From assembly GCA_963817895.1 (NCBI GenBank), contig CAWFQB010000001.1, positions 768,001-832,000 on the forward strand: a stretch of DNA of 64,000 bases, read 5' to 3'. The position numbers and the translations under genes were made by a program. This DNA is from an uncultured Chthonomonadaceae bacterium. Its GTDB lineage: Bacteria > Armatimonadota > Chthonomonadetes > Chthonomonadales > Chthonomonadaceae. The notes under the pieces are model-generated. The model had not been told where the DNA came from, ran no database searches, and worked only from the letters and a program-made list of their open reading frames with translations. Positions 1 to 64,000 of this stretch are shown one piece after another (position 1 is the first letter of the stretch; the number at the start of each line of letters is the position of its first letter).

Positions 1-1349
1 CGGGCGGCGGCAATCTGCGCGTCACCCTCCAGCACTTCCGGGCGCGTGGCAAGCGCTTCTTTCAGCAGGGGCGCGAATTCGGGGCCGAGCGTCAACGCCT
101 GATCTATCACCGTATCCGGGCGGGGCGCGGTCAAATTTACATTCTGTGCCGCAATGGTTTCCGGCAGGGGCGCGTTCGGGATGGCCCCGCTCCCTGTGCC
201 GGAGGGCGGCACGTCGCTTTGTGGCGTCAGGGGCGTCACGGTCGGCGGAAGGACACCCGGCGGCTCCGCAACCGCGTCGCGATCCGAAATGCGCAGGGGC
301 GTGGTCACATCAATACCGATAGCGTTGTTGAGGTAGCCGGTATTCAGGCTCACGCCGTTACGCGCCTGTATCACCAGTTTTTGCGCGTTTGCCACATCGG
401 TTTGCGCCCGTACCACATCGAAATACGCCACCGTTTGTGTCTGGTAGCGCGTGTTGGCGAACTTCAGCCTGTCCAGCGAGTTTTGCAGGTTTTCGGTCGC
501 CACTCCCACAAGAGCTTCGGAGCGCAGAACGCTGTAAAACGCCCCCTTCACATTGTACACAATCTGGTTACGCGCCCGGTTGATGTCTAATCGAGTCGCC
601 ACTTCCTGAAACTGCGCCTGACTTGTCGCCGCCCGCAACGCGCCCGAAATATCGAACGGAATGGCAGCTACCGAAGTTCCCCCCGGCTGAAGCGAGTTGG
701 CAAGAAAGGTTGGGCCGACGGAAACGCCGACATTGGGATTCAGCGCGGCGCGGGTTTCCGAGGTTCGCCCCTCCGCCCGGTACAAAGCCGTCGTGGAAAG
801 CGCCAGTTGCGGGTTGGTTGCAAGCGCGATCCCTACAGCGTCGTTGAGGGTCAGTGGCTGCTCTGACAAACGGGCGGCCAGATCAATCAGCGCGGGCAAC
901 GTGGCGGCGGGTTTGTCCGGGCGCGACGGCGGAAAAGCCGCAGGCGGAACAGGCGTTTGCAATCCGGTCGGCGGCGCGTCCTGCGGCAGCAGCGTGACGC
1001 CCAGTGGCGGCGAACCACCCTGCTTTTCCGGTTTCGTATCTGATTTAACATCCGGCTTCGCGCCCTGCTTTGTGTCCGGCTGCGTATTTGCGGGGACGGT
1101 TTGCGCGCTGACGGCATTTGCAGCAAAGCACATCAGGAACAGCGTGTATGTCAGGCCAGGCGTTGAAAACGCCTGTCTGAATGGCCTGCGGCCAAGCGTC
1201 CTACGGACGCAAATCTGTGTGTACAATGTCCTGCGTCCGTAGGACGCTTGGCCGCAGGCCACATAGACGGGTACTTTCAGTACCCGGAACAATGTGCCTG
1301 GCAGCGTACCCGTTTCCCCTCTTCTCTTGTTCGCGTTTCTACCTGTCAC
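1..1349 (-). CDS. TolC-family outer-membrane efflux protein (3' end runs off the window; start uncertain)
   Basis: Absent from the ORF track. My translation of the minus frame is open from GTG 1349 to the window edge: signal-like LTYTLFLMCFAANAVSAQ, then LTLNDAVGIALATNPQL, RNQIVYNVKGAFYSVLR, VAYFDVVRAQTDVANAQ and ALATRPEV (OEP repeats). Directly downstream of MFP and RND genes. Confidence 0.85.
   Translation of the reverse strand, partial: MTGRNANKRRGETGTLPGTLFRVLKVPVYVACGQASYGRRTLYTQICVRRTLGRRPFRQAFSTPGLTYTLFLMCFAANAVSAQTVPANTQPDTKQGAKPDVKSDTKPEKQGGSPPLGVTLLPQDAPPTGLQTPVPPAAFPPSRPDKPAATLPALIDLAARLSEQPLTLNDAVGIALATNPQLALSTTALYRAEGRTSETRAALNPNVGVSVGPTFLANSLQPGGTSVAAIPFDISGALRAATSQAQFQEVATRLDINRARNQIVYNVKGAFYSVLRSEALVGVATENLQNSLDRLKFANTRYQTQTVAYFDVVRAQTDVANAQKLVIQARNGVSLNTGYLNNAIGIDVTTPLRISDRDAVAEPPGVLPPTVTPLTPQSDVPPSGTGSGAIPNAPLPETIAAQNVNLTAPRPDTVIDQALTLGPEFAPLLKEALATRPEVLEGDAQIAAA
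1156..1287. repeat. REP/REPIN-like palindromic element, copy A
   Basis: 30-bp perfect IR tggcctgcggccaagcgtcctacggacgca (1182-1211 / 1232-1261), flanked by small hairpins caggcgttgaaaacgcctg and cgggtactttcagtacccg. Related inverted copy at about 37369-37518. Confidence 0.85.
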
Positions 1350-1353
1350 TAAT

Positions 1354-3111
1354 CTACTTTCCATTTGAGACGACATGCACGGGCATGCCCTCCAGTAAAT
1401 CATCGGTGGGGTTTTCCACAAGTGGCTGATTGGCGTTCAAGCCCTGCGTAATTTCCACTTCCTTGCCGTAATCGCGGCCCATGCGCACCGTCTGAAAATG
1501 CAGTTTGTGGTCTTTTGTCACGGTTGCCACGCGCGTCCCCTGCCCGTCGATGATGAGCGTGTCGGCGGGAACCCGCAGCAGCGGTTTGGCCTGCTTGCCT
1601 GTAAACTCCACCTGCGCGTACATGCCCGGTATCAGCGCGTTGTCGGGGTTGGCAAGGCGCACTTCGGTCAGCAGGGTGCGCGAACCCGCGTCCAACGCGC
1701 CCGCCGACCGCGATACCACGCCCGTATAGACTCGCCCCGGCTTCTCCTGAATGGTCACGCGCGCGGTTTGCCCGACCCGGATGGTGTCCATATTTGATTC
1801 GGGAACGTTGACCTGAATACGCAGCATGTCGGTGCGGGCGATCCCGAACAGGCCGGAATGGGGAACCGTGCTGCCCGGATCGTTAGACGCGCTCGAACTG
1901 CTGCCCGCATTGATGAGCGCGCCCGTATCCACGTTGCGGGCGGTAATCACGCCGTTGAACGGGGCCACAATACGCTCGAAACCCTTCAGCGCGGCGTAGC
2001 GGTTGACGCCCGCTTTGCTGGAAGCAATCGTTGCCTCCGACGCCCGGACATTGGCCCAACTCGCCGTGACAGCGGCCTGCATCGCCCGGATGCTGGCCTG
2101 ACTGGACAAAATAGCGGACTGCGCCGCGCCAACTTTCTCCTGCGCTGCGGCAATATCCGCCTGCGCCGCAGCCACATCGCCCTGACGCGAGCCGACGTTT
2201 GCCTGCGCCGCTTCCACATCCGCCTGCGCCAACTCGACATCCGCCTGCGCCCCGGTCACGCTCGACTGCGCGGTTTCAAAAGCGGCCTGCGTCTCGTCCA
2301 GCTCCTGCCCGGATACCGCCCCTCCCTTTGCCAGCTGCTGCCAGCGCTTCCACGTTTTCTCCGCAAGGGCGTAGCGCGTTCGCGCCCGTTCCTGATCAGC
2401 TTTGCGGGCGTTGATTTTTTTGCGGGTCTGCGCCAGCATCGCCTGCGATTGCGACAGCGCGCTTTCCGCTTCCAGTTCTTTGGCTTTGGAATGGGCAAGG
2501 TCGGCGCGGGCGGCTTCCCGATTGGATTGGGCGCGGGCGAGTTCGGCCTGCGCCTGCGCGACATTGGCCTCCAGTCGGGCAACATCGGCCTGCGCCTGCT
2601 CGCCCCCCGCCTGCGATTTCGACGTTTCCGCTTTGGCCTGCATCAGCTGCTCATCCACTTCGGGCGCTTCGATTTCGGCCAGAACCTGCCCCGCTTTCAC
2701 GCGGGAACCGATGTCTACAAACCGATGGCGCAGATAGCCGCCTGTCCGCGCATTGATGGTCGTCTCTTCCACCGCCTGAATGTTGCCGGGTAACACGATT
2801 TCCCCGCCGCCCTTTGTATACTGCGGCAGAACCACGTTAACGGGCGTGACCGTATCGTGTTCCACAACGGCCATTGCGTCGAGTTTCTTTTGCTGTTTCA
2901 GGCGCGGCATAATTCCAAGCGCGAGCAGGCCGCCGACAAGCGCGACACCGGCAGCCGCGCCGACAATCCGCTTGCCCGGACCGGCGGGTGGCTGCTGCGC
3001 CGGATGGTTGCGATGCTTGCTGTGCTGCTGATGCTGCGATTTATGCGCGTCGTGTTCCTCATGGGCGGGCGCGTGGTTTACGGCGTCAGGGGATGCGTGG
3101 GCAGAATTCAT
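1354..3111 (-). CDS. RND periplasmic adaptor (membrane fusion protein) with very long coiled coil
   Basis: N-terminal TM, lipoyl-half motifs INARTGGYL..VDIGSRVKAGQVLAEI and IVAPFNGVITARNVDTG, LIPGMYAQV; His-rich N-terminus. Confidence 0.93.
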   Translation of the reverse strand: MNSAHASPDAVNHAPAHEEHDAHKSQHQQHSKHRNHPAQQPPAGPGKRIVGAAAGVALVGGLLALGIMPRLKQQKKLDAMAVVEHDTVTPVNVVLPQYTKGGGEIVLPGNIQAVEETTINARTGGYLRHRFVDIGSRVKAGQVLAEIEAPEVDEQLMQAKAETSKSQAGGEQAQADVARLEANVAQAQAELARAQSNREAARADLAHSKAKELEAESALSQSQAMLAQTRKKINARKADQERARTRYALAEKTWKRWQQLAKGGAVSGQELDETQAAFETAQSSVTGAQADVELAQADVEAAQANVGSRQGDVAAAQADIAAAQEKVGAAQSAILSSQASIRAMQAAVTASWANVRASEATIASSKAGVNRYAALKGFERIVAPFNGVITARNVDTGALINAGSSSSASNDPGSTVPHSGLFGIARTDMLRIQVNVPESNMDTIRVGQTARVTIQEKPGRVYTGVVSRSAGALDAGSRTLLTEVRLANPDNALIPGMYAQVEFTGKQAKPLLRVPADTLIIDGQGTRVATVTKDHKLHFQTVRMGRDYGKEVEITQGLNANQPLVENPTDDLLEGMPVHVVSNGK

Positions 3112-3143
3112 ACGTTTTTCCTATAATCGCAATCTGTACAGGT

Positions 3144-6100
3144 TTATGGCAAGGGCGCGGCGGCAGGTTCTGTGACCATAAACGGGGGCTTGCGCCGCAA
3201 AATGCTGTAAATCACCGGCACGAACAGCAGCGTGGAGACGGTTGCCAGTATCAGGCCGCCGATAACGGCGCGACCGAGCGGCGCGTTTTGCTCGCCGCCC
3301 TCGCCCAATCCCATTGCCATCGGCATCATTCCCAAAATCATGGCGAGCGCGGTCATCAGGACGGGGCGCAGGCGCGTACAGCCTGCCGCCATTGCCGCCG
3401 TCAGCGCGGTATCGCCCTCCAACTGCCGGTCATTGGCGAATGTCACGACAAGAATACTGTTGGCGGTGGAAACGCCGATACACATGATCGCGCCCATGAG
3501 CGCGGGGACGCTGAAAACCGTATGCGTGATGAACAGCATCCAGATAATGCCGCACAATGCGCCGGGAAGGGCGCTAATGATAATCAGCGGGTCTACGAGC
3601 GACTGGTAATTGACCACCATGAGCAGGTAAATGAAGATGATAGAAAACAGCAGCCCCATGCCAAGCCCGATAAACGAGGTTGTCATGCTTTCCACCTGCC
3701 CGCGCACTACAAGGGATGTGCCTTTGGGCAAATGCGGCTGCATCTGTTTCAAGACCGCGTTGATGTCGCGGGACACGCCGCCCAGATCGCGATCCTGCAC
3801 GTTGGCGTAAATGTCGTAAGTGGGCTGTACATTGTAGTGGTTGATAACTTCGCTGGTCTTGCGCCGCTGCAAAACCGCCAGATTGCTCAACAATTGGGGT
3901 GTCCGCCCGCCGCTTGCCGTTACGGACGTGCTTTGCAGCGTGTCCACGCTGTTCAGGCGGTACTGCGGCGTTTGCACGGCAACCAGATAGCTGACGCCGT
4001 TTTTGGGGTCGAGCCAGTAGTTGGGGAACGTTTGCCCGCTGGACGCGAGCGAAATCAGCAGGTTGTTGGCAACATCGCGCTGTGTCATGCCGAACGCCTG
4101 CGCGCGTTCGCGGTTCACATTCACGCGCAATTCCGGCATATCCACGACCTGATGAATATGCGTGTCCGCCGCGCCCGGAATACGCCGGACACGGGCCGCG
4201 ATCTGTTCGGCAAGCGCGAAGTTGGCCGGGTCGCGTCCCGTCACCTGAATGTCAATGGGCGCGGGCAGGCCGAAGTTCAAAATCTGGCTGGTAATGTCGG
4301 CGGGCTGAAAGAAAAACGTCAGTTCGGGAAACTGCTGCGGCAATTGGCGGCGCAGTCCCTCGATAATATCCGCCGTCGGGCCGTGACCCTCCTTCAGCGT
4401 AATCAGAATCTCGCCGTCCGAAGGCCCGATGCTTCCGGTCGTGCTGTACGCGAAGTTGACGCCGCCCACAGGCAGGCCGATGTTATCCAGTGTCAAATCC
4501 AGTTGATCGGCGGGAATGGATTTTCGGATCGCGCTTTCCACCCGCGAAAACAGCCGCTCCGTTTCCTCAATGCGCGTTCCGGCAGGCGCGCGAACGTGCA
4601 GCCGGAATTGTCCCGCGTCTACGGACGGGAAAAAGTCCTGCCCGATGAACGGCAGCAGACACGCCGACCCGACAAACAGCAGCGCGTACAGCGCCAGAAT
4701 CCCCACTCGATTCGCCAACGCCGCCCGCAGTTTCTTCCGATACCACCCCAAAAACACATCAAAGAACCGATTGAAAATTTGATGGACGCGCCATACAAGG
4801 TCGCCAGAGGGGGTGTTGGGCAGGGATGAGGGATGAGGGATGAGGGATGAAGTCTCCTCTTCTCCTTTTCTCCTTTTCTCCTTTTCTTCTGTCTTCTCCC
4901 CTTCTGAATTTTCGTGTCCATGCGCGTGAAGATGGACTTCCTTGCCCAAAAGCAGGTTGCACATCACGGGAATGTAGGTGCGCGACAGGACGAACGAGGC
5001 GATCATGGCGTACACGACGGCGAGAGCAAGGGGCTTGAACAGGGAACCCGCCGCGCCGCTGAGGAATAGAATCGGCACGAACACGATACAAATGGCGAGC
5101 GTGGCGACAAGGGAGGGCGCGGCGATCTGCTGGCCTCCCTCCACAATGGCGTGAAACAGAGTCTTGCCCATTCCCAGATTGCGGTAGATGTTTTCGATGG
5201 CGACAATGGCGTTGTCCACGAGGATGCCGACGGCAAGGGCGAGTCCGCCCAATGTCATCACGTTCATCGTTTGCCCGGTCGCGCCTAAAATCACAATCGA
5301 ACACAAAATAGCGAGCGGAATGGACGTGGCGACAATCAGGGTGCTGCGCCAACTGCCCAAAAACAGCAGAATCATCAGCGCGGTCAGGGCGGCGGCAATC
5401 ACGCCCTCGCGCACAACGCCGTTGACGGACGCCCGCACGAAAAAAGACTGGTCGGAGAGAATATCCACGTTCAAACCGGGCGGCAGGGTAGACTTGATTT
5501 TAGGAAGCACGGCTCGGACACCGTCCACGACATTGAGCGTACTGGCGTTGCCGCTTTTCAGAATCGTAAGCAAGACCGAGCGCCTGCCGTCAATGTTGAC
5601 GATGTTCGTTTGTACCGCGAAGCCGTCATGCACCTGCGCCACGTCGCGCACATATACCATTGCGCCATTTACCTGCTTGATGGGCAGGCCGTTGAGCAGG
5701 TTGATGGCGTCGGGGCTGCTGTTCAGGCTGACCGTGTATTCGCGGCTGCCCATTTTGGCCGTGCCGGAGGGCAAAATTAAATTCTGCGCGCTGATAGCCG
5801 CGCTCACATCGTAGGCCGTCAACCCCTTTGCCTGAAGCGCCTGCGGGTCCAAATCCACCATGATCTGGCGCGGCTTGCCGCCGTACGGCGAGGGCGTGGA
5901 CGCGCCGCGAACCGTCGCAAGCTGCGTACGCACAAAGTTCTGCGCGTAATCGTAAATCTGCGACTCGGACATGGTTTTGCTGCTGACGCCAAGCTGCAAA
6001 ATGGGGACGCTGGACGCGCTGTACTGAATAATCAGGGGCGGCGTGATACCGGGCGGCAGGGTTTTGAGCAGAGTTTGACTGGTAGCCGTAAGCTGCGCGA

Positions 6101-6416
6101 CAGCGGCCTCCACTTTCGCGCCGGGCTGAAAGAACAGCTTGATAACGCTCACGCCCGGCATGGACTGCGATTCGATGTGTTCAATGTCGTTGACGCTGGT
6201 GGTGTACGAGCGTTCGGCAGTGGTCACGATCCGCTTTTCCATGTCGTTGGGCGACGCGCCGCTGTAGGCCCAGATCACGCTGGCGACGGGAATGTCAATG
6301 TTGGGAAAAACATCCGTAGGCGTACTCTGGACGCTGACCACGCCGATAATCACGATCAGCACCGCCATGACAAGAAAGGTGTAGGGTCGGCGCAGGGCCG
6401 TTTCAACGATAGACAT
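3144..6416 (-). CDS. RND efflux permease (AcrB/CusA/NolG-like)
   Basis: About 1090 aa. MSIVETALRRPYTF start, DVFPNIDIPV, GILVDNAIVAIENI, RLRPVLMTALAMILGMMP, APLGRAVIGG. Confidence 0.96.
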   Translation of the reverse strand: MSIVETALRRPYTFLVMAVLIVIIGVVSVQSTPTDVFPNIDIPVASVIWAYSGASPNDMEKRIVTTAERSYTTSVNDIEHIESQSMPGVSVIKLFFQPGAKVEAAVAQLTATSQTLLKTLPPGITPPLIIQYSASSVPILQLGVSSKTMSESQIYDYAQNFVRTQLATVRGASTPSPYGGKPRQIMVDLDPQALQAKGLTAYDVSAAISAQNLILPSGTAKMGSREYTVSLNSSPDAINLLNGLPIKQVNGAMVYVRDVAQVHDGFAVQTNIVNIDGRRSVLLTILKSGNASTLNVVDGVRAVLPKIKSTLPPGLNVDILSDQSFFVRASVNGVVREGVIAAALTALMILLFLGSWRSTLIVATSIPLAILCSIVILGATGQTMNVMTLGGLALAVGILVDNAIVAIENIYRNLGMGKTLFHAIVEGGQQIAAPSLVATLAICIVFVPILFLSGAAGSLFKPLALAVVYAMIASFVLSRTYIPVMCNLLLGKEVHLHAHGHENSEGEKTEEKEKRRKGEEETSSLIPHPSSLPNTPSGDLVWRVHQIFNRFFDVFLGWYRKKLRAALANRVGILALYALLFVGSACLLPFIGQDFFPSVDAGQFRLHVRAPAGTRIEETERLFSRVESAIRKSIPADQLDLTLDNIGLPVGGVNFAYSTTGSIGPSDGEILITLKEGHGPTADIIEGLRRQLPQQFPELTFFFQPADITSQILNFGLPAPIDIQVTGRDPANFALAEQIAARVRRIPGAADTHIHQVVDMPELRVNVNRERAQAFGMTQRDVANNLLISLASSGQTFPNYWLDPKNGVSYLVAVQTPQYRLNSVDTLQSTSVTASGGRTPQLLSNLAVLQRRKTSEVINHYNVQPTYDIYANVQDRDLGGVSRDINAVLKQMQPHLPKGTSLVVRGQVESMTTSFIGLGMGLLFSIIFIYLLMVVNYQSLVDPLIIISALPGALCGIIWMLFITHTVFSVPALMGAIMCIGVSTANSILVVTFANDRQLEGDTALTAAMAAGCTRLRPVLMTALAMILGMMPMAMGLGEGGEQNAPLGRAVIGGLILATVSTLLFVPVIYSILRRKPPFMVTEPAAAPLP
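4822..4900. repeat. Heptamer tandem repeats inside the RND coding frame
   Basis: (agggatg)x4 followed by ttctcct-type units; encodes EKTEEKEKRRKGEEETSSLIPHPSSL in the central linker. Confidence 0.85.
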
Positions 6417-6686
6417 AGGTGTTTCAGGTAAACAGGGTTTCAGGTAAATAAGTAAATAACCCAAGTTGCTACCTTAAACCGTGTTTGAGATAGCGGCGTA
6501 CCAAAAGTAGCTCTTTGCGCCTGTAGCTTCGAGATTGAGAAATCAAGGTAGCAACTTGGGTTAAATAGGGTGAGCGTCGTCAACAATACAGAGGCAGGCG
6601 TGAATGTTTTTGCCTGCCGCAAGTAAGGGCAATTCTTCTTGCCCGAAAAGTTCCGACAGGGAAAACTTTTTTGCGCGTTGCCCATA

Positions 6687-6787
6687 TTCGTCTTGAACCA
6701 TGATTTATGTGATTAACGGATTACCATGATTGTGCCGGTCTTCATCATGGTAGTCCTGAAATCATCAAAATCATGGTTCAAGACGAA
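6687..6787. repeat. 100-bp palindromic element between the divergent RND and ECF operons
   Basis: 20-bp perfect IR ttcgtcttgaaccatgattt / aaatcatggttcaagacgaa, plus inner IR ggattaccatgat / atcatggtagtcc. Confidence 0.85.
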
Positions 6788-6934
6788 GCGCGTATTTTCT
6801 TTTTGCGGCAGGGAACTTTCCACGCCTGCCGGTACGCCAATACAAGCAGAACGCGAAAACACCGTTTGAGTAACCGCGCGCATCATACTGTCAACGATGT
6901 CAGCGATTGTTTGCTTCGGAGAGCGTCATCTGTT

Positions 6935-7573
6935 ATGGCTGTGGAAAATATCTTACAGGCCGCCAAAACCGCATTTACCGAGTCCCCGATGAGGCTGAAG
7001 CTACTCGCGCGCAGGCGCGGCGTAACCGAAACGCGCAACGAGCAGGCCACGTTCGAGGCGCTGATTGACGGCTGCTGGGACGCGCTGTGGCGCTACGCCT
7101 ACCACACCACCGGAAACGCGGAAGAAGCGGAAGACCTGCTGAGTGAAACCCTGCTGGAAGGCTTTCGCAGTTTCGCGCAGTTTCGCGGCGATACCCAATT
7201 CGTTCGCTGGATGTACCGCGTGATGACAACCACGCGCATTGACATGACCCGCCGCGCCGCCCGCCGTAAAACCGAGAGTCTGGACGCGATGCAGGCAAAG
7301 TCATCGGGCGGTGAGGAAGCGTTAGCGGATGGGGAAGCAAACCCGGAAGCGATTATTGTCGGCTCGATGCTTTCCGAGCCGGTGCAGCAGGCGCTGGCCG
7401 GATTGTCCGAAGAGTACCGGGCGGTAGTGGTTCTGGCGGATATGGAACAAATGGATTATGCCGATGTCAGCCGCATCCTACAAATCCCGGTGGGTACGGT
7501 GCGTTCGCGCCTGCACAGAGCGCGCGCCAATCTGCGTCAATCGCTGGCCGCGTATGTGGAAGATTGTTGGTAA
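6935..7573 (+). CDS. ECF sigma-70 factor (RpoE-like)
   Basis: Region 2 AEEAEDLLSETLLEGFRSFAQFRGDTQFVRWMYRV, region 4 LSEEYRAVVVL..MDYADVSRILQIPVGTVRSRLHRAR. Start moved from 6773, which lies inside a repeat. Confidence 0.95.
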   Translation: MAVENILQAAKTAFTESPMRLKLLARRRGVTETRNEQATFEALIDGCWDALWRYAYHTTGNAEEAEDLLSETLLEGFRSFAQFRGDTQFVRWMYRVMTTTRIDMTRRAARRKTESLDAMQAKSSGGEEALADGEANPEAIIVGSMLSEPVQQALAGLSEEYRAVVVLADMEQMDYADVSRILQIPVGTVRSRLHRARANLRQSLAAYVEDCW

Positions 7574-7628
7574 GGCGTTTGCAAAAAGATAAACGTTCCA
7601 GTCCGCGCAGGGGAGGACATAACATGTT

Positions 7629-8246
7629 ATGTCCCTACGTTATCACAGTCGCGAGAGAAAATTGAAACAGGTTCTTATGGACACAGGCAGGAAGCAGGAC
7701 ATGGACATACATGAGCGCGTGATGGCGCATCTCAATGACTTCTTAGATGGAACGATGGGGGCGGCGCAGGCGCAGGAACTGAACGCGCATTTGCAGGACT
7801 GCGCCGATTGCCGTCGGGAATACCGCGCCCTGAAAGCCACGCAGGAGTTGGTTCGCCATGCGCCTGTCGCGGACGGCAGCAAAGCGCAAACCCGCGTGAT
7901 GGCGCGTTTCCGGCAGGCCGTTGCCGCGCCCGTTGCAAATCCCGCGCCCGCTCGTGTCGCGTTTCCCATGCGGCGCGCGCTTCCGCTTGGCGCGGCAATG
8001 ATGACGGCAGGCGCGTTGTGCGTGGTTATGCTGCCGCACCTGTACCCCGCCGCTGCGCCTGTTACACTGCCCGACACTCCGATTCTGCTGGCGACGGCTG
8101 CCTGTACGCCCAATCTGCCGACCCCCGACGCGCTGGATCAGATGACTTCGGCCCATGCGGTGCAGAGTTTCACTATTCAGAACGGCAGCGTGGAATTGCA
8201 GCGGGAAACGCTGGCGGATGTGAATTCTCGCCTGTCCTCACATTAG
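7629..8246 (+). CDS. Zinc-binding (ZAS, zf-HC2) membrane anti-sigma factor
   Basis: HLQDCADC (HxxxCxxC), LNDFLDG, one TM; follows the ECF sigma. True start probably downstream (MDTGRK or MDIHER). Confidence 0.88.
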   Translation: MSLRYHSRERKLKQVLMDTGRKQDMDIHERVMAHLNDFLDGTMGAAQAQELNAHLQDCADCRREYRALKATQELVRHAPVADGSKAQTRVMARFRQAVAAPVANPAPARVAFPMRRALPLGAAMMTAGALCVVMLPHLYPAAAPVTLPDTPILLATAACTPNLPTPDALDQMTSAHAVQSFTIQNGSVELQRETLADVNSRLSSH

Positions 8247-8269
8247 GAAATTTACACGAATATTCCAAC

Positions 8270-9310
8270 ATGAAGATTTGGCCTTACATTTTAACTGCGG
8301 TTCTGGTGGCTGGCGCGGTGGCTGTGTGGCGCGGCGCGGTTGTGATGCGGCAGCGCAGCCCGCGCGGGATTTTTCACGCTTCCATTACGCGGGGGGCGGA
8401 TGTGCCGATGCGCGCCGACCTGACAATGACATGGCGTAAGCACGGGCAGACTTTTACCACGCAGGCGCATGTCACGCAGGGCGCAAAGGGGCGCTACCGC
8501 ATGGAGTACACGTTCCCCGCCGACACGAGCGGCAGGATCGTGTATTCGGACGGAAACACCCAATGGCAGGTGGAACCGAACCGGAACCTGCTTGCCGCGA
8601 CCGATTTGATCCCGGAGAGTGAGCAGAACGGGCGCGATACGGAGGATTTATTAACGCAAAACTATCGCATCGCCCTGGTTTCCGATGAGGAGAAGATTGC
8701 GGGACGGCGCGCTTACCTGCTGGAACTGTTGCCGCGTCAGGAGGGGAAAAGCAGCCAGAAACGCTGGATAGACCGGGAAACCCTCAAGACCCTGCGCATC
8801 GAAACGCACTACCCGGATGGTATTCTCGCCCGAATGATCGCCTACAGTGTGGTCGCTCTGCCCGCGCAGGTTACGCCGTCCGACTTCGCGCCGCCTGCAA
8901 ACCTGAAACTGCGGCGCGTGACGGCTTCCGGCACATCCCCAACATTCGCAACGCGCAATACGGACGTGTCGGCGCGCGGGTTGGGACTGCATATGGAGGG
9001 CGCATTGGGGTTCCGGCTCACGCAAATCGCTTCCAGTCCCGTTGAATCCGCAAAAACGGCGCACCTGCTGTACAGCGATGGCATTGAATCGGTTTCCGTT
9101 TTCGTTCAAAACGGCGGCGCGCCCGCCCTTGCCAACGCCCCCGGCTGGCATAGCGTCACCCTCAACGGCAAGCCCGCGTTCGAGAACCTTGACGGGCATC
9201 TGGACGCGATTGTCTGGACGCAGGGCAAATACCGCTATACCGCCGTGTCTCATCTGGGACCAAAAGCGCTGCAAAATTTTGTAGGCAGCCAGATGGCGGC
9301 AGGTCAATAG
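8270..9310 (+). CDS. MucB/RseB-like sigma-E regulatory protein (LolA-like fold)
   Basis: N-terminal anchor; LLTQNYRI..EEKIAGRRAYLLELLPR..KRWIDRETLKTLR; HLLYSDGIESVSVF. Third gene of the rpoE-rseA-rseB arrangement. Confidence 0.88.
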   Translation: MKIWPYILTAVLVAGAVAVWRGAVVMRQRSPRGIFHASITRGADVPMRADLTMTWRKHGQTFTTQAHVTQGAKGRYRMEYTFPADTSGRIVYSDGNTQWQVEPNRNLLAATDLIPESEQNGRDTEDLLTQNYRIALVSDEEKIAGRRAYLLELLPRQEGKSSQKRWIDRETLKTLRIETHYPDGILARMIAYSVVALPAQVTPSDFAPPANLKLRRVTASGTSPTFATRNTDVSARGLGLHMEGALGFRLTQIASSPVESAKTAHLLYSDGIESVSVFVQNGGAPALANAPGWHSVTLNGKPAFENLDGHLDAIVWTQGKYRYTAVSHLGPKALQNFVGSQMAAGQ

Positions 9311-10392
9311 GATTGAGGATTGAGAGTGGAGGCTTGTTCTTCCTCTTCCAGCATATACAGATTGGCGGGCGAATTGGCGAGCGTGTTAGGGGGCGGCTGT
9401 AGGCGGTCCAACAGTTTTTGGGCGCGCTGATGATAAAACGAAACGGCCTGGGTTTCCAGAACGTCCTGGCATAACGTGATGGCGCGATGGGCGTTTTGGC
9501 GGGCGGCGAACACTTCCGCCTGTATCAGCAGCGTGTTGGCGTGGGCGTTGGGGTTCAGGCCGAGCGCGGCGGAACGCTGCGCATAGTCGCGGGCGCGATC
9601 CCATTCCCCCTGCTTCACGGCCAGTTCCGCCAGAGCGCGTAATGCCGTGCCGCGCCGGAACGGGTCCATGTCGTTCAATTGGGACGCGAGCAGCGCGGCG
9701 ATCTCCTGCGCTTCCGCCAGTTTGTCCGATTCGATCAGCATCACGAGCAATTGCGACTGCACGGCGAACCGGATGGGCAGGGACGGGGCTTTGGGCGCGG
9801 CGGCCTGCCGCGCCAGTTCCAGCGCGTCGTCAATGCGGTTTTGGTATAGGCGGCAGTGGCTCAGGTTGGCAAGCGCGACAATGGCGATGTCGGAATCGGG
9901 TTTGGCGGCTTGCAGAGTGGATTCCAGCAGCTTTTCGGCCTGCGCCAGCCGGTCGAGATTAATACAGGCGTTCGCGGCGAACAGTTCAACGGTTGGGCGC
10001 AGGCGTTTGGGAATGGGGTTGCTCAACGTCTGGTCGAGCAGAATTCCGGCTTCGGCAAAGTCGCCCTGCCGCACCAGAATGATGCCCAGATGCGCGCGGG
10101 CGGCAGCCAGATGCGACGCAAATCCCTGCTTCTCGTTTTCGCGCACAGCAATTTCCGCAAACGGACGCGCCAGCGCGAACTCGCCCAGGCCCACATAGCA
10201 GGCGCACAGAAACCCGGCTGTCGGCCCGCGCCAGCGGGGAAGCGCGCGAGTTGCGGCATGGTACGCGCGCAAAATCGGCAACGCCTGCCGAAAGCGTCCG
10301 GCGCGTATCAGATGCGATCCGTACTGCATCGGCCCGACAATGCCCGTCAGCAGTCCTAATTCAAACAGCAGCGCCCAGGTAATCGTGTCCAT
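9304..10392 (-). CDS. Tetratricopeptide-repeat protein with N-terminal membrane segment
   Basis: Helical repeats ARAHLGIILVRQGDFAEA, ALANLSHCRLYQNRIDDA, ALRALAELAVKQGEWDRA. Start taken at MDTITW. Confidence 0.8.
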   Translation of the reverse strand: MDTITWALLFELGLLTGIVGPMQYGSHLIRAGRFRQALPILRAYHAATRALPRWRGPTAGFLCACYVGLGEFALARPFAEIAVRENEKQGFASHLAAARAHLGIILVRQGDFAEAGILLDQTLSNPIPKRLRPTVELFAANACINLDRLAQAEKLLESTLQAAKPDSDIAIVALANLSHCRLYQNRIDDALELARQAAAPKAPSLPIRFAVQSQLLVMLIESDKLAEAQEIAALLASQLNDMDPFRRGTALRALAELAVKQGEWDRARDYAQRSAALGLNPNAHANTLLIQAEVFAARQNAHRAITLCQDVLETQAVSFYHQRAQKLLDRLQPPPNTLANSPANLYMLEEEEQASTLNPQSY

Positions 10393-10466
10393 AGGGAAGG
10401 AAAAAGGAAAAAGACGAAAGGAAAAAGAACAAGTGTTTATGTTAGTATACCTGTTGGAGAATTGAA

Positions 10467-11135
10467 ATGTGGAAGCCTGTGACTGCCGAACATAAAGGAA
10501 GCAAACGCGCCGCATGGAAAATAGGCGTAGTTTTGTTCTTACTGGCGCTGATGTGGGTTGGCCTTGACGCTTCCATGCGCCGGACATGGCGAACGGTTCG
10601 CCTTGAAGCGGGCGACGGTGGAAGCGCGCTCATCGTTGAGGTTCCGCCGGGGTGGGAGGGAATTTCTGAAGATGACACCCACTCCTATCTGACGGTGACT
10701 GCGCCCCGTCCCACAGGTTTATCTCGCTGGTGGGACGAGTACATCCTCAAGATGGATATGCGCCAGTGGAAGTTTGAAAGCATAACCATCCATATTGGCG
10801 AACGTCCCGTGACAACAAGCGACGAGGGACGCAAAGAGTTGGACATGGTAAGGCAAACACTGATTTCTAATGATCGCGCAATATTCAAAAAGGTGAAAAC
10901 GACACCGCTTACTCACGCCGATTGGGTTGGCTTTGAATTGGAATCAACCGGCTACACAGGTGGGGGCAGCGCGAGATATGGGTTTCAATTCACTGTGCTG
11001 CTGAATCATTACGACGCTTTCAAGCATCGTAGCGCAATGATAACTGTGCAAGCGCCGCCGATGTCGCCAGATTTTCTCCCGTTGAAGCCGACAATGGATG
11101 AAATCATTCGCCGCCTGAAACTCGTACAGAAATAA
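10467..11135 (+). CDS. Hypothetical membrane-anchored protein
   Basis: 222-aa ORF with N-terminal TM and a VEVPPGWE motif; fills the gap between identified genes. Confidence 0.65.
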   Translation: MWKPVTAEHKGSKRAAWKIGVVLFLLALMWVGLDASMRRTWRTVRLEAGDGGSALIVEVPPGWEGISEDDTHSYLTVTAPRPTGLSRWWDEYILKMDMRQWKFESITIHIGERPVTTSDEGRKELDMVRQTLISNDRAIFKKVKTTPLTHADWVGFELESTGYTGGGSARYGFQFTVLLNHYDAFKHRSAMITVQAPPMSPDFLPLKPTMDEIIRRLKLVQK

Positions 11136-11296
11136 TAGAAGCGGATTCGAGTGAACCAAACATTTACCGTCCGCGTCTGGTAAAATAGAAGTAGAGAAAG
11201 TTAAAATAGAACGTTACGATTACGCAGCCGATGATGTTACTGGATATTGCTGCGAGAACCGAGCCTGAACGCCTGTAACAGAACAGGAAGGACATC

Positions 11297-12061
11297 ATGA
11301 GCGCCAATTTACCGACATACCGTTTGCCTGAGCGTTTCCGCGCGGATGGCGTTTCGCCCGCGCAGAAGGATACCCGCGCGCTGCTGCTGTTTGCTACAGT
11401 GCTGACGGTTATTCTAAGTTTTGTGCCCTACAGCGAGGTCTTTTTGTACCCGCTGCGGTTGTTCGTCACCTTTGTGCATGAGAGCGGACACGCGCTGGCT
11501 TCCCTGCTGGTGGGCGGCAGCGTATCGTCCGTGTCCGTCGCGCCCAATGGCAGCGGCCTGACGTATAGCACGGGCTATACCGCGTTGACCGCCTGGCTCG
11601 TATGCAGCGCGGGTTATCTGGGAACCACGCTGTTCGGCGCGGCCCTGCTGCAACTGGGGCGCCTACGCGGACTGCAAAATCCGGGGCGCGTGATGCTGTA
11701 CGCGTTGGCCGGGGCGATGCTGGCGATTATGATATGGGTGCGCGATCCGTTTACGCTTGTGACCGGGTTGGGCATCGCCGGACTGTTCTGGTTCGCGGCC
11801 CGCAAAGCGTCGCCGCGCGTCGCGGAGTTTTTGGCGATGTTCCTGGCCGTACAATGCAGCCTGAACGCGCTGGTGGATTTGCGGACGCTGCTGTACCTGT
11901 CCACCAAAATGCCCGAATCGCAAACCGACGCGCTGAATATGCAGCACATGTATCTGCTGCCCGCCGCGTTCTGGGCGTTTATGTGGGCGCTGACCGCCGT
12001 TGTGGTGCTGGGCGTATCGCTGTGGAGTTACTTCCGCGCCATGGCGAAAAGCCGCTTGTAA
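11297..12061 (+). CDS. M50B-like intramembrane metallopeptidase
   Basis: FVHESGHALA (HExxH), SAGYLG, QTDA; multiple TMs; RBS aggaagg. Confidence 0.92.
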   Translation: MSANLPTYRLPERFRADGVSPAQKDTRALLLFATVLTVILSFVPYSEVFLYPLRLFVTFVHESGHALASLLVGGSVSSVSVAPNGSGLTYSTGYTALTAWLVCSAGYLGTTLFGAALLQLGRLRGLQNPGRVMLYALAGAMLAIMIWVRDPFTLVTGLGIAGLFWFAARKASPRVAEFLAMFLAVQCSLNALVDLRTLLYLSTKMPESQTDALNMQHMYLLPAAFWAFMWALTAVVVLGVSLWSYFRAMAKSRL

Positions 12062-12344
12062 CACACGGAATTACCTCACCCCAACCCCTCTCCTAGCCGC
12101 GCAACGCGCCAGGAGAGGGGCTTTTTTTGACTGATACTACATTTTAATGGTAAGAGGTTGGTGTGTGCAGGGTATTATATGTAATGCTAATTTAGGTTCA
12201 TGCGCTATTTTGATATAAAAAATTTTTATTCATTAAAACTTACTAAAAATCTATATAAGAGCGAAAGTTTTACGAATCAAAAAACCCCTCTCCTGGCGCG
12301 TTGCGCGGCTAGGAGAGGGGTTGGGGTGAGGTAATTCCGTGTGT
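12061..12344. mobile_element. MITE/REPIN-like element with 60-bp perfect terminal inverted repeats
   Basis: 12061-12120 is the exact reverse complement of 12285-12344. Each arm has a cccctctcc..ggagagggg hairpin; the core is very AT-rich. Confidence 0.85.
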
Positions 12345-12365
12345 ATCCATTACGTATCGTAGAGT

Positions 12366-12629
12366 ATGAGCGATAACAGACCTTCAACCTCCGCTTCGGA
12401 GGGGAATAATACAACTCCCACTGTCGGCGGGACGCTGAAAGCGGGGGACGAGGGGGCTTGCGGGCATTGCGGCGCGTTGGTCTACGGGGATAGCATCCGT
12501 TGCAGGCAATGTGGGCGCTTTCCCATTCGGATGCGCCAGTGTCCGCGCTGCAAGTCTATTGCCGCTGTGGACACGATGCGCTGCTGGAAGTGCAGGCGCG
12601 TCTTCGATCCCGACGGAGATTACCTGTAA
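12366..12629 (+). CDS. Double zinc-ribbon small protein
   Basis: Four CxxC motifs: CGHC, CRQC, CPRC, CWKC. Confidence 0.8.
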   Translation: MSDNRPSTSASEGNNTTPTVGGTLKAGDEGACGHCGALVYGDSIRCRQCGRFPIRMRQCPRCKSIAAVDTMRCWKCRRVFDPDGDYL

Positions 12630-12791
12630 TATGCCCGGCTGCTTTATGGTGTGATATAAATCACACTCGCTGTGTAATGTAATTCACTGTTTATTGTTTA
12701 ACGAAACGGCTATAATGAGAGTATAATACTTCCTGAATACCTGCTGAAAACCTTGCTCGCCGGCTTGCGCGGGCTGGTACTGGAAATCACT

Positions 12792-13691
12792 ATGAACGTT
12801 ACCCTGCTCGGAACCGGGGCGGCAGAAGGCTGGCCCGGCCTGTTTTGTCGCTGCCAATCGTGTCTTCAGGCGCGAACGCTGGGTGGCAAGAACATTCGCA
12901 CCCGCTCGTCCGCGCTGATTGACGGCGTACTCAAAATAGACCTGCCCCCGGATACGTTTCATCAGGTGGTTGCCCATAACATTGACCTGTGCAGTATCAA
13001 GGCATTGCTGTTTACGCACATTCATGACGACCACTTTTGCGGCGGGGAACTCCAGTATCTCGGCGCCTATTTTGTCACCGCGCCCCTGCCGGAACCGCTC
13101 CCCGTATACGGCCCGCCCGAAGTGATTGAGTGGCTGTACGCCAATCTTCACGTAGAAACGTTGCCCATCACGCTTCATGTGCTTACGGCATGGGAAACGG
13201 TTTGCATTGACGGCTATCACATCACGCCCCTTGTGGCGCAGCACGACCATTCCACCACCTGTTTCAACTATCTCATTGAGGACGCGCAGGGTACAATTCT
13301 GCTGTATGCCAGCGATACCGGCTGGTACGAGGACATAACCTGGCTGTTTTTGAAGGACATTACCCTTGACGGAATCGTGGTGGAGTGCCAGAAAGGGCAG
13401 GAGGACGGCGGCTATCCGGGGCATCTGTCCATTGGCGATGTGTTGCGGCTGCAATCCCGGCTGATTTCAAGCGGAACCTTTGCGCAGGACAAGCCCATGA
13501 CGGTCACACACCTGTCGCACATGAGCAACATGATGCACGACGAATGGGAAGCGCGCCTCGCGCCCTACCACATTCAGACCGCCTACGACGGCATGACGTT
13601 CATCGTGCCGCCGCCCACCCCTGCGGAACGGCAAAAGCGACGACTTGCCCACAGCGCCGCTCTGTCAGACGAATTACCGGCAGAGAACTGA
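12792..13691 (+). CDS. MBL-fold metallo-hydrolase (PhnP-like)
   Basis: LLGTGAAEGWPGLFCRCQSC, THIHDDH (HxHxDH), YASDTG, GHL, THLSH. Confidence 0.92.
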   Translation: MNVTLLGTGAAEGWPGLFCRCQSCLQARTLGGKNIRTRSSALIDGVLKIDLPPDTFHQVVAHNIDLCSIKALLFTHIHDDHFCGGELQYLGAYFVTAPLPEPLPVYGPPEVIEWLYANLHVETLPITLHVLTAWETVCIDGYHITPLVAQHDHSTTCFNYLIEDAQGTILLYASDTGWYEDITWLFLKDITLDGIVVECQKGQEDGGYPGHLSIGDVLRLQSRLISSGTFAQDKPMTVTHLSHMSNMMHDEWEARLAPYHIQTAYDGMTFIVPPPTPAERQKRRLAHSAALSDELPAEN

Positions 13692-13724
13692 CACGTTGCG
13701 TTTCAGTTAGACTGCGGCTTCAAC

Positions 13725-16268
13725 CTATTCTGCAACCACGTCCCCCATGTCTGTCGGCTCAACATTACGTTTGATTGTCTGAGGCTCTGCGCCTGGCTCC
13801 TGTGTGGGCGGCGTCTTCGCGTGAAGTGGGATACCCCCATCGTCTTTGCCGTCCGGCCCAACACTGTACAGCGCGTAACCGGTTCCCCGGCGCTGATACC
13901 GCAAGGGCGCGTTCAGCGCAAAAGAATCCATCGGGACGCGCGCCAAAATACCTGCTTTCACCAATTCCTGCAAAGTGTCCGGGTACGCGGCATGTTCCTG
14001 CTGATAGGCGCGCAGCGCGAGTTTGGCAATAATCAATTCGTTCAGCGCGCGACAGCCGACATCTTTACACCATGTATTAAGCACGGATACGCCGTCTCCG
14101 TTTGTGTTCTCCGTCAGAATCGTTCCAACCACATTTTGCGGAACCGCAGGCGGAGCCGAATGCGCGGCGTAAGGCTGCGAAACGTAGGCGATACTTTGAC
14201 CCAGGTAACGCGTGTAACTCTCCAGGCAATCCTGCTTACCTGCGAACCACAAGTCCCAACGCATGGTCCTGATACGCGCCTCATCAAACTGACGCTCAAC
14301 GGGACCTGCTTCCTTCCAGGAATTCAGCAGTTTGGCGCGCCAATCTGGTGAGCGGTAAACTTCTATCAGCCCTGCCAGTTGCGCCCATTTTTCCTCCTCC
14401 ATTACCTCGGCAAGCGGTGTTGACGCCGCTTCAATCCCCTCCATGCGGCGCGCCGCGCGCCGCGCCTCCGATGCATGGAGCTTTTCTGCCCATGTCCAGA
14501 GATCACGGCGTCCAATATCCTGGCAGGCAAGGCCCACCAGTCTTCCCAGCATTGAGGCGCTATGCTGAACGCGGCAACCTAAATCCATGATGTCCAGGCC
14601 GCTTTCCGCTGCGCCTGTCAGATCGCCCCGGTCTGCCCGCGCTCGCTCTTCCACGCGCAGCACACGCGCCAGCGCGCGAAAAGCGGCGTATTGTGGAAAC
14701 ATCGTGTCAAACGAGCGATACTGCGGCTCCTGGTAAGCAAATTTCAGTCCCTGTCGAAAGCCGATCAGCGCGTCCGTGTTGGCGCGCAGCAGCGCCTCCG
14801 TTTCGCGCCGCGTGTAGATAATTTCCTTGCCTGTCTTTTCATCCGTTCTGTAGATTTGCCCCTTTTTATTCACAAGAACAAAACTGCGGCTCTCCTTTGT
14901 GAGGGATTTTGACGCCGCCACAAAGTTGTCATAAGCATCTTGATTTGGCGTTATTTTCACGGCGGGAATCTCGATTTGCGGCTCCGCTTCCAGGCTGCTT
15001 CGCCACAGCCCGAAGGCAATCAGGCCGATAAGGGTAACACCGCCAAGCGCTCCCAGCGTCAAGCGAACGCCCCGCCGAAAGGCGCGACCCTGTCGGCGCA
15101 GTTCATCTCCCGGCATGTTTTCGCGTACCCAGGCGCGATTGAATACCTGCCGGTAGATGCGATTGCGGACGCGCAGCCTTCCCTGTTCGCTTCGCGCCAC
15201 CCCCGCCAATTTCAGCCGCTCGACAAGAGGATTGGTGGGATCGTCTGCCACCTGCCTGCCGCGCAGGACACGCTCGTAGAGTTCCAGCAGGGCCGTCGTG
15301 TCCACATCGCCTTTCAGCAGGTGGTTGCGCGCGAACGCGAGATTGTCTTCCGAATTCCGGGCGCGGGTGGAGAGAAACAGTTCGTGACAGAGTTTGTCCA
15401 CTTCGCCGGGTGTGCCATGCCCCCTGCCACGCGCCGCGCTCGCGAGCGGCGTTGCTTCCACGCCTGTAACCGCTTTGAACAACACCTGCGTGAGATAGGG
15501 ATGGCCGTTTGTCCAATAGAAAATACGGTCGAATACCTGCTGCGACCGGCGACTTGAAAGCCTTACGGATTGCGGCTGCGAACCGGCGCTAAGGGATTGC
15601 AGGCCACTGGCAAGCGGCTGCGCTTCCCGGCGGGTGAAATCGCGCAGTTCCACGCGCCGCCCGATGTTGAAGGGCGTGGTTTGCGGGTCGGAAATCAGTT
15701 CGGAAGGCGCGGCCACTCCGAGCAGGCAGAAGGTGAGCCGCGCATATTCCGGCTCCTGAACCCGGCTGTTGTAACATTCGCGTATGGCCGCGAAAAACTC
15801 ATCGGTGGAAAACGGCAGGCTGCGCGCGATGTCAATTTCATCAATCAGAATCACGATTGGTTCGGGGCAACGCTCCAGTCCGACTTCCCGCAGGGTTTCG
15901 AACAAACGCTGCATCGGGCCAAGTTCCTGACGCGCTTTCCAGTGCGCCAGAAACTCCGCGCGCAGGCCAAGTTCGCGCCCGATTTCCGCCAGCAATCCCG
16001 CATACCACTGCTCGGCGGAGAGATTTTTACCGCCGAACCGCGTCAAATCTATGAACACGGTTTTGATGCCGTCCGCCTGCAATCGGGCAATCGTCCGCAC
16101 GCACAGAGAGGATTTGCCCATCTGCCGCGCGTTCAGGACGTAACAATACTCGCCCGCCCGCAACCCTTCGTACAGCTCCGTATCCGCGCGGCGCGTAACA
16201 TAAGAGGAAGATTCGCGGGGCAGCGTGCCGCCCGTAATATAAAAAGGACTGGATGCGTTTGTGGTCAT
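13725..16268 (-). CDS. AAA_35-like ATPase fused via a TM to an extracytoplasmic domain ending in a GspG-like module
   Basis: FYITGGTL..SYVTRRAD, Walker A ARQMGKSS, Walker B IVILIDEID, WTNGHPYLTQ, LRVRNRIY; TM LTLGALGGVTLIGLIAFGLW; C-terminal ALRAYQQEHAAYPDTLQELV..YALYSVGPDGKDDGG. Confidence 0.85.
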   Translation of the reverse strand: MTTNASSPFYITGGTLPRESSSYVTRRADTELYEGLRAGEYCYVLNARQMGKSSLCVRTIARLQADGIKTVFIDLTRFGGKNLSAEQWYAGLLAEIGRELGLRAEFLAHWKARQELGPMQRLFETLREVGLERCPEPIVILIDEIDIARSLPFSTDEFFAAIRECYNSRVQEPEYARLTFCLLGVAAPSELISDPQTTPFNIGRRVELRDFTRREAQPLASGLQSLSAGSQPQSVRLSSRRSQQVFDRIFYWTNGHPYLTQVLFKAVTGVEATPLASAARGRGHGTPGEVDKLCHELFLSTRARNSEDNLAFARNHLLKGDVDTTALLELYERVLRGRQVADDPTNPLVERLKLAGVARSEQGRLRVRNRIYRQVFNRAWVRENMPGDELRRQGRAFRRGVRLTLGALGGVTLIGLIAFGLWRSSLEAEPQIEIPAVKITPNQDAYDNFVAASKSLTKESRSFVLVNKKGQIYRTDEKTGKEIIYTRRETEALLRANTDALIGFRQGLKFAYQEPQYRSFDTMFPQYAAFRALARVLRVEERARADRGDLTGAAESGLDIMDLGCRVQHSASMLGRLVGLACQDIGRRDLWTWAEKLHASEARRAARRMEGIEAASTPLAEVMEEEKWAQLAGLIEVYRSPDWRAKLLNSWKEAGPVERQFDEARIRTMRWDLWFAGKQDCLESYTRYLGQSIAYVSQPYAAHSAPPAVPQNVVGTILTENTNGDGVSVLNTWCKDVGCRALNELIIAKLALRAYQQEHAAYPDTLQELVKAGILARVPMDSFALNAPLRYQRRGTGYALYSVGPDGKDDGGIPLHAKTPPTQEPGAEPQTIKRNVEPTDMGDVVAE

Positions 16269-16469
16269 CGTGTTTCCGCTGCGCAAATGTAGAAAGTTCG
16301 CAAGTCAAGTGGAAGCGAATAATGCAAATATCGCTCACAATATCTCTCTAATATAGTCTGTTAGAATACTATTCGCCGGGGAAGCTGAACAATCCTTTTA
16401 CGGCAGGAAAACGCGGTATGCGCTATAATGAGGAAGCGATAACAAATCGAACAGGAATGAGGAGTTGGC

Positions 16470-18092
16470 ATGACGATAATGAGTGAGCGGGAAGTGGAAC
16501 CGAAGGAAATAGAATTAAATCGGGTGGCGATTCTGCTGCGCGACGGGGATGAGGTTGCAGTCGCTAAAACGCGAATTGGAATGGGAACGGTTCTCGCTTT
16601 GCCGGATGGAAGCGCGCTGCGGGTCAACCAGACCGTTCCGCCCGGACATAAATTTGCTTTGAGCGGTGTTGCGGAGGGCGCTCCGGTGCGCAAGTACGGG
16701 CAGGTCATTGGCTACGCCACGCGCCCCATTCTGGCGGGCGACTGGGTGCATGTGCAGAATTTGGGATTTGGCGCGGGCGAAACAGCGGGCGCGGGCGCGT
16801 TGCATCTGGATTACGAGTTCAGCAGCGCCGTGCCGCAAGTCGCGTATGTACCCGCGCATTTGCAGCGGACGTTTCCCGGTTTCGCCCGCCCGGATGGGCG
16901 CGTGGGAACCCGCAACTATGTCGCGCTTGTGTCTACCGTGAACTGTTCGGCCTCTACAGTGAACGCTATTGCCGACCGCTTTCGTTCACCCGATATAATG
17001 CGCGATTTTCCGGGCGTGGATGGCGTAATCCCCTACGCGCACAAGAGCGGCTGTGGGCAGGCGATGGGCAGCGAGGACTACCACCAGTTGCAGCGAACCT
17101 TGAGCGGCATGGCGGATCATCCGAATGTGGGCGCGTATCTGCTGGCGGGATTGGGCTGCGAGGTGAATCAGGCGATGAGCATGGCGCAAAACGGCGGCCT
17201 GATTTCCGCCGATGTACTACTTCAGGGACGTCCGCAACTGCCCCCGATGTTCACGATTCAGGAGTCGGGCGGTATCCGCAAAGCCATTGAGCAGGGCGTG
17301 GAAGAGACTCTCAAATTGCTGCGCAAGGCGAGTCAGGCGAAACGGACGCCGCAGCAGGTATCAGGCCTGATTGTCGGCACGAACTGCGGCGGCAGCGACG
17401 GCAATTCCGGCGTGACCGCGAACCCGGCGGTGGGGGACGCGGGTGATACGTTTGTGCGGCATGGCGCGGGTTGGGTTCTGGCGGAAACCAGTGAAACCTA
17501 CGGCGCGGAACATCTGCTCACCCGCCGCGCCGTAACGCCCGAAGTGGGGCAAAAACTGGTGGATTTGATGCGCTGGTGGGAGTGGTACACGGGCGTATGG
17601 GGCGCAACCATTGACGGCAACCCCTCGCCGGGCAACAAAGAGGGCGGGCTGACAACCATCTACGAAAAGTCGCTCGGCGCGGTATCGAAAGCCGGGTCGT
17701 CGCCGCTTGTCGAAGTATACAAGTACGGCGCGCGGATTGACAAAAAAGGGCTGACATTCATGGACACGCCGGGACACGATCCGGTATCGGTCACAGGTCT
17801 TGTTGCGGGCGGCTGCAATCTGGTCGTGTTTACAACCGGGCGCGGCTCCTGTCTGGGCTTCAAGCCTGCTCCCGTCCTGAAAATCGCCACCAACTCAGCC
17901 CTGTACAACCGTCTGGAAGAGGATATGGATTTGGACGCGGGCGTGATTCTGAACGGCGTTCCGATTGCGGATGTGGGGCATCAGATTTTCGAGACGCTGA
18001 TCGCGGTCGCGGGAGGCCAGAAAACCAAAAGCGAAGCGCAGGGGCTGGGCGAGGACGAGTTCGCGCCCTGGATGCTCGGCCCCGTGATGTAG
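16470..18092 (+). CDS. uxaA: UxaA-family altronate/galactarate dehydratase
   Basis: SAF domain VPPGHKFAL..VRKYGQVIG..GDWVHVQN; RPDGRVGTRNY, GLGCE, CGGSDGNSGVTANP, GNPSPGNKEGGLTTIYEKSLG, FTTGRG. Confidence 0.93.
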   Translation: MTIMSEREVEPKEIELNRVAILLRDGDEVAVAKTRIGMGTVLALPDGSALRVNQTVPPGHKFALSGVAEGAPVRKYGQVIGYATRPILAGDWVHVQNLGFGAGETAGAGALHLDYEFSSAVPQVAYVPAHLQRTFPGFARPDGRVGTRNYVALVSTVNCSASTVNAIADRFRSPDIMRDFPGVDGVIPYAHKSGCGQAMGSEDYHQLQRTLSGMADHPNVGAYLLAGLGCEVNQAMSMAQNGGLISADVLLQGRPQLPPMFTIQESGGIRKAIEQGVEETLKLLRKASQAKRTPQQVSGLIVGTNCGGSDGNSGVTANPAVGDAGDTFVRHGAGWVLAETSETYGAEHLLTRRAVTPEVGQKLVDLMRWWEWYTGVWGATIDGNPSPGNKEGGLTTIYEKSLGAVSKAGSSPLVEVYKYGARIDKKGLTFMDTPGHDPVSVTGLVAGGCNLVVFTTGRGSCLGFKPAPVLKIATNSALYNRLEEDMDLDAGVILNGVPIADVGHQIFETLIAVAGGQKTKSEAQGLGEDEFAPWMLGPVM

Positions 18093-18105
18093 CAAAGGAT
18101 AAAGG

Positions 18106-19704
18106 ATGAAGGGTGATATTCCTGTGAACGAGACGCAAGTTCTGATTGTCGAAGCGGGGCCAACTGGACTCGCGCTCGCGCTGTTTCTTGCCCGCGCAGG
18201 TATTGCGCCGCGCATCATTGACAAAAATTCCGGTCCCGGCCAGGCGTCGCGTGCGATGGCGGTGCAGGCCCGTACCCTTGAGTTTTACCGCCAACTCGGT
18301 TTCGCAGATGAAGTGGTGAGCAAAGGAATTCCAATTGAGGCCATTCACCTGCGCGCGCATAATCGTCTTGTTTCCGAAATCAAAATCGCCGATTTCGGCA
18401 AGGGCATGAGTCCCTATCCGTTCATACTCAGTTTTCCACAGGATGACCACGAACGGCTGCTCGTCGCGCAACTCAACAACGCGGGCGTTCAGGTGGAGTG
18501 GAATACGGAACTTACGGAATTGCGCGAAGCGGGCGATGCCGTACACGCGACCTTGCGCAACAAAGCGGGGACGCAGGAGGACTGCGTCGCTTCCTATCTG
18601 TGCGGATGTGATGGCGCGCGCAGCGCCGTACGCGGAAGTTTGCGGCTTGGTTTCGGCGGAGGAACCTACGACAAGACGTATTTCGTGGCCGATGTGGAAG
18701 CCAACGGGGAAGCGGCAGGGGGCCACAACTTCAGTCTTTGTCTCACTGCCCGCGACATTCTGCTCATTCTGCCCGTCCGAAGCACGGGAATGAACCGGCT
18801 GATCGGCGTGGTTCCCGAAGAGCTGAAAGGCCGGGAAAACATTGCTTTCGACGACATACGCTCGTTCGTGGAAAAAGAAGCGGACATTCGCGTCGAGAAG
18901 GTGAACTGGTTTTCCACGTACCGCGCCCATCACCGCGTGGCCGATCATTTCCGCATCGGGCGCGTGTTTGTGTCGGGGGATGCGGGACATATTCACAGCC
19001 CTGTGGGCGGGCAGGGCATGAATACGGGCATTGGCGATGCCGTCAACCTGGCGTGGAAACTGGCCGCTGTGGTTAGTGGCCGCGCCGATGTTTCACTCCT
19101 CGACACCTACGAGCCGGAGCGTATCGCCTTTGCCCGTTCGCTCGTCGCCACAACAGACAAACTATTCCAGCTAATGACCGGATCGGGCGTGGGCCATCAG
19201 TTGTTTCGAGAAACACTGTTCCCGCACCTTGTGCCGTTCGCGCTTGGCTTTTCAGGCGTGCGGGATACCGCGTTTCGCCTGGTTTCGCAGACGCGCATCA
19301 ACTATCATCAGAGTCTGCTCAGCGAGGGCGAAGCGGGCAATGTTCACGGCGGCGACCGCCTGCCCTGGGTTCCATTCAGCGACGGAAGCGATAACTTTGA
19401 ACCGCTCCAATCGCTTGATTGGCAGATTCATGTGTATGGCGAGGCTGAACCCCCTTTGCGCGATGCCGCGCAGAAGGCTGGTATCCCCGTCTGTACCTTC
19501 GGCTGGAATGATGACGCGAGTCAGGCCGGATTAGAGCGCAATGCCCTTTACCTTGTCAGACCGGATGGTTATGTCGCGCTGGCCGATGCCCGACAGGAGG
19601 CAGAAAAACTCCAATCTTACCTCTCCCGGTTTAAGATTATGCCCCGCGTCGGGGAAAGAGGTATCCTTAAAGAGGGGAGACAGAAAGAAGAGGGACAGGC
19701 ATGA
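18106..19704 (+). CDS. FAD-dependent monooxygenase (PheA/TfdB-like)
   Basis: VLIVEAGPTGL (atypical dinucleotide motif), CGCDGARSAVR, RVFVSGDAGHIHSPVGGQGMNTGIGDAVNLAWKL, YLVRPDGYV. Confidence 0.92.
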   Translation: MKGDIPVNETQVLIVEAGPTGLALALFLARAGIAPRIIDKNSGPGQASRAMAVQARTLEFYRQLGFADEVVSKGIPIEAIHLRAHNRLVSEIKIADFGKGMSPYPFILSFPQDDHERLLVAQLNNAGVQVEWNTELTELREAGDAVHATLRNKAGTQEDCVASYLCGCDGARSAVRGSLRLGFGGGTYDKTYFVADVEANGEAAGGHNFSLCLTARDILLILPVRSTGMNRLIGVVPEELKGRENIAFDDIRSFVEKEADIRVEKVNWFSTYRAHHRVADHFRIGRVFVSGDAGHIHSPVGGQGMNTGIGDAVNLAWKLAAVVSGRADVSLLDTYEPERIAFARSLVATTDKLFQLMTGSGVGHQLFRETLFPHLVPFALGFSGVRDTAFRLVSQTRINYHQSLLSEGEAGNVHGGDRLPWVPFSDGSDNFEPLQSLDWQIHVYGEAEPPLRDAAQKAGIPVCTFGWNDDASQAGLERNALYLVRPDGYVALADARQEAEKLQSYLSRFKIMPRVGERGILKEGRQKEEGQA

Positions 19705-20801
19705 AACAATCTATCGCGGGATTGATACTGTGTTCGCTGATGGCTGTGAGCGTGTCGGGGGCGTCCAGGCAGACGGGCGGCAAAACGCGGCAAAACGCGC
19801 CCCTTGTCATCGGCTGGCACGACGAGATGAACGATTCGGGTTTGTGGCATCCGCTCAGTATGGAAAATCAGCCGGACGTGTACGCGGCCCGTAAAGGCAG
19901 CCTGACGCTGCGCCTGCCGCATGTGCTCGACGGATTTCCCTATCAATTTCAGTGGAGCGGCGTGACGCGAACCGTGAGCGCGGATTTGGCGCGTTACCCC
20001 GTTCTCATGGCGCGAGTCAGCAGTCTGGAAGCGGGCAGTTACGCGCACCTGGATATTGAGGAGCGCGATATAAGCGGCAAGGCTGTACGCTCGTGGCGCT
20101 CTGCCACCCTGACGCGCCCCGGAATTACGCTCGTGGATATGGGCAAAGCGGCGGGAGCGGATACGCGCCGCCTGACGATACGGCTTATCATCGGCGGTAA
20201 ACTGGCAGGAGCAAAGGGCGAGTACGATTGGATACGCTTCGTAAATCGCGCCGACTCCGCGTTTTTGCAGTCTCATGCCGATTGGCAAAAAGTGACGTCA
20301 ACGGAACCGACCGGTGATACGCCGATGTATGCGCCCGCCGTACCGATCCGCCCCGGCGTCGTTCACGCCAACCTGACGCCGAGCGTTCCCGTGCCGGATG
20401 TGGGCTTGGGGCATCCGATGCGGGAAGGGTTTGGGAGTTTCCCCACTGCGCCACACCGGATTCACTTCAACCTGCGCGACATTGTGCCGGACACGCGCGC
20501 CGGCCATCAGCGCATTGACTTTTTCGTTCGCACGGGTTCTGACGCGCCGCCCCTCGTGACATTAGGCGACAATGGCGGCTTTCCCGAAGTGCAGGCGATT
20601 TATGCCCGCGCCAAAATCAATGACGGCGTTCAGGGTATCACTGTCACTCTGATTTTCGTTGCCGATCCGTCCATTGCCTCGAATACGACAGTCGGTTCCA
20701 AAGCGAGTACGCCCGGTAATCCCGCAATGGCGATCAACATCTGGCAGCCGTCCATACCCGGCGACTGCGCGGTTGTCAAAATCAAACCGGATCAAAAATG
20801 A
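19701..20801 (+). CDS. Hypothetical secreted protein
   Basis: Signal-peptide-like N-terminus; ATGA overlap with the upstream stop. Confidence 0.72.
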   Translation: MKQSIAGLILCSLMAVSVSGASRQTGGKTRQNAPLVIGWHDEMNDSGLWHPLSMENQPDVYAARKGSLTLRLPHVLDGFPYQFQWSGVTRTVSADLARYPVLMARVSSLEAGSYAHLDIEERDISGKAVRSWRSATLTRPGITLVDMGKAAGADTRRLTIRLIIGGKLAGAKGEYDWIRFVNRADSAFLQSHADWQKVTSTEPTGDTPMYAPAVPIRPGVVHANLTPSVPVPDVGLGHPMREGFGSFPTAPHRIHFNLRDIVPDTRAGHQRIDFFVRTGSDAPPLVTLGDNGGFPEVQAIYARAKINDGVQGITVTLIFVADPSIASNTTVGSKASTPGNPAMAINIWQPSIPGDCAVVKIKPDQK

Positions 20802-20820
20802 GGTGAAAGCAGACAAGCCT

Positions 20821-21291
20821 ATGCAGCAGATGATTTATCGCAACGCCGTGACGTTTTCCGTTCCCGATGATTGGGTGGAAGATGTTGACCTGGAAGACGA
20901 GTCGGGATTGTACTATGAGGATGTGGAGGACGCGGGCATTTTGCGCCTGAGCCTGTTCACCGTGCAGAACCCGAATCAGGTCACGTCGGATATGCTGGCG
21001 CAGGTTTTGGACGCCATGAGCAATTCCAAAACCAAAAAACTGGAAATTCTGAAGAACGGCAACGCGCTGTTGAGTTACACCACCAAAGCGCGGCAGGAGG
21101 ACGGTTCGCTGGAAATTCTGTACGTGTGGATCGTCGGCAACCCGCTTCCGCCGCACCATGCCCGCATCGCCAACTTTAGTTATACGATGGAAGCCGCCGC
21201 CGCCCTGAGCGCGAAAACCCAAAACGCCGTCGCCATGCTGGAAAACTCCATTCGCAGCGCAGAGTTCGCTACGGATCAGGTTGTGGAGTAG
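20821..21291 (+). CDS. Hypothetical protein (PsbP/DUF3805-like fold possible)
   Basis: TFSVPDDWVE..GILRLSLFT..IANFSYT; RBS gaggtg upstream. Confidence 0.65.
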   Translation: MQQMIYRNAVTFSVPDDWVEDVDLEDESGLYYEDVEDAGILRLSLFTVQNPNQVTSDMLAQVLDAMSNSKTKKLEILKNGNALLSYTTKARQEDGSLEILYVWIVGNPLPPHHARIANFSYTMEAAAALSAKTQNAVAMLENSIRSAEFATDQVVE

Positions 21292-21316
21292 AATCAAGAA
21301 AGGTTTCTTAAACACC

Positions 21317-22114
21317 ATGAATACGCGCCATCGCCTTGTTCCCTGTCTCCTCCTTGTCTCGGCTGCCGTGTCTTTGGCATGCCCTTCCGGTTTTGCCCGA
21401 AGGCGACCGGGCGGACACCCGGCGGATTTGGACACCGTGCCGGTCAAGTCGCTTGCCGCAAAGAAAGAACTGCTGTTTGCCGACGACTTCAGCAGCGCGG
21501 AGCATGACAAGCGCTGGCATCGGGTTGTGGATACTTTCGTTTTCGAGAATGGCGCGCTGAAAGGTTCGCAGACGCGCGAAAAGGACACTCCTGCCCCCGA
21601 TGGCAAGTCCATCATCACCGCTCATGCCGCCGTTTACGGACTGGAACTGCCCACAAAAAACAGCGTTGTGGAGTGCAGAATCCGCTTTGAGGGCGCAACG
21701 ATGATGGATGTGGAGTTCGACGATCGCAAGTATGAGGGTTCCCACTACGGCCACCTGTGCCGCGCCCAGGTTCGGCTGGACAGAGTGACCCTCCTTGACG
21801 AACGCGACGGCAGCCAGAGCAACGCCCTCATCGAACTGCGGAAAGATGCGGTTGCCAACAAAGCCGAAATCAGCAAACTGCTTGCCGCGCACAGCGCTAC
21901 GTTCCCCGCGAAACTGGAAGCGGGCAAATGGTACACTTTCGTGGTCGAAACCATCGGTGAGGAGATGCGCGTCACCATTGACGGCAAACCCGCCGGCTAC
22001 CTCAAATCCCCCGGCATCGGCCACGCCACCAAGTCCAAGATCGAGATTGGCGTTGGGGGCAAGGACGGCTGGTTCGACGACATCAAAGTTTGGAACGCTG
22101 AACCGGCAAAGTGA
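21317..22114 (+). CDS. Secreted concanavalin/DUF1080-like beta-sandwich protein
   Basis: Signal peptide; LLFADDFS, VVECRIRFEG, GKWYTFVVETIGEEMRVTIDGK, WFDDIKVW. Confidence 0.78.
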   Translation: MNTRHRLVPCLLLVSAAVSLACPSGFARRRPGGHPADLDTVPVKSLAAKKELLFADDFSSAEHDKRWHRVVDTFVFENGALKGSQTREKDTPAPDGKSIITAHAAVYGLELPTKNSVVECRIRFEGATMMDVEFDDRKYEGSHYGHLCRAQVRLDRVTLLDERDGSQSNALIELRKDAVANKAEISKLLAAHSATFPAKLEAGKWYTFVVETIGEEMRVTIDGKPAGYLKSPGIGHATKSKIEIGVGGKDGWFDDIKVWNAEPAK

Positions 22115-22217
22115 AGCCGAATTCTATCCTGATACTGAACACGGCTATATCCATATTTCCAATCTCCTGTTCTCCTTTCGTTGGAATCGTTCGTGTATAG
22201 TTCTTGTAAACTCGTGC

Positions 22218-22252
22218 CAACCGCCTTCTATCGCGTTGGTAGAAGGCGGTTG
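22218..22252. terminator. Perfect 13-bp hairpin between convergent genes
   Basis: caaccgccttcta-N9-tagaaggcggttg; no clear U-tract. Confidence 0.4.
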
Positions 22253-22465
22253 TCTGTTGCTGCTGTCTTCTGTTGTTCGTGTCTTCGCGGGCTTGCGTCT
22301 TGCCGCCCTCTCGTGTTCACGCGCCCGTTTCACCCCGGCCTGCCTTGTTCCCGGCCTGAACGCCACAAGCCACTCCGATGAGGAAGGGGCTTACTCTATG
22401 ACGGTTCGCCTGTCTCTGGTCGTGTTGTCGTCTCGTGTCTGCCCGGTGCGCCCTGCCGTATCCCG

Positions 22466-24106
22466 CTACGCTCCCGGCTTGTGTCCTAGCTCAATTGGCA
22501 CGTTTGAGGCTTCTGTTTCTTGTCGGTATACTTCAGCGTTAGAAGAAACTTTTCTCTCCTCAACTTCTTTCATCTCGACATTGTGAAAGGCTTTGTTTAG
22601 GAAAGCTCTATGGAATTTATCCAAGAGTTCATTATCTAAGATACCTCCTGCATGAGGCGGCGCGTTGTGAAAATCTGCTTCCTCCACATTAGTATTACAC
22701 CACAATTGGCTGATACTATTTTCATTTACTCCTTCAACGACAATAGCACCGCCAATCATGGCGTTCGTTAGTATGCTCCCCGCAAAACTGGTTCTTTGTA
22801 ACTCTGCATTACTGATATACGCTTCCTTTAAGATGCAAGAGCCTACGAAAGCGTCTTGTAAGTGTGCTGCAAATAGAATAGTTCCTGTCATGTCAGCATG
22901 CAGAAATGTAGATACTGATAAGTAAGCATGTTCTAAGCGCGCTCCCTGCAATTTGCTACCCTTTTTCAATTCTTGGCTCATAAATTTTGTGTTTTGAGCT
23001 TGCGCTCTGACAAGACGCGCTCCCCTCAAATCTGCGCCATCAAAGCGGGAACCTTGTAAGTGCGTATAGTTCATATCCGCACCCGGCAAATGAACATTTA
23101 ACAGGTTTACGCCTGCCAGAAAACACGAGTTCAGATCAATGGGAAAGGTACGCCTCCAATTTCTTAGTTGTGTCAGGTCTTCAGGTACGTCGGACGGTAT
23201 TGATAAGCTACGCAAGGCAATAACCAATGCGTTGCGCGTGTCAACTAGCTTTGCAGAGCGTGACCGGATGTTGATATGAACCTCTTTTTCATGCTCATGA
23301 GCCACTTCTTGGCTTTGCGCGTTCCGTAATGTTCCGTAATACACAGCCGCATTCAAACACTCATCTTCTTGTATCAAACTCTCCAAACATAACAACGTTG
23401 CACTGTGTGAAATACTCAAACGTGCAATACCGGAAAGTTCTTGGAGATAATCCGCTTCATGATTTGTGAAGTATGTAAACTGAGCCAAAGCATCTATAAA
23501 TGCTTTTTTCGCGCTCCGATTTGCATCTGCCAAATTTGCTATTAAAATGTGCAAAAGGTGCTGATTGCCCTTTTCTGCGAATTCTGCCATTTTGCCAATT
23601 GCTTTAATTACTTCATCACGAACTACCTGTTCATCTTCCATATGCAACATCGTAGCAAGTTGGGAAGAGGCACGTTCAAAAAATGGATAGCTCTCAGGCG
23701 TGATTCCTTTGTTTTTGCCCGGTGCTTGCTGACGAGCCATTTCTGCAAGGCGTAAGGCGGCATTGGCTCTTATAGCAGCACTATCTTTGTTGGACAGTCT
23801 GTTTAGAATATCCGTAAATTGAGCATCAAGAGACTGGCGATCAAAATGCTCCTGTTTCTGTTTGTGACTCCGATTGTATGTCCACAACGCCACCGAGCCG
23901 CCAAACAAACCTGCGACGGGAGCCGCATAAGGCCCCAACAATGTCCACCAAGATTTTCCTTGTTCAACTTGCACATAACCTCTAAAGAGAAAGCCTTTGC
24001 GAAGTATCCAGAACACGAAAGCTATCTCAACAGCAAGTAGAACTCCATGTATCCAGTAAAAGGCAAATAGTTTTCGCAGATGTTCAGCATCAAAATACTT
24101 CTTCAT
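22466..24106 (-). CDS. Membrane-anchored pentapeptide-repeat protein (low GC)
   Basis: Two N-terminal TMs, SAAIRANAALRLAEMA helix, C-terminal repeats GADLRGARLVRAQAQ / LQGARLEHAYL; AT-rich codons. Confidence 0.88.
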   Translation of the reverse strand: MKKYFDAEHLRKLFAFYWIHGVLLAVEIAFVFWILRKGFLFRGYVQVEQGKSWWTLLGPYAAPVAGLFGGSVALWTYNRSHKQKQEHFDRQSLDAQFTDILNRLSNKDSAAIRANAALRLAEMARQQAPGKNKGITPESYPFFERASSQLATMLHMEDEQVVRDEVIKAIGKMAEFAEKGNQHLLHILIANLADANRSAKKAFIDALAQFTYFTNHEADYLQELSGIARLSISHSATLLCLESLIQEDECLNAAVYYGTLRNAQSQEVAHEHEKEVHINIRSRSAKLVDTRNALVIALRSLSIPSDVPEDLTQLRNWRRTFPIDLNSCFLAGVNLLNVHLPGADMNYTHLQGSRFDGADLRGARLVRAQAQNTKFMSQELKKGSKLQGARLEHAYLSVSTFLHADMTGTILFAAHLQDAFVGSCILKEAYISNAELQRTSFAGSILTNAMIGGAIVVEGVNENSISQLWCNTNVEEADFHNAPPHAGGILDNELLDKFHRAFLNKAFHNVEMKEVEERKVSSNAEVYRQETEASNVPIELGHKPGA

Positions 24107-24199
24107 TGACGATCTCCTATGTGAAACGGAGAGGCAAGCTTTTGCAGTCTCACAATATTCAGGACGTAGAAACGTTTACAAAGATACTACCAGCAAATC

Positions 24200-24403
24200 T
24201 TAAAGTTGTTCGTCTGCTTCTTTCTTCTCCCCGTCCCTCGGATACTCCCTCGGTTTGTATGTTTCCAGCGACTCCTTCACGATGTAATATCTGCCACCGA
24301 TTTTGCCGCCAATAATAGCCTTACGCTGAATTGCATCCCGAACAGAGTCTTCAGTAACTCCGAGCAAACTTGCCGCTTTGGGAACTGTTACGAACGTGTA
24401 CAT
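24200..24403 (-). CDS. Excisionase-like helix-turn-helix DNA-binding protein
   Basis: FVTVPKAASLLGVTEDSVRDAIQRKAIIGGKIGGRYYI (HTH_17-like); RBS ggagg upstream. Confidence 0.85.
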   Translation of the reverse strand: MYTFVTVPKAASLLGVTEDSVRDAIQRKAIIGGKIGGRYYIVKESLETYKPREYPRDGEKKEADEQL

Positions 24404-24495
24404 AGTTGCCTGTTGCCTCCATAGATATAGTACCTCCTATCCCGTGTTTTATGAGAAGATTAAGGATGAAATTTTGCTAATGCCGTATTTCGCCA

Positions 24496-24524
24496 TTGAC
24501 AAAAGGAGATAGAACACATATAAT
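24496..24524 (+). promoter_or_regulatory. Perfect-consensus sigma70 promoter
   Basis: TTGACA (24496-24501), 17-bp spacer, TATAAT (24519-24524). Confidence 0.85.
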
Positions 24525-24755
24525 TGAAGGTGACAAACAAAGATGCCTGAAAGCGATCTAGAAAATCACTTTCAGGCGGGTGCAGAAAATCTTGCTCGGA
24601 CGCCTGCACCCTTATTCTACTGCATTTGCAGAGATAGCCGAATAAGGAGATAACGAAATTTGAAAATTGTTTCTATGACCTCTACATTGACGACAATGCG
24701 CAGGACGTAATCTGCCGCATGTGTCCCAATGACTACCCTCTCCTGCATGGTTGAC

Positions 24756-26002
24756 GGTTGCCGCCCTGAGCCGCGAAACAGAGCAGTTCATTCTCAAAAA
24801 GTGCAGAATTGTGCAGAATTATTGCCGCTTCCGTTCCAGTGAAGCAGGCGAACGAACTGTAAGAGTATCATGCAAATCACAGTCACCGTCAAACTGAATA
24901 CAACAGCAGAGCAGTTCACCCTCCTTGTGGAAACGGTGAAAATGTGCAATACTGCCTGTGACTGGATTAGCGAGATAGCGTTCTCGGAACGGAACTTCCG
25001 GCAATACGACTTGCATGAGCGGGCGTACTACGCGGCGCGGGAAACGTTCAAACTGCCCTCTTGCCATACCGCGCGCTGCATCAGCAAGGTAGCCAACGCC
25101 TACAAACTGGATAAGGCCGTACCGCGTACTTTTCGCTTACTTGGCGCCGCCGAACTAGATAAGAACCTGCTGACGTGGAAAGTTGACGCGCAAGTTGTCA
25201 ACATCAAAACTCTGAAAAGCAGGCTAAACGTTCCCTTCGCCTGCTCTCCTGTACAGAAAGAACTCCTGCAAGGTAAGCGCGGGCAGGCTGACCTCGTTCT
25301 GCGTAACGGCGTGTTCTACCTGTGCGTCGCCGTCACTGTTCAGGAAGCCGCGCTGATAGAGCCTACGGGCGTAATCGGTGTAGACCTCGGAATTGTCAAC
25401 GTAGCGACAGACAGCGAAGGCAACACCTACACCGGGGAACCGGTCAAGAAGGTAAGGAAGAAGTACCGCCGCCTGCGGCAACTGCTTCAACCGAAGAAAA
25501 CCCGTTCCGCAAGGAAGCATCTTCAAAAAGCGCGGCGAAAAGAGTCCCGCTTCGTCAAAGACGTAAATCACTGTATTTCAAAGAAACTGGTTCAACTGGC
25601 ACTCATGCGACAGAAGGCACTCGCCATCGAAACCTTAACCGGGATTCGGAAACGAGGAAACGGTTTGAATCGCGCTATGCGAGCCGAACTCAACAATTGG
25701 ACATTTCATCAACTCAAAACCTTCCTCACCTACAAGGCGCGTCGTGCAGGCATACCCCTTGTGGAAGTAGACCCGCGTTACAGTTCGCAAACCTGTTCCG
25801 CGTGTGGTCACTGCGAACGAGCGAACCGCAAGAGTCAGGAAGGTTTCTGTTGTGTCTGCTGTGGCCTGAAGTTGAACGCGGACTATAACGCCGCGCTCAA
25901 CTTGAAGGCACGGGGCGAACTGTCACCCGCCCTAATGTTCCGCAAAGAAGCACTCGCTTCCGCGTAGGGACAAGCCACCTGCTTTAGCAGGTGGTAGTTG
26001 AC
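24756..26002 (+). mobile_element. IS200/IS605-family non-autonomous (TnpB-only, IS1341-like) element
   Basis: tnpB without tnpA; right-end hairpin ccacctgc-ttta-gcaggtgg followed by tagttgac. Left end is inferred from a second GTTGAC at 24750-24755 and is uncertain. Confidence 0.75.
24870..25967 (+). CDS. tnpB: RNA-guided endonuclease TnpB
   Basis: RuvC-I GVDLGIVNVA, RuvC-II LAIETLTGIR, zinc finger SQTCSACG..FCCVCCG, RuvC-III NADYNAALNL; D-E-D triad intact. Confidence 0.95.
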   Translation: MQITVTVKLNTTAEQFTLLVETVKMCNTACDWISEIAFSERNFRQYDLHERAYYAARETFKLPSCHTARCISKVANAYKLDKAVPRTFRLLGAAELDKNLLTWKVDAQVVNIKTLKSRLNVPFACSPVQKELLQGKRGQADLVLRNGVFYLCVAVTVQEAALIEPTGVIGVDLGIVNVATDSEGNTYTGEPVKKVRKKYRRLRQLLQPKKTRSARKHLQKARRKESRFVKDVNHCISKKLVQLALMRQKALAIETLTGIRKRGNGLNRAMRAELNNWTFHQLKTFLTYKARRAGIPLVEVDPRYSSQTCSACGHCERANRKSQEGFCCVCCGLKLNADYNAALNLKARGELSPALMFRKEALASA

Positions 26003-26022
26003 ACAAGCTGGCCTGTCTACCC
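25800..26022 (+). ncRNA. Predicted TnpB omega/reRNA (scaffold overlapping tnpB 3' end, guide from 26003)
   Basis: Inferred from known TnpB biology plus the right-end hairpin; the 5' boundary is a guess. Confidence 0.5.
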
Positions 26023-26374
26023 CCAAGCTACCGTACAGGCTGACCCTTCTACCCCCCAAGTCACCCCCCAAGTTGAGCCATTTACCCCCCAAGCTATTGT
26101 ACAAGCTGCCACGAACAACGCTTCCTCTCTGCCTGCCAGATACAACAGGCAATTTCGGCAACTGCTGGAATTTTGCATCAGCCCTCGTGATCGCGCAAGT
26201 ATGCAGGCGCAGTTAGGATTAAAAGACGCGCGGAACTTTCGGAATACGTATCTCAAACCTTTATTAAGCCGAGGACTTCTGACAATGACTATCCCGCAAC
26301 ATCCAAGTTCGTCTCAGCAAAAATACAGAACGACAGCAGCGGGTACGCAATTTTTACAGGAAACCACATCGTAA
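25991..26374 (+). CDS. Fic-like C-terminal winged-HTH protein, probably interrupted at its 5' end by the TnpB element
   Basis: TPQVTPQV linker; LLEFCISPRDRASMQAQLGLKDARNFRNTYLKPLLSRGLLTMTIPQHPSSSQQKYRTT. Confidence 0.75.
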   Translation: MVVDTSWPVYPQATVQADPSTPQVTPQVEPFTPQAIVQAATNNASSLPARYNRQFRQLLEFCISPRDRASMQAQLGLKDARNFRNTYLKPLLSRGLLTMTIPQHPSSSQQKYRTTAAGTQFLQETTS

Positions 26375-26439
26375 ACTATCCTGAGTGTATGCGTGAAGAA
26401 AGGATTGGGACGGGCGTCGCGTTCTCCCGACAACCTGCT

Positions 26440-27108
26440 ATGAGCGACAAATATCCGCGCACAAGTCACCTGCTCTGGTCGCCGGGTGGCACGAAAGATG
26501 ACCGCAAACTTGCGAGTGTGGATGCGCTGCTGCATCGGGAACTGGTGATTACCGAGAAACTGGACGGTTCCAACGTGTGCCTGGAGCGCGAACAGGTGTT
26601 TGCCCGCAGCCATAACGACACCCCGCGCCATCCTAGTTTCGACGCGCTTAAAGCCGTTCACGCCACTTTGCGCTGGCAGATACCCGCGCGCTGGCAAATT
26701 TTCGGCGAGTGGCTGTGGGCGCGGCACAGCATCGCGTACAATCGCCTGCCCGCGTTTCTGCTTGTTTTCGGGATTCGCGATACCGATAAAATGGAATGGC
26801 TGTCATGGGATGAAACTGTTGCCGCCTGTGACATATTGAATTTGAGTACGGTACCGGTATTATGGCGGGGTACAATAACAACCGAAGCGGAACTGCAAAA
26901 GCGAACCGAAATTCTGCTGCAAAAGCGCAGTTACGGCCCAGAGCAGGAGGGCCTTGTTGTTCGCGTTGCGTCAAACTTTGCCGACGCGGAGTTTGCCGTA
27001 AACGTCGCCAAATGGGTTCGCGCCGCGCATGTGCAAACGAGTGAGCATTGGAGTTCGCAGCAAATTACGCGCAATACGCTTGCGAATGAAAACGACCGCG
27101 ATGCCTGA
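26440..27108 (+). CDS. RNA ligase family (Rnl2-like nucleotidyltransferase)
   Basis: KYPRTSHLLWSPG, motif I TEKLDGSN, IFGEWL, FLLVFGI, EGLVVR, AKWVR. Confidence 0.9.
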   Translation: MSDKYPRTSHLLWSPGGTKDDRKLASVDALLHRELVITEKLDGSNVCLEREQVFARSHNDTPRHPSFDALKAVHATLRWQIPARWQIFGEWLWARHSIAYNRLPAFLLVFGIRDTDKMEWLSWDETVAACDILNLSTVPVLWRGTITTEAELQKRTEILLQKRSYGPEQEGLVVRVASNFADAEFAVNVAKWVRAAHVQTSEHWSSQQITRNTLANENDRDA

Positions 27109-27123
27109 AGGAGCCGAGACTAT

Positions 27124-27867
27124 ATGTTCAATCTGACGCGGTTTTCTATCGGGGATGTGCTGGAGTGCAGCGACGCGCTTGGTAAAATCGGGACCGGCGC
27201 AGGCAGCATGGAGGAGGTGGCGCAGGAGATTGTCGCCTATCTTTATACGCAGTTGGGCGAGGATGATTCCGGCGAAAAATCCTGTGCGCTCGTCCGCTTT
27301 TATAAAACGCATGATTTCGGGCAATTGCCGATTCTGCTGCGCGGCTTTGCCAGAAACGCGGCGGGCGGCATTGCCATTCAGCCGGAAACCAAATGCCTGA
27401 CGCTGTTGGCGACAGCGGGCGACAGGCCGGAATGGAACGACAGAACGCGCTCCTTAAACCATCAGGCCATTCCCCTGCTGAGTGAGCAGGTCGTGATGCG
27501 GTCGCCCATGATTTCGCAGATGATTCAGCAAATGGGGCTGGAAATCCGCCAGGTCGTCGCGCCCAACTCCGGGCTGATGATGGAAGACGCGAACAAGCGC
27601 AGTTACAACGTTTTCTACGTGCCGGAAGCGGCGGGCAGTCCGTACATCCCCGCGCAGGAGGACTTTGTCCTTTCGCATGGCGTCCGGTCCGTGATCGGAT
27701 TTGGCGGGCTGCTCCCCTCGCGGGAGTTATTTGTCGTGATTGTGTTTGCCAAAACAGCCATTTCGGAGGAAGCGGCCCGCCTGTTCAAATCCATTGCCCT
27801 GTCCGTAAAGGGCAGCCTGCTTCCTTTCGCGCGTGGAACCGTTTTCGCTTCCAAAAAAGTTGAGTAG
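27124..27867 (+). CDS. Conserved hypothetical protein; stand-alone GAF-like domain
   Basis: RBS aaggag; SMEEVAQEIVAYLY..CALVRFYKTH..CLTLLATAG..HQAIPL..SPYIPAQEDFV..VIGFGGLLPS. Resembles, from memory, an N-terminal domain of some histidine kinases. Confidence 0.75.
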   Translation: MFNLTRFSIGDVLECSDALGKIGTGAGSMEEVAQEIVAYLYTQLGEDDSGEKSCALVRFYKTHDFGQLPILLRGFARNAAGGIAIQPETKCLTLLATAGDRPEWNDRTRSLNHQAIPLLSEQVVMRSPMISQMIQQMGLEIRQVVAPNSGLMMEDANKRSYNVFYVPEAAGSPYIPAQEDFVLSHGVRSVIGFGGLLPSRELFVVIVFAKTAISEEAARLFKSIALSVKGSLLPFARGTVFASKKVE

Positions 27868-27883
27868 CGAGTGCCATCCAACA

Positions 27884-28522
27884 TCAATAAGCAATGGTGA
27901 ATCGCTGGCGGATATGCTGCGGATTTTCCGCTTCATCCACAAGCGCGACGGCGTAGTCTTCCGCCGATATGCGGCTGTTGCCTTCCGCGTCGGTCAGCAG
28001 TTGGTCGCCGCCCAATCGGAATTTGCCGGTACGCTCACCCGGTTCAATGAAGGCTGCGGGGCTGAAATAGCTGAAATCCAGATCGTTGCCCTCCGCCCTG
28101 TACACGTCGAGCGCGTCACGGTGCGCGAGGACAAGCGGCATCCACTCTTTGGGCAGATTGTCCGTATCCAATAGCTGAACGCCCGGAGCCACTTCCAGCG
28201 TACCCGCGCCGCCGACAATTACCAGACGCTTGACGCCCGCCTGCTTCAGTCCGGCAATCAGGGAGCGGGCGGCTGTCACCAGCGTTTGCGGATCGCCGCT
28301 GCCTGGCCCGTAGGCAGTAATCACAACATCGTGTCCCGCCACGACCTGCGCCACGCTTTGTGGGTTGAGAATGTCGCCCGTGATGGTTTGCAGGGTGGAA
28401 TTCTGCGCCGTTACGCCGGAGGGGTCGCGCGCGATAGCGGTAACATCATGGCCGCGCTGCAACGCTTCCCGCAAAATCCGCTGCCCGATCATTCCCGTCG
28501 CGCCAAACAAAACGATTTTCAT
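27884..28522 (-). CDS. NAD(P)-dependent oxidoreductase (YwnB-like)
   Basis: MKIVLFGATGMIG, RLVIVGGAGTL, PGERTGKFRLG, SRISAEDYAVALVDE. Confidence 0.93.
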   Translation of the reverse strand: MKIVLFGATGMIGQRILREALQRGHDVTAIARDPSGVTAQNSTLQTITGDILNPQSVAQVVAGHDVVITAYGPGSGDPQTLVTAARSLIAGLKQAGVKRLVIVGGAGTLEVAPGVQLLDTDNLPKEWMPLVLAHRDALDVYRAEGNDLDFSYFSPAAFIEPGERTGKFRLGGDQLLTDAEGNSRISAEDYAVALVDEAENPQHIRQRFTIAY

Positions 28523-28803
28523 TTCAAACTTCCTTCCTCACTACTTCCTTTTTGTTTGCGTTTCCTGCCACTGACGCGCGGGAAACATGCTATTATTTAG
28601 AACGCCTGAGCCGAGGTTTTTGCAGCATTTTCTAATGGGATTTGCGCGTGTTTTTTACCTGCTCTTGTGGCGAGGCAAGGCTTGATAGCGAGTTGACGCG
28701 GCTTCATGCGGCTTTTGAAGGACGAATTATTCTGATTACACAACGCGAAGGGAACGCGCCCACAGCCGCCGCTTCCTCCCATTCCATTCTGTGGCAGCGG
28801 CGG

Positions 28804-30023
28804 ATGCTGGCATTTACATGCTGCGCGATGATGTTTTTGTATGCCGCGTATTTGGGCGCGATTGGCGTGCTGCTTCCCGCTGTGGGCAAAACGTTCGAGC
28901 TTGGTTCCGCCGCGCAGGGGCGTTTGTTTCCCGCCAATTTCGTCGGCTTCATCCTGATTGTGCTGATTGCCGCGCCCGCGTCGGATCGCTGGAACCGCAA
29001 AACGGTGCTGATGCTCGGACAGGCGATGTTTGTAACCGGCTTGATCGTGTTCAGCCGCGCGCCTTCGTTCGGTGTCGCGCTTGCCGCGTCCCTGCTCATC
29101 GGCGGGGGAAGCGGCGCGGTGGGCGTGATTTCCAGCGCGTTGGCCTCGGATTTGTATCCATTGCGGCGTGGCGCGATGCTGGCGGCGATTCAGGTGGCGT
29201 TCGGATTGGGAGCCGCGCTTGGACCGGGATTGGGAAGCGTCCTGCTGTCGCATCAAGTCTCGTGGCGCTTGCTGTACGCGGGCGCGGCGTTCGCCGGGTT
29301 CGCCCTGCTGCTGGCGTTACAGGCGCAGAAGGAAGAGGGGGAGACAAGGAGAAGTGGAGAAGAGGGAAAAGGGAAAAGGGAAAAGGGAATAGGAGAATCC
29401 CCCTCAACTATCAACTATCAACTATCACCTCCCTCAACTATGCTCTCGCTGCGAAGCAACGCCCGGTACAACTGCTGTGCGTGATGCAGATTTGCTATGC
29501 GGGGGCTGAGGTTGGCTATTTCTCGTGGATGCCTACGTATTTTCAGACACAACTGCCGGGAGGCGCAGCCCTTGCGGGCGCGGTTATCAGCGTGTTCTGG
29601 ATTGCTATGACAATCGGGCGCAGTTTGACCGGCAAGTTTATGGGGCAGGCAGGCTTTATGCGCTCGTGCGCTTATCTGGCGACTGCGGGAGCCGTTTGCG
29701 CCGGAGTGACGCTGATCTGGCATAATCCCACAGTGGTTTTAGCCTGTATAGTTTTAACAGGCCTGTGCTTTGCGGGCATTTTTATTCTGATGAGCGCGGA
29801 AGCGAGCGAGCGGTACGCGCATAGTCTGGGCGCGATTTTCGGCTGCATCGTGGCGTGTGGCGGATTGGGAACCTCGCTGATTCCCTGGGCGGTTGGCGCG
29901 GTTGCGTCCACGAAAGTTGGTTGGACAGGCGGGCTGATGCTGGTTCCCCTTGCGGCGTTGGGCGTCGCCGCCTGCGCAATCCTATTGGGGCGTGAAAAGC
30001 AGTACGAGATTAGCCGCGAATAA
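28804..30023 (+). CDS. MFS transporter, frameshifted within a repeat insertion in the central loop
   Basis: N-half in ORF 28642..29484 (SDRWNRK motif A, six TMs), C-half in ORF 28791..30023. The frame switch falls in the heptamer repeats at about 29331-29445. Confidence 0.8.
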
Positions 30024-30099
30024 ACGCGAATGAACGCGAATAGCCATTCAGTCAGGGGAGAATAAACATCATGTCCTACGTACATCTTATATCTAAAAA

Positions 30100-30149
30100 G
30101 CCCCTCTCCTAGCGCGTTGCGCGGCAAGGAGAGGGGCTGGGGTGAGGTA
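30100..30149. repeat. Single arm of the cccctctcc/ggagagggg REP family
   Basis: cccctctcctagcgcgttgcgcggcaaggagaggggctggggtgaggta, nearly identical to the arm at 12285-12333. Confidence 0.85.
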
Positions 30150-30171
30150 TTTAGTTTTGAGGAGTAAGGAA

Positions 30172-30891
30172 TTGGGCAAGATTATGGGGCTGGATGTGGG
30201 GGCGAAGACGATTGGGGTCGCATTTTGCGAGGAGGGGACGCGGCTGGCGTTTCCGGGGAAAACTATCTGGCGGCAGGAGGGCAAAAAGCGCGACATGGCT
30301 GCTCTGCGCCAACTGGTTGCCGAAAATGACGTGAAGCGTATCGTGGTCGGAATTCCCCTGCTTTCCGACGGCTCGCGCGGCCCGCAGGCGGAAACCATCG
30401 AAGCGTTTATTGCCACGCTGCGCAACAGCGTCCGTATCCCCATTGTCACGCAGGACGAGCATTTGTCCACGCAGGAAGCTGAACAACTATTGTTCGCCGC
30501 AAACCGCCCCCGCGCCGAACACAAACGCACCCTCGATTCCGTCGCCGCCGCGCTGATTCTGCAATGGCATCTTGAGGAAGAAGAGGGGGAGAGAGGGAAG
30601 AGGGAAGAGGGAAGAGGGAAAAGAAAAGATACAAGATACAAGATACAAGATACAAGAAGAAGAGAACTCTTTCCTTTTCCCTCTTCCCTCTTCCCTGAGT
30701 GGGGCTGCCGATGTCTGAGCCGGAAACCACGTCGCGAAATTCGCTGCGGGCGCAGACGCTGCGGCAGCAGAAACGGATGCGCCGGATGCGCGGGCTGCTG
30801 GCGGGATTGCTGCTGGCGGGTCTGTGCGCGTGGGGCGGTTGGATGTGGGCGAGTTCCGCGCCTTCCAACAGCCATGCCGCCAAAACCGTAA
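30172..30891 (+). CDS. ruvX: YqgF/RuvX family nuclease (C-terminus extended by a repeat insertion)
   Basis: IMGLDVGAKTIGVA, IVVGIPL, QDEHLST, LDSVAAALILQ. Natural end probably near 30590-30698. Confidence 0.9.
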   Translation: MGKIMGLDVGAKTIGVAFCEEGTRLAFPGKTIWRQEGKKRDMAALRQLVAENDVKRIVVGIPLLSDGSRGPQAETIEAFIATLRNSVRIPIVTQDEHLSTQEAEQLLFAANRPRAEHKRTLDSVAAALILQWHLEEEEGERGKREEGRGKRKDTRYKIQDTRRRELFPFPSSLFPEWGCRCLSRKPRREIRCGRRRCGSRNGCAGCAGCWRDCCWRVCARGAVGCGRVPRLPTAMPPKP

Positions 30892-31787
30892 CCATTCCAC
30901 GCGGCGCGAACCGGCTTGCCATCGGCAATCTGCTGGTGGAGCAGGGGCTGATTCGTAGTTCCTATGTATTTATGTTGCAGACGCGAATGGAACACGCCGA
31001 AATCAAGGCGGGCAAGTACCGTCTGACTCCCAACATGGATATGGACGAGGTGATGAAAATTCTGCGGCGCGGCCCGAACGCGACCGTTGAAGGGTTGCCC
31101 GTCACCATTCCCGAAGGCTACACGCTGGAACAGATTGCTGAGGAGATGCAGGCGAAGGGCGTTTCGCAAAGCGAGTCGCTGCTGCAAATGGCGACCGACA
31201 AAGCGTACCTTGCTGGAATTCATGAGGATTTCGCGCTGCCCTCGCAAACGCTGGAGGGTTATCTGTTTCCCGATACCTACTCATTCAAGTACCATTCTCA
31301 GCCGAATGTCGTTTTGGAGGAGATGCTGCGCAACTTCGGGCGGCGGTTCGCGGACGCGCATCAGCAGGAGATTACCGCCAGCGGACACAGTCTGCATGAG
31401 ATTGTTACTATCGCGTCGCTTATCGAGCGGGAAGCGCGCGTCGAGCAGGACCGCGCTCGCATCGCCGGGGTTATCGAGAACCGCCTGCGGCGTAAAATGC
31501 GGCTTCAGATTGATGCCACTGTTCTGTATGCGTTGGGGTATCATAAAGACCGCGTGTTGTACCGGGATTTAACCGTGAAGTCGCCGTATAATACCTACCG
31601 TCACACCGGACTACCCCCCGGCCCGATTGCCAACCCCGGCCTGCCCAGCCTGATGGCCGCCCTGCATCCCGAAACCAACGTCTTTTTGTACTACGTCGCC
31701 CGCCCGGACGGTACGCACCTGTTTTCGCGCACTCCGAAAGAGCATGAGGCCGCCAAACGCCAGGCGCGGCAGGAACGACGAAGGTAA
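30711..31787 (+). CDS. mltG: Endolytic transglycosylase MltG
   Basis: VTIPEGY, LEGYLFPDTY, IASLIERE, LQIDATVLY, SPYNTY..GLPPGPIANPG, LYYVA. Confidence 0.96.
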   Translation: MSEPETTSRNSLRAQTLRQQKRMRRMRGLLAGLLLAGLCAWGGWMWASSAPSNSHAAKTVTIPRGANRLAIGNLLVEQGLIRSSYVFMLQTRMEHAEIKAGKYRLTPNMDMDEVMKILRRGPNATVEGLPVTIPEGYTLEQIAEEMQAKGVSQSESLLQMATDKAYLAGIHEDFALPSQTLEGYLFPDTYSFKYHSQPNVVLEEMLRNFGRRFADAHQQEITASGHSLHEIVTIASLIEREARVEQDRARIAGVIENRLRRKMRLQIDATVLYALGYHKDRVLYRDLTVKSPYNTYRHTGLPPGPIANPGLPSLMAALHPETNVFLYYVARPDGTHLFSRTPKEHEAAKRQARQERRR

Positions 31788-31789
31788 GA

Positions 31790-31882
31790 GTATTCGGTAT
31801 TCGGTGTTCGGTGTTCGGCTTATTCTTAAATACCTGCTTAAATCTTTGAATGTTGTACTCTGTTCTGAACACCGAATACCGA
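31790..31882. repeat. Paired inverted heptamer arrays (ggtattc/ggtgttc)
   Basis: gtattcggtattcggtgttcggtgttcgg ... gaacaccgaataccga, immediately after the mltG stop. Confidence 0.8.
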
Positions 31883-31964
31883 CTTTTGGGAACAATTAAA
31901 CCGCGCAGAGTGACGAACAGGCAACGATTTTTGAGTTTAAATTTTGAGCAAGGATGGTTTGCCC

Positions 31965-32723
31965 ATGTCACAACAGCCAAACGAAGGCAGCCCGCAAGCG
32001 TCACCAACGGAAACTCCGCGCAACGCCGCCACTGAAGCGGCAGCCGCTTCAACGCCTGCCGAAAGCGCGCGAACGCCCCTGACGCCGGAATTGATTGAAA
32101 CGAAGATTTTGCAGGCGCTCGATCCGAATGTCAGCAAGCCGGATATGCCCGTCAGCGGGTTGGGCGTTTCGCCGCAGGCCGTGAAGCGCGGACACCCGCG
32201 CCGCAAAGGGGTATTCATTTTCTGCCCGCATCGGCTTGTGGAAACGGTGTGGCAGGTTTCCGCCGACGAACTGCTGCAAATCGGAATTGCGGGCGTGATT
32301 CTCGATCTGGACAACACGCTCGTCAAGTGGCAGCAGGATGAGATGACGGAAGAGGTGACGGGCTGGCTCAAAGCCTTGCAGGAGCGCAAAATCAAGTTGT
32401 GCGTACTGTCCAACAGCATGATGAGCAAGCGCAGCGAAACCATTGCCGCCAAACTCAACAGCCCCTATGTGCGCCATGCCCGCAAGCCGAGCCGAACCGG
32501 ATTTGAAAAGGCAATGGCGGCGATGGGAACGGTTCCCGCGAACACGGCCATTGTGGGTGATCAGATGTTTACCGACATATGGGGCGGCAACCGGACGGGC
32601 ATCTATACCATCATGGTCAAGCCCATCCATCCGCGCGAATTCGCGTATACCCGCTACGTCAGCCGCCCACCGGAAAAACTGCTGCTCAAATACTTTAAGC
32701 GCGGAGGCCATCTAAAAGGATAG
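31965..32723 (+). CDS. yqeG: YqeG family HAD IIIA phosphatase
   Basis: ILDLDNTL, VLSN, ARKP, IVGDQMFTDIWGGNRTG. Confidence 0.93.
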   Translation: MSQQPNEGSPQASPTETPRNAATEAAAASTPAESARTPLTPELIETKILQALDPNVSKPDMPVSGLGVSPQAVKRGHPRRKGVFIFCPHRLVETVWQVSADELLQIGIAGVILDLDNTLVKWQQDEMTEEVTGWLKALQERKIKLCVLSNSMMSKRSETIAAKLNSPYVRHARKPSRTGFEKAMAAMGTVPANTAIVGDQMFTDIWGGNRTGIYTIMVKPIHPREFAYTRYVSRPPEKLLLKYFKRGGHLKG

Positions 32724-32822
32724 GTGTTCAGGTGTTCGGTGTTCGGTTAAGAACTTTGTTGGTCTGAAGTAAACTTGGGCTTTTCGATTTTCCGAACACC
32801 GAATACCGAACACCTGAACACC
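32723..32822. repeat. Paired inverted heptamer arrays (ggtgttc)
   Basis: ggtgttcaggtgttcggtgttcgg ... ccgaacaccgaataccgaacacctgaacacc. Confidence 0.85.
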
Positions 32823-32910
32823 CTTCTGCCTGCGGCTAATGATGCTGCATGTGCCTGCGTATAATCTAATTACGTACTTCAAAATAGGCCGGGAACAGAA
32901 CAAGGGATTT

Positions 32911-33849
32911 ATGGCGTCAAAGGTGAATAGTATCGCTGTCCCCGAAATACGCGGCAGTACCAGGATTGTGGGCGTGTTCGGGCATCCGGTCACGCACAGC
33001 CTGTCCCCGGCGATGCACAATGCCGCGTTCGCCGCTCTTGATTTACCGTTTGTGTACGTTGCTTTTCCGGTTGCGCCCGATGCGCTGGGGCCGGCTCTGC
33101 GGAGTCTGGCCGCGCTTGGCATTGTCGGCGTGAATTTGACGATTCCGCACAAGGAACGCGCTCTGGAATCAATGGACACGATTACAGAAGAAGCGCGGCT
33201 TGTAGGGGCCGTCAACACCGTTCATTGCATGGATGGGCGCTTGATTGGCGACAACACGGACGGACAGGGATTTTTTCAGCCGCTGGCCGAGGCGGGCGTG
33301 GATGTGGCGGGGCAGATGGTTGTCATATTGGGCGCGGGCGGCGCGGCGCGGGCGGTGGCGTATCGGCTGGCGCGTGAAGGGGCCAATCTTGTGCTGGCGA
33401 ATCGGACGCGGGAACGCGCCGAACGTTTGGCGGGGGAGATTACGTCATTATCCGATGTTACCCGCAGAGCCACTGCGCGCGTCGTGGACTGGAATGAGGA
33501 CGCGACTGACAACGCGGAACTGGCGGACGCTTTGCGAACGGCGCGCGTTCTGGTGAATACCACCCGCGTGGGCATGTTCCCCGACGACCATGCGATGCCT
33601 CCTTTGCCGCTAAACGCGCTTTCGCCGACAACTTTAGTCTATGATCTGGTATATAATCCTGTAGAGACCCGATTGCTGCGGGAAGCCCGACGTGGGGGAT
33701 GCGCAACCCTGACGGGCGTGAAAATGCTGGTATATCAGGGCGCGGCGGCGTTTCAGCGCTGGTGCGGCGTGTGGCCGCCAACGGATGTTATGGAAAAAGC
33801 CGTTCTGAACGGCTTGAGGGAAAAGAAAAAAGGAGAGAGGGAAGAGTAA
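32911..33849 (+). CDS. aroE: Shikimate dehydrogenase
   Basis: HSLSPAMHN, NLTIPHK, GAVNT, NTDGQG, GAGGAA, DLVYNP, MLVYQG. Confidence 0.96.
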   Translation: MASKVNSIAVPEIRGSTRIVGVFGHPVTHSLSPAMHNAAFAALDLPFVYVAFPVAPDALGPALRSLAALGIVGVNLTIPHKERALESMDTITEEARLVGAVNTVHCMDGRLIGDNTDGQGFFQPLAEAGVDVAGQMVVILGAGGAARAVAYRLAREGANLVLANRTRERAERLAGEITSLSDVTRRATARVVDWNEDATDNAELADALRTARVLVNTTRVGMFPDDHAMPPLPLNALSPTTLVYDLVYNPVETRLLREARRGGCATLTGVKMLVYQGAAAFQRWCGVWPPTDVMEKAVLNGLREKKKGEREE

Positions 33850-34063
33850 AACTTTTCCCTCTTCCCTTTTCCCTTGCATTGTGATACAATCGGGCGCGTG
33901 GTTCTCCGTTTGTTTGGCTGCTCGGAATAAAGAACGCGCGTCTTTCGGCAATATTCGATATAACTGACCAGAACAGAGTTGTGGCAAAGCGAGGCGCAAG
34001 CAATTTTGCGCTTTTCTGACCCCTGACTCCTGACTCCTGATCCTTGAATGTGGAGATACAAGC

Positions 34064-35878
34064 ATGGTAATGGCACGCAAGAGTCTTGGCGACTATATGC
34101 TCGAAAAGCAGTACCTTACCGAGACGCAACTTGAGGAGGCCCGCAAGGCGCAGCAGAGCACGCGCGGCGACCTTGCCAAAATCCTCGTCGAAATGGGCGT
34201 GGATGGCCGCAAGGTGTACGAAGCGAAAGCCCATGAAATGGGCGTCCCGTTTGTAGATTTGTCTAAATTCAAGCCCGAACCCGGCGCGATCAACATCGTG
34301 CCGAAGCACGTCGCCACGCGGCACAATGTGCTTCCCCTTCGCAAGCAGGAGCAAGTGTTGTGGGTCGCGATGACCGATCCCAACAACATTCAGGCCTCGG
34401 ATGACCTGCGCCTGGTTTCGCGCTGCACCATCAAGGCCGTCCTTGCCCCGCCCACCGACATTGAGGACGCCATTGGCCGTAATTACGGCAGCGATCTTGC
34501 GCCCGAAGCCGTTACCGGCGCGGCCACGACCTCACCCGGCATGAACCCTATGGGCAAAGGGGGCATGAATCCCAACAAAGCGGCCAGCAACGACATTATG
34601 GATACGGATGTTAAGTCCGCTATGGCCGAAGTCGTCGCCATTCGGGGAGCGCAGGGGGATGCGGCGAAGGAAGATGAAGCCGCCGCGCTGGAAGCCGAAG
34701 TGGAAGCCGCGCCTATTGTCCGTCTCGCCAACACCATTTTGCAGTCGGCCATCAAAGAGAAAGCGTCGGATATTCACATCGAACCGGACCGCCGCAACAT
34801 TCGCGTCCGTTTTCGTATTGACGGCGTACTGCACGAAGTCATGCAGATGCCCGGTTATATCAAAGCCCCGCTTGTCGCCCGCTACAAAATTTTGTCGGAA
34901 ATGAACATCGCGGAACGCCGCGTCCCGCAGGACGGACGCATCGGAACCCGCTTTGACAACAAAGAATACGACCTGCGCGTGTCGTGCCTGCCCAGCCTGC
35001 ATGGCGAAAAAATCGTTATGCGTATTCTGGACAAGAGCAGCGTTATGCTCGGCATGAACAAACTGGGTTTTACGCCCGAAATGCAGACGCAGATTGAGGA
35101 ACTGGCCGCGCAGCCGAACGGAATGTTGTTGTCCACCGGCCCAACCGGATCGGGCAAAACAACCACGCAATATTCGCTGCTGAACAAACTCAACGACATT
35201 GAAAAGAACATTCTCACGGTAGAAGACCCGTGCGAGTACCAGTTGAGCGGCATCACGCAGGTACAGGTGAACAAAAAAGCCGGCCTGACGTTCAGTTCCG
35301 CGTTGCGCTCGTTCTTGCGGCAAGACCCGGACATCATCATGGTCGGGGAGATGCGCGATCTGGAAACGGCGGAAATCGCTATTGAATCCGCGCTTACGGG
35401 CCACCTTGTGCTTTCCACGCTGCACACCAATGACGCGCCCTCGGCAACGATTCGTTTGATTGATATGGGCATCGAGCCGTTCCTTATCTCGGCCACCATC
35501 ATCGGCATCATGGCGCAGCGGCTTGGACGGCGCATCTGCTCCAACTGCAAAGAGTATTACGAGGTTCCTGCCAGTGACCTGCGCCGCTTCGGTTACAAAG
35601 TGACCGACCCGAACGAGATGGTGCAACTGGCGCGCGGCAAGGGCTGCGAAATGTGCCGCAACACCGGGTATAAGGGCCGCGTCGGGTTCTACGAACTGAT
35701 GACGATGAACGCGGAGATGGCGGAAATGGTGGTTCGCCGCGCCCCGCTGACGGACTTGAAGGAAGCCGCCAAAGCCAACGGCATGAAGGAACTGCGCGAA
35801 GACGGTCTGGTCAAAGTTTTGCAAGGCATGACCACGCCCGAAGAGGTTATGCGCGTCGTCTTCACCGCCGGTTTCTAG
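34064..35878 (+). CDS. pilB: Type IV pilus assembly ATPase PilB (GspE family)
   Basis: N-terminal MshEN/T2SSE_N region, ASDIHIEP, RFRIDG, PQDGR, Walker A GPTGSGKT, Asp box TVEDP, LRQDPDIIMVGEMRD, GHLVLSTLHTN, tetracysteine motif. Confidence 0.96.
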   Translation: MVMARKSLGDYMLEKQYLTETQLEEARKAQQSTRGDLAKILVEMGVDGRKVYEAKAHEMGVPFVDLSKFKPEPGAINIVPKHVATRHNVLPLRKQEQVLWVAMTDPNNIQASDDLRLVSRCTIKAVLAPPTDIEDAIGRNYGSDLAPEAVTGAATTSPGMNPMGKGGMNPNKAASNDIMDTDVKSAMAEVVAIRGAQGDAAKEDEAAALEAEVEAAPIVRLANTILQSAIKEKASDIHIEPDRRNIRVRFRIDGVLHEVMQMPGYIKAPLVARYKILSEMNIAERRVPQDGRIGTRFDNKEYDLRVSCLPSLHGEKIVMRILDKSSVMLGMNKLGFTPEMQTQIEELAAQPNGMLLSTGPTGSGKTTTQYSLLNKLNDIEKNILTVEDPCEYQLSGITQVQVNKKAGLTFSSALRSFLRQDPDIIMVGEMRDLETAEIAIESALTGHLVLSTLHTNDAPSATIRLIDMGIEPFLISATIIGIMAQRLGRRICSNCKEYYEVPASDLRRFGYKVTDPNEMVQLARGKGCEMCRNTGYKGRVGFYELMTMNAEMAEMVVRRAPLTDLKEAAKANGMKELREDGLVKVLQGMTTPEEVMRVVFTAGF

Positions 35879-35917
35879 CCCTCACCCCTAGCCCCTCTCC
35901 CAAGTTTGGGAGAGGGG
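35879..35917. repeat. Short cccctctcc/ggagagggg REP
   Basis: ccctcacccctagcccctctcccaagtttgggagagggg directly after the pilB stop. Confidence 0.8.
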
Positions 35918-35965
35918 AACTCTTGTTTTGATGGTGTGCTGCATAGAGAAAGCGCAGGGGCAGCC

Positions 35966-37282
35966 ATGTCGGACGAGGACGCGAAAACCGAACAGCCGAC
36001 GCCTGACCCGTTGCCGGATATAGATGTCCGCTCTGCCATAGCCGAAGTGATTGCATTAGCAGGAGCGCAGGACGCGGCGACTGATTATGAAGACGAACAC
36101 CAAAAACAAGTTGAGGAAGCGCCGATAGTTCGACTTGCCAATACCATTTTACAGTCGGCTATTAAAGAAAAAGCGTCGGATATTCACATCGAACCGGATC
36201 GCCGCAACATTCGCGTCCGCTTCCGTATTGACGGCGTACTGCACGAAGCGATACAGATGCCGGGTTATATTACAGCCCCTCTCACGCGACGGTACAAAGT
36301 CTTAGCGAATGTAAACATCATAGAGTACCGTGTGCCACAGCAAGGCCAGATAGGTACGCGGTATGACGGCATTGAGTACACTCTACGGTTTAACACAGTC
36401 CCAACGCACTACGGCGAAAAGATTATAATTCGCCTTTCTGCCACATCCGGCGCGAAGTTGTACATAAATCAAGTAGGTTTTACGCCCGAAGTGCAGGCGG
36501 CGCTAGAGGATTTGCTGTTCTGGCGACCGGGCATGTTGTTGATTGCAGCAGGAAACGGGCAGGGCAAGACGACCACGCAGTATACGTTTCTGAACCGTCT
36601 GAACTCTGTGGATAAAAGCATTTTTGCGGTAGCCCCCGATTACGATTATACGCTGCCGGGAATTACGCAAGCCACGCTGAACCCCGGTATCGGCTACACG
36701 GCGGAAGCGGCATTAGCGTCTATCGCCAATCTGGACGCGCAAGTTGTCGCGCTGGATCGCTGCCGTTCGCGGGAAGCCACGCAGCTGGCGTTGGGCATGG
36801 CAGCCGCCAACACAATTGTTTTGCAAACCCTGACGGCTTCCAACGCTTTGTCGGCGTTGCGGTATCTGACCGAGAGCGCGGAACGGGGTTTGATTGCGGA
36901 AGGGTTAAGCGGTATTCTCGCCCAAACGTTGGTTCGCCGCCTTTGTTCCAACTGCAAAGTATTTTACGAGGTCACTGCTCAGGACTTGCGCCGTTTTGGA
37001 TACAAAGTGACTGATCCCAATGAAAGTGTGCAGATTGCGCGTGGCACAGGCTGCGAACAGTGCCTCAATACAGGCTACAAAGGCCGTCTCGGATTATTTG
37101 AACTGTTGACGATGAACGCGGAATTGGCGAATATGATTGTTCTGAGAGCTTCTGAGAAAGACTTGAAGGAAGCCGCCAGAGCCAACGGCATGAGGGAACT
37201 GCGCGAAGACGGGCTGGTCAAGGTTTTACAGGGAATAACGACACCCGAAGAGGTTGTACGCGCCGTTCCGATGCGGATGTAA
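35966..37282 (+). CDS. PilB paralogue lacking the N-terminal domain, with degenerate ATPase motifs (pseudo-ATPase)
   Basis: Near-identical to PilB over APIVRLANTILQSAIKEKASDIHIEPDRRNIRVRFRIDGVLHE and the C-terminal Zn region; Asp box, Walker B and His box replaced. Confidence 0.88.
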   Translation: MSDEDAKTEQPTPDPLPDIDVRSAIAEVIALAGAQDAATDYEDEHQKQVEEAPIVRLANTILQSAIKEKASDIHIEPDRRNIRVRFRIDGVLHEAIQMPGYITAPLTRRYKVLANVNIIEYRVPQQGQIGTRYDGIEYTLRFNTVPTHYGEKIIIRLSATSGAKLYINQVGFTPEVQAALEDLLFWRPGMLLIAAGNGQGKTTTQYTFLNRLNSVDKSIFAVAPDYDYTLPGITQATLNPGIGYTAEAALASIANLDAQVVALDRCRSREATQLALGMAAANTIVLQTLTASNALSALRYLTESAERGLIAEGLSGILAQTLVRRLCSNCKVFYEVTAQDLRRFGYKVTDPNESVQIARGTGCEQCLNTGYKGRLGLFELLTMNAELANMIVLRASEKDLKEAARANGMRELREDGLVKVLQGITTPEEVVRAVPMRM

Positions 37283-37348
37283 CTGCTTGTGCCGAGTATT
37301 AAATACCCGGCAGGAAAGCGCAAGCATCCTAATGACGCAACTTTCTAT

Positions 37349-37518
37349 TAAGAGCCTATCCCGGTAGGCCGGGTACAAAGAACGTACCCGTCTGAGTGGC
37401 CTGCGGCCAAGCGTCCTTCGGACGCAAATGCAATCGCCTGTTGGGATAGGCTCTAAGCCTCCCGCGTCCGAAGGACGCCTGGCGGAACGCCATATAGACA
37501 GGGGTTTTCAACCTCTGG
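37349..37518. repeat. REP copy B overlapped by a small MITE-like unit
   Basis: Inverted relative of 1156-1287 (tggcctgcggccaagcgtccttcggacgca ... gcgtccgaaggacgc); plus IR gagcctatccc / gggataggctc, each flanked by taa. Confidence 0.75.
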
Positions 37519-37580
37519 CGCGGGCTGGGGCGAGTGTGATTACCGAAGGAGAGGACGAACTTGAAAAATTCTTCTAACTC

Positions 37581-38609
37581 GGGCCTTGTGCTAGTTAGCA
37601 CGTCATTGTGTGGCCTGTCCTTTGTTCAGTTTGTGCCTTCGTTACGTACAAGAGTTTATCATCACACAAACTCCGCGCGTAACGAAAGGCACTTCCATGA
37701 TAACGCATTTTGACGACTTCTGCTTGTGGGTCTACTATGTGATTGACAGTATCTGGCAAGAAATCGGCAGTCAGTTCACCCATCCCGGCCCCCAATCCGA
37801 GTGCAGTGATGCCGAATTGCTCACGCTCGCCCTTGTGGGCGAGTGCCGGGGGTGGGACAAAGAAACGGAGATGATGCAGGAATGGCGGATGTACCGCCAC
37901 TTATTCCCGCATTTGCCCGAGCGTTCGCGCTTCAATCGTCGCCGCCGTACCCTGTGTCAGGCGATGAACCTGATCCGTCAAGGTGTACTTGGCTTGTTGG
38001 ACTTAGCCCAAGATGGACAATGCTTGCTTGACAGCCTGCCGGTTCCCGTTGTCGGCTTTCATCTGGCTCCGCAGGCGGGCAGCGGCTGGAAAGAACACGG
38101 CGCGACCTTCGGCAAAGTCAGTTCCAAGAAGTGGACAATCTTCGGCTACAAACTGCACTTGTTGTTAGCTGTCAACGGAACTATTCTGGACTTTGAACTC
38201 GCCCCTGCCAACGAAACCGACCTGAGCGTGGGGCAGGAAATCCTGTCGGCCCACGCGAATTTGCTGGTCATGGGCGACAAAGGCTACATCAGTCAGGAAG
38301 CGAAGGAACAGTGTGCCCAACGCAATGTCCGTCTGCTAACCCTGCCGCGTTCCAACCAGAAACAACAGGTTAGTCGCGAAACCAAGTACCGCTTCAACCG
38401 TTTGCGGCAGATAATCGAGACGGTCAATGGGCAACTCACGCAACAGTTCAACGTCGAAACCAATCATGCGCATAGTTTTTGGGGCTTGTGTACCCGCTTG
38501 TACGCCAAGTTGACCGCCCATACCGTGTGCATCTATCTAAACCGCTTGCTCGGCAAGGCAGAGTTCTTGCAGATCAAGGCACTGGCCTTCCCTAACTAGC
38601 ACAAGGCCC
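37581..38609 (+). mobile_element. IS982-family insertion sequence
   Basis: 18-bp perfect IR gggccttgtgctagttag / ctaactagcacaaggccc around a single transposase; no target duplication seen. Confidence 0.88.
37697..38599 (+). CDS. IS982-family DDE transposase
   Basis: SDAELLT, FPHLPERSRFNRR, LLDSLPVPV, FGYKLHL, GDKGYIS, RQIIETVNGQL. Confidence 0.92.
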   Translation: MITHFDDFCLWVYYVIDSIWQEIGSQFTHPGPQSECSDAELLTLALVGECRGWDKETEMMQEWRMYRHLFPHLPERSRFNRRRRTLCQAMNLIRQGVLGLLDLAQDGQCLLDSLPVPVVGFHLAPQAGSGWKEHGATFGKVSSKKWTIFGYKLHLLLAVNGTILDFELAPANETDLSVGQEILSAHANLLVMGDKGYISQEAKEQCAQRNVRLLTLPRSNQKQQVSRETKYRFNRLRQIIETVNGQLTQQFNVETNHAHSFWGLCTRLYAKLTAHTVCIYLNRLLGKAEFLQIKALAFPN

Positions 38610-38623
38610 TAGTTGTTAGGCCA

Positions 38624-38893
38624 ATGCAGCGCATTGTTATCATTACACGCTTTATGGCGTACACCAATGAAGATACGCAGAAGATTGCGAGCATTTTGGA
38701 TCAAACGGACGGAATTCTAAACCTGCTGATGTATGGCGAAGACGAACCGGGCGAACTTGAGCAGGCGGTGAAATGGCTCGGCACGAAATACCCGGAGTTC
38801 AGCAGCCTGTGGGAAGAATACCGCGTCCACTTGCGGCGTGAAATGCTACAGCAGGTGGCAAAATTACGGAAATGGGCGTATACTGAAATATAA
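38624..38893 (+). CDS. Small hypothetical helical protein upstream of pilT
   Basis: 89-aa ORF (possible start at MAYTNE), protein-like composition, same strand as the pil genes. Confidence 0.65.
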   Translation: MQRIVIITRFMAYTNEDTQKIASILDQTDGILNLLMYGEDEPGELEQAVKWLGTKYPEFSSLWEEYRVHLRREMLQQVAKLRKWAYTEI

Positions 38894-38964
38894 TCGCATC
38901 CGCATCGCAATCATTGGCTTTGCCCGAACAAGCGCGGGCAAAATGTAATCGCCGGAGAAAACAC

Positions 38965-40365
38965 TTGGCAAACAATCCCTACTCCAACCAGCCCGGAGCA
39001 CCCCCGCAGCCGGGACAGCCCCAACAGCCCGGTCAGCAGCCGGGAAGCGGATCTCAACAGGCCGGCGGCTTCGGAGCCGTACCCAACATGTACGGTCAAG
39101 CCCCACCCGTAAACGCCTATAATCCCGGCGCGGGACAGGTTCCTGCCGCGCCGGGTCAACCGGGTCAGCCCGGCCAGCCGGGTATGCCCGTGCCGCAGCC
39201 CATGCCGACCGCGCAAGTCGTGCAGGTGGCATCCGCGAAACCGCAGCCGCTCGACGACGCGCATATTGACGACCTGCTGAACACGATGTTTGAAAAGGGC
39301 GCGTCCGACCTGCACCTTGCGGTCGGTATTCCGCCTATCATCCGCATTGATGGCGCGCTTGTGCCGGTTCCCTATGAGAAGATGTCTCCGCAGCACTCGC
39401 AGCGCCTGATTTACGACATTCTCACGGACGAACAGATACAGCGGTTTGAAACCCATCTGGAACTGGACTTCTCCTATCAGCTTGCGCGCACCGCCCGCTT
39501 CCGCGTGAACGTGTTCCGCGATAAAGGCAACTGCGCCAGCGCGTTCCGCCAGATTCCGCAGAAAATTCCGACCCTGACGCAATTGAACCTGCCCGCCGTG
39601 CTGGAAGAACTGACCCGCCTGCCGCGCGGCCTTGTCCTCGTGACCGGCCCGACCGGTTCGGGCAAGTCCACCACGCTGGCCGCCATGATCAACCAGATCA
39701 ACAGCGAAGTCAGCAAGCACATCATCACGATTGAAGACCCGATTGAGTACCTGCACACGCACCGAACCAGCGTTATCAATCAGCGCGAAGTCGGGCAGGA
39801 CACGCTGGAATTCAAAAACGCCCTGCGCGCCGCCCTCCGCGAAGACCCGGACGTGATTCTCGTCGGTGAAATGCGCGACCTGGAAACCATGCAGATGGCC
39901 GTGTCCGCAGCCGAAACGGGCCACCTTGTGTTCGCCACGCTGCATACCAACTCCGCGGCCACCTCCGTCGAGCGCATCGTGGACTCGTTCCCCGGCGGGC
40001 AGCAGGAGCAGGTTCGCTTGCAGTTGTCCAACAACTTGCAGGCCATTCTCTGCCAGCAGTTGATTCCCCGCGCCAACCAGCCGGGCCGCGTCTGCGCCCT
40101 GGAAATCATGCGCGCTTCCCCGGCCATCCGCAACCTGATCCGCGAGGCCAAAGCGCACCAGATCACAGTCATGATTCAGACCAGCGCCAACCTGGGTATG
40201 CAGACGATGGATCAGTGCCTGCGCGACCTGTACGTGCGCGGAACCATCTCGTTTGAAGAGGCCATGAACCGCGCCATGAACCCGCCGGAACTGGAAAAGA
40301 TGATCAAAACCGTGACCGCGCCGACCACCGGGCCGGGTTCAAGCGGCGGCAATACGCGGTATTAA
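38965..40365 (+). CDS. pilT: Type IV pilus retraction ATPase PilT with P/Q/G-rich N-terminal extension
   Basis: GASDLHL, GPTGSGKSTT, TIEDPIEY, LREDPDVILVGEMRD, GHLVFATLHT, AIRNLIRE, GMQTMDQ; TTG start after ggaga. Confidence 0.95.
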   Translation: MANNPYSNQPGAPPQPGQPQQPGQQPGSGSQQAGGFGAVPNMYGQAPPVNAYNPGAGQVPAAPGQPGQPGQPGMPVPQPMPTAQVVQVASAKPQPLDDAHIDDLLNTMFEKGASDLHLAVGIPPIIRIDGALVPVPYEKMSPQHSQRLIYDILTDEQIQRFETHLELDFSYQLARTARFRVNVFRDKGNCASAFRQIPQKIPTLTQLNLPAVLEELTRLPRGLVLVTGPTGSGKSTTLAAMINQINSEVSKHIITIEDPIEYLHTHRTSVINQREVGQDTLEFKNALRAALREDPDVILVGEMRDLETMQMAVSAAETGHLVFATLHTNSAATSVERIVDSFPGGQQEQVRLQLSNNLQAILCQQLIPRANQPGRVCALEIMRASPAIRNLIREAKAHQITVMIQTSANLGMQTMDQCLRDLYVRGTISFEEAMNRAMNPPELEKMIKTVTAPTTGPGSSGGNTRY

Positions 40366-40368
40366 GAG

Positions 40369-40487
40369 GGTGGTTGGTGACTGGTGGTTGGTGACTGGTA
40401 AAACGTTATTCTAAGCCTCCTGCAATGCGGACAAACGATAATTTGCAGCATATAACCAATCGCCAGCCACCAGTCACCAACCACCAA
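40369..40487. repeat. Paired inverted heptamer arrays (ggtggtt/ggtgact)
   Basis: ggtggttggtgactggtggttggtgactggt ... accaatcgccagccaccagtcaccaaccacca. Confidence 0.85.
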
Positions 40488-40499
40488 TAGAGAATTGTC

Positions 40500-40976
40500 A
40501 TGCCGATCTTTCAATACACCGTACGGGATCAACCGGGCAAACGCGAACCGGGACATCAGAAGCGGAAGACATCGAAATATTGAAGATGCGCCTTCAGGAG
40601 CAGGGATTTGCCGTAGTAGAGGTCGGTGGGGTTGGCTATAAGCGCGACCGCAGCCGTATGGTTCGCGTTTCCAGCACTGAAGTGCTGGTGTTCTGGATAC
40701 AGTTTTCCATTATGATTGACAAGCAGGTGTCGCTTGTCCACGCCTTAGACATTGCCGCCGAACGCGCCGAATCCCTGCGCTTTGCTTCAGTGTTGAAATG
40801 TATTGCGAGGTCAGGTTTGCGGCGGAACGCCCCTGCATCAAGCCATGTCGCAGTACCCCAACGTTTTTGATGTGGCTTCCGTCGGCATTATTCATGCGGG
40901 CGAAACCGCCAACGCCCTGCCGGACGCCGTACATCGCCTGATACAATTTATGGAGCGTGACCGCAGGCGTGGTTGA
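40500..40976 (+). pseudogene. Truncated pilC paralogue covering only the first cytoplasmic domain (two frameshifts as sequenced)
   Basis: MPIFQYTVRDQ / RTGTSEAEDIEILKMRLQEQGF..QFSIMIDKQVSLVHALD / GGTPLHQAMSQYPNVF..IIHAGETANALPDAVHRLIQFMERDRRRG* aligns to the PilC N-terminus and stops before TM1. It may be intact if the indels are read errors. Confidence 0.75.
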
Positions 40977-41016
40977 TACGCTTCTGATGAACTTATATGC
41001 GCCTTCAAAAACCACT

Positions 41017-41059
41017 CCCCTCTCCCATGCTTTTTGGGAGAGGGGCCGGGGGTGAGGGC
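41017..41059. repeat. Short cccctctcc/ggagagggg REP (inverted relative to 35879)
   Basis: cccctctcccatgctttttgggagaggggccgggggtgagggc. Confidence 0.8.
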
Positions 41060-41120
41060 TTTAGTGGTTAATAGTTTTTGTTCGTCATCGGGTTTGTAAA
41101 GTTTGCGGAGGAGAATATCC

Positions 41121-42377
41121 ATGCCCGTTTTTCAATATACTGTCCGTGACCAGACCGGAGCCGTTCGCACCGGCACGTCGGAAGCGGAAAATCAGGAGAT
41201 TCTGAAACGCCGCTTGCAGGAGCAGGGCTTTCAGGTCAACGATGTTTCGCAATCCAAAGGCAAGCAGAAGAAGTCTGCCGGAGCCGGGTTTGGCCGCGTC
41301 AAGCTGGGCGACCTTTCGATTTTCTGCCGCCAGTTTTCCACCATGATTGACGCGGGCGTGTCGCTTGTCCGCGCGCTCGACGTGCTGGCGCGAACAGACG
41401 CAGAACCCCAAGCTGAAGCGCATCCTCAAAGAGATTCAGGTTGAGGTCGAATCGGGCGGCACGCTTTCCAAAGCGATGCAGAAGTACCCGAAGGTTTTCA
41501 ACAACCTGTTTATCGGGCTTGTGCGCGCGGGGGAAGTCGGTGGTGTACTCGAAGAATCTTTGCAGCGCCTGTCCCACTTCCTTGAAAAGGATATGGAACT
41601 GCGCCGCAAGGTGAAGTCGGCTATGACCTATCCCGTCATCGTCCTTGTCGTTGCGCTCGCCATCGTCCTCGGCCTTTGTACCTTCATCGTTCCCAAGTTC
41701 GTGGAGCTGTTCCACGACCTCGGCGTGAAGGAACTGCCCGCCATGACGCAGTTCCTCGTGGACTTCAGCGACTTCCTGAAGAACAAGTGGTACATCGGGA
41801 TCATCATCTGCGTGGTGGCATGGTTCGCCGTCAAATACTTTGGAACGACCAAAGTAGGACGGCGCGTGATTGACCGCGTGAAGCTGAAAATGCCCGTCTT
41901 CGGCAAACTGGGCCATAAAATCTGTCTGGCGCGTTTTTCTCGAACGCTTTCCACGCTTCTGGTTTCGGGCGTACCGATTTTGCAGGCGATGGAAACGGTT
42001 GCAGGCACACTTGGCAACGAAATCATTGCCGAAGCGGTTATGAACGCCCGCGCCCGTATCCGTGAGGGCGATAAAATCAACGAGCCGCTGGAAAAAAGCA
42101 AGATGTTCCCGCCGATGGTCGTTCACATGATCAGCATCGGCGAAGAATCGGGCGCTCTGGACCAGATGCTTTCCAAAATCGCCGAATTCTATGAGGGCGA
42201 AGTGGAAGCGCAGCTCGCGTCGCTTACCGCCGCCATCGAACCCATCATGATCGTGCTGCTCGGTATCTGCGTCGGCTTTATCGTTATCGCCATGTTCATG
42301 CCTCTGGTCAGGTCATTCAGAACCTGACGGGCGGCGGCGACGATGAAGCGAAAAAAGCGGGCGGCGACGAAAAGTAA
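41121..42377 (+). CDS. pilC: Type IV pilus platform protein PilC (GspF family); apparent frameshifts at about 41390 and 42310
   Basis: RBS ggaggag; FCRQFSTMIDAGVSL, RAGEVGG, VKSAMTYP, ARFSRTLSTLLVSGVPI, IGEESGAL, IEPIMIV. Corrected end VIQNLTGGGDDEAKKAGGDEK*. Confidence 0.93.
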
Positions 42378-42382
42378 GGAGG

Positions 42383-42458
42383 CAGGAAAAAGGAAAAAGG
42401 AAAAAGGAAAAAGCAGCATTGATGTTACTTTCTCCTTCCTCCTTTTTCCTTTTTCCTG
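42383..42458. repeat. Paired inverted heptamer arrays (ggaaaaa)
   Basis: (ggaaaaa)x4 ... cctttttcctttttcctg between pilC and pilD. Confidence 0.75.
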
Positions 42459-42468
42459 ATTGTGTGCC

Positions 42469-43648
42469 ATGCTTCCAACCGCTTTCTGGATAATAACGCT
42501 GTTTATACTGGGCATTTGCGTCGGCAGTTTTCTGACGGCGGTGATTTATCGCCTGGGGCATCCTGAAAAGCGGGTGAATGGCAGGAGAATGAGCCTGCTG
42601 GAGCCGAAACGCTCGATGTGTCCGAACTGCGGCCATTCGCTTCATGCGATTGATTTGCTGCCGCTATTCAGTTTTCTGATGTTCGGGCGCAAGTGCCACT
42701 ATTGCAAAGCGCCGATTTCCTGGCGATACTTCTGCGTGGAACTGCTGACCGGCCTGACATTCGTGGCGGTGTACTTCAAGTTCCCGCTGACGCCCCTGAA
42801 TATTGTGCCGCAAAACGCGCCTATCCTCGTGGCGATGCTGGCGTTTGTCGCCGTGCTGATACCCATTTTCTTTATTGATCTGGAAACGTTTACCATTCCG
42901 ATCTCGCTGACGCTGCTGGCAACCGTGATTCCGTTGGCATTGGACGTGTGGCAAATCGCGCATCATCGCCCTGGTTTTGAGCCGATGATGGGCTGGCTGC
43001 CCCGTTCTATAGCCGGGTGGATTGTCGGAACCCTGATTTTCGGATTTGTGCGCGTGGCGGGCTGGCTGTACCTTCATGCGGTAAGAGGCGTGGATGCCGA
43101 AGCGATGGGGTTGGGTGATGTATTTCTGGCGCGGGGCATGGGCGCGATGTTCCTGGTGACGATGCCGGTGGAACTAAGTTACTGGCCGTTTCCCCTGTGG
43201 GTCATATTGTCGTGTGTGGGCGGCATCCTCGTGTACCCCGTGTTTATGCTGGTTCAGAAGCAGAACGAAAAAAAACCGCAAAAAAATTTAGATCGGTACG
43301 GAAATGCGCCTGCCTTTGTCGAAACAACCGGGGGCATAACCGACAATGTAGCGGAGGAACCCACAGGTTCGGTTCTGGAACAGTTGCGCGATGTAGCCTT
43401 CGTGATGTTCGCTTACGACGCTTATGAGTGGACGCGATACACGTTCAGCGGCAACTACCAGAAAGCAAATCGAAGCCAGAGAAGCGGAAGAAGCGGCAAA
43501 TAATGCTTCCATAGAGGAGTGGATACCCGCGCCCACCGCAATTCCATTCGGGCCGTTTCTTGTGGTAGGTTTTCTCCTGACGGTTTTCGGGGGCGAAGCC
43601 ATGATACACGCCTATCTCGCCTTTGCACACCTGACGCCGGAGAAGTGA
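42469..43648 (+). CDS. pilD: Prepilin peptidase PilD (A24); apparent frameshift at about 43465
   Basis: GSFLTAVIYR, SMCPNC..KCHYC, FFIDLE, AMGLGD; the C-terminal IPFGPFL lies in ORF 43424..43648. Confidence 0.92.
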
Positions 43649-43779
43649 TTACCTCACCGGGGTGAGGTCAAAAGTCCCACAGGGAACAACCGCTTCCATA
43701 ATGTCGTCAGAAGTAGCGTACATAATGCATTGTTAAATGTAAGCCGCCTGCCCTGAATGGGCCGAAGGACAACGGAGTT

Positions 43780-44652
43780 ATGCGCCGTAAAGGTTTCACC
43801 CTAATCGAACTGCTCGTCGTGATCGCGATTATCGCGATTCTTGCCGCCATTCTGTTCCCTGTGTTTGGGAACGTGCGCAAGAAGGTGCGGGAAACGCAGT
43901 GCATGACGCAGATGCACGATGTGTACATCGCCCTGAAAGTGTACAAAGAGGATAACAACAAATATCCCGCCGCGTTGTTCGGGTTTGCCGAAGACACATC
44001 GGGTAATTTGTATACCAGTGGCACAGCAGCGAACATCAGCAATTTGCGCTACAAACCGCTGTTCACCAAACAAAACTATCTCAAAGACAACACAAAGTAT
44101 CAGTGTCCCGTCACTAAAGATAAAAGCCAGACGGATGTGACAACGGCTGTATATCCGGCGCTCATTGCCGCACCATCCAACTCGGCGCTGGCAGGCACCA
44201 ATGTTGTGTATTATGGAGCGATTCAGCACAACATCGGATATGAAGGACCAGAATATACAGGTAGTACGCCACCAGTCTATCCGGGGTACGGTCAAAGAAT
44301 CTACTTCTACAAGTACGATAATTATGACATTCAGCCTAAACCTAACACAAATCTCGATGGGCCGGACACAAGCAATTTGTATGAAATTCACTATGCGTTA
44401 AACTGGTCAATTAAGCCAGCAGCACCGCCTAATGACTCGAATGTGACCTCCGCAAGCGATTTCCGCGCCTTTCCCAACCAGATGAAATATGGCAACCGGG
44501 CGGATGAGAGCCATACGGTTGTGACGTGGTGCAACGAACACGCGCTGCTTGCGGGCAGCGATAAGTATCTGGTGCTGTCCCTGAGCGGTCAGGTCAAGCC
44601 CGTTGACAAGAAGACTTTCACGCAAAAAGGCCCGCTGACGATTTTGAAGTAA
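43780..44652 (+). CDS. Type IV pilin-like protein 1 (290 aa)
   Basis: MRRKG|FTLIELLVVIAIIAILAAILFPVF class III signal; RBS ggag. Confidence 0.93.
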   Translation: MRRKGFTLIELLVVIAIIAILAAILFPVFGNVRKKVRETQCMTQMHDVYIALKVYKEDNNKYPAALFGFAEDTSGNLYTSGTAANISNLRYKPLFTKQNYLKDNTKYQCPVTKDKSQTDVTTAVYPALIAAPSNSALAGTNVVYYGAIQHNIGYEGPEYTGSTPPVYPGYGQRIYFYKYDNYDIQPKPNTNLDGPDTSNLYEIHYALNWSIKPAAPPNDSNVTSASDFRAFPNQMKYGNRADESHTVVTWCNEHALLAGSDKYLVLSLSGQVKPVDKKTFTQKGPLTILK

Positions 44653-44696
44653 GCCGTCCATGCCTGATGGAACCTATTCGGGAAGAATACGCAAAC

Positions 44697-45728
44697 ATGA
44701 AAACGCATAACCCTCAATCCTCAATATGCAATCGGGCTTTCACCCTGATTGAACTGCTCGTCGTGATCGCGATTATCGCGATTCTTGCCGCTATTCTCTT
44801 CCCCGTCTTCGCGCAGGTGCGCGAATCCACGCGGCAGGGCAGCGCGATGAGCAATATGCGCGCGGTTTATCTCGGCGCGCGCCTGTTTTACGAGGATGAG
44901 GGCCGTTACCCGACCTCCCTGTTCGGTTATGCCGAAGTTCCCGTTGTCAATGCCGTCTACGACCCGAACAAGCCCACTGCCGCGCCCGCCCGTCCCGGCG
45001 ACACCAACATCACGCCGATGGGCCAGGCGACCGGCAACTACTACACGGACGCATTAAGCACGGGACGCGGCCTGAATCACGGCTATCTGTTTCATCAGCA
45101 GGTTCAGGATTACGAGTCCTTCCTCGACCCGGACAATCCCACAAACCGGCTGCAAAACAACCAGACGCAGATCACTGCCGCCGTCTATCCGGCCACGCTG
45201 CCCACGCTGAAAAGCGGCCAGGCGCTGGCAGGCCAGAATGTTGTTTGGTCACAGGCCAACAATACCGATACTTGTAAAAAAGTGGTTGACAGCGACTATC
45301 CGACCAATCCGAACAATTCTGCCGATGTAAGCTACTACAATGGCATTCAGAAGATGTACTATAAGATGGATAGCATGGACATTGGGCCGGCTATCGGATT
45401 TGACGCGAACGGCAATCCCGTTGCGCTCACGAACCCGGACGGCAGCACGAAGTACGAACTGCACTACTCGCCGGATTGGACCAAAGAGCGCTATGATCCG
45501 CTCAATAACTGCGACGAGTTTTCCAATGGTAATCCCATCGTGACGCAGTTAAAGTACAAGAACCCGCCCACCGAGCGCACCATTCTCACGTACATCACCG
45601 ATCACGTCGCCACTGCCGGCAGTCCCAATGTGCTGATCCTGCTGATGTCGGGTACGGCCCGCTCCCTGAACGTCAAACAGGCGCTGCAAACCACCAGTTC
45701 CATTTCGTTGCCCTTGAATTACAAGTAG
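44697..45728 (+). CDS. Type IV pilin-like protein 2 (paralogue of pilin 1)
   Basis: NRA|FTLIELLVVIAIIAILAAILFPVFAQ; shares YP..LFG.AE, ALAG.NVV, YK.D..DI.P, YE.HY and Q.KY blocks with pilin 1. Confidence 0.92.
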   Translation: MKTHNPQSSICNRAFTLIELLVVIAIIAILAAILFPVFAQVRESTRQGSAMSNMRAVYLGARLFYEDEGRYPTSLFGYAEVPVVNAVYDPNKPTAAPARPGDTNITPMGQATGNYYTDALSTGRGLNHGYLFHQQVQDYESFLDPDNPTNRLQNNQTQITAAVYPATLPTLKSGQALAGQNVVWSQANNTDTCKKVVDSDYPTNPNNSADVSYYNGIQKMYYKMDSMDIGPAIGFDANGNPVALTNPDGSTKYELHYSPDWTKERYDPLNNCDEFSNGNPIVTQLKYKNPPTERTILTYITDHVATAGSPNVLILLMSGTARSLNVKQALQTTSSISLPLNYK

Positions 45729-45732
45729 GCGA

Positions 45733-45828
45733 GTTGTTAGTTGTTAGGTTAAATGCTACGTTATACCCGTTGGGGTTCTTAACTTTAATAGCCTGACAAC
45801 CTAACAACTAACAACCTAACAACCTAAC
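45733..45828. repeat. Paired inverted heptamer-like arrays (gttgtta)
   Basis: gttgttagttgttaggtt ... acaacctaacaactaacaacctaacaacctaac. Confidence 0.8.
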
Positions 45829-45830
45829 GC

Positions 45831-45868
45831 AGCGGGGAAGTCACGCGCACAGGCAATACTTCCCCGCT
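45831..45868 (+). terminator. GC-rich hairpin after the two small pilins
   Basis: agcggggaagt-N16-acttccccgct; no U-tract. Confidence 0.4.
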
Positions 45869-46088
45869 AATAACATGTGTTCTCCTCATGTTCCTGAACA
45901 CCTGAATACCTGAATACCTGCATCGGAACATGGCGCGGTATCTTGTCGTCGTAAGGATAGCAGCGCCGCAATGCGCGGTACAGGCAAGACTTCTCCAAAC
46001 GTTTATCAGGCCGGTTCTTGTTAGACCGGATAATTCGCAGCCACCTTAACAGCGTTCGCATGGACACAGGGACGCAGGCTCCACGCCA

Positions 46089-48207
46089 ATGGATAACATG
46101 AACTCAGCAAATAACCCGGAAATATTCAGAATACGCCGCCGTCACGAACTCCCGCTAAATCGCGCAGGGTTTTCGCTGCTTGAAATTCTGGTGGTGATGG
46201 TGATTCTGCTGATTGGTATCCTTGCCGTCGTCCGCCTGTTTCCGGGCGGCTTCCTGACCATTCAGCGGACGGGAGAGCAGACGCTTGGCACCAATCTGGC
46301 CGCGCAGCAGCTTGATCTTATGCGAAACCAGGCCACGCTGATGGACTACATCGTTCCCGGACTGCCGGACGATAAAGGACTGATTCACGAAATTTCCAGC
46401 ATCCGCCCGGATGACCTGACCGCTTCCACAGATACGGACTTGCAAGCGATTGCAATGGCGAACAACTTCAATATTTTTCCCGGCTATCTCGGCTACTTCT
46501 TTTCGGATGTAAACCGGTTCCGCTATATCAAGGGCGAAACGTTCCCGGTTCCCATTTCCAACCCCAATGTCGTGGATGGCAGCAACAAGCCACTCGGTTC
46601 CCTTGCCTCGCTGCAAATCGGCCCGGTGTTCAACTATTTCAACCCGCCCACCGGCGGAGGCAGCCAGTACACGGACAGCCTGCACGTTTACGGCGCGGCC
46701 TTAAACCGCACCCTGCAAAGCGCGGTCGCCAGCGTGGATCGTCCCGACGCCAGCGCGTTGTTGCGGGGTGAAAACGAGTACGCCATTGATTACAGCAGGC
46801 ATCTGATCGCGTTCTTTCCGCATGTCGCGCAGCCCGGAATGATCAAGTCGCGCCAGTTCCAGATTACGTTCGACTACTACGATACCAGCGCGAACCCGCC
46901 CTCCCTGAAATCGCAAACAGGCAAAATCATTGTGCCGGACGTAGATCCCACAACCGTCGCATCGGGCGTTGTGCCGCAGCCGGTATGGCAGGACATTTTT
47001 GGCGCGATGAACCCGGCTCCCGCGCAGGCTAAAGACGAGTTCAACATCCGAACCGAAAGCGAAGATGTCAGCCGCGCCTTTACGCTGATTACAACGGATT
47101 ACAACAACGGTTTGACATTGACGTTTACGGGCGCGACAGCAGGACCGAATTGGTCGGATGACCCCTACGAATATGCGTGGTACTCCGAGCAGGAGGGCGC
47201 GACTTCCAACGCCAATGTGGGCGTGCTGCTGTTCAATCCGAAGGGACACGTCTCCTTCCTTGCCAACAACATCAGCGATCCGCAAACGCAATCGCAGGGC
47301 GCGTCCTACGCCAACAATCAGGCCATCACTGCGCGGGTAGATTATCTGGTCTATGACAACCACATTCTGCGCGACCTGCGCACGGTTCCTTCCGGCGCGC
47401 CGTACACCATCAAGTTGTCGGTTCCCAATATTCTGGCAAACGGTGATTTGTTGGAAGATGGCTCCACCTTTACAGGCATATTCAATGATGGCAACGGCGG
47501 AACCGGCGCGGATGTGATTGTCTATAACGCCAATAACGGCATGGAAGTGGGCGAGATTAGCAAAGGCGCTCAAACCGGGCCGGTCAAGTTTACTCTGGAC
47601 GCGACTGCCGGTTCGATTACCCTGAACTCTGGGGATGTGGAAGCAAATACAAATATGCTGCAGGGCAAACCCCTGCGCATTTTCTACCGGACACAGAAGA
47701 ACTGGGGACAGCAGGTGCAAAAGGCCAGCAGCGTGTATACGGCAACGAGTACCCCGGATACGCTGGACTACAAAACCTTTTACATCGGGGATGGCACAAC
47801 GGGTTCAGCCACACGCATTTACTTTGCGCCTTCGGAAGCCGGTAAAACCATCACGATCAGCGAGTTCTACCTGAAAACCGCGACTGGCGTGATCTACGCG
47901 CCCTACAAAAACGCGACGTTCAAAATCCAGGACAATCCGGCCCTGTTCGAGCCCCTGCCCACCAAGGGTCTGATGTATCCCTGGATTGATCTCAACCCGG
48001 ATTTTGGTATATCCGACGACGAACACATTCCGCAGGGCGGCATGAAAGGCGATCCCCCCAGCCATTACCGGGTTTACCGCCGTGCCGAGTGGACGTGCCG
48101 TAAACAATGTGCGCGGCCTGTCCTTCAAGTCCCGCGTGATCTGGAAAGACCGTACCAATTTCCGCCGCATTGACCAGGACAGCGTTCTCACCACTGACCG
48201 ACAGTAA
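46089..48207 (+). CDS. Large PilV-like minor pilin (about 700 aa); apparent frameshift in C6 run at about 48055
   Basis: RAG|FSLLEILVVMVILLIGILAV. Removing one C gives ..VNNVRGLSFKSRVIWKDRTNFRRIDQDSVLTTDRQ*, ending 17 bp before the next gene. Confidence 0.82.
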
Positions 48208-48224
48208 ACATTGAGATACATGCC

Positions 48225-50514
48225 ATGACAGCACAAAAGCCACAATATAATAGGAATTACGCCTTCACCCTGATTGAACTCCTCGTCGTGATCGCGCTGA
48301 CGGCGATTCTGCTGACGCTGGTGTTCGGGCCGCTGATTAACACCCTGAACTTGACCAGTCGCGCCAGCACACAGATCGAATCGCAGCAGACGGGGCGGGA
48401 TGTGCTGCGCCGCATGGAAGCGGAACTGAGCGGCCCGGTCTTTGTCTACGATAACGCGTTTCAGGGCCCCGGCACTATGAACAGCGTGAACAATGTGAAC
48501 AATGTGATTGGCAATGTGGGCGACCCGGATGGGCGCGTCAACATCTGGATGTACGGGCAGAACGGAACCAACCCCATCGGCGGCGCTCCCGTTGTGGTTC
48601 CTATTCGGTTCGGCATGATAGAATACGTGCAGCCGGCCAGTCAGGCGGAAAGCAGCGGCAATACGCTTGTAGACCCGACAACCGGCAAACCCGACCCCGG
48701 CGCGAACGCTCCCGGCAACGTGTCCTTGCCACTGGTGCGCGGGCGTACCATTGCGCGCGTTTTCCCCGGCCTGCAAAACAACACGTCTGGCGCAACCAGC
48801 GCGGTTCAGGACGGCGTGACGCTTTCCGGCCAGCCCGTGGATGCGCAGGGCGCGTTTCACGGCTACGCCAACCGCTATGATGATGCCTCCGATGTCAATG
48901 CGAAGCAGGACAATCGCGTCACGCTGTACCGGGCGGAAGTGCAGCCGTACATTCCTGACCCGACCGCGCCCGCAGGCGTGGTACGCTACATTCCCAACAT
49001 CGCCCTGTTCCACACTGTCAATGCGCAGGGCGGGCGCGGTCAGTCAACAACCGGAACCATCATTCTGGACGACCCGAACTTCTTTTATGACACGACACTG
49101 GTTCCCGCCGCTTATGTGAGCGCGGGCGCTCCGGGCGTAGACCTGGCGGGACGCGCATCCGTTCCCATGTGGGAGTGCTGGAAAGCCGTTTCGCAACCCC
49201 TCCTGCCGCTGAACAAGGGCGATGCCATCGAAGTGCGGCGCGACGATTACCACAAAATTATGTATGTTGGCGGCGTCCCAATTGTGCGACCTCTGATTAC
49301 GTTCACGCCGCAGTACATAGAAAACGATCCGGGCATTCCCGCCAGCGTGGAAGCAACCGCGTCGGAAACGCCATACACCGCCGCTACAACGTTTCGTTCG
49401 CAGTACGGCGCGTGGGCGCGTCCCTTCCGTATCCTCGTGTACCGTTCGCCAGATGGGCTTCAGGACCCGCTCTGCGTCAAGCAATCCGATTTACTATGAA
49501 ATGGATGACCCTAACACCGGCATCGGTTCTCAGGGACCAAGCGCGAATTTCGCATCCACTGTTGGGCCTGTGCTTGACCAGTATGGCGCGTGGACAAATA
49601 AGCCGGATTTCGCGTTTACCCCGGATTACGACAAGGGTACGATCAATTTCGCGTTTCCACATACCGTATATGATCGCAAGGCGGATGGTTCACCGCTGCC
49701 TATGTACTACAATGCCTCAACCGTCAATAGCCAGATAGATATGGTGATGAATGGCGAACCGCTGACAGGCAGGCGATATTTGTGGCTGCGCGATTTCGAT
49801 TTTACCAACACGCTGAACCCTGGCACGGCAAAATCGCCCCTGAATGAGTTTTATATGCAGCTCGACAACCCGATCAAGACGCCGCCCACGCAGCCAAACG
49901 TTCGCATTGTTCCTGGCAGCGAGCGCGTCTTCGGACCGGATCAGCTTCCGGGGGCGCACTACGGCTATCGGACGCTGTACACCCGCGTCTCCGCAAATGC
50001 CGGACAGATCGGGCCGAACCAGTATAAAATCCTGTACGAGAACGCGGCCAATGCCAATTATGTCAACAATGTCAACGATCCGCGCGTTCAGACCGGGTAC
50101 GTGGAGTTCGACAGCCAGCCCGATGTGGACCCCTATCGAATCAACTCGAACGGCGTAGGTTCCGCGAACCTTGATCCGATTGACGATTTGCCTATATCCC
50201 ACATGAAGATGATTAGTGGGCAAATGCAATTGGTTCCGCCAACTTACCGGACGCATAGCCTGCCCGAAAAGAAGTGGATGCCCGATCCCGCCGCGCCCAC
50301 CGACACAACAAAAGGCACAGTTGTAGCCGCCGATCCGATGGAAGTATCGTACAGTTTCCAGATGAACCGGCCGAGCGATGTGGTGAAAATTGACTACCTG
50401 ACGCGCAGCATCCTCAACGTCACGATGGAGATGCGCCTGTACGACACGCGCTCCGCGCGCCCGCAAACCACGCAGTTGACCAGCAAGGTTTCAGTACGGA
50501 ACCTTCAGCGCTGA
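48225..50514 (+). CDS. Large PilW-like minor pilin (about 760 aa); apparent frameshift at about 49473
   Basis: NYA|FTLIELLVVIALTAILL..GRDVLRRMEAEL; continues in ORF 49453..50514, ending with PilW-like TQLTSKVSVRN. Confidence 0.82.
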
Positions 50515-50533
50515 TTTAGCATCTAAAAAGGAG

Positions 50534-50620
50534 GGTGTTCGGTATTGGGTGTTAGGTGTTAGGAAAAATCTTGTTCAACGTGTGAATTCACCAAACACCC
50601 AATACCGAACACCTAACACC
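50534..50620. repeat. Paired inverted heptamer arrays (ggtgtt(a/c))
   Basis: ggtgttcggtattgggtgttaggtgttagg ... ccaaacacccaataccgaacacctaacacc. Confidence 0.85.
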
Positions 50621-50642
50621 TTCTCTCTGGAGCATTGTTCCT

Positions 50643-53600
50643 ATGTCCGAGCAAATCCGGCAGGTTTCCGCTTCGCGTTCAAGTCGTATGCGTCTGCATC
50701 GCGCCCAACCCGGCCAGACTCTGGTGGTCGCGCTGGCGGTGCTGTTTATTCTGCTGTTTGTGGGCGGCGCGTTCGTTGTCAACGTGGCGCGTAACCTGGC
50801 GAACTCCCGACGCGGCAGCGACACGTCTGGCGCGCTCGCGCTGGCGCAGGCAGGGTTGAAATACTGCGATGAGGAACTGACCGGCAGCGCGGACGGCGCG
50901 GACTGGCGGCCCATCCCCTCCGCGCCACTCGGCGGAAACAACCCTAAGGTCGCTAATACCGACCCCGACTATTTCTGGCTGGAAAAAGGCTTTACGCGCC
51001 TGAACCTTAAAGGCGGACGCGCCCTTGTGCGCGTCTCCTACGATCCCGATCCGTTTAATCCCGTCGGGCAGGCCATCAAAATCGAGAGCATCGGGCGCAC
51101 GGGCGAACTCGACGCGAACGACCCGACCGTTTTTGTGCAGAACAACACGTCACCCCGCCTACGCCGCGAACTGATCGCCTACAAGCGCATCGGAATTACG
51201 GATTACCTGCGCTATATGACCGACAAAGATAAGGGGAACCACACCAACTATCTCGGCGTTCCCGCTGTGGGCCACTACTTTCCGATGGTGTTCGGCAACC
51301 CGATGCTGGGCATGTCTGCCTATACATCGGGTGTCAATGGTAATGAAACGCTGTATGGTGGGCCAATCTATTGTAACTCGAACCTGACCATCATGGGCGA
51401 TACCCTGTTCTATGAGAGTTCGCGGGGCGTGTACGACGCTGCTGCGGCAGCATCGCCCGACCAGGCGCGCGTATTGGAAGGCATCTCTGTCGCAAACGTG
51501 ATTACTGCCAACCAGACCTCCGTCGCGTCGCCTACTGCCACGCGCTTCGATAACACCGGTAATCCCGTGACACAGGCATACATCAACGTGGACCCGAAAA
51601 CATTGACCGCGCCCCCCTCCATGACTACCGCCTCGTATGGGGGCATGATTACGCCGACGCTCACAGCAGGCGGCGCGCCCAACCCCAACTATGTCTCGTA
51701 TCGCGGAATCGCGCGTGACGGCAGCGCAGACGCGGATATGTCCGGCATGCCGCGCAGCGTCAGCAAACTGACGCCACCCTCCATTGATACCAAACTCAAC
51801 GGCACGGGCAGCCTGCGAATCCGCCAGATTACGCAATTCTCCGGAAACTGGACGGACCAGAATTTCAATACGGGCATGCACGGTTGGGGCAAAGCGATTT
51901 ACATTGACAACACGAGTGACTTGCAGCCGGAAACCATGCTTCCGGGCGTGAACGGCGGCTACTCGCTTCCCGCCGACTGGACCAATCCCAATGCCGGGTT
52001 TGCGCAAAGCGCTTGGCAAGGGCCGTACTATCGTCCGCCTGGAGTTCTGATTGAACTGCTTGGCGACCGGATGCGGATTACACGAACGGACGGCAAATCG
52101 TTTTACGCTTCCAACGGCACGGCGAACGCGCAAAATGGCGGCTCCACGATGGACATTCCGTTTTCGGATGCCGAACGCGCTGCCCTGCCCACGCCTGCCG
52201 GACAGCCGCCCATTGCGCCGTTCCCGCACGATGGCGACGATCCCGTGACGAATGGAACCGACCCGCGTAATAGCAGCAAGTTCAGCATTGATGCCAAATC
52301 CTACGGCGTCAACATCGTGCTGTTCGCCGAAGGGAATATCCGCGTCAAGGGCGTATATGGTTCGCTGACGGATACCACCAATCCCAATTCTATACTCAGC
52401 CGCGTTCACCTGACGCTGGTAACGGGCGGTTCGGCCTACATCGAAGGCAACGTGGTCAAGGGCGACGGAACCGTGAGTGGTCCGAACGGCGCGGTGCAAT
52501 TGCAGCGCAACTCCACCTGCCAGATCATCGCCAAAGATTACGTGTGCGTAAACACGTCCATGTTCATGCAGCCGCAAAACCAGACAAACGTGTGGAACCG
52601 CGTGACGCCGGACGTGGACGCTTTCGCAACCGAAATCGGCCTGCCCCGCACATGGTACGACACGACGTTTTCCAATGGCGTATTTCCGGGCAGCTACACC
52701 AGCAACGGAATGGCGGTACAGCAGATGCTGATGCTGCGGCACACGGCTCTTGCCCCCGGCCCGACAGCGGTAAACATGTTCGTCAACCCGGCTGCGGATA
52801 CCGGAGTGGGCAATTCGCTGTTCCAGTGGCCGTTCAATATCAATAACACGCCAACGTCAACAACGTCGTACCCCCTCGGCACACGGCCCGATCAAACCGC
52901 CAATGGTCTGGTCGTGCCGGACCCGGCTTCGGTAACGCCGTACTTCGAGCAGAAAACATTTGTCTTCGACCAGGCATCTTCCGCCCCCACCTACAATGTG
53001 TATCCGGGTTACGATAACCTGCTGCGCTTGAATGTGGATCAGACGGCGCAGGCCGCGCAAACCAATATCGCGCAGGGGCCGCTGCAAAGCTACCTGTTGA
53101 GCGCGATCATGGTAGCGCCGCTGGACATTCGCATTGAGGCCGGATTGTACGCGCAGGACAAGTCGTTCTTTATCATTCCGGGCTACTCGTTCAACCCGGA
53201 CGCGAACGATACTCGCGTCAACTTCGGAACTGCGGGTACGCGCGCCTCGTACAGTCCGCTGGATACATTCGCGAACGCCAACAATGATCGCGCCACGAAG
53301 GACAAGTTCCCGTACCACAATGAGCCGCTGGATGTGCGGATTACATTTCAGGGCGCGATTGCTGAAAGCTACACGGCAAGCGTCGGGGCGCAGGCCGCGT
53401 GGCTGAAGCAGTGGGGCTATACCCCCGCCAAATACGGCTCCTACAACGCCGCGACACCCGCGACAACGGAGATACCCGACGATCACCTGTTCGCGCGCAG
53501 TCCCGGCGTGAATGGAACCCTGCCGAACGGTTATGTGGCGGGCGATCCGGGCAATCTGGATTTCCGTACTCCGGTAGAAAGGCAGACGGACGCCACGCCG

Positions 53601-53897
53601 CCCGCCAACGACTTTCTGCTGACCCGCGCCCTGCGCTTCGAGTACGATCCCGCGCTGGCGATGCCCTACTTCCATAGCACGGACAAAACGCTGACGGGCC
53701 AGCAAAACCGCAACATGCGATTGGGACGCGCCCTGCGCTTCATAAAGCGCACCGTGAGCTTTGGCGGAACCCCCTTTACGTTCCGACAAATGCTGCCGCC
53801 CATGCCGCGCCTGCCGCTCAGTCCCGACCTGATCTATTCCGGCCAGAGCGACCAACTATTAGGTGAAAACCCTTTCGATACGGATTTCTATCAGTAA
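50643..53897 (+). CDS. Giant PilX-like minor pilin (1084 aa)
   Basis: PG|QTLVVALAVLFILLFVGGAF (no Glu5, a PilX/GspK trait), ALALAQAGLKY, IKIESIGRTG. Confidence 0.82.
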   Translation: MSEQIRQVSASRSSRMRLHRAQPGQTLVVALAVLFILLFVGGAFVVNVARNLANSRRGSDTSGALALAQAGLKYCDEELTGSADGADWRPIPSAPLGGNNPKVANTDPDYFWLEKGFTRLNLKGGRALVRVSYDPDPFNPVGQAIKIESIGRTGELDANDPTVFVQNNTSPRLRRELIAYKRIGITDYLRYMTDKDKGNHTNYLGVPAVGHYFPMVFGNPMLGMSAYTSGVNGNETLYGGPIYCNSNLTIMGDTLFYESSRGVYDAAAAASPDQARVLEGISVANVITANQTSVASPTATRFDNTGNPVTQAYINVDPKTLTAPPSMTTASYGGMITPTLTAGGAPNPNYVSYRGIARDGSADADMSGMPRSVSKLTPPSIDTKLNGTGSLRIRQITQFSGNWTDQNFNTGMHGWGKAIYIDNTSDLQPETMLPGVNGGYSLPADWTNPNAGFAQSAWQGPYYRPPGVLIELLGDRMRITRTDGKSFYASNGTANAQNGGSTMDIPFSDAERAALPTPAGQPPIAPFPHDGDDPVTNGTDPRNSSKFSIDAKSYGVNIVLFAEGNIRVKGVYGSLTDTTNPNSILSRVHLTLVTGGSAYIEGNVVKGDGTVSGPNGAVQLQRNSTCQIIAKDYVCVNTSMFMQPQNQTNVWNRVTPDVDAFATEIGLPRTWYDTTFSNGVFPGSYTSNGMAVQQMLMLRHTALAPGPTAVNMFVNPAADTGVGNSLFQWPFNINNTPTSTTSYPLGTRPDQTANGLVVPDPASVTPYFEQKTFVFDQASSAPTYNVYPGYDNLLRLNVDQTAQAAQTNIAQGPLQSYLLSAIMVAPLDIRIEAGLYAQDKSFFIIPGYSFNPDANDTRVNFGTAGTRASYSPLDTFANANNDRATKDKFPYHNEPLDVRITFQGAIAESYTASVGAQAAWLKQWGYTPAKYGSYNAATPATTEIPDDHLFARSPGVNGTLPNGYVAGDPGNLDFRTPVERQTDATPPANDFLLTRALRFEYDPALAMPYFHSTDKTLTGQQNRNMRLGRALRFIKRTVSFGGTPFTFRQMLPPMPRLPLSPDLIYSGQSDQLLGENPFDTDFYQ

Positions 53898-53903
53898 GAG
53901 GGA

Positions 53904-54015
53904 AGATACGAGATACGAGATACAAGATACGAGGACAAAGCAAGCGCCTCTTGAACCTGCGCAGGCGCTATTCACAATAATGAACGCTTGACTCTGTATC
54001 TCGTATCTCGTATCT
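53904..54015. repeat. Paired inverted heptamer arrays (agatacg)
   Basis: agatacgagatacgagatacaagatacgag ... tgtatctcgtatctcgtatct. Confidence 0.85.
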
Positions 54016-54039
54016 CCTGATGAAGTGGACACAAGAACA

Positions 54040-57000
54040 ATGAAACGTGAATTCCTGACAATAGGATTGGCCGGTATAACCGGGCTGGCGCTGTGCGGCG
54101 GGCTGCTGACGCTCAACGGCAGGCGCGACCCCGCCCGCGCCGACGCTACCAACTACACCAACCAGAAGCGCACCATTCGCGCCTGTGTTCTGGTGACGGA
54201 AGCCAGCCAGGACGCGAACGGCGGCGGCTCCATCTATCCGAGCAATGTCACGCCCCACGTTTTCTATGCTCTGGACAGCCGCGCGGATTTGAAACCCGGC
54301 AATTTTATTTTTGACAATCCGCTCGCGCCCGAAATCATCACGCAGGACATCTACAACCGATGGCAACAGCGCAGTCAGGCGAACGGCAACAAGGATCGCG
54401 CGTTTACCAATGGAACCTCGGAACAGCAGTTGTTTCAGGTGGGCGCGCCGTGTACCAAAAACATGGGCGCGCACTGGGAAGTGAACCTGAGCAAAGTGAC
54501 CTCGCAGGATTTGCAGCAGTTCGATGTTGTCATGATGCCATTGCACGGGACGCGGGGCAACTGGGCGTTCAGTTTACGCCCGCCGAGCGCGAACGCCTGC
54601 GCCACTATGTGGATCAGGGCGGAACCATCTGGCTTGAAAACGAGGGCGAAGGCAGCAACGCTTTCGGCGCGGGGAACTTCTTCACGCTGCTCAACACGGG
54701 CGGGCAGCCCGGCGCGAACACGCCCATCAGCGTAGCCGCCGCGCACCATCCCCTGCTCAACTATCCCTATTTCATCTCGGCGCAAAACGCTTACGGCCTG
54801 AGCGTCCAGAACGGCATGAACGGCAACCTGTTTGTGGATGCAGGTTCGGCAAGCACACAGAATTCTATCGGCGGCGGCATGCTGGAATTGTCGCAGTTCG
54901 CGGCCCCCATTCTGCGCAAGAACGGGAAAACCACCGTATTCGCGGGCGATTACGGCGCGGGACATGTGCTGGTAACGTCCGCCAACATCGCGGGCGACAT
55001 CAACAACTACATGCTGACCGGCAACCAGTCAGGCACAGCCGGTTCTTCGGTCATCGGCAACAACGACGGAGCCGTGAGCGGCAACAATCTGGAGGGAATT
55101 CCGCCGGTTGACCTGAAATTCGCGTACAACCTGACAAGCTGGATCAGCAGCGTACCCACGCCCGGAAGCAATCAGCGGCGCACGGGCGCGACGCAGGAGA
55201 ACATCGGTTCCAGTCTGGCCGTGAAATGGTCGCCCCTGCCGCTTACCAATCCGGCAAACGTGGGGTCGGGCGCAACCATTTATAAGGGGCTGACCTTCTG
55301 GGTGGACGGCAACAACAACCTTCACGCCTTTGATGTCAACCCGCAGCAGAGCCTGAGCGGAAATGCCAACCCGGACGACGGCATTCCCGACCTGATTTAC
55401 GGCTTTCCCTACGATGAGGTTTGGAACGACAAAGCCAGCCGCATTCTGCCCTCTCCCGGTTCATCGCGCGGCTCGACGCCATCCATAGTAACAGTGACGG
55501 ATCCAACTACGGCTCTCATCAATGAGAACGTGGCAATGCAGGCAACGGACGGCAGCGTATATATAACTTTGTTGGGCAACGGTGGATTAAGCGCTGTGGG
55601 AACCGCGACTGCAAAACGCGATAACGGCGATATGCTGCCCAGTCTTGCGACAACGCCACCCGCTGCGGGCGCTATGCCCGGTTCCAGCGCGGGAGCGCCA
55701 TTCGGCAACCCGTTTCCGAAACCGGTTCCCGCTCCCGCCTATTCCGAGGGCGTTCTGTTCGCGCTGACCTTCAGCAACGCGAAGGGCATGAACGGCGAAC
55801 TTGGCTGGCGGATTGAAGCCATTGACCTGCTGGCAACCGACAAGACGATACAGGCGGGCATGCCCAAAGTCGTCAGCGTGTTCGGCAAATCGGACGGCAG
55901 CGATTCCGCGCCAAGCCCCTCGGTAGGCACGGGCCTGAACGGATTTTTCAACCCGCAGGGCAGTCTGACGGTGGGCGAAGTAAAAGACCCCTCAACGGAC
56001 GCGGTAGACAAAATCGTGTACGTGCCGTGCGCGGCCAATGACAGCGCGCATACGTCGGGCGTGGTGCATGGCGTGTGGTACAGCACCCGCGCCGAGCGCC
56101 TGCGCACGCTTGGAATGACGAAACAACCCGGAATGTTCCCGGCAGGCAGAACGTTTTTGCCAAGCGGACAGCGCAGCCGCGTCCCCTGGTTTGTAAACGG
56201 AACGCCGGCAAGCATCAATCTTAATCCGGTTGTCAATGTTGTCGCCTACGATGTTAATTCCGGCGTCGTGACCGGCATACGAACGCTGGCCTACGGAACG
56301 GATTTTACCGTCGTTTACGCCTCGGACGGCGAGTACACGCTGACCGATCCGAACGACCCGACTTCCATACCCATTTACAGCGACCCGGCCCCGCCCCTCG
56401 CGCGCAGCCATGTCGTTCTCACTAATATCACTCCCGCTTCAAATGAGGTGGTGTATGTGGATTATACGGTGGACTGGCCCGGAGTCGGCAATCAACGCCA
56501 ATACGCCCCACAGATAGGATATGGGCTTCGATTGCTACCGCGCGACACTACCAGACATTGCCCGCAAGCACCATGAACACCATGACGCCGGAGTTTTCCG
56601 GCGGCGTGGCCCTGAGCGGCGACGACAATCTGCTGATGGCCGAAACCAACCTGCGCGTGTCGGCAAACTCGACACGCCCCTGCCGGATCGTCTGATGAGT
56701 GTGCGCGACTCGTTTATCGGCACGGACAGCGCGACTGTGCCAGGAAACAACCTGCTGGGCCGCGCAGGTCCTATCGGCAGGCGGCGACGCCCCGGCCCGT
56801 ATACCAACTGGATGTTCTCGCCCAACGAAAACGTCACGCTCGACAACACCTATGCGAACGGCGCGTTTAGCGGCTACCAACTGCGCCCGCGCCTGCTTTA
56901 TACAGACCCGGTCAACAAAGCGCAGACGCCTATCTACAACTTCAAAACGATCGGGGCGCCGGTGTCCTCCAATGGCACAGTTTACGTGTTGGGAATTGGC

Positions 57001-59279
57001 TACAATGCGCCGCAATACGGCGGGCAGCAACGCCGGGCCCGCTTATACCGTAATGCTGGCCCTGCGCGAAAACGTGGATGCCACTATCGACATCGGCCCG
57101 ATCGCGGAAACGGGAACCGTCTCAACTGACTCAGCCCAGTTTCATCAATCCCGACCAAATGATCACGCTGAACCAGGACACGGATACCGCTGAAGCGGAA
57201 TTCTCTGCTGGAACGGGTGCAGGACCCGTCAACGGCGGCTTCAAAGGTGTCGCGCATATCCATAACTTCCAGCCGCGCTTCGGGTTCGAGGGACAGCTTC
57301 AACCTTGCGCTGCCCATCTGGGTGCAGGCGTCACAGGCCGCGAACCAGCCGGCTGTCGGCGGCGTTCCCCGAGTCAATCCGGTTACGGGCTAGGGCATTC
57401 TGGACAACCTTCAGTATTATGTCGTGATGCCCACGACAGGGAATGCCGCGCAGCCCGACCGTGCCGCCGGTGATTGCCACCAGCGGGCCATCCGTTTCGG
57501 GCAATACGCTGTATTTCGCCGCCGATGAGACGAACCGTGGCGCGGGGGGTACGGCTATCAGCGGCGTGGTAACAATAGACCTGACGCGCGCCGTCAACTC
57601 GCAAAGCGGCAGTCCGGTAGACTACAATGGGTTCCATTGTAGCCATCACGCCCTCGCTGACCGACGTAACGACGGGCGGGCCGCTGGCGACAACCTATCC
57701 GAGCATCCATCCGCCGCTTGGCACGACCAATGTGCTGATCGCCACGAACGGGCAGAGCCTGACGGGTATGGACAACGGCCTTATTCTGATTGCCGATAGC
57801 CACCGATTGCTGGAAGTGGACGCGGGCGGAAACGCCTACTGGTCTATGGAGGCCACGCGAAGCCATGTGCTTGTCGGCAACAATAACCTTTTGGATGGCG
57901 GCCTCGCCTCCACGCCCATTCCTCTGTCGCGTCCCGCAACCGCGCGGCGCTTTCAAATCAACGACTTTCTGGCGGTGGATACGGGCAACAATCGCATCGT
58001 CGGCGTGGACAGGGGCAGTACCACGCGCTTTGAAATCAGCGGCTTTCAGGACGGCATGAAGTTCCTGCGCCCCGGCGATTCGCTGAACCTGAACCAGCCG
58101 ACCGATACGGAAACCTTCCCCGAAACGTTTAGCGCGGGGTACAGCGTGACCAATCGCGATACGGGCGTTTCGTACTCGGTCAATGGCGCGGGGACGGCCT
58201 ACCACTATCTGATCGCAGACAGCGGCAACTACCGGATTCTGGATTTGATAGACGTGTACGACGCCAACGGGCGGCTTGTGAACCTGACGGCAAGCGACGG
58301 CAGCGGAAATATATCGGGCGAAAAAGTTCTCGCCTTCGTTTCTCGCTCGCTCGGGGAACAAAATCAGCGCTATCGCTATCGAACAGTACAGCAGTTCCGA
58401 TATAACAACGTGGACTACATCATTGCCACTGTCGCCAACGCGCGGCAGCCGGATACGGGCGGCGTGGGGGTTGTGGGCAGCGACTCCAGCAACTTCGAGG
58501 GACCGGGCGGTTCGCTGATGGTGATACAGCGCTCGGCAAGCGGCCCAAATCCGAATGGAGCAGGTCCCAATCTGGCGGCGGGCGACGTGTACAACGTCAT
58601 CAACAGCTTCCGGGTGGCGGACGCGGCGGGCAACTTCACGCAGCGGCAGAAGGTCAGCAACCCGACGTGGTTCAAAGAGTTCAGCGTGGCCGACACCACG
58701 CAGGGGATTGGCGCCAATCCGCAGCAGGTTCCGCGCTTCCTGCTTTCCGACGCCAATGGCTGCTACATTCTGCGCTACGACAATACGCTGAAAGACTACG
58801 TGACCGACTGGAAACTGACCGCCACCGAATACTACTACATGACCGGGCGCAAATTGCAGGCGGCGTCCATTGTGCGGGAAACGCTTGCCGACTACTCGCA
58901 GTTCCGCAACAAATTCGAGGCCCGTCTGCTGATTACCAACAGTTACAGCGGCACAGACAATATGCCCACCGTCTTCGGGACGGGATGGGCGCAGGGCGTG
59001 GTACAGGGCGAAGTATTCGAGATCAACGCCGCGCTGTACTACCCGATGAACGGCAAGGCCAACTACGGCTACGCCTTCAACCAGTATCAGCGTTACGGCG
59101 TGAATGCCGGAAACCCGATTATCAACACCATCGGCCCTATCACGCGCATGATCCCCAATGAAAGCGCCGTGAAAACAGGCGGCGGCCAATACGTTATCAA
59201 ACGCAGCATCGGCTCACCGGACAACGGACTTTCCACCTTCATTCTGGAACAGCCGCAGTACGCTGAGAAACCGCTTTAG
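54040..59279 (+). CDS. Very large secreted protein (about 1700 aa; DUF4159-like N-domain, beta-propeller C-region) split by several frameshifts
   Basis: Signal MKREFLTIGLAG..; LQQFDVVMM / FTPAERERLRHYVDQGGTIWLEN; NHL-like repeats ILIADSHRLLEVD, FLAVDTGNNRIVGVD, YLIADSGNYRILDL. Protein-like sequence hops through ORFs 54025, 54360, 56521, 56699, 57078, 57443 and 57627 with no intergenic gap. Confidence 0.68.
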
Positions 59280-59287
59280 AATAAGGA

Positions 59288-59421
59288 AGGGAGTAGGGAG
59301 TAGGGAGTAGGGAGTAGGAAAAACTTGGCGCTGTTTGGTGGCATACTTGCATGATAACAATCGGCAACTCTGCCTGCACAGCGAGTCTTTCCTACTCCCT
59401 ACTCCCTACTCCCTACTCCCT
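59288..59421. repeat. Paired inverted heptamer arrays (agggagt)
   Basis: 33-bp perfect IR 59288-59320 / 59389-59421 made of (agggagt)x4. Confidence 0.9.
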
Positions 59422-59442
59422 CACGTAAAGAGGATATACCCC

Positions 59443-62400
59443 ATGAGGCACCACAGTGCGCTCGTTAAACAATTCTTGATGAGTACGGCGGCGGCCCTGC
59501 TGCTGACGCTGGGCGCGCGTCCGAGCGGCGCGCAGGTTATATTCGATGACCTCGACTGGACAACAGATCGGGGTAACATCATTTTTGCGCCCACAGGCAG
59601 CAACCTGAACGCTTTCCCGCTGCGGCCCGGACGCAATGGCGTCACGGGCAATCCGCTCGACGCTAATTTTCAAAAATTGGACAGCAAGCGGGCTGTGCGG
59701 CGATGGGTGTGGCCGGCCACTGTAGACCTTTTCGGCAACACGGCCAATCCCGTTCCCACGACCACTACCGTCAGCGTGATTGTGGACAACCCGTATTTCG
59801 ATAACGTCACCGGCCTGTACCTGATTAAAGGCGATGATAACCGCTTTACGGACAGCCAGCAGTTTTACAATCCCGCCCCGCCCGCGCCCGCCGTTCGTGA
59901 CGCCTCTATGGACTCGTTGAGCGTGTGGACGCCCGGTAACGGCTTTGTGATTCCCGACCCGTTGGATCGCACGATTTACGGGGGCTTCAGTTTCTTCTTC
60001 ACGCCCCGTGAAACCACCGGCCCGCCGTTTGACAACTCCTACCCGCCCCTTGCGGCGCAGAACGATTACGGCTACACCTACGCCCACCACAACGGTTTCA
60101 TTGTAAACCGGGGAACTGCCGGAAGCGGTCCGGCGACGGACGCGGAACTGGCACTCCTTCCCAACGCCGCGCCCAACGTGTACGCGGCGGTGCAGAGTGT
60201 GCTTGTCAACCCGGCGCAAAGCCAGCCCGTCGCGCAGTGGTCTGTGGGCGCGACGCTCAATACCAATGTGGGTAACGGGAACGTTCCCCCCGGCACGTAC
60301 AATATCAGCCTGTATTCGCCGGGTGGCGGCACGACCATTCATCACAACGCCACAACCGCCATCCAGCATCCGAATGTGAAGCGCGCTCTTGTGCGCGTGT
60401 CGTGGGGCGCCAACACTACAGTCAACGGCGTGATTCAGGCGGGGCCGGGAACTGCCAATGGCGGCGGCGTCAACGATCCCGTCACAAGCCGCATTTTCCT
60501 GATGGATTTGACCGCTCCCGGCTGGCTGCCCGTCGGACAAAACGGCGAAACCGCCGTATTCCCCTACGATGGCAACAAGAATGACCAGCTTGTCGTGACC
60601 ATGTACAGCGTCACGCCCGATGATCCCAACGACCCGTTAAAGTATGGCACTCCGACCAACGGCTTTCCGCCCACCGCGCTTGTCACCGCCGACGCCTGCC
60701 GCTTTACGCAGGAGAACGTAGACGTTCCGGGCGGGCCGGGACTTGGCCCCCTGCCCGATCCGGCGGCAAGTTTCATCTCCACATCCGGCGTGATCGTCAG
60801 CCCGGTTGTCGGCTCCAATAAATTCTCGCCCAAGGGTGTACCCGGAGCCACGCAGTGGTATGTCGCCCGCCAGGAACTCACGCGGGACGTGACGCCGCGC
60901 ACGTATGTAGACCCGACTGATATCAATAGCCTGCCGATTCCCGACCCCACGCGGGTTGCCAACGTCCCGGTCTTCTATTGCCTGAGCAATGAGGATCAAT
61001 TGGGCAACATTCTGGATCAGAATTCTGCCCGAGCGTCCAAACTGCGCGTGTTGTGGCGCTATGTCGGTTTCCCCGATTACGGCAGTTCTACAGTGTTCGC
61101 CTCGCCCGTCCTTGCCAATGTGCGCGGACGCGACGGCAACTACCATACTATAGTGTATTTCTGTGGAACCAACGACGGCGCCCAGGCGGGAATCGTCGGG
61201 CGCATCTACGCGCTGGACGCGAAAGGGATTGCGCTGGACCCGACGACGGGCGTTCCCACGACCGCCAGCACAATGGCCTACTGGACCTATCCTTCGGCGC
61301 GTCCGCTGTCTGCCGGGGAAGCCACTGCCGGCCTGGTTCCGGCGGAATACGAAGACCCCAACTACAATGGTTCACCCACGACCTCCTCGATGGTATACCC
61401 GACGGACAACGCGCCCTATCTGATGCCCGGCCACTGGTGGGCGGCGGATCAAATGCTGTTTAACAACGCCGGGCAAAAATATTATGATGGCGACATCGTT
61501 CCCGATACAATTAATCCGAATCCGGGGCATCTGATTACGCGTACCGACACGCGCATTGGAACGAATGGCGTGGGCATGGGTGGCATAACCGGCGCTCCCA
61601 TCGTGATTGATGACCCGGTAAATCCGTCAGGCCCGATGATTCTGGTCGTGCCAAGCGTGGATGGGCATCTGTATACCTTTGACGCGGGCGGGCGAGGCGA
61701 CTATCTACAGGCCGATGGAACCACCTACGTGGCGGGAACCACGCAGCGCATCTGGACATGGCCGCACTTCAGCGCGGACGCTTACCACCATTTTTTCCTG
61801 GGAACCAGCAGCCTGAACCCGGTCAACAAGTTCCAGTCCGAAGACGGCAAAGGCTCCATGCCCTACGCCCCCGCGTATGACCCGACCTTCCCGGTCGCGT
61901 CCAGCGTAGGCGCGGTGCATAATCCCATCGTGGTGAGCGCGGCGGATGGGCATGTGTACGGCATTCAGCCGTTCCATGACATCCTTACCAACGTCAACAG
62001 CAACGGCATCGCGTCCTGGAACGAGCGGCGTTTCTGGGTGTATCCGCATGAGGGAACGGGGCTGAAGGATGCTTCCGCCGAACCCCTGCTGGACGCGCCG
62101 AGCGTTCCGACCATTCACCGGACAAGCCCGACTTCTGCGACGGCTACCATCAATTTCACGAGCAGCGGGCGCATCTACAGCCTGAACTTCCCGACGGTCT
62201 ACCCGGCATCCGGCTTCAGTACGCCCACGCTGCGGTGGGTATTCCCCAACACGCCTAACCCGCCGTTTCAGGACCCGACCGATCCGACAACCTCGGAATA
62301 CCAGCAGGGTTTCAGCGCGCACGGTCTGGTTGTCGTGCCGCAAAGCGTGACAGCAAGCGCGGCGCAGCCGCTTCCCTTCGATATGGTGTACGCCCTGTTG

Positions 62401-64000
62401 TCTACGGGCAGCGTGGTGGCGGTCAACTACAACACGGGCGCATTCTATGCCGCCGGACAATCCCTTACCGGTTCCACCTCGGAAAGCGCGCCGATTATCG
62501 CGGAAATCGCGCCCGATCCGACCTTCTACTCGCCGGCGCGAAGCATAACAGGCGTGGCGGCAAGCGTGCCTACCATCATCTTCGGCGATGATAGCGGTGG
62601 CATGTACGGTTTCAAACTGGTGGCGGAACCCAATAACGATGGGTTCGGCACGGTGATTCTGCCCATCATCTATGCGCGGCGGGATACCAGCGGGGAACTG
62701 AACGCGCCGCCCGCGCTCGCCTCCTCGAACATTCAGGCGGGAACCATCGGCGGCTACTACGTTGTCGGCGATACCAACGGCCAGCTTCGCGCCTATAGTT
62801 TCGGCTTCGGGGCAAACGGCGACGTGGAGAGCGTGCCTGGTTCCGAAGGCAGCGGCAACGGCTTTGTGGCTGGCGATGTTGCCATTGACGTGCGCGTTCT
62901 GGACGCTTATCGCCAGACCGATTTCAACAACATGGCGCAGAATCCGCCTGTGGCTTATGGCACGGGCGCAACCTCGGCGCGCACTGTAGCGGGAGCAAAT
63001 TTCTCGCGCACTGTAGCGAGGATTGCTAACAACCTGAATGATGGCGGCAACTCGTACTTCGCGCTGGATGAGGGCGGCACGCTGTACCTCGTCGCGTCGG
63101 GCGTGTACCACGCGCAGCCGGTGGTGGATACCATTCCCAACGGCGCGATGAAAGCCGCCACCGCCGCGCCAATCATCCGGGTAACGTTTACGGTGGCGCA
63201 AAACGGCGGGCCTTCAGTCAACTACCCGATGACGGTTCCTGTGCCGCAGCTTCCCGGCACTTCAAATCTGGACACGGAAGCGAACCCACCCTGGCCGCAT
63301 AAATTCCGCTGGCCGGATGACCGCGCTCTGACCATTGCCGAACACGATGGCCTGGTTATTTACGGCAACGACTACAGCGACCCGGCCAATCCGCCGGACC
63401 CCAACGCCAACCCGCCGTCAGGCGCGAAACCATTGATGGGAAGGGCGCAGAACGTGTATCCCTGGATCGCTAAAATGGCGATCCCGCTCCTGCCCACCAC
63501 TTCCAACGGCAGAAGCACGTTCACGCCCAACACCACCGGCTACATGGTGACGGTCAACGCGATGATTACGCAGCAGCTGACAACCAAAACCAACATGGGA
63601 ACCGCGTCCACAAATCCCGCTACCGACTCGGCCTACCTGACGATGGGACAGCGCGCGGATAAGGGCAAATCCAACAGCCCGTACCCGCCCGATCCGAACG
63701 ACCAGAGCAAAAACAATTACCAGAGTCCGCAGCGGCTGCTGTACATCACCAACCCGCTGTCGCTCACCCTGCGCGGTTTCAATACCACTGACATGACGGG
63801 ACTGACGACTCAGAAAAACATCATTGGCTGGTACGGGGCGATTGACAATCCGAACAATCCGGGCGGGCCGGTAAAAGGGCTGGAACTGACCGGCAACGGC
63901 GCGTTTGTCGGCATCGGCGGCGCTACGCCGGGACAGCCGGGAATGGGCGTCACCAAGCCGATGTTCGCGCCCTTCGATCTCACGCAGGACAACAGTTCGG
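59443..64000 (+). CDS. Giant secreted PQQ-like beta-propeller protein (>1500 aa, runs off window; candidate pilus tip adhesin)
   Basis: Absent from the track (no stop in window). RBS agagga, signal MRHHSALVKQFLMSTAAALLLTLGARPSGAQ, CBM-like VIVDN..GTYNISLY..VTADACRF, repeats GRIYALDA, SVDGHLYTFDA, AADGHVYGI, GDTNGQLRAY with W.(Y/W/F)P motifs. Frame spot-checked, not read codon by codon. Confidence 0.82.
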   Translation, partial: MRHHSALVKQFLMSTAAALLLTLGARPSGAQVIFDDLDWTTDRGNIIFAPTGSNLNAFPLRPGRNGVTGNPLDANFQKLDSKRAVRRWVWPATVDLFGNTANPVPTTTTVSVIVDNPYFDNVTGLYLIKGDDNRFTDSQQFYNPAPPAPAVRDASMDSLSVWTPGNGFVIPDPLDRTIYGGFSFFFTPRETTGPPFDNSYPPLAAQNDYGYTYAHHNGFIVNRGTAGSGPATDAELALLPNAAPNVYAAVQSVLVNPAQSQPVAQWSVGATLNTNVGNGNVPPGTYNISLYSPGGGTTIHHNATTAIQHPNVKRALVRVSWGANTTVNGVIQAGPGTANGGGVNDPVTSRIFLMDLTAPGWLPVGQNGETAVFPYDGNKNDQLVVTMYSVTPDDPNDPLKYGTPTNGFPPTALVTADACRFTQENVDVPGGPGLGPLPDPAASFISTSGVIVSPVVGSNKFSPKGVPGATQWYVARQELTRDVTPRTYVDPTDINSLPIPDPTRVANVPVFYCLSNEDQLGNILDQNSARASKLRVLWRYVGFPDYGSSTVFASPVLANVRGRDGNYHTIVYFCGTNDGAQAGIVGRIYALDAKGIALDPTTGVPTTASTMAYWTYPSARPLSAGEATAGLVPAEYEDPNYNGSPTTSSMVYPTDNAPYLMPGHWWAADQMLFNNAGQKYYDGDIVPDTINPNPGHLITRTDTRIGTNGVGMGGITGAPIVIDDPVNPSGPMILVVPSVDGHLYTFDAGGRGDYLQADGTTYVAGTTQRIWTWPHFSADAYHHFFLGTSSLNPVNKFQSEDGKGSMPYAPAYDPTFPVASSVGAVHNPIVVSAADGHVYGIQPFHDILTNVNSNGIASWNERRFWVYPHEGTGLKDASAEPLLDAPSVPTIHRTSPTSATATINFTSSGRIYSLNFPTVYPASGFSTPTLRWVFPNTPNPPFQDPTDPTTSEYQQGFSAHGLVVVPQSVTASAAQPLPFDMVYALLSTGSVVAVNYNTGAFYAAGQSLTGSTSESAPIIAEIAPDPTFYSPARSITGVAASVPTIIFGDDSGGMYGFKLVAEPNNDGFGTVILPIIYARRDTSGELNAPPALASSNIQAGTIGGYYVVGDTNGQLRAYSFGFGANGDVESVPGSEGSGNGFVAGDVAIDVRVLDAYRQTDFNNMAQNPPVAYGTGATSARTVAGANFSRTVARIANNLNDGGNSYFALDEGGTLYLVASGVYHAQPVVDTIPNGAMKAATAAPIIRVTFTVAQNGGPSVNYPMTVPVPQLPGTSNLDTEANPPWPHKFRWPDDRALTIAEHDGLVIYGNDYSDPANPPDPNANPPSGAKPLMGRAQNVYPWIAKMAIPLLPTTSNGRSTFTPNTTGYMVTVNAMITQQLTTKTNMGTASTNPATDSAYLTMGQRADKGKSNSPYPPDPNDQSKNNYQSPQRLLYITNPLSLTLRGFNTTDMTGLTTQKNIIGWYGAIDNPNNPGGPVKGLELTGNGAFVGIGGATPGQPGMGVTKPMFAPFDLTQDNSS

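Follow-up and report, generated by a model that had tools for sequence, protein, structure and literature searches.

A putative pseudo-ATPase derived from PilB and encoded behind pilB in Chthonomonadaceae

We suggest that pilB*, the gene found directly behind pilB in an uncultured bacterium of the family Chthonomonadaceae, phylum Armatimonadota, encodes a real, selected and apparently undescribed pseudo-ATPase variant of the pilus motor. It was noticed in a window of 64,000 nucleotides (the whole stretch of DNA analysed) by a sequence-only reading, which proposed an intact PilB paralogue with lost chemistry. Judged by alignment and codon comparison, pilB* has the sequence properties expected of a pseudo-ATPase: the predicted fold is kept, the catalytic residues are lost and purifying selection acts on the gene. 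The selected pseudo-enzyme, which that reading preferred to random decay, is well supported by syntenic orthologues and by dN/dS far below 1. We see an even chance that PilB* joins PilB oligomers and damps pilus extension, as the pattern of lost and kept residues would suggest.

The pilB* gene, its neighbours and its altered motifs

The open 438-codon gene reported behind pilB was found as described: its ATG lies at 35966, 87 bases past the pilB stop, and its own stop ends at 37282. The features of the locus are as follows.

34064-35878 (+), pilB, the canonical extension ATPase of 604 aa, with MshEN and T2SSE and all motifs intact; presumed partner and conversion donor of pilB*
35892-35917 (+), 11-bp hairpin separating pilB and pilB*, a dispersed REP-like repeat that also has a terminator-like score
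35947-35968 (+), purine-rich leader and ATG of pilB*
35966-37282 (+), pilB*, PilB paralogue of 438 intact codons, without N1D/MshEN and with degenerate catalytic motifs
36020-36280 (+), linker helix and N2D first half of pilB* (residues 19-105), tracking the host's own PilB
36386-36433 (+), arginine fingers R141 and R156 of pilB*, corresponding by alignment to Geobacter PilB R271 and R286, both kept
36545-36571 (+), altered Walker A AAGNGQGKT, with Gly-Lys-Thr kept and the Pro-Thr pair lost
36626-36649 (+), degenerate Asp box AVAPDYDY, with the first Glu changed to Ala and the Mg-binding second Glu to Asp
36725-36769 (+), ANLDAQVVALDRCRS in place of the RQDPD motif and Walker B, with Gly changed to Asp264 and the catalytic Glu to Arg265
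36806-36844 (+), erased His box, the equivalents of Geobacter T411, H413 and H420 being Ala, Thr and Thr
36914-37267 (+), R324 (Geobacter R455), zinc tetracysteine C327/C330/C363/C366 and C-terminal helices, tracking host PilB
37576-38614 (+), insertion sequence lying behind pilB* and ahead of pilT, bounded by terminal inverted repeats of 23 bp and encoding a DDE transposase (PF13612); context, outside the proposed system
38914-40365 (+), pilT, the retraction ATPase, given as the longest ORF; the true start may lie further in
40500-40976 (+), pilC*, a diverged and frameshifted copy of the first cytoplasmic domain of PilC; possible partner module
41121-42327 (+), pilC, the platform gene, frameshifted once in this assembly (near 41395)

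The gene order, which we take to be yqgF-mltG-yqeG-aroE-pilB-pilB*-IS-pilT-pilC*-pilC-pilD-pilins, was named by reading the sequences apart from pilB, pilT and the transposase. The ATG start of pilB* is supported by the purine-rich leader, which is common to the congener G002. The hairpin behind pilB was considered as a system-specific element and rejected, being a REP-like palindrome with 47 copies genome-wide and a second local copy at 41017-41045, between pilC* and pilC. Promoter-like sites were at chance level (5 found, 4.0 expected), and long inverted repeats occur additionally at 37351-37502 of the window, near the insertion sequence. Apparent single-base frameshifts were seen in pilC (41121-42327) and probably in the neighbours at 28642-30023 and 30142-30891, which suggests indel errors of this assembly (81% complete); the one near 41395 is probably a sequencing indel, since pilC is intact in both congeners.

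Three more PilB/GspE genes were detected elsewhere in the genome, all more distant. Those on contigs C2 and C14 have canonical motifs. An MshEN-less paralogue at G000:C4:793608-794774 (-) shows altered motifs (GAAASGKT, VAECRS, LLHVGS) and keeps the Lys, the glutamates and both His. The genome-wide scan for tandem paralogues produced 194 candidate ORF pairs; tandem duplication is common in this genome, so tandem position alone is no evidence for pilB*.

The Pfam search detected T2SSE only in pilB* (PF00437, residues 48-432, E 2e-77) and no PF05157, compared with MshEN plus T2SSE in the neighbouring PilB, in agreement with the reported absence of MshEN. The N1D/MshEN domain of active motors is missing, and the room upstream is the 87 bases to the pilB stop. 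The five motif swaps read from the letters were confirmed as written by the alignment of the two proteins: Walker A changes from TGPTGSGKT to AAGNGQGKT (residues 194-202), the Asp box from TVEDPCEY to AVAPDYDY (221-228), the RQDPD/Walker B region from LRQDPDIIMVGEMRD to ANLDAQVVALDRCRS (254-268), the His box from GHLVLSTLHTND to NTIVLQTLTASN (282-293) and PQDGR to PQQGQ. Arg265 stands where active motors have the catalytic Glu after Walker B, and the Asp-box glutamates and His-box histidines are represented by Ala223, Asp227, Thr283 and Thr290.

The claim of lost chemistry holds for the catalytic Glu, the Asp box and the His box, all replaced, but not for GKT, R141, R156 and R324, which are kept; the survival of the P-loop lysine and the arginine fingers had been overlooked. 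In the Walker A motif (GxxxxGKT) the first Gly, the Pro and the Thr are changed. The zinc tetracysteine C327/C330/C363/C366 and the clade-specific inter-chain Arg R324 (R455) are present. We infer that PilB* is unable to hydrolyse ATP at a useful rate; nucleotide binding may persist, given the retention of GKT, R141, R156 and R324 and the Gly-to-Asp change in Walker B.

PilB* and PilB are 93% identical over the first half of N2D and 51% over its second half; identity is 39% for the ATPase core and reaches 73% for the zinc/C-terminal region. N2D and the C-terminus had been described as almost unchanged, which is correct for the first half of N2D (pS 0.44, pN 0.04 against pilB) and overstated for the C-terminus. 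The predicted model of PilB* is of moderate quality (mean pLDDT 68, pTM 0.52) and best matches PilF/PilB/GspE, with a Foldseek E of 3e-32 but a TM of only 0.39, and PilB, PilF and GspE are its best matches by sequence too; by structure PilB* is a member of the PilB/GspE clade of PilT/VirB11-like ATPases. It scores far under the NCBIfam cut-off of TIGR02538 (333 bits vs 676) and under that of the TfpB model NF053534 (276 bits vs 850).

Distribution, selection and mosaic history

We searched 42 genomes of the family, in 37 of which the pilB-pilT stretch is readable, the other five being unscorable. The syntenic orthologues called for by the sequence-only reading were detected: pilB* lies between pilB and pilT in 9 of the 37 scorable Chthonomonadaceae genomes, from six genera (G000, G001 and G002 of one genus, G003, G049 with a partial copy at a contig end, G013, G023, G015 and G054). 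In 28 scorable genomes, close kin of a carrier included, pilT follows pilB directly, so pilB* is dispensable. The species tree (four flanking proteins; G003 not included) requires at least five changes in pilB* presence, all within one 27-genome subclade. An assembly artefact was considered and rejected, since orthologues occur in independent assemblies at 84, 78, 66 and 63% core identity.

Outside the family, a tandem copy was detected in 0 of 3 loci from the same order, and no adjacent pair was seen among the matches listed for 16 order-level genomes (read by eye) or among those listed for 45 genomes from 42 other families. The profile search of 1.84 billion representatives gave 22 degenerate-motif proteins among the best 150 matches, picked by eye, one of them the G003 copy, and the ESM Atlas returned only generic T2SSE clusters. 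Several proteins of the degenerate clade described below are annotated 'PilB' by pipelines, and motor counts in Armatimonadota are therefore inflated.

A dN/dS near 1, which would have spoken against the sequence-only reading, was not observed, the values being far below 1. Against the congener G002, pilB* has dN/dS 0.19 overall (95% bootstrap 0.14-0.25) and 0.16 in the degenerate core (95% bootstrap 0.09-0.25; Nei-Gojobori in both cases), and the ratio is well below 1 in every region; the pilB pair has 0.09 overall and 0.02 in the core in the same comparison. At dS 0.94 about 48 stop codons would be expected under neutrality and 0 were observed, and 8 of 8 full-length genomic copies are free of stops and frameshifts. 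The low dN/dS and the absence of stops indicate that pilB* is maintained and not decaying. Its core evolves more than 10 times faster than that of PilB, with only 25-37% identity between genera.

Recurrent tandem duplicates in slow, functionless decay under relaxed selection would fit a locus at which pilC, pilT and the 5' end of pilB tend to be duplicated in part, with pilC* broken in two of three congeners. The five or more changes in presence on the species tree, and the tendency of a simple model to join long branches falsely, could be read in the same way. This explanation is already disfavoured and we hold it to be hardly credible, given the dN/dS in every region, the eight open full-length copies and the retention of structural glycines and cysteines where catalytic residues are lost.

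pilB* is a mosaic gene: the core points to one origin, and both ends group with the PilB of each host. It derives from the lineage of the adjacent pilB. In the core tree the nine genomic copies form one clade (96/85, with a long-branch warning), and separate origins of the core are rejected by an AU test run with 2000 replicates under the mixture model (p 0.004). With denser core sampling, including database proteins, 27 degenerate proteins, 19 of them from the database, form one clade, sister to the PilB of the family (SH-aLRT 99, quick search, in a tree built without P0165, P0221 and P0123, the last a duplicate). LG+G4 also favoured one origin, by +64 log units, but this was discarded as unreliable, since 2 of 40 independent-origin simulations reached that value. 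In the mixture-model control 0 of 17 simulations reached the observed +9.0, a modest margin with few replicates. Several origins are possible, because LG+G4 was fooled in this way, the mixture replicates number only 17 and convergent loss lies beyond the simulation. Within the phylum degeneration happened more than once, since two HTH_17-fused degenerate cores from other families, detected among 20 short-framed matches fetched, fall outside the 27-member clade.

In 6 of 7 copies the linker and N2D first half are nearest to the PilB of the same genome. A single clade of copies is rejected by AU tests both for the linker with N2Da (p 7e-7) and for the C-terminal region (p 7e-6), and 371 bases are identical between pilB* and the own pilB of G013. 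Together these results indicate recurrent gene conversion of the ends. The conserved ends had been taken as a sign of constraint; their likeness is at least partly due to gene conversion, and selection adds to it. Codons 61-90 differ from pilB by 7 synonymous and 0 amino-acid changes, a pattern best read as selection acting in addition to conversion to keep the ends PilB-like.

Residues and extra domains of the degenerate clade

Residue roles were mapped through the alignment from Geobacter PilB (PMC5424180), with PilT (PMC6858323) in addition; these papers, like others marked 'in part' below, were available as portions of their text. In solved structures a T411-H420 contact marks an interface as closed and catalytic and a T411-R455 contact marks it as open (PMC5424180, PMC6858323, in part), and the atypical Walker B Gly occupies the place of the usual Mg-binding acid (PMC5424180, in part). 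Substitutions of the Glu and of the His abolish function in PilT (PMC6858323, in part). Those of the Glu do so in BfpD, the double-glutamate mutant of which has measurable residual activity (PMC9765406, in part).

In the degenerate clade the T411 equivalent is kept in 0 of 23 proteins, H420 in 1/27, T327 in 2/27, the Asp of QDGR in 0/27 and the Arg of RQDPD in 6/27. The catalytic Glu is kept in 6/27 and in 0/12 among close copies; no member has both this Glu and the gamma-phosphate His (H420) (0/27), and the general-base position varies freely (Arg 9, Glu 6, Asp 3, others). The Arg and Asp of RIDG in N2D, the four zinc cysteines and the last Walker A Gly are kept in 27/27, the R455 equivalent in 26/27, the first arginine finger in 22/27 and the pore-loop Glu in 18/27. 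GK[TS] is intact in 15/27, the Walker A Lys is lost in 12/27, and the Gly428 position of Walker B is Asp or Glu in 16/27. Positions invariant in the PilB of the family and in 90% of other matches are kept at 89% in the N2D first half, 92% in the C-terminus and 44% in the core (seven lineages). The loss is aimed at hydrolysis and closed-interface coupling and is not random, since T411, H420 and the Glu are mostly gone and N2D, the cysteines and R455 mostly kept.

Canonical proteins served as controls. All 115 non-orthologous homologue matches and all 28 PilBs of the family have Lys365, Glu387, Glu391, Glu429 and His454. Other lineages supplied 80 canonical loci with 87 PilB/GspE cores, none of which has lost at least 3 of 12 key residues. 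This locus set came from single-protein locus searches; another such search gave one canonical locus.

A slow but real ATPase, rewired so that the new Walker B Asp takes the role of the Asp box and PilB* works as an alternative weak motor, is in our estimate very unlikely. The GKT, both arginine fingers and an acidic residue at the Mg position are kept in pilB*, and Gly428 is Asp or Glu in 16 of the 27 proteins, as such a motor would need; the six members with the catalytic Glu, the 15 with intact GK[TS] and the residual activity of the BfpD mutant (PMC9765406, in part) also count against a dead motor. However, the general base is Arg in pilB* and varies over the clade, the Walker A Lys is lost in 12 members, the Glu and His never occur together, and the Glu/His substitutions in PilT (PMC6858323, in part) and Glu substitutions in BfpD (PMC9765406, in part) abolish function.

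Some members of the clade have extra domains: four carry an N-terminal HTH_17 and one keeps MshEN, which counts against a motor brake and points to other roles in some lineages. P0194 joins two T2SSF domains to a degenerate core. HTH_17-fused or T2SSF-fused degenerate cores were recorded at L153:2716-5093 and L158:5062-6525 and in P0158, P0168, P0201, P0209, P0221 and P0194; such proteins are possibly regulators made of pilus motor parts. In four other families of the phylum, PilB/GspE cores that lack MshEN but are catalytically intact carry an N-terminal zf-HC2 zinc finger (PF13490; L155:433-1773, L159:5012-6343, L160:234-1568, L164:2847-4169). The PilB/GspE proteins of about 1000 aa with two cores (P0122, P0124-P0127, P0129-P0131, P0134-P0137, P0142, P0152; 14 listed) were considered as natural active/dead fusions and rejected, since the Lys, the glutamates and the His are present in both cores.

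We also detected pilC* just upstream of pilC at four loci: 40500-40976 (+) of the window, L032:12455-12937, L031:11979-12368 and L172:4436-4924 (-). It is intact in G001 (160 aa) and frameshifted in G000 and G002, and the G024 copy has a short hydrophobic tail with one membrane helix predicted by reading. A PilB*-PilC* module is a lead suggested by these sequences. Other partial copies are a 145-aa PilT N-terminal copy ahead of pilT (G017, L037:7268-7705) and a 139-aa MshEN-only copy of the PilB N-terminus ahead of aroE (G023, L035:3331-3750).

These domain fusions bear on the possibility that PilB* is a signalling or sensing protein outside the motor ring, for example a permanent mimic of PilB in its nucleotide-free, signalling state, or a nucleotide sensor tied to DNA binding or to a soluble PilC-like partner. 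An ATPase-dead PilB of Myxococcus still signals exopolysaccharide production (PMC5544727, in part). The HTH_17 of four clade members, two more HTH_17-fused degenerate cores in other families away from any pilB, the soluble two-domain PilC-like gene just upstream of the L153 core, the T2SSF domains of P0194 and the kept P-loop and arginine fingers of pilB* would all be in line with it. We consider it unlikely for the tandem copies, which carry no added domain, and whose ends follow the host PilB lineage by lineage with 30 codons of synonymous-only change, fitting the binding of PilB or of a PilB partner better.

Possible role of PilB* and relation to known systems

We propose that PilB* would dock on PilB through those of its parts that conversion and selection keep matched, namely the linker, N2D and R324. 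In PilB, N2D packs against the CTD of the next chain (PMC5424180, in part), and P. aeruginosa PilB without N1D interacts with itself when the linker is present and not when it is removed (PMC13436744, in part); the start of PilB* lies just before the linker helix. Once in the ring, PilB* would lack the closed-interface Thr-His contact, and the catalytic step would not be passed to the next subunit. Also altered is the RQDPD surface, on which the next subunit is received in BfpD (PMC9765406, in part); with the step-passing contact missing, PilB* could therefore cap an open oligomer or jam a closed one, slowing or stalling pilus extension. Without N1D it would neither dock on PilM nor respond to c-di-GMP, so those contacts would be diluted too.

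A plasmid-borne point mutant of P. aeruginosa PilB, changed next to Walker B, is dominant negative, abolishes twitching in the wild type and gives phage resistance (PMC13170266, in part), which argues that subunit poisoning works and that phage resistance is one possible benefit. Full incorporation of PilB* into the ring may fail, since the RQDPD surface is altered (Arg kept in 6/27) and the core is 25-37% identical between genera, and part of the end similarity may be a by-product, because gene conversion keeps neighbours alike regardless of binding.

The docking parts could also serve a positive, non-catalytic subunit or assembly helper, as an ordered member of a PilB heterohexamer or as a stabiliser of PilB before docking: the linker, N2D, the zinc site and the open-interface Arg are kept, the pore-loop Glu is present in 18/27, and two dead subunits could fill the two open interfaces of the PilB ring, which are two-fold related (PMC5424180, in part). 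In the same structures, however, open and closed states pass round the ring, and fixed dead subunits would block this (PMC5424180, in part). In the tree, carriers are not obviously set apart from non-carriers by their PilB cores, and pilB* is dispensed with in 28 of 37 genomes; we regard a positive role as improbable.

Another use of a host-matched N2D and linker would be as a decoy, soaking up phage-encoded PilB inhibitors while the real motor stays free. The patchy presence and fast-evolving core resemble those of conflict genes. We know of no phage-encoded PilB inhibitor for this phylum, and a selected core (dN/dS 0.16) and a zinc domain would be needless for a decoy, which makes this role quite improbable in our assessment.

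Non-catalytic subunits of ring ATPases, such as F1 alpha, exemplify a paralogue that may bind nucleotide without hydrolysis in a hexameric ring, and they are universal and essential. PilB*, as read here, would likewise be such a paralogue, and it differs in its patchiness and fast evolution. The N2D-CTD-zinc architecture is common to PilB* and the extension ATPases PilB/GspE (PF00437; Geobacter PilB 5TSG/5TSH, Thermus PilF), but PilB* has no N1D/MshEN, and its catalytic Glu, Asp box, His box and RQDPD are replaced. The second motors TfpB of Acinetobacter baylyi (PMC8213720, in part) and PilU are likewise a second motor-family ATPase on the same pilus machine; TfpB extends pili alone and forms an old separate clade unlinked to pilB (PMC8213720, in part), whereas PilB* is tandem, converted and catalytically degenerate.

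PilB is regarded as a homohexamer, and the inhibitors described in the available part of a review (PMC11656802) are small unrelated proteins. CpiA, Aqs1/Tip and Zip (PMC11656802, PMC8213720, PMC13436744, in part) bind PilB and lower extension, the outcome predicted for PilB*; they are small and unrelated to PilB, whereas PilB* would be a motor-derived self-mimic. The closest evolutionary parallel found lies next to caspase-1: the CARD-only proteins CARD16/17 are truncated tandem copies that inhibit their parent enzyme by homotypic binding, and they were repeatedly converted, which keeps them matched, and repeatedly lost (PMC11383037, in part), a pattern alike in PilB*. They are eukaryotic, unrelated in sequence and devoid of any catalytic domain (PMC11383037, in part), whereas in PilB* the fold stays and single residues are lost. 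This is an analogy only, in which the divergent core and converted ends of PilB* would make a clean bacterial counterpart. Our literature search (main texts only, subscription papers being mostly outside its scope) found neither a catalytically degenerate PilB paralogue nor such a pilus regulator.

Somewhat short of an even chance, in our estimate, is the wider proposal that Armatimonadota repeatedly made regulators out of the pilus motor, in the form of a dead PilB twin whose docking ends are matched by conversion and which caps or jams the ring, some lineages adding a soluble PilC mimic or a DNA-binding domain. If true, type IV filament machines would have in it their first brake made from a self-derived pseudo-motor, and hexamer coordination could be tested with a natural subunit-poisoning reagent. 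Across the 27 proteins, the pattern of residue loss marks the Thr-His contact of the closed interface as what goes first. With the pilB* proteins as ready probes one could ask if a single inactive subunit is enough to halt the ring and through which contacts the catalytic step is handed on; a dead paralogue under natural selection would bring a further layer to the control of pili.
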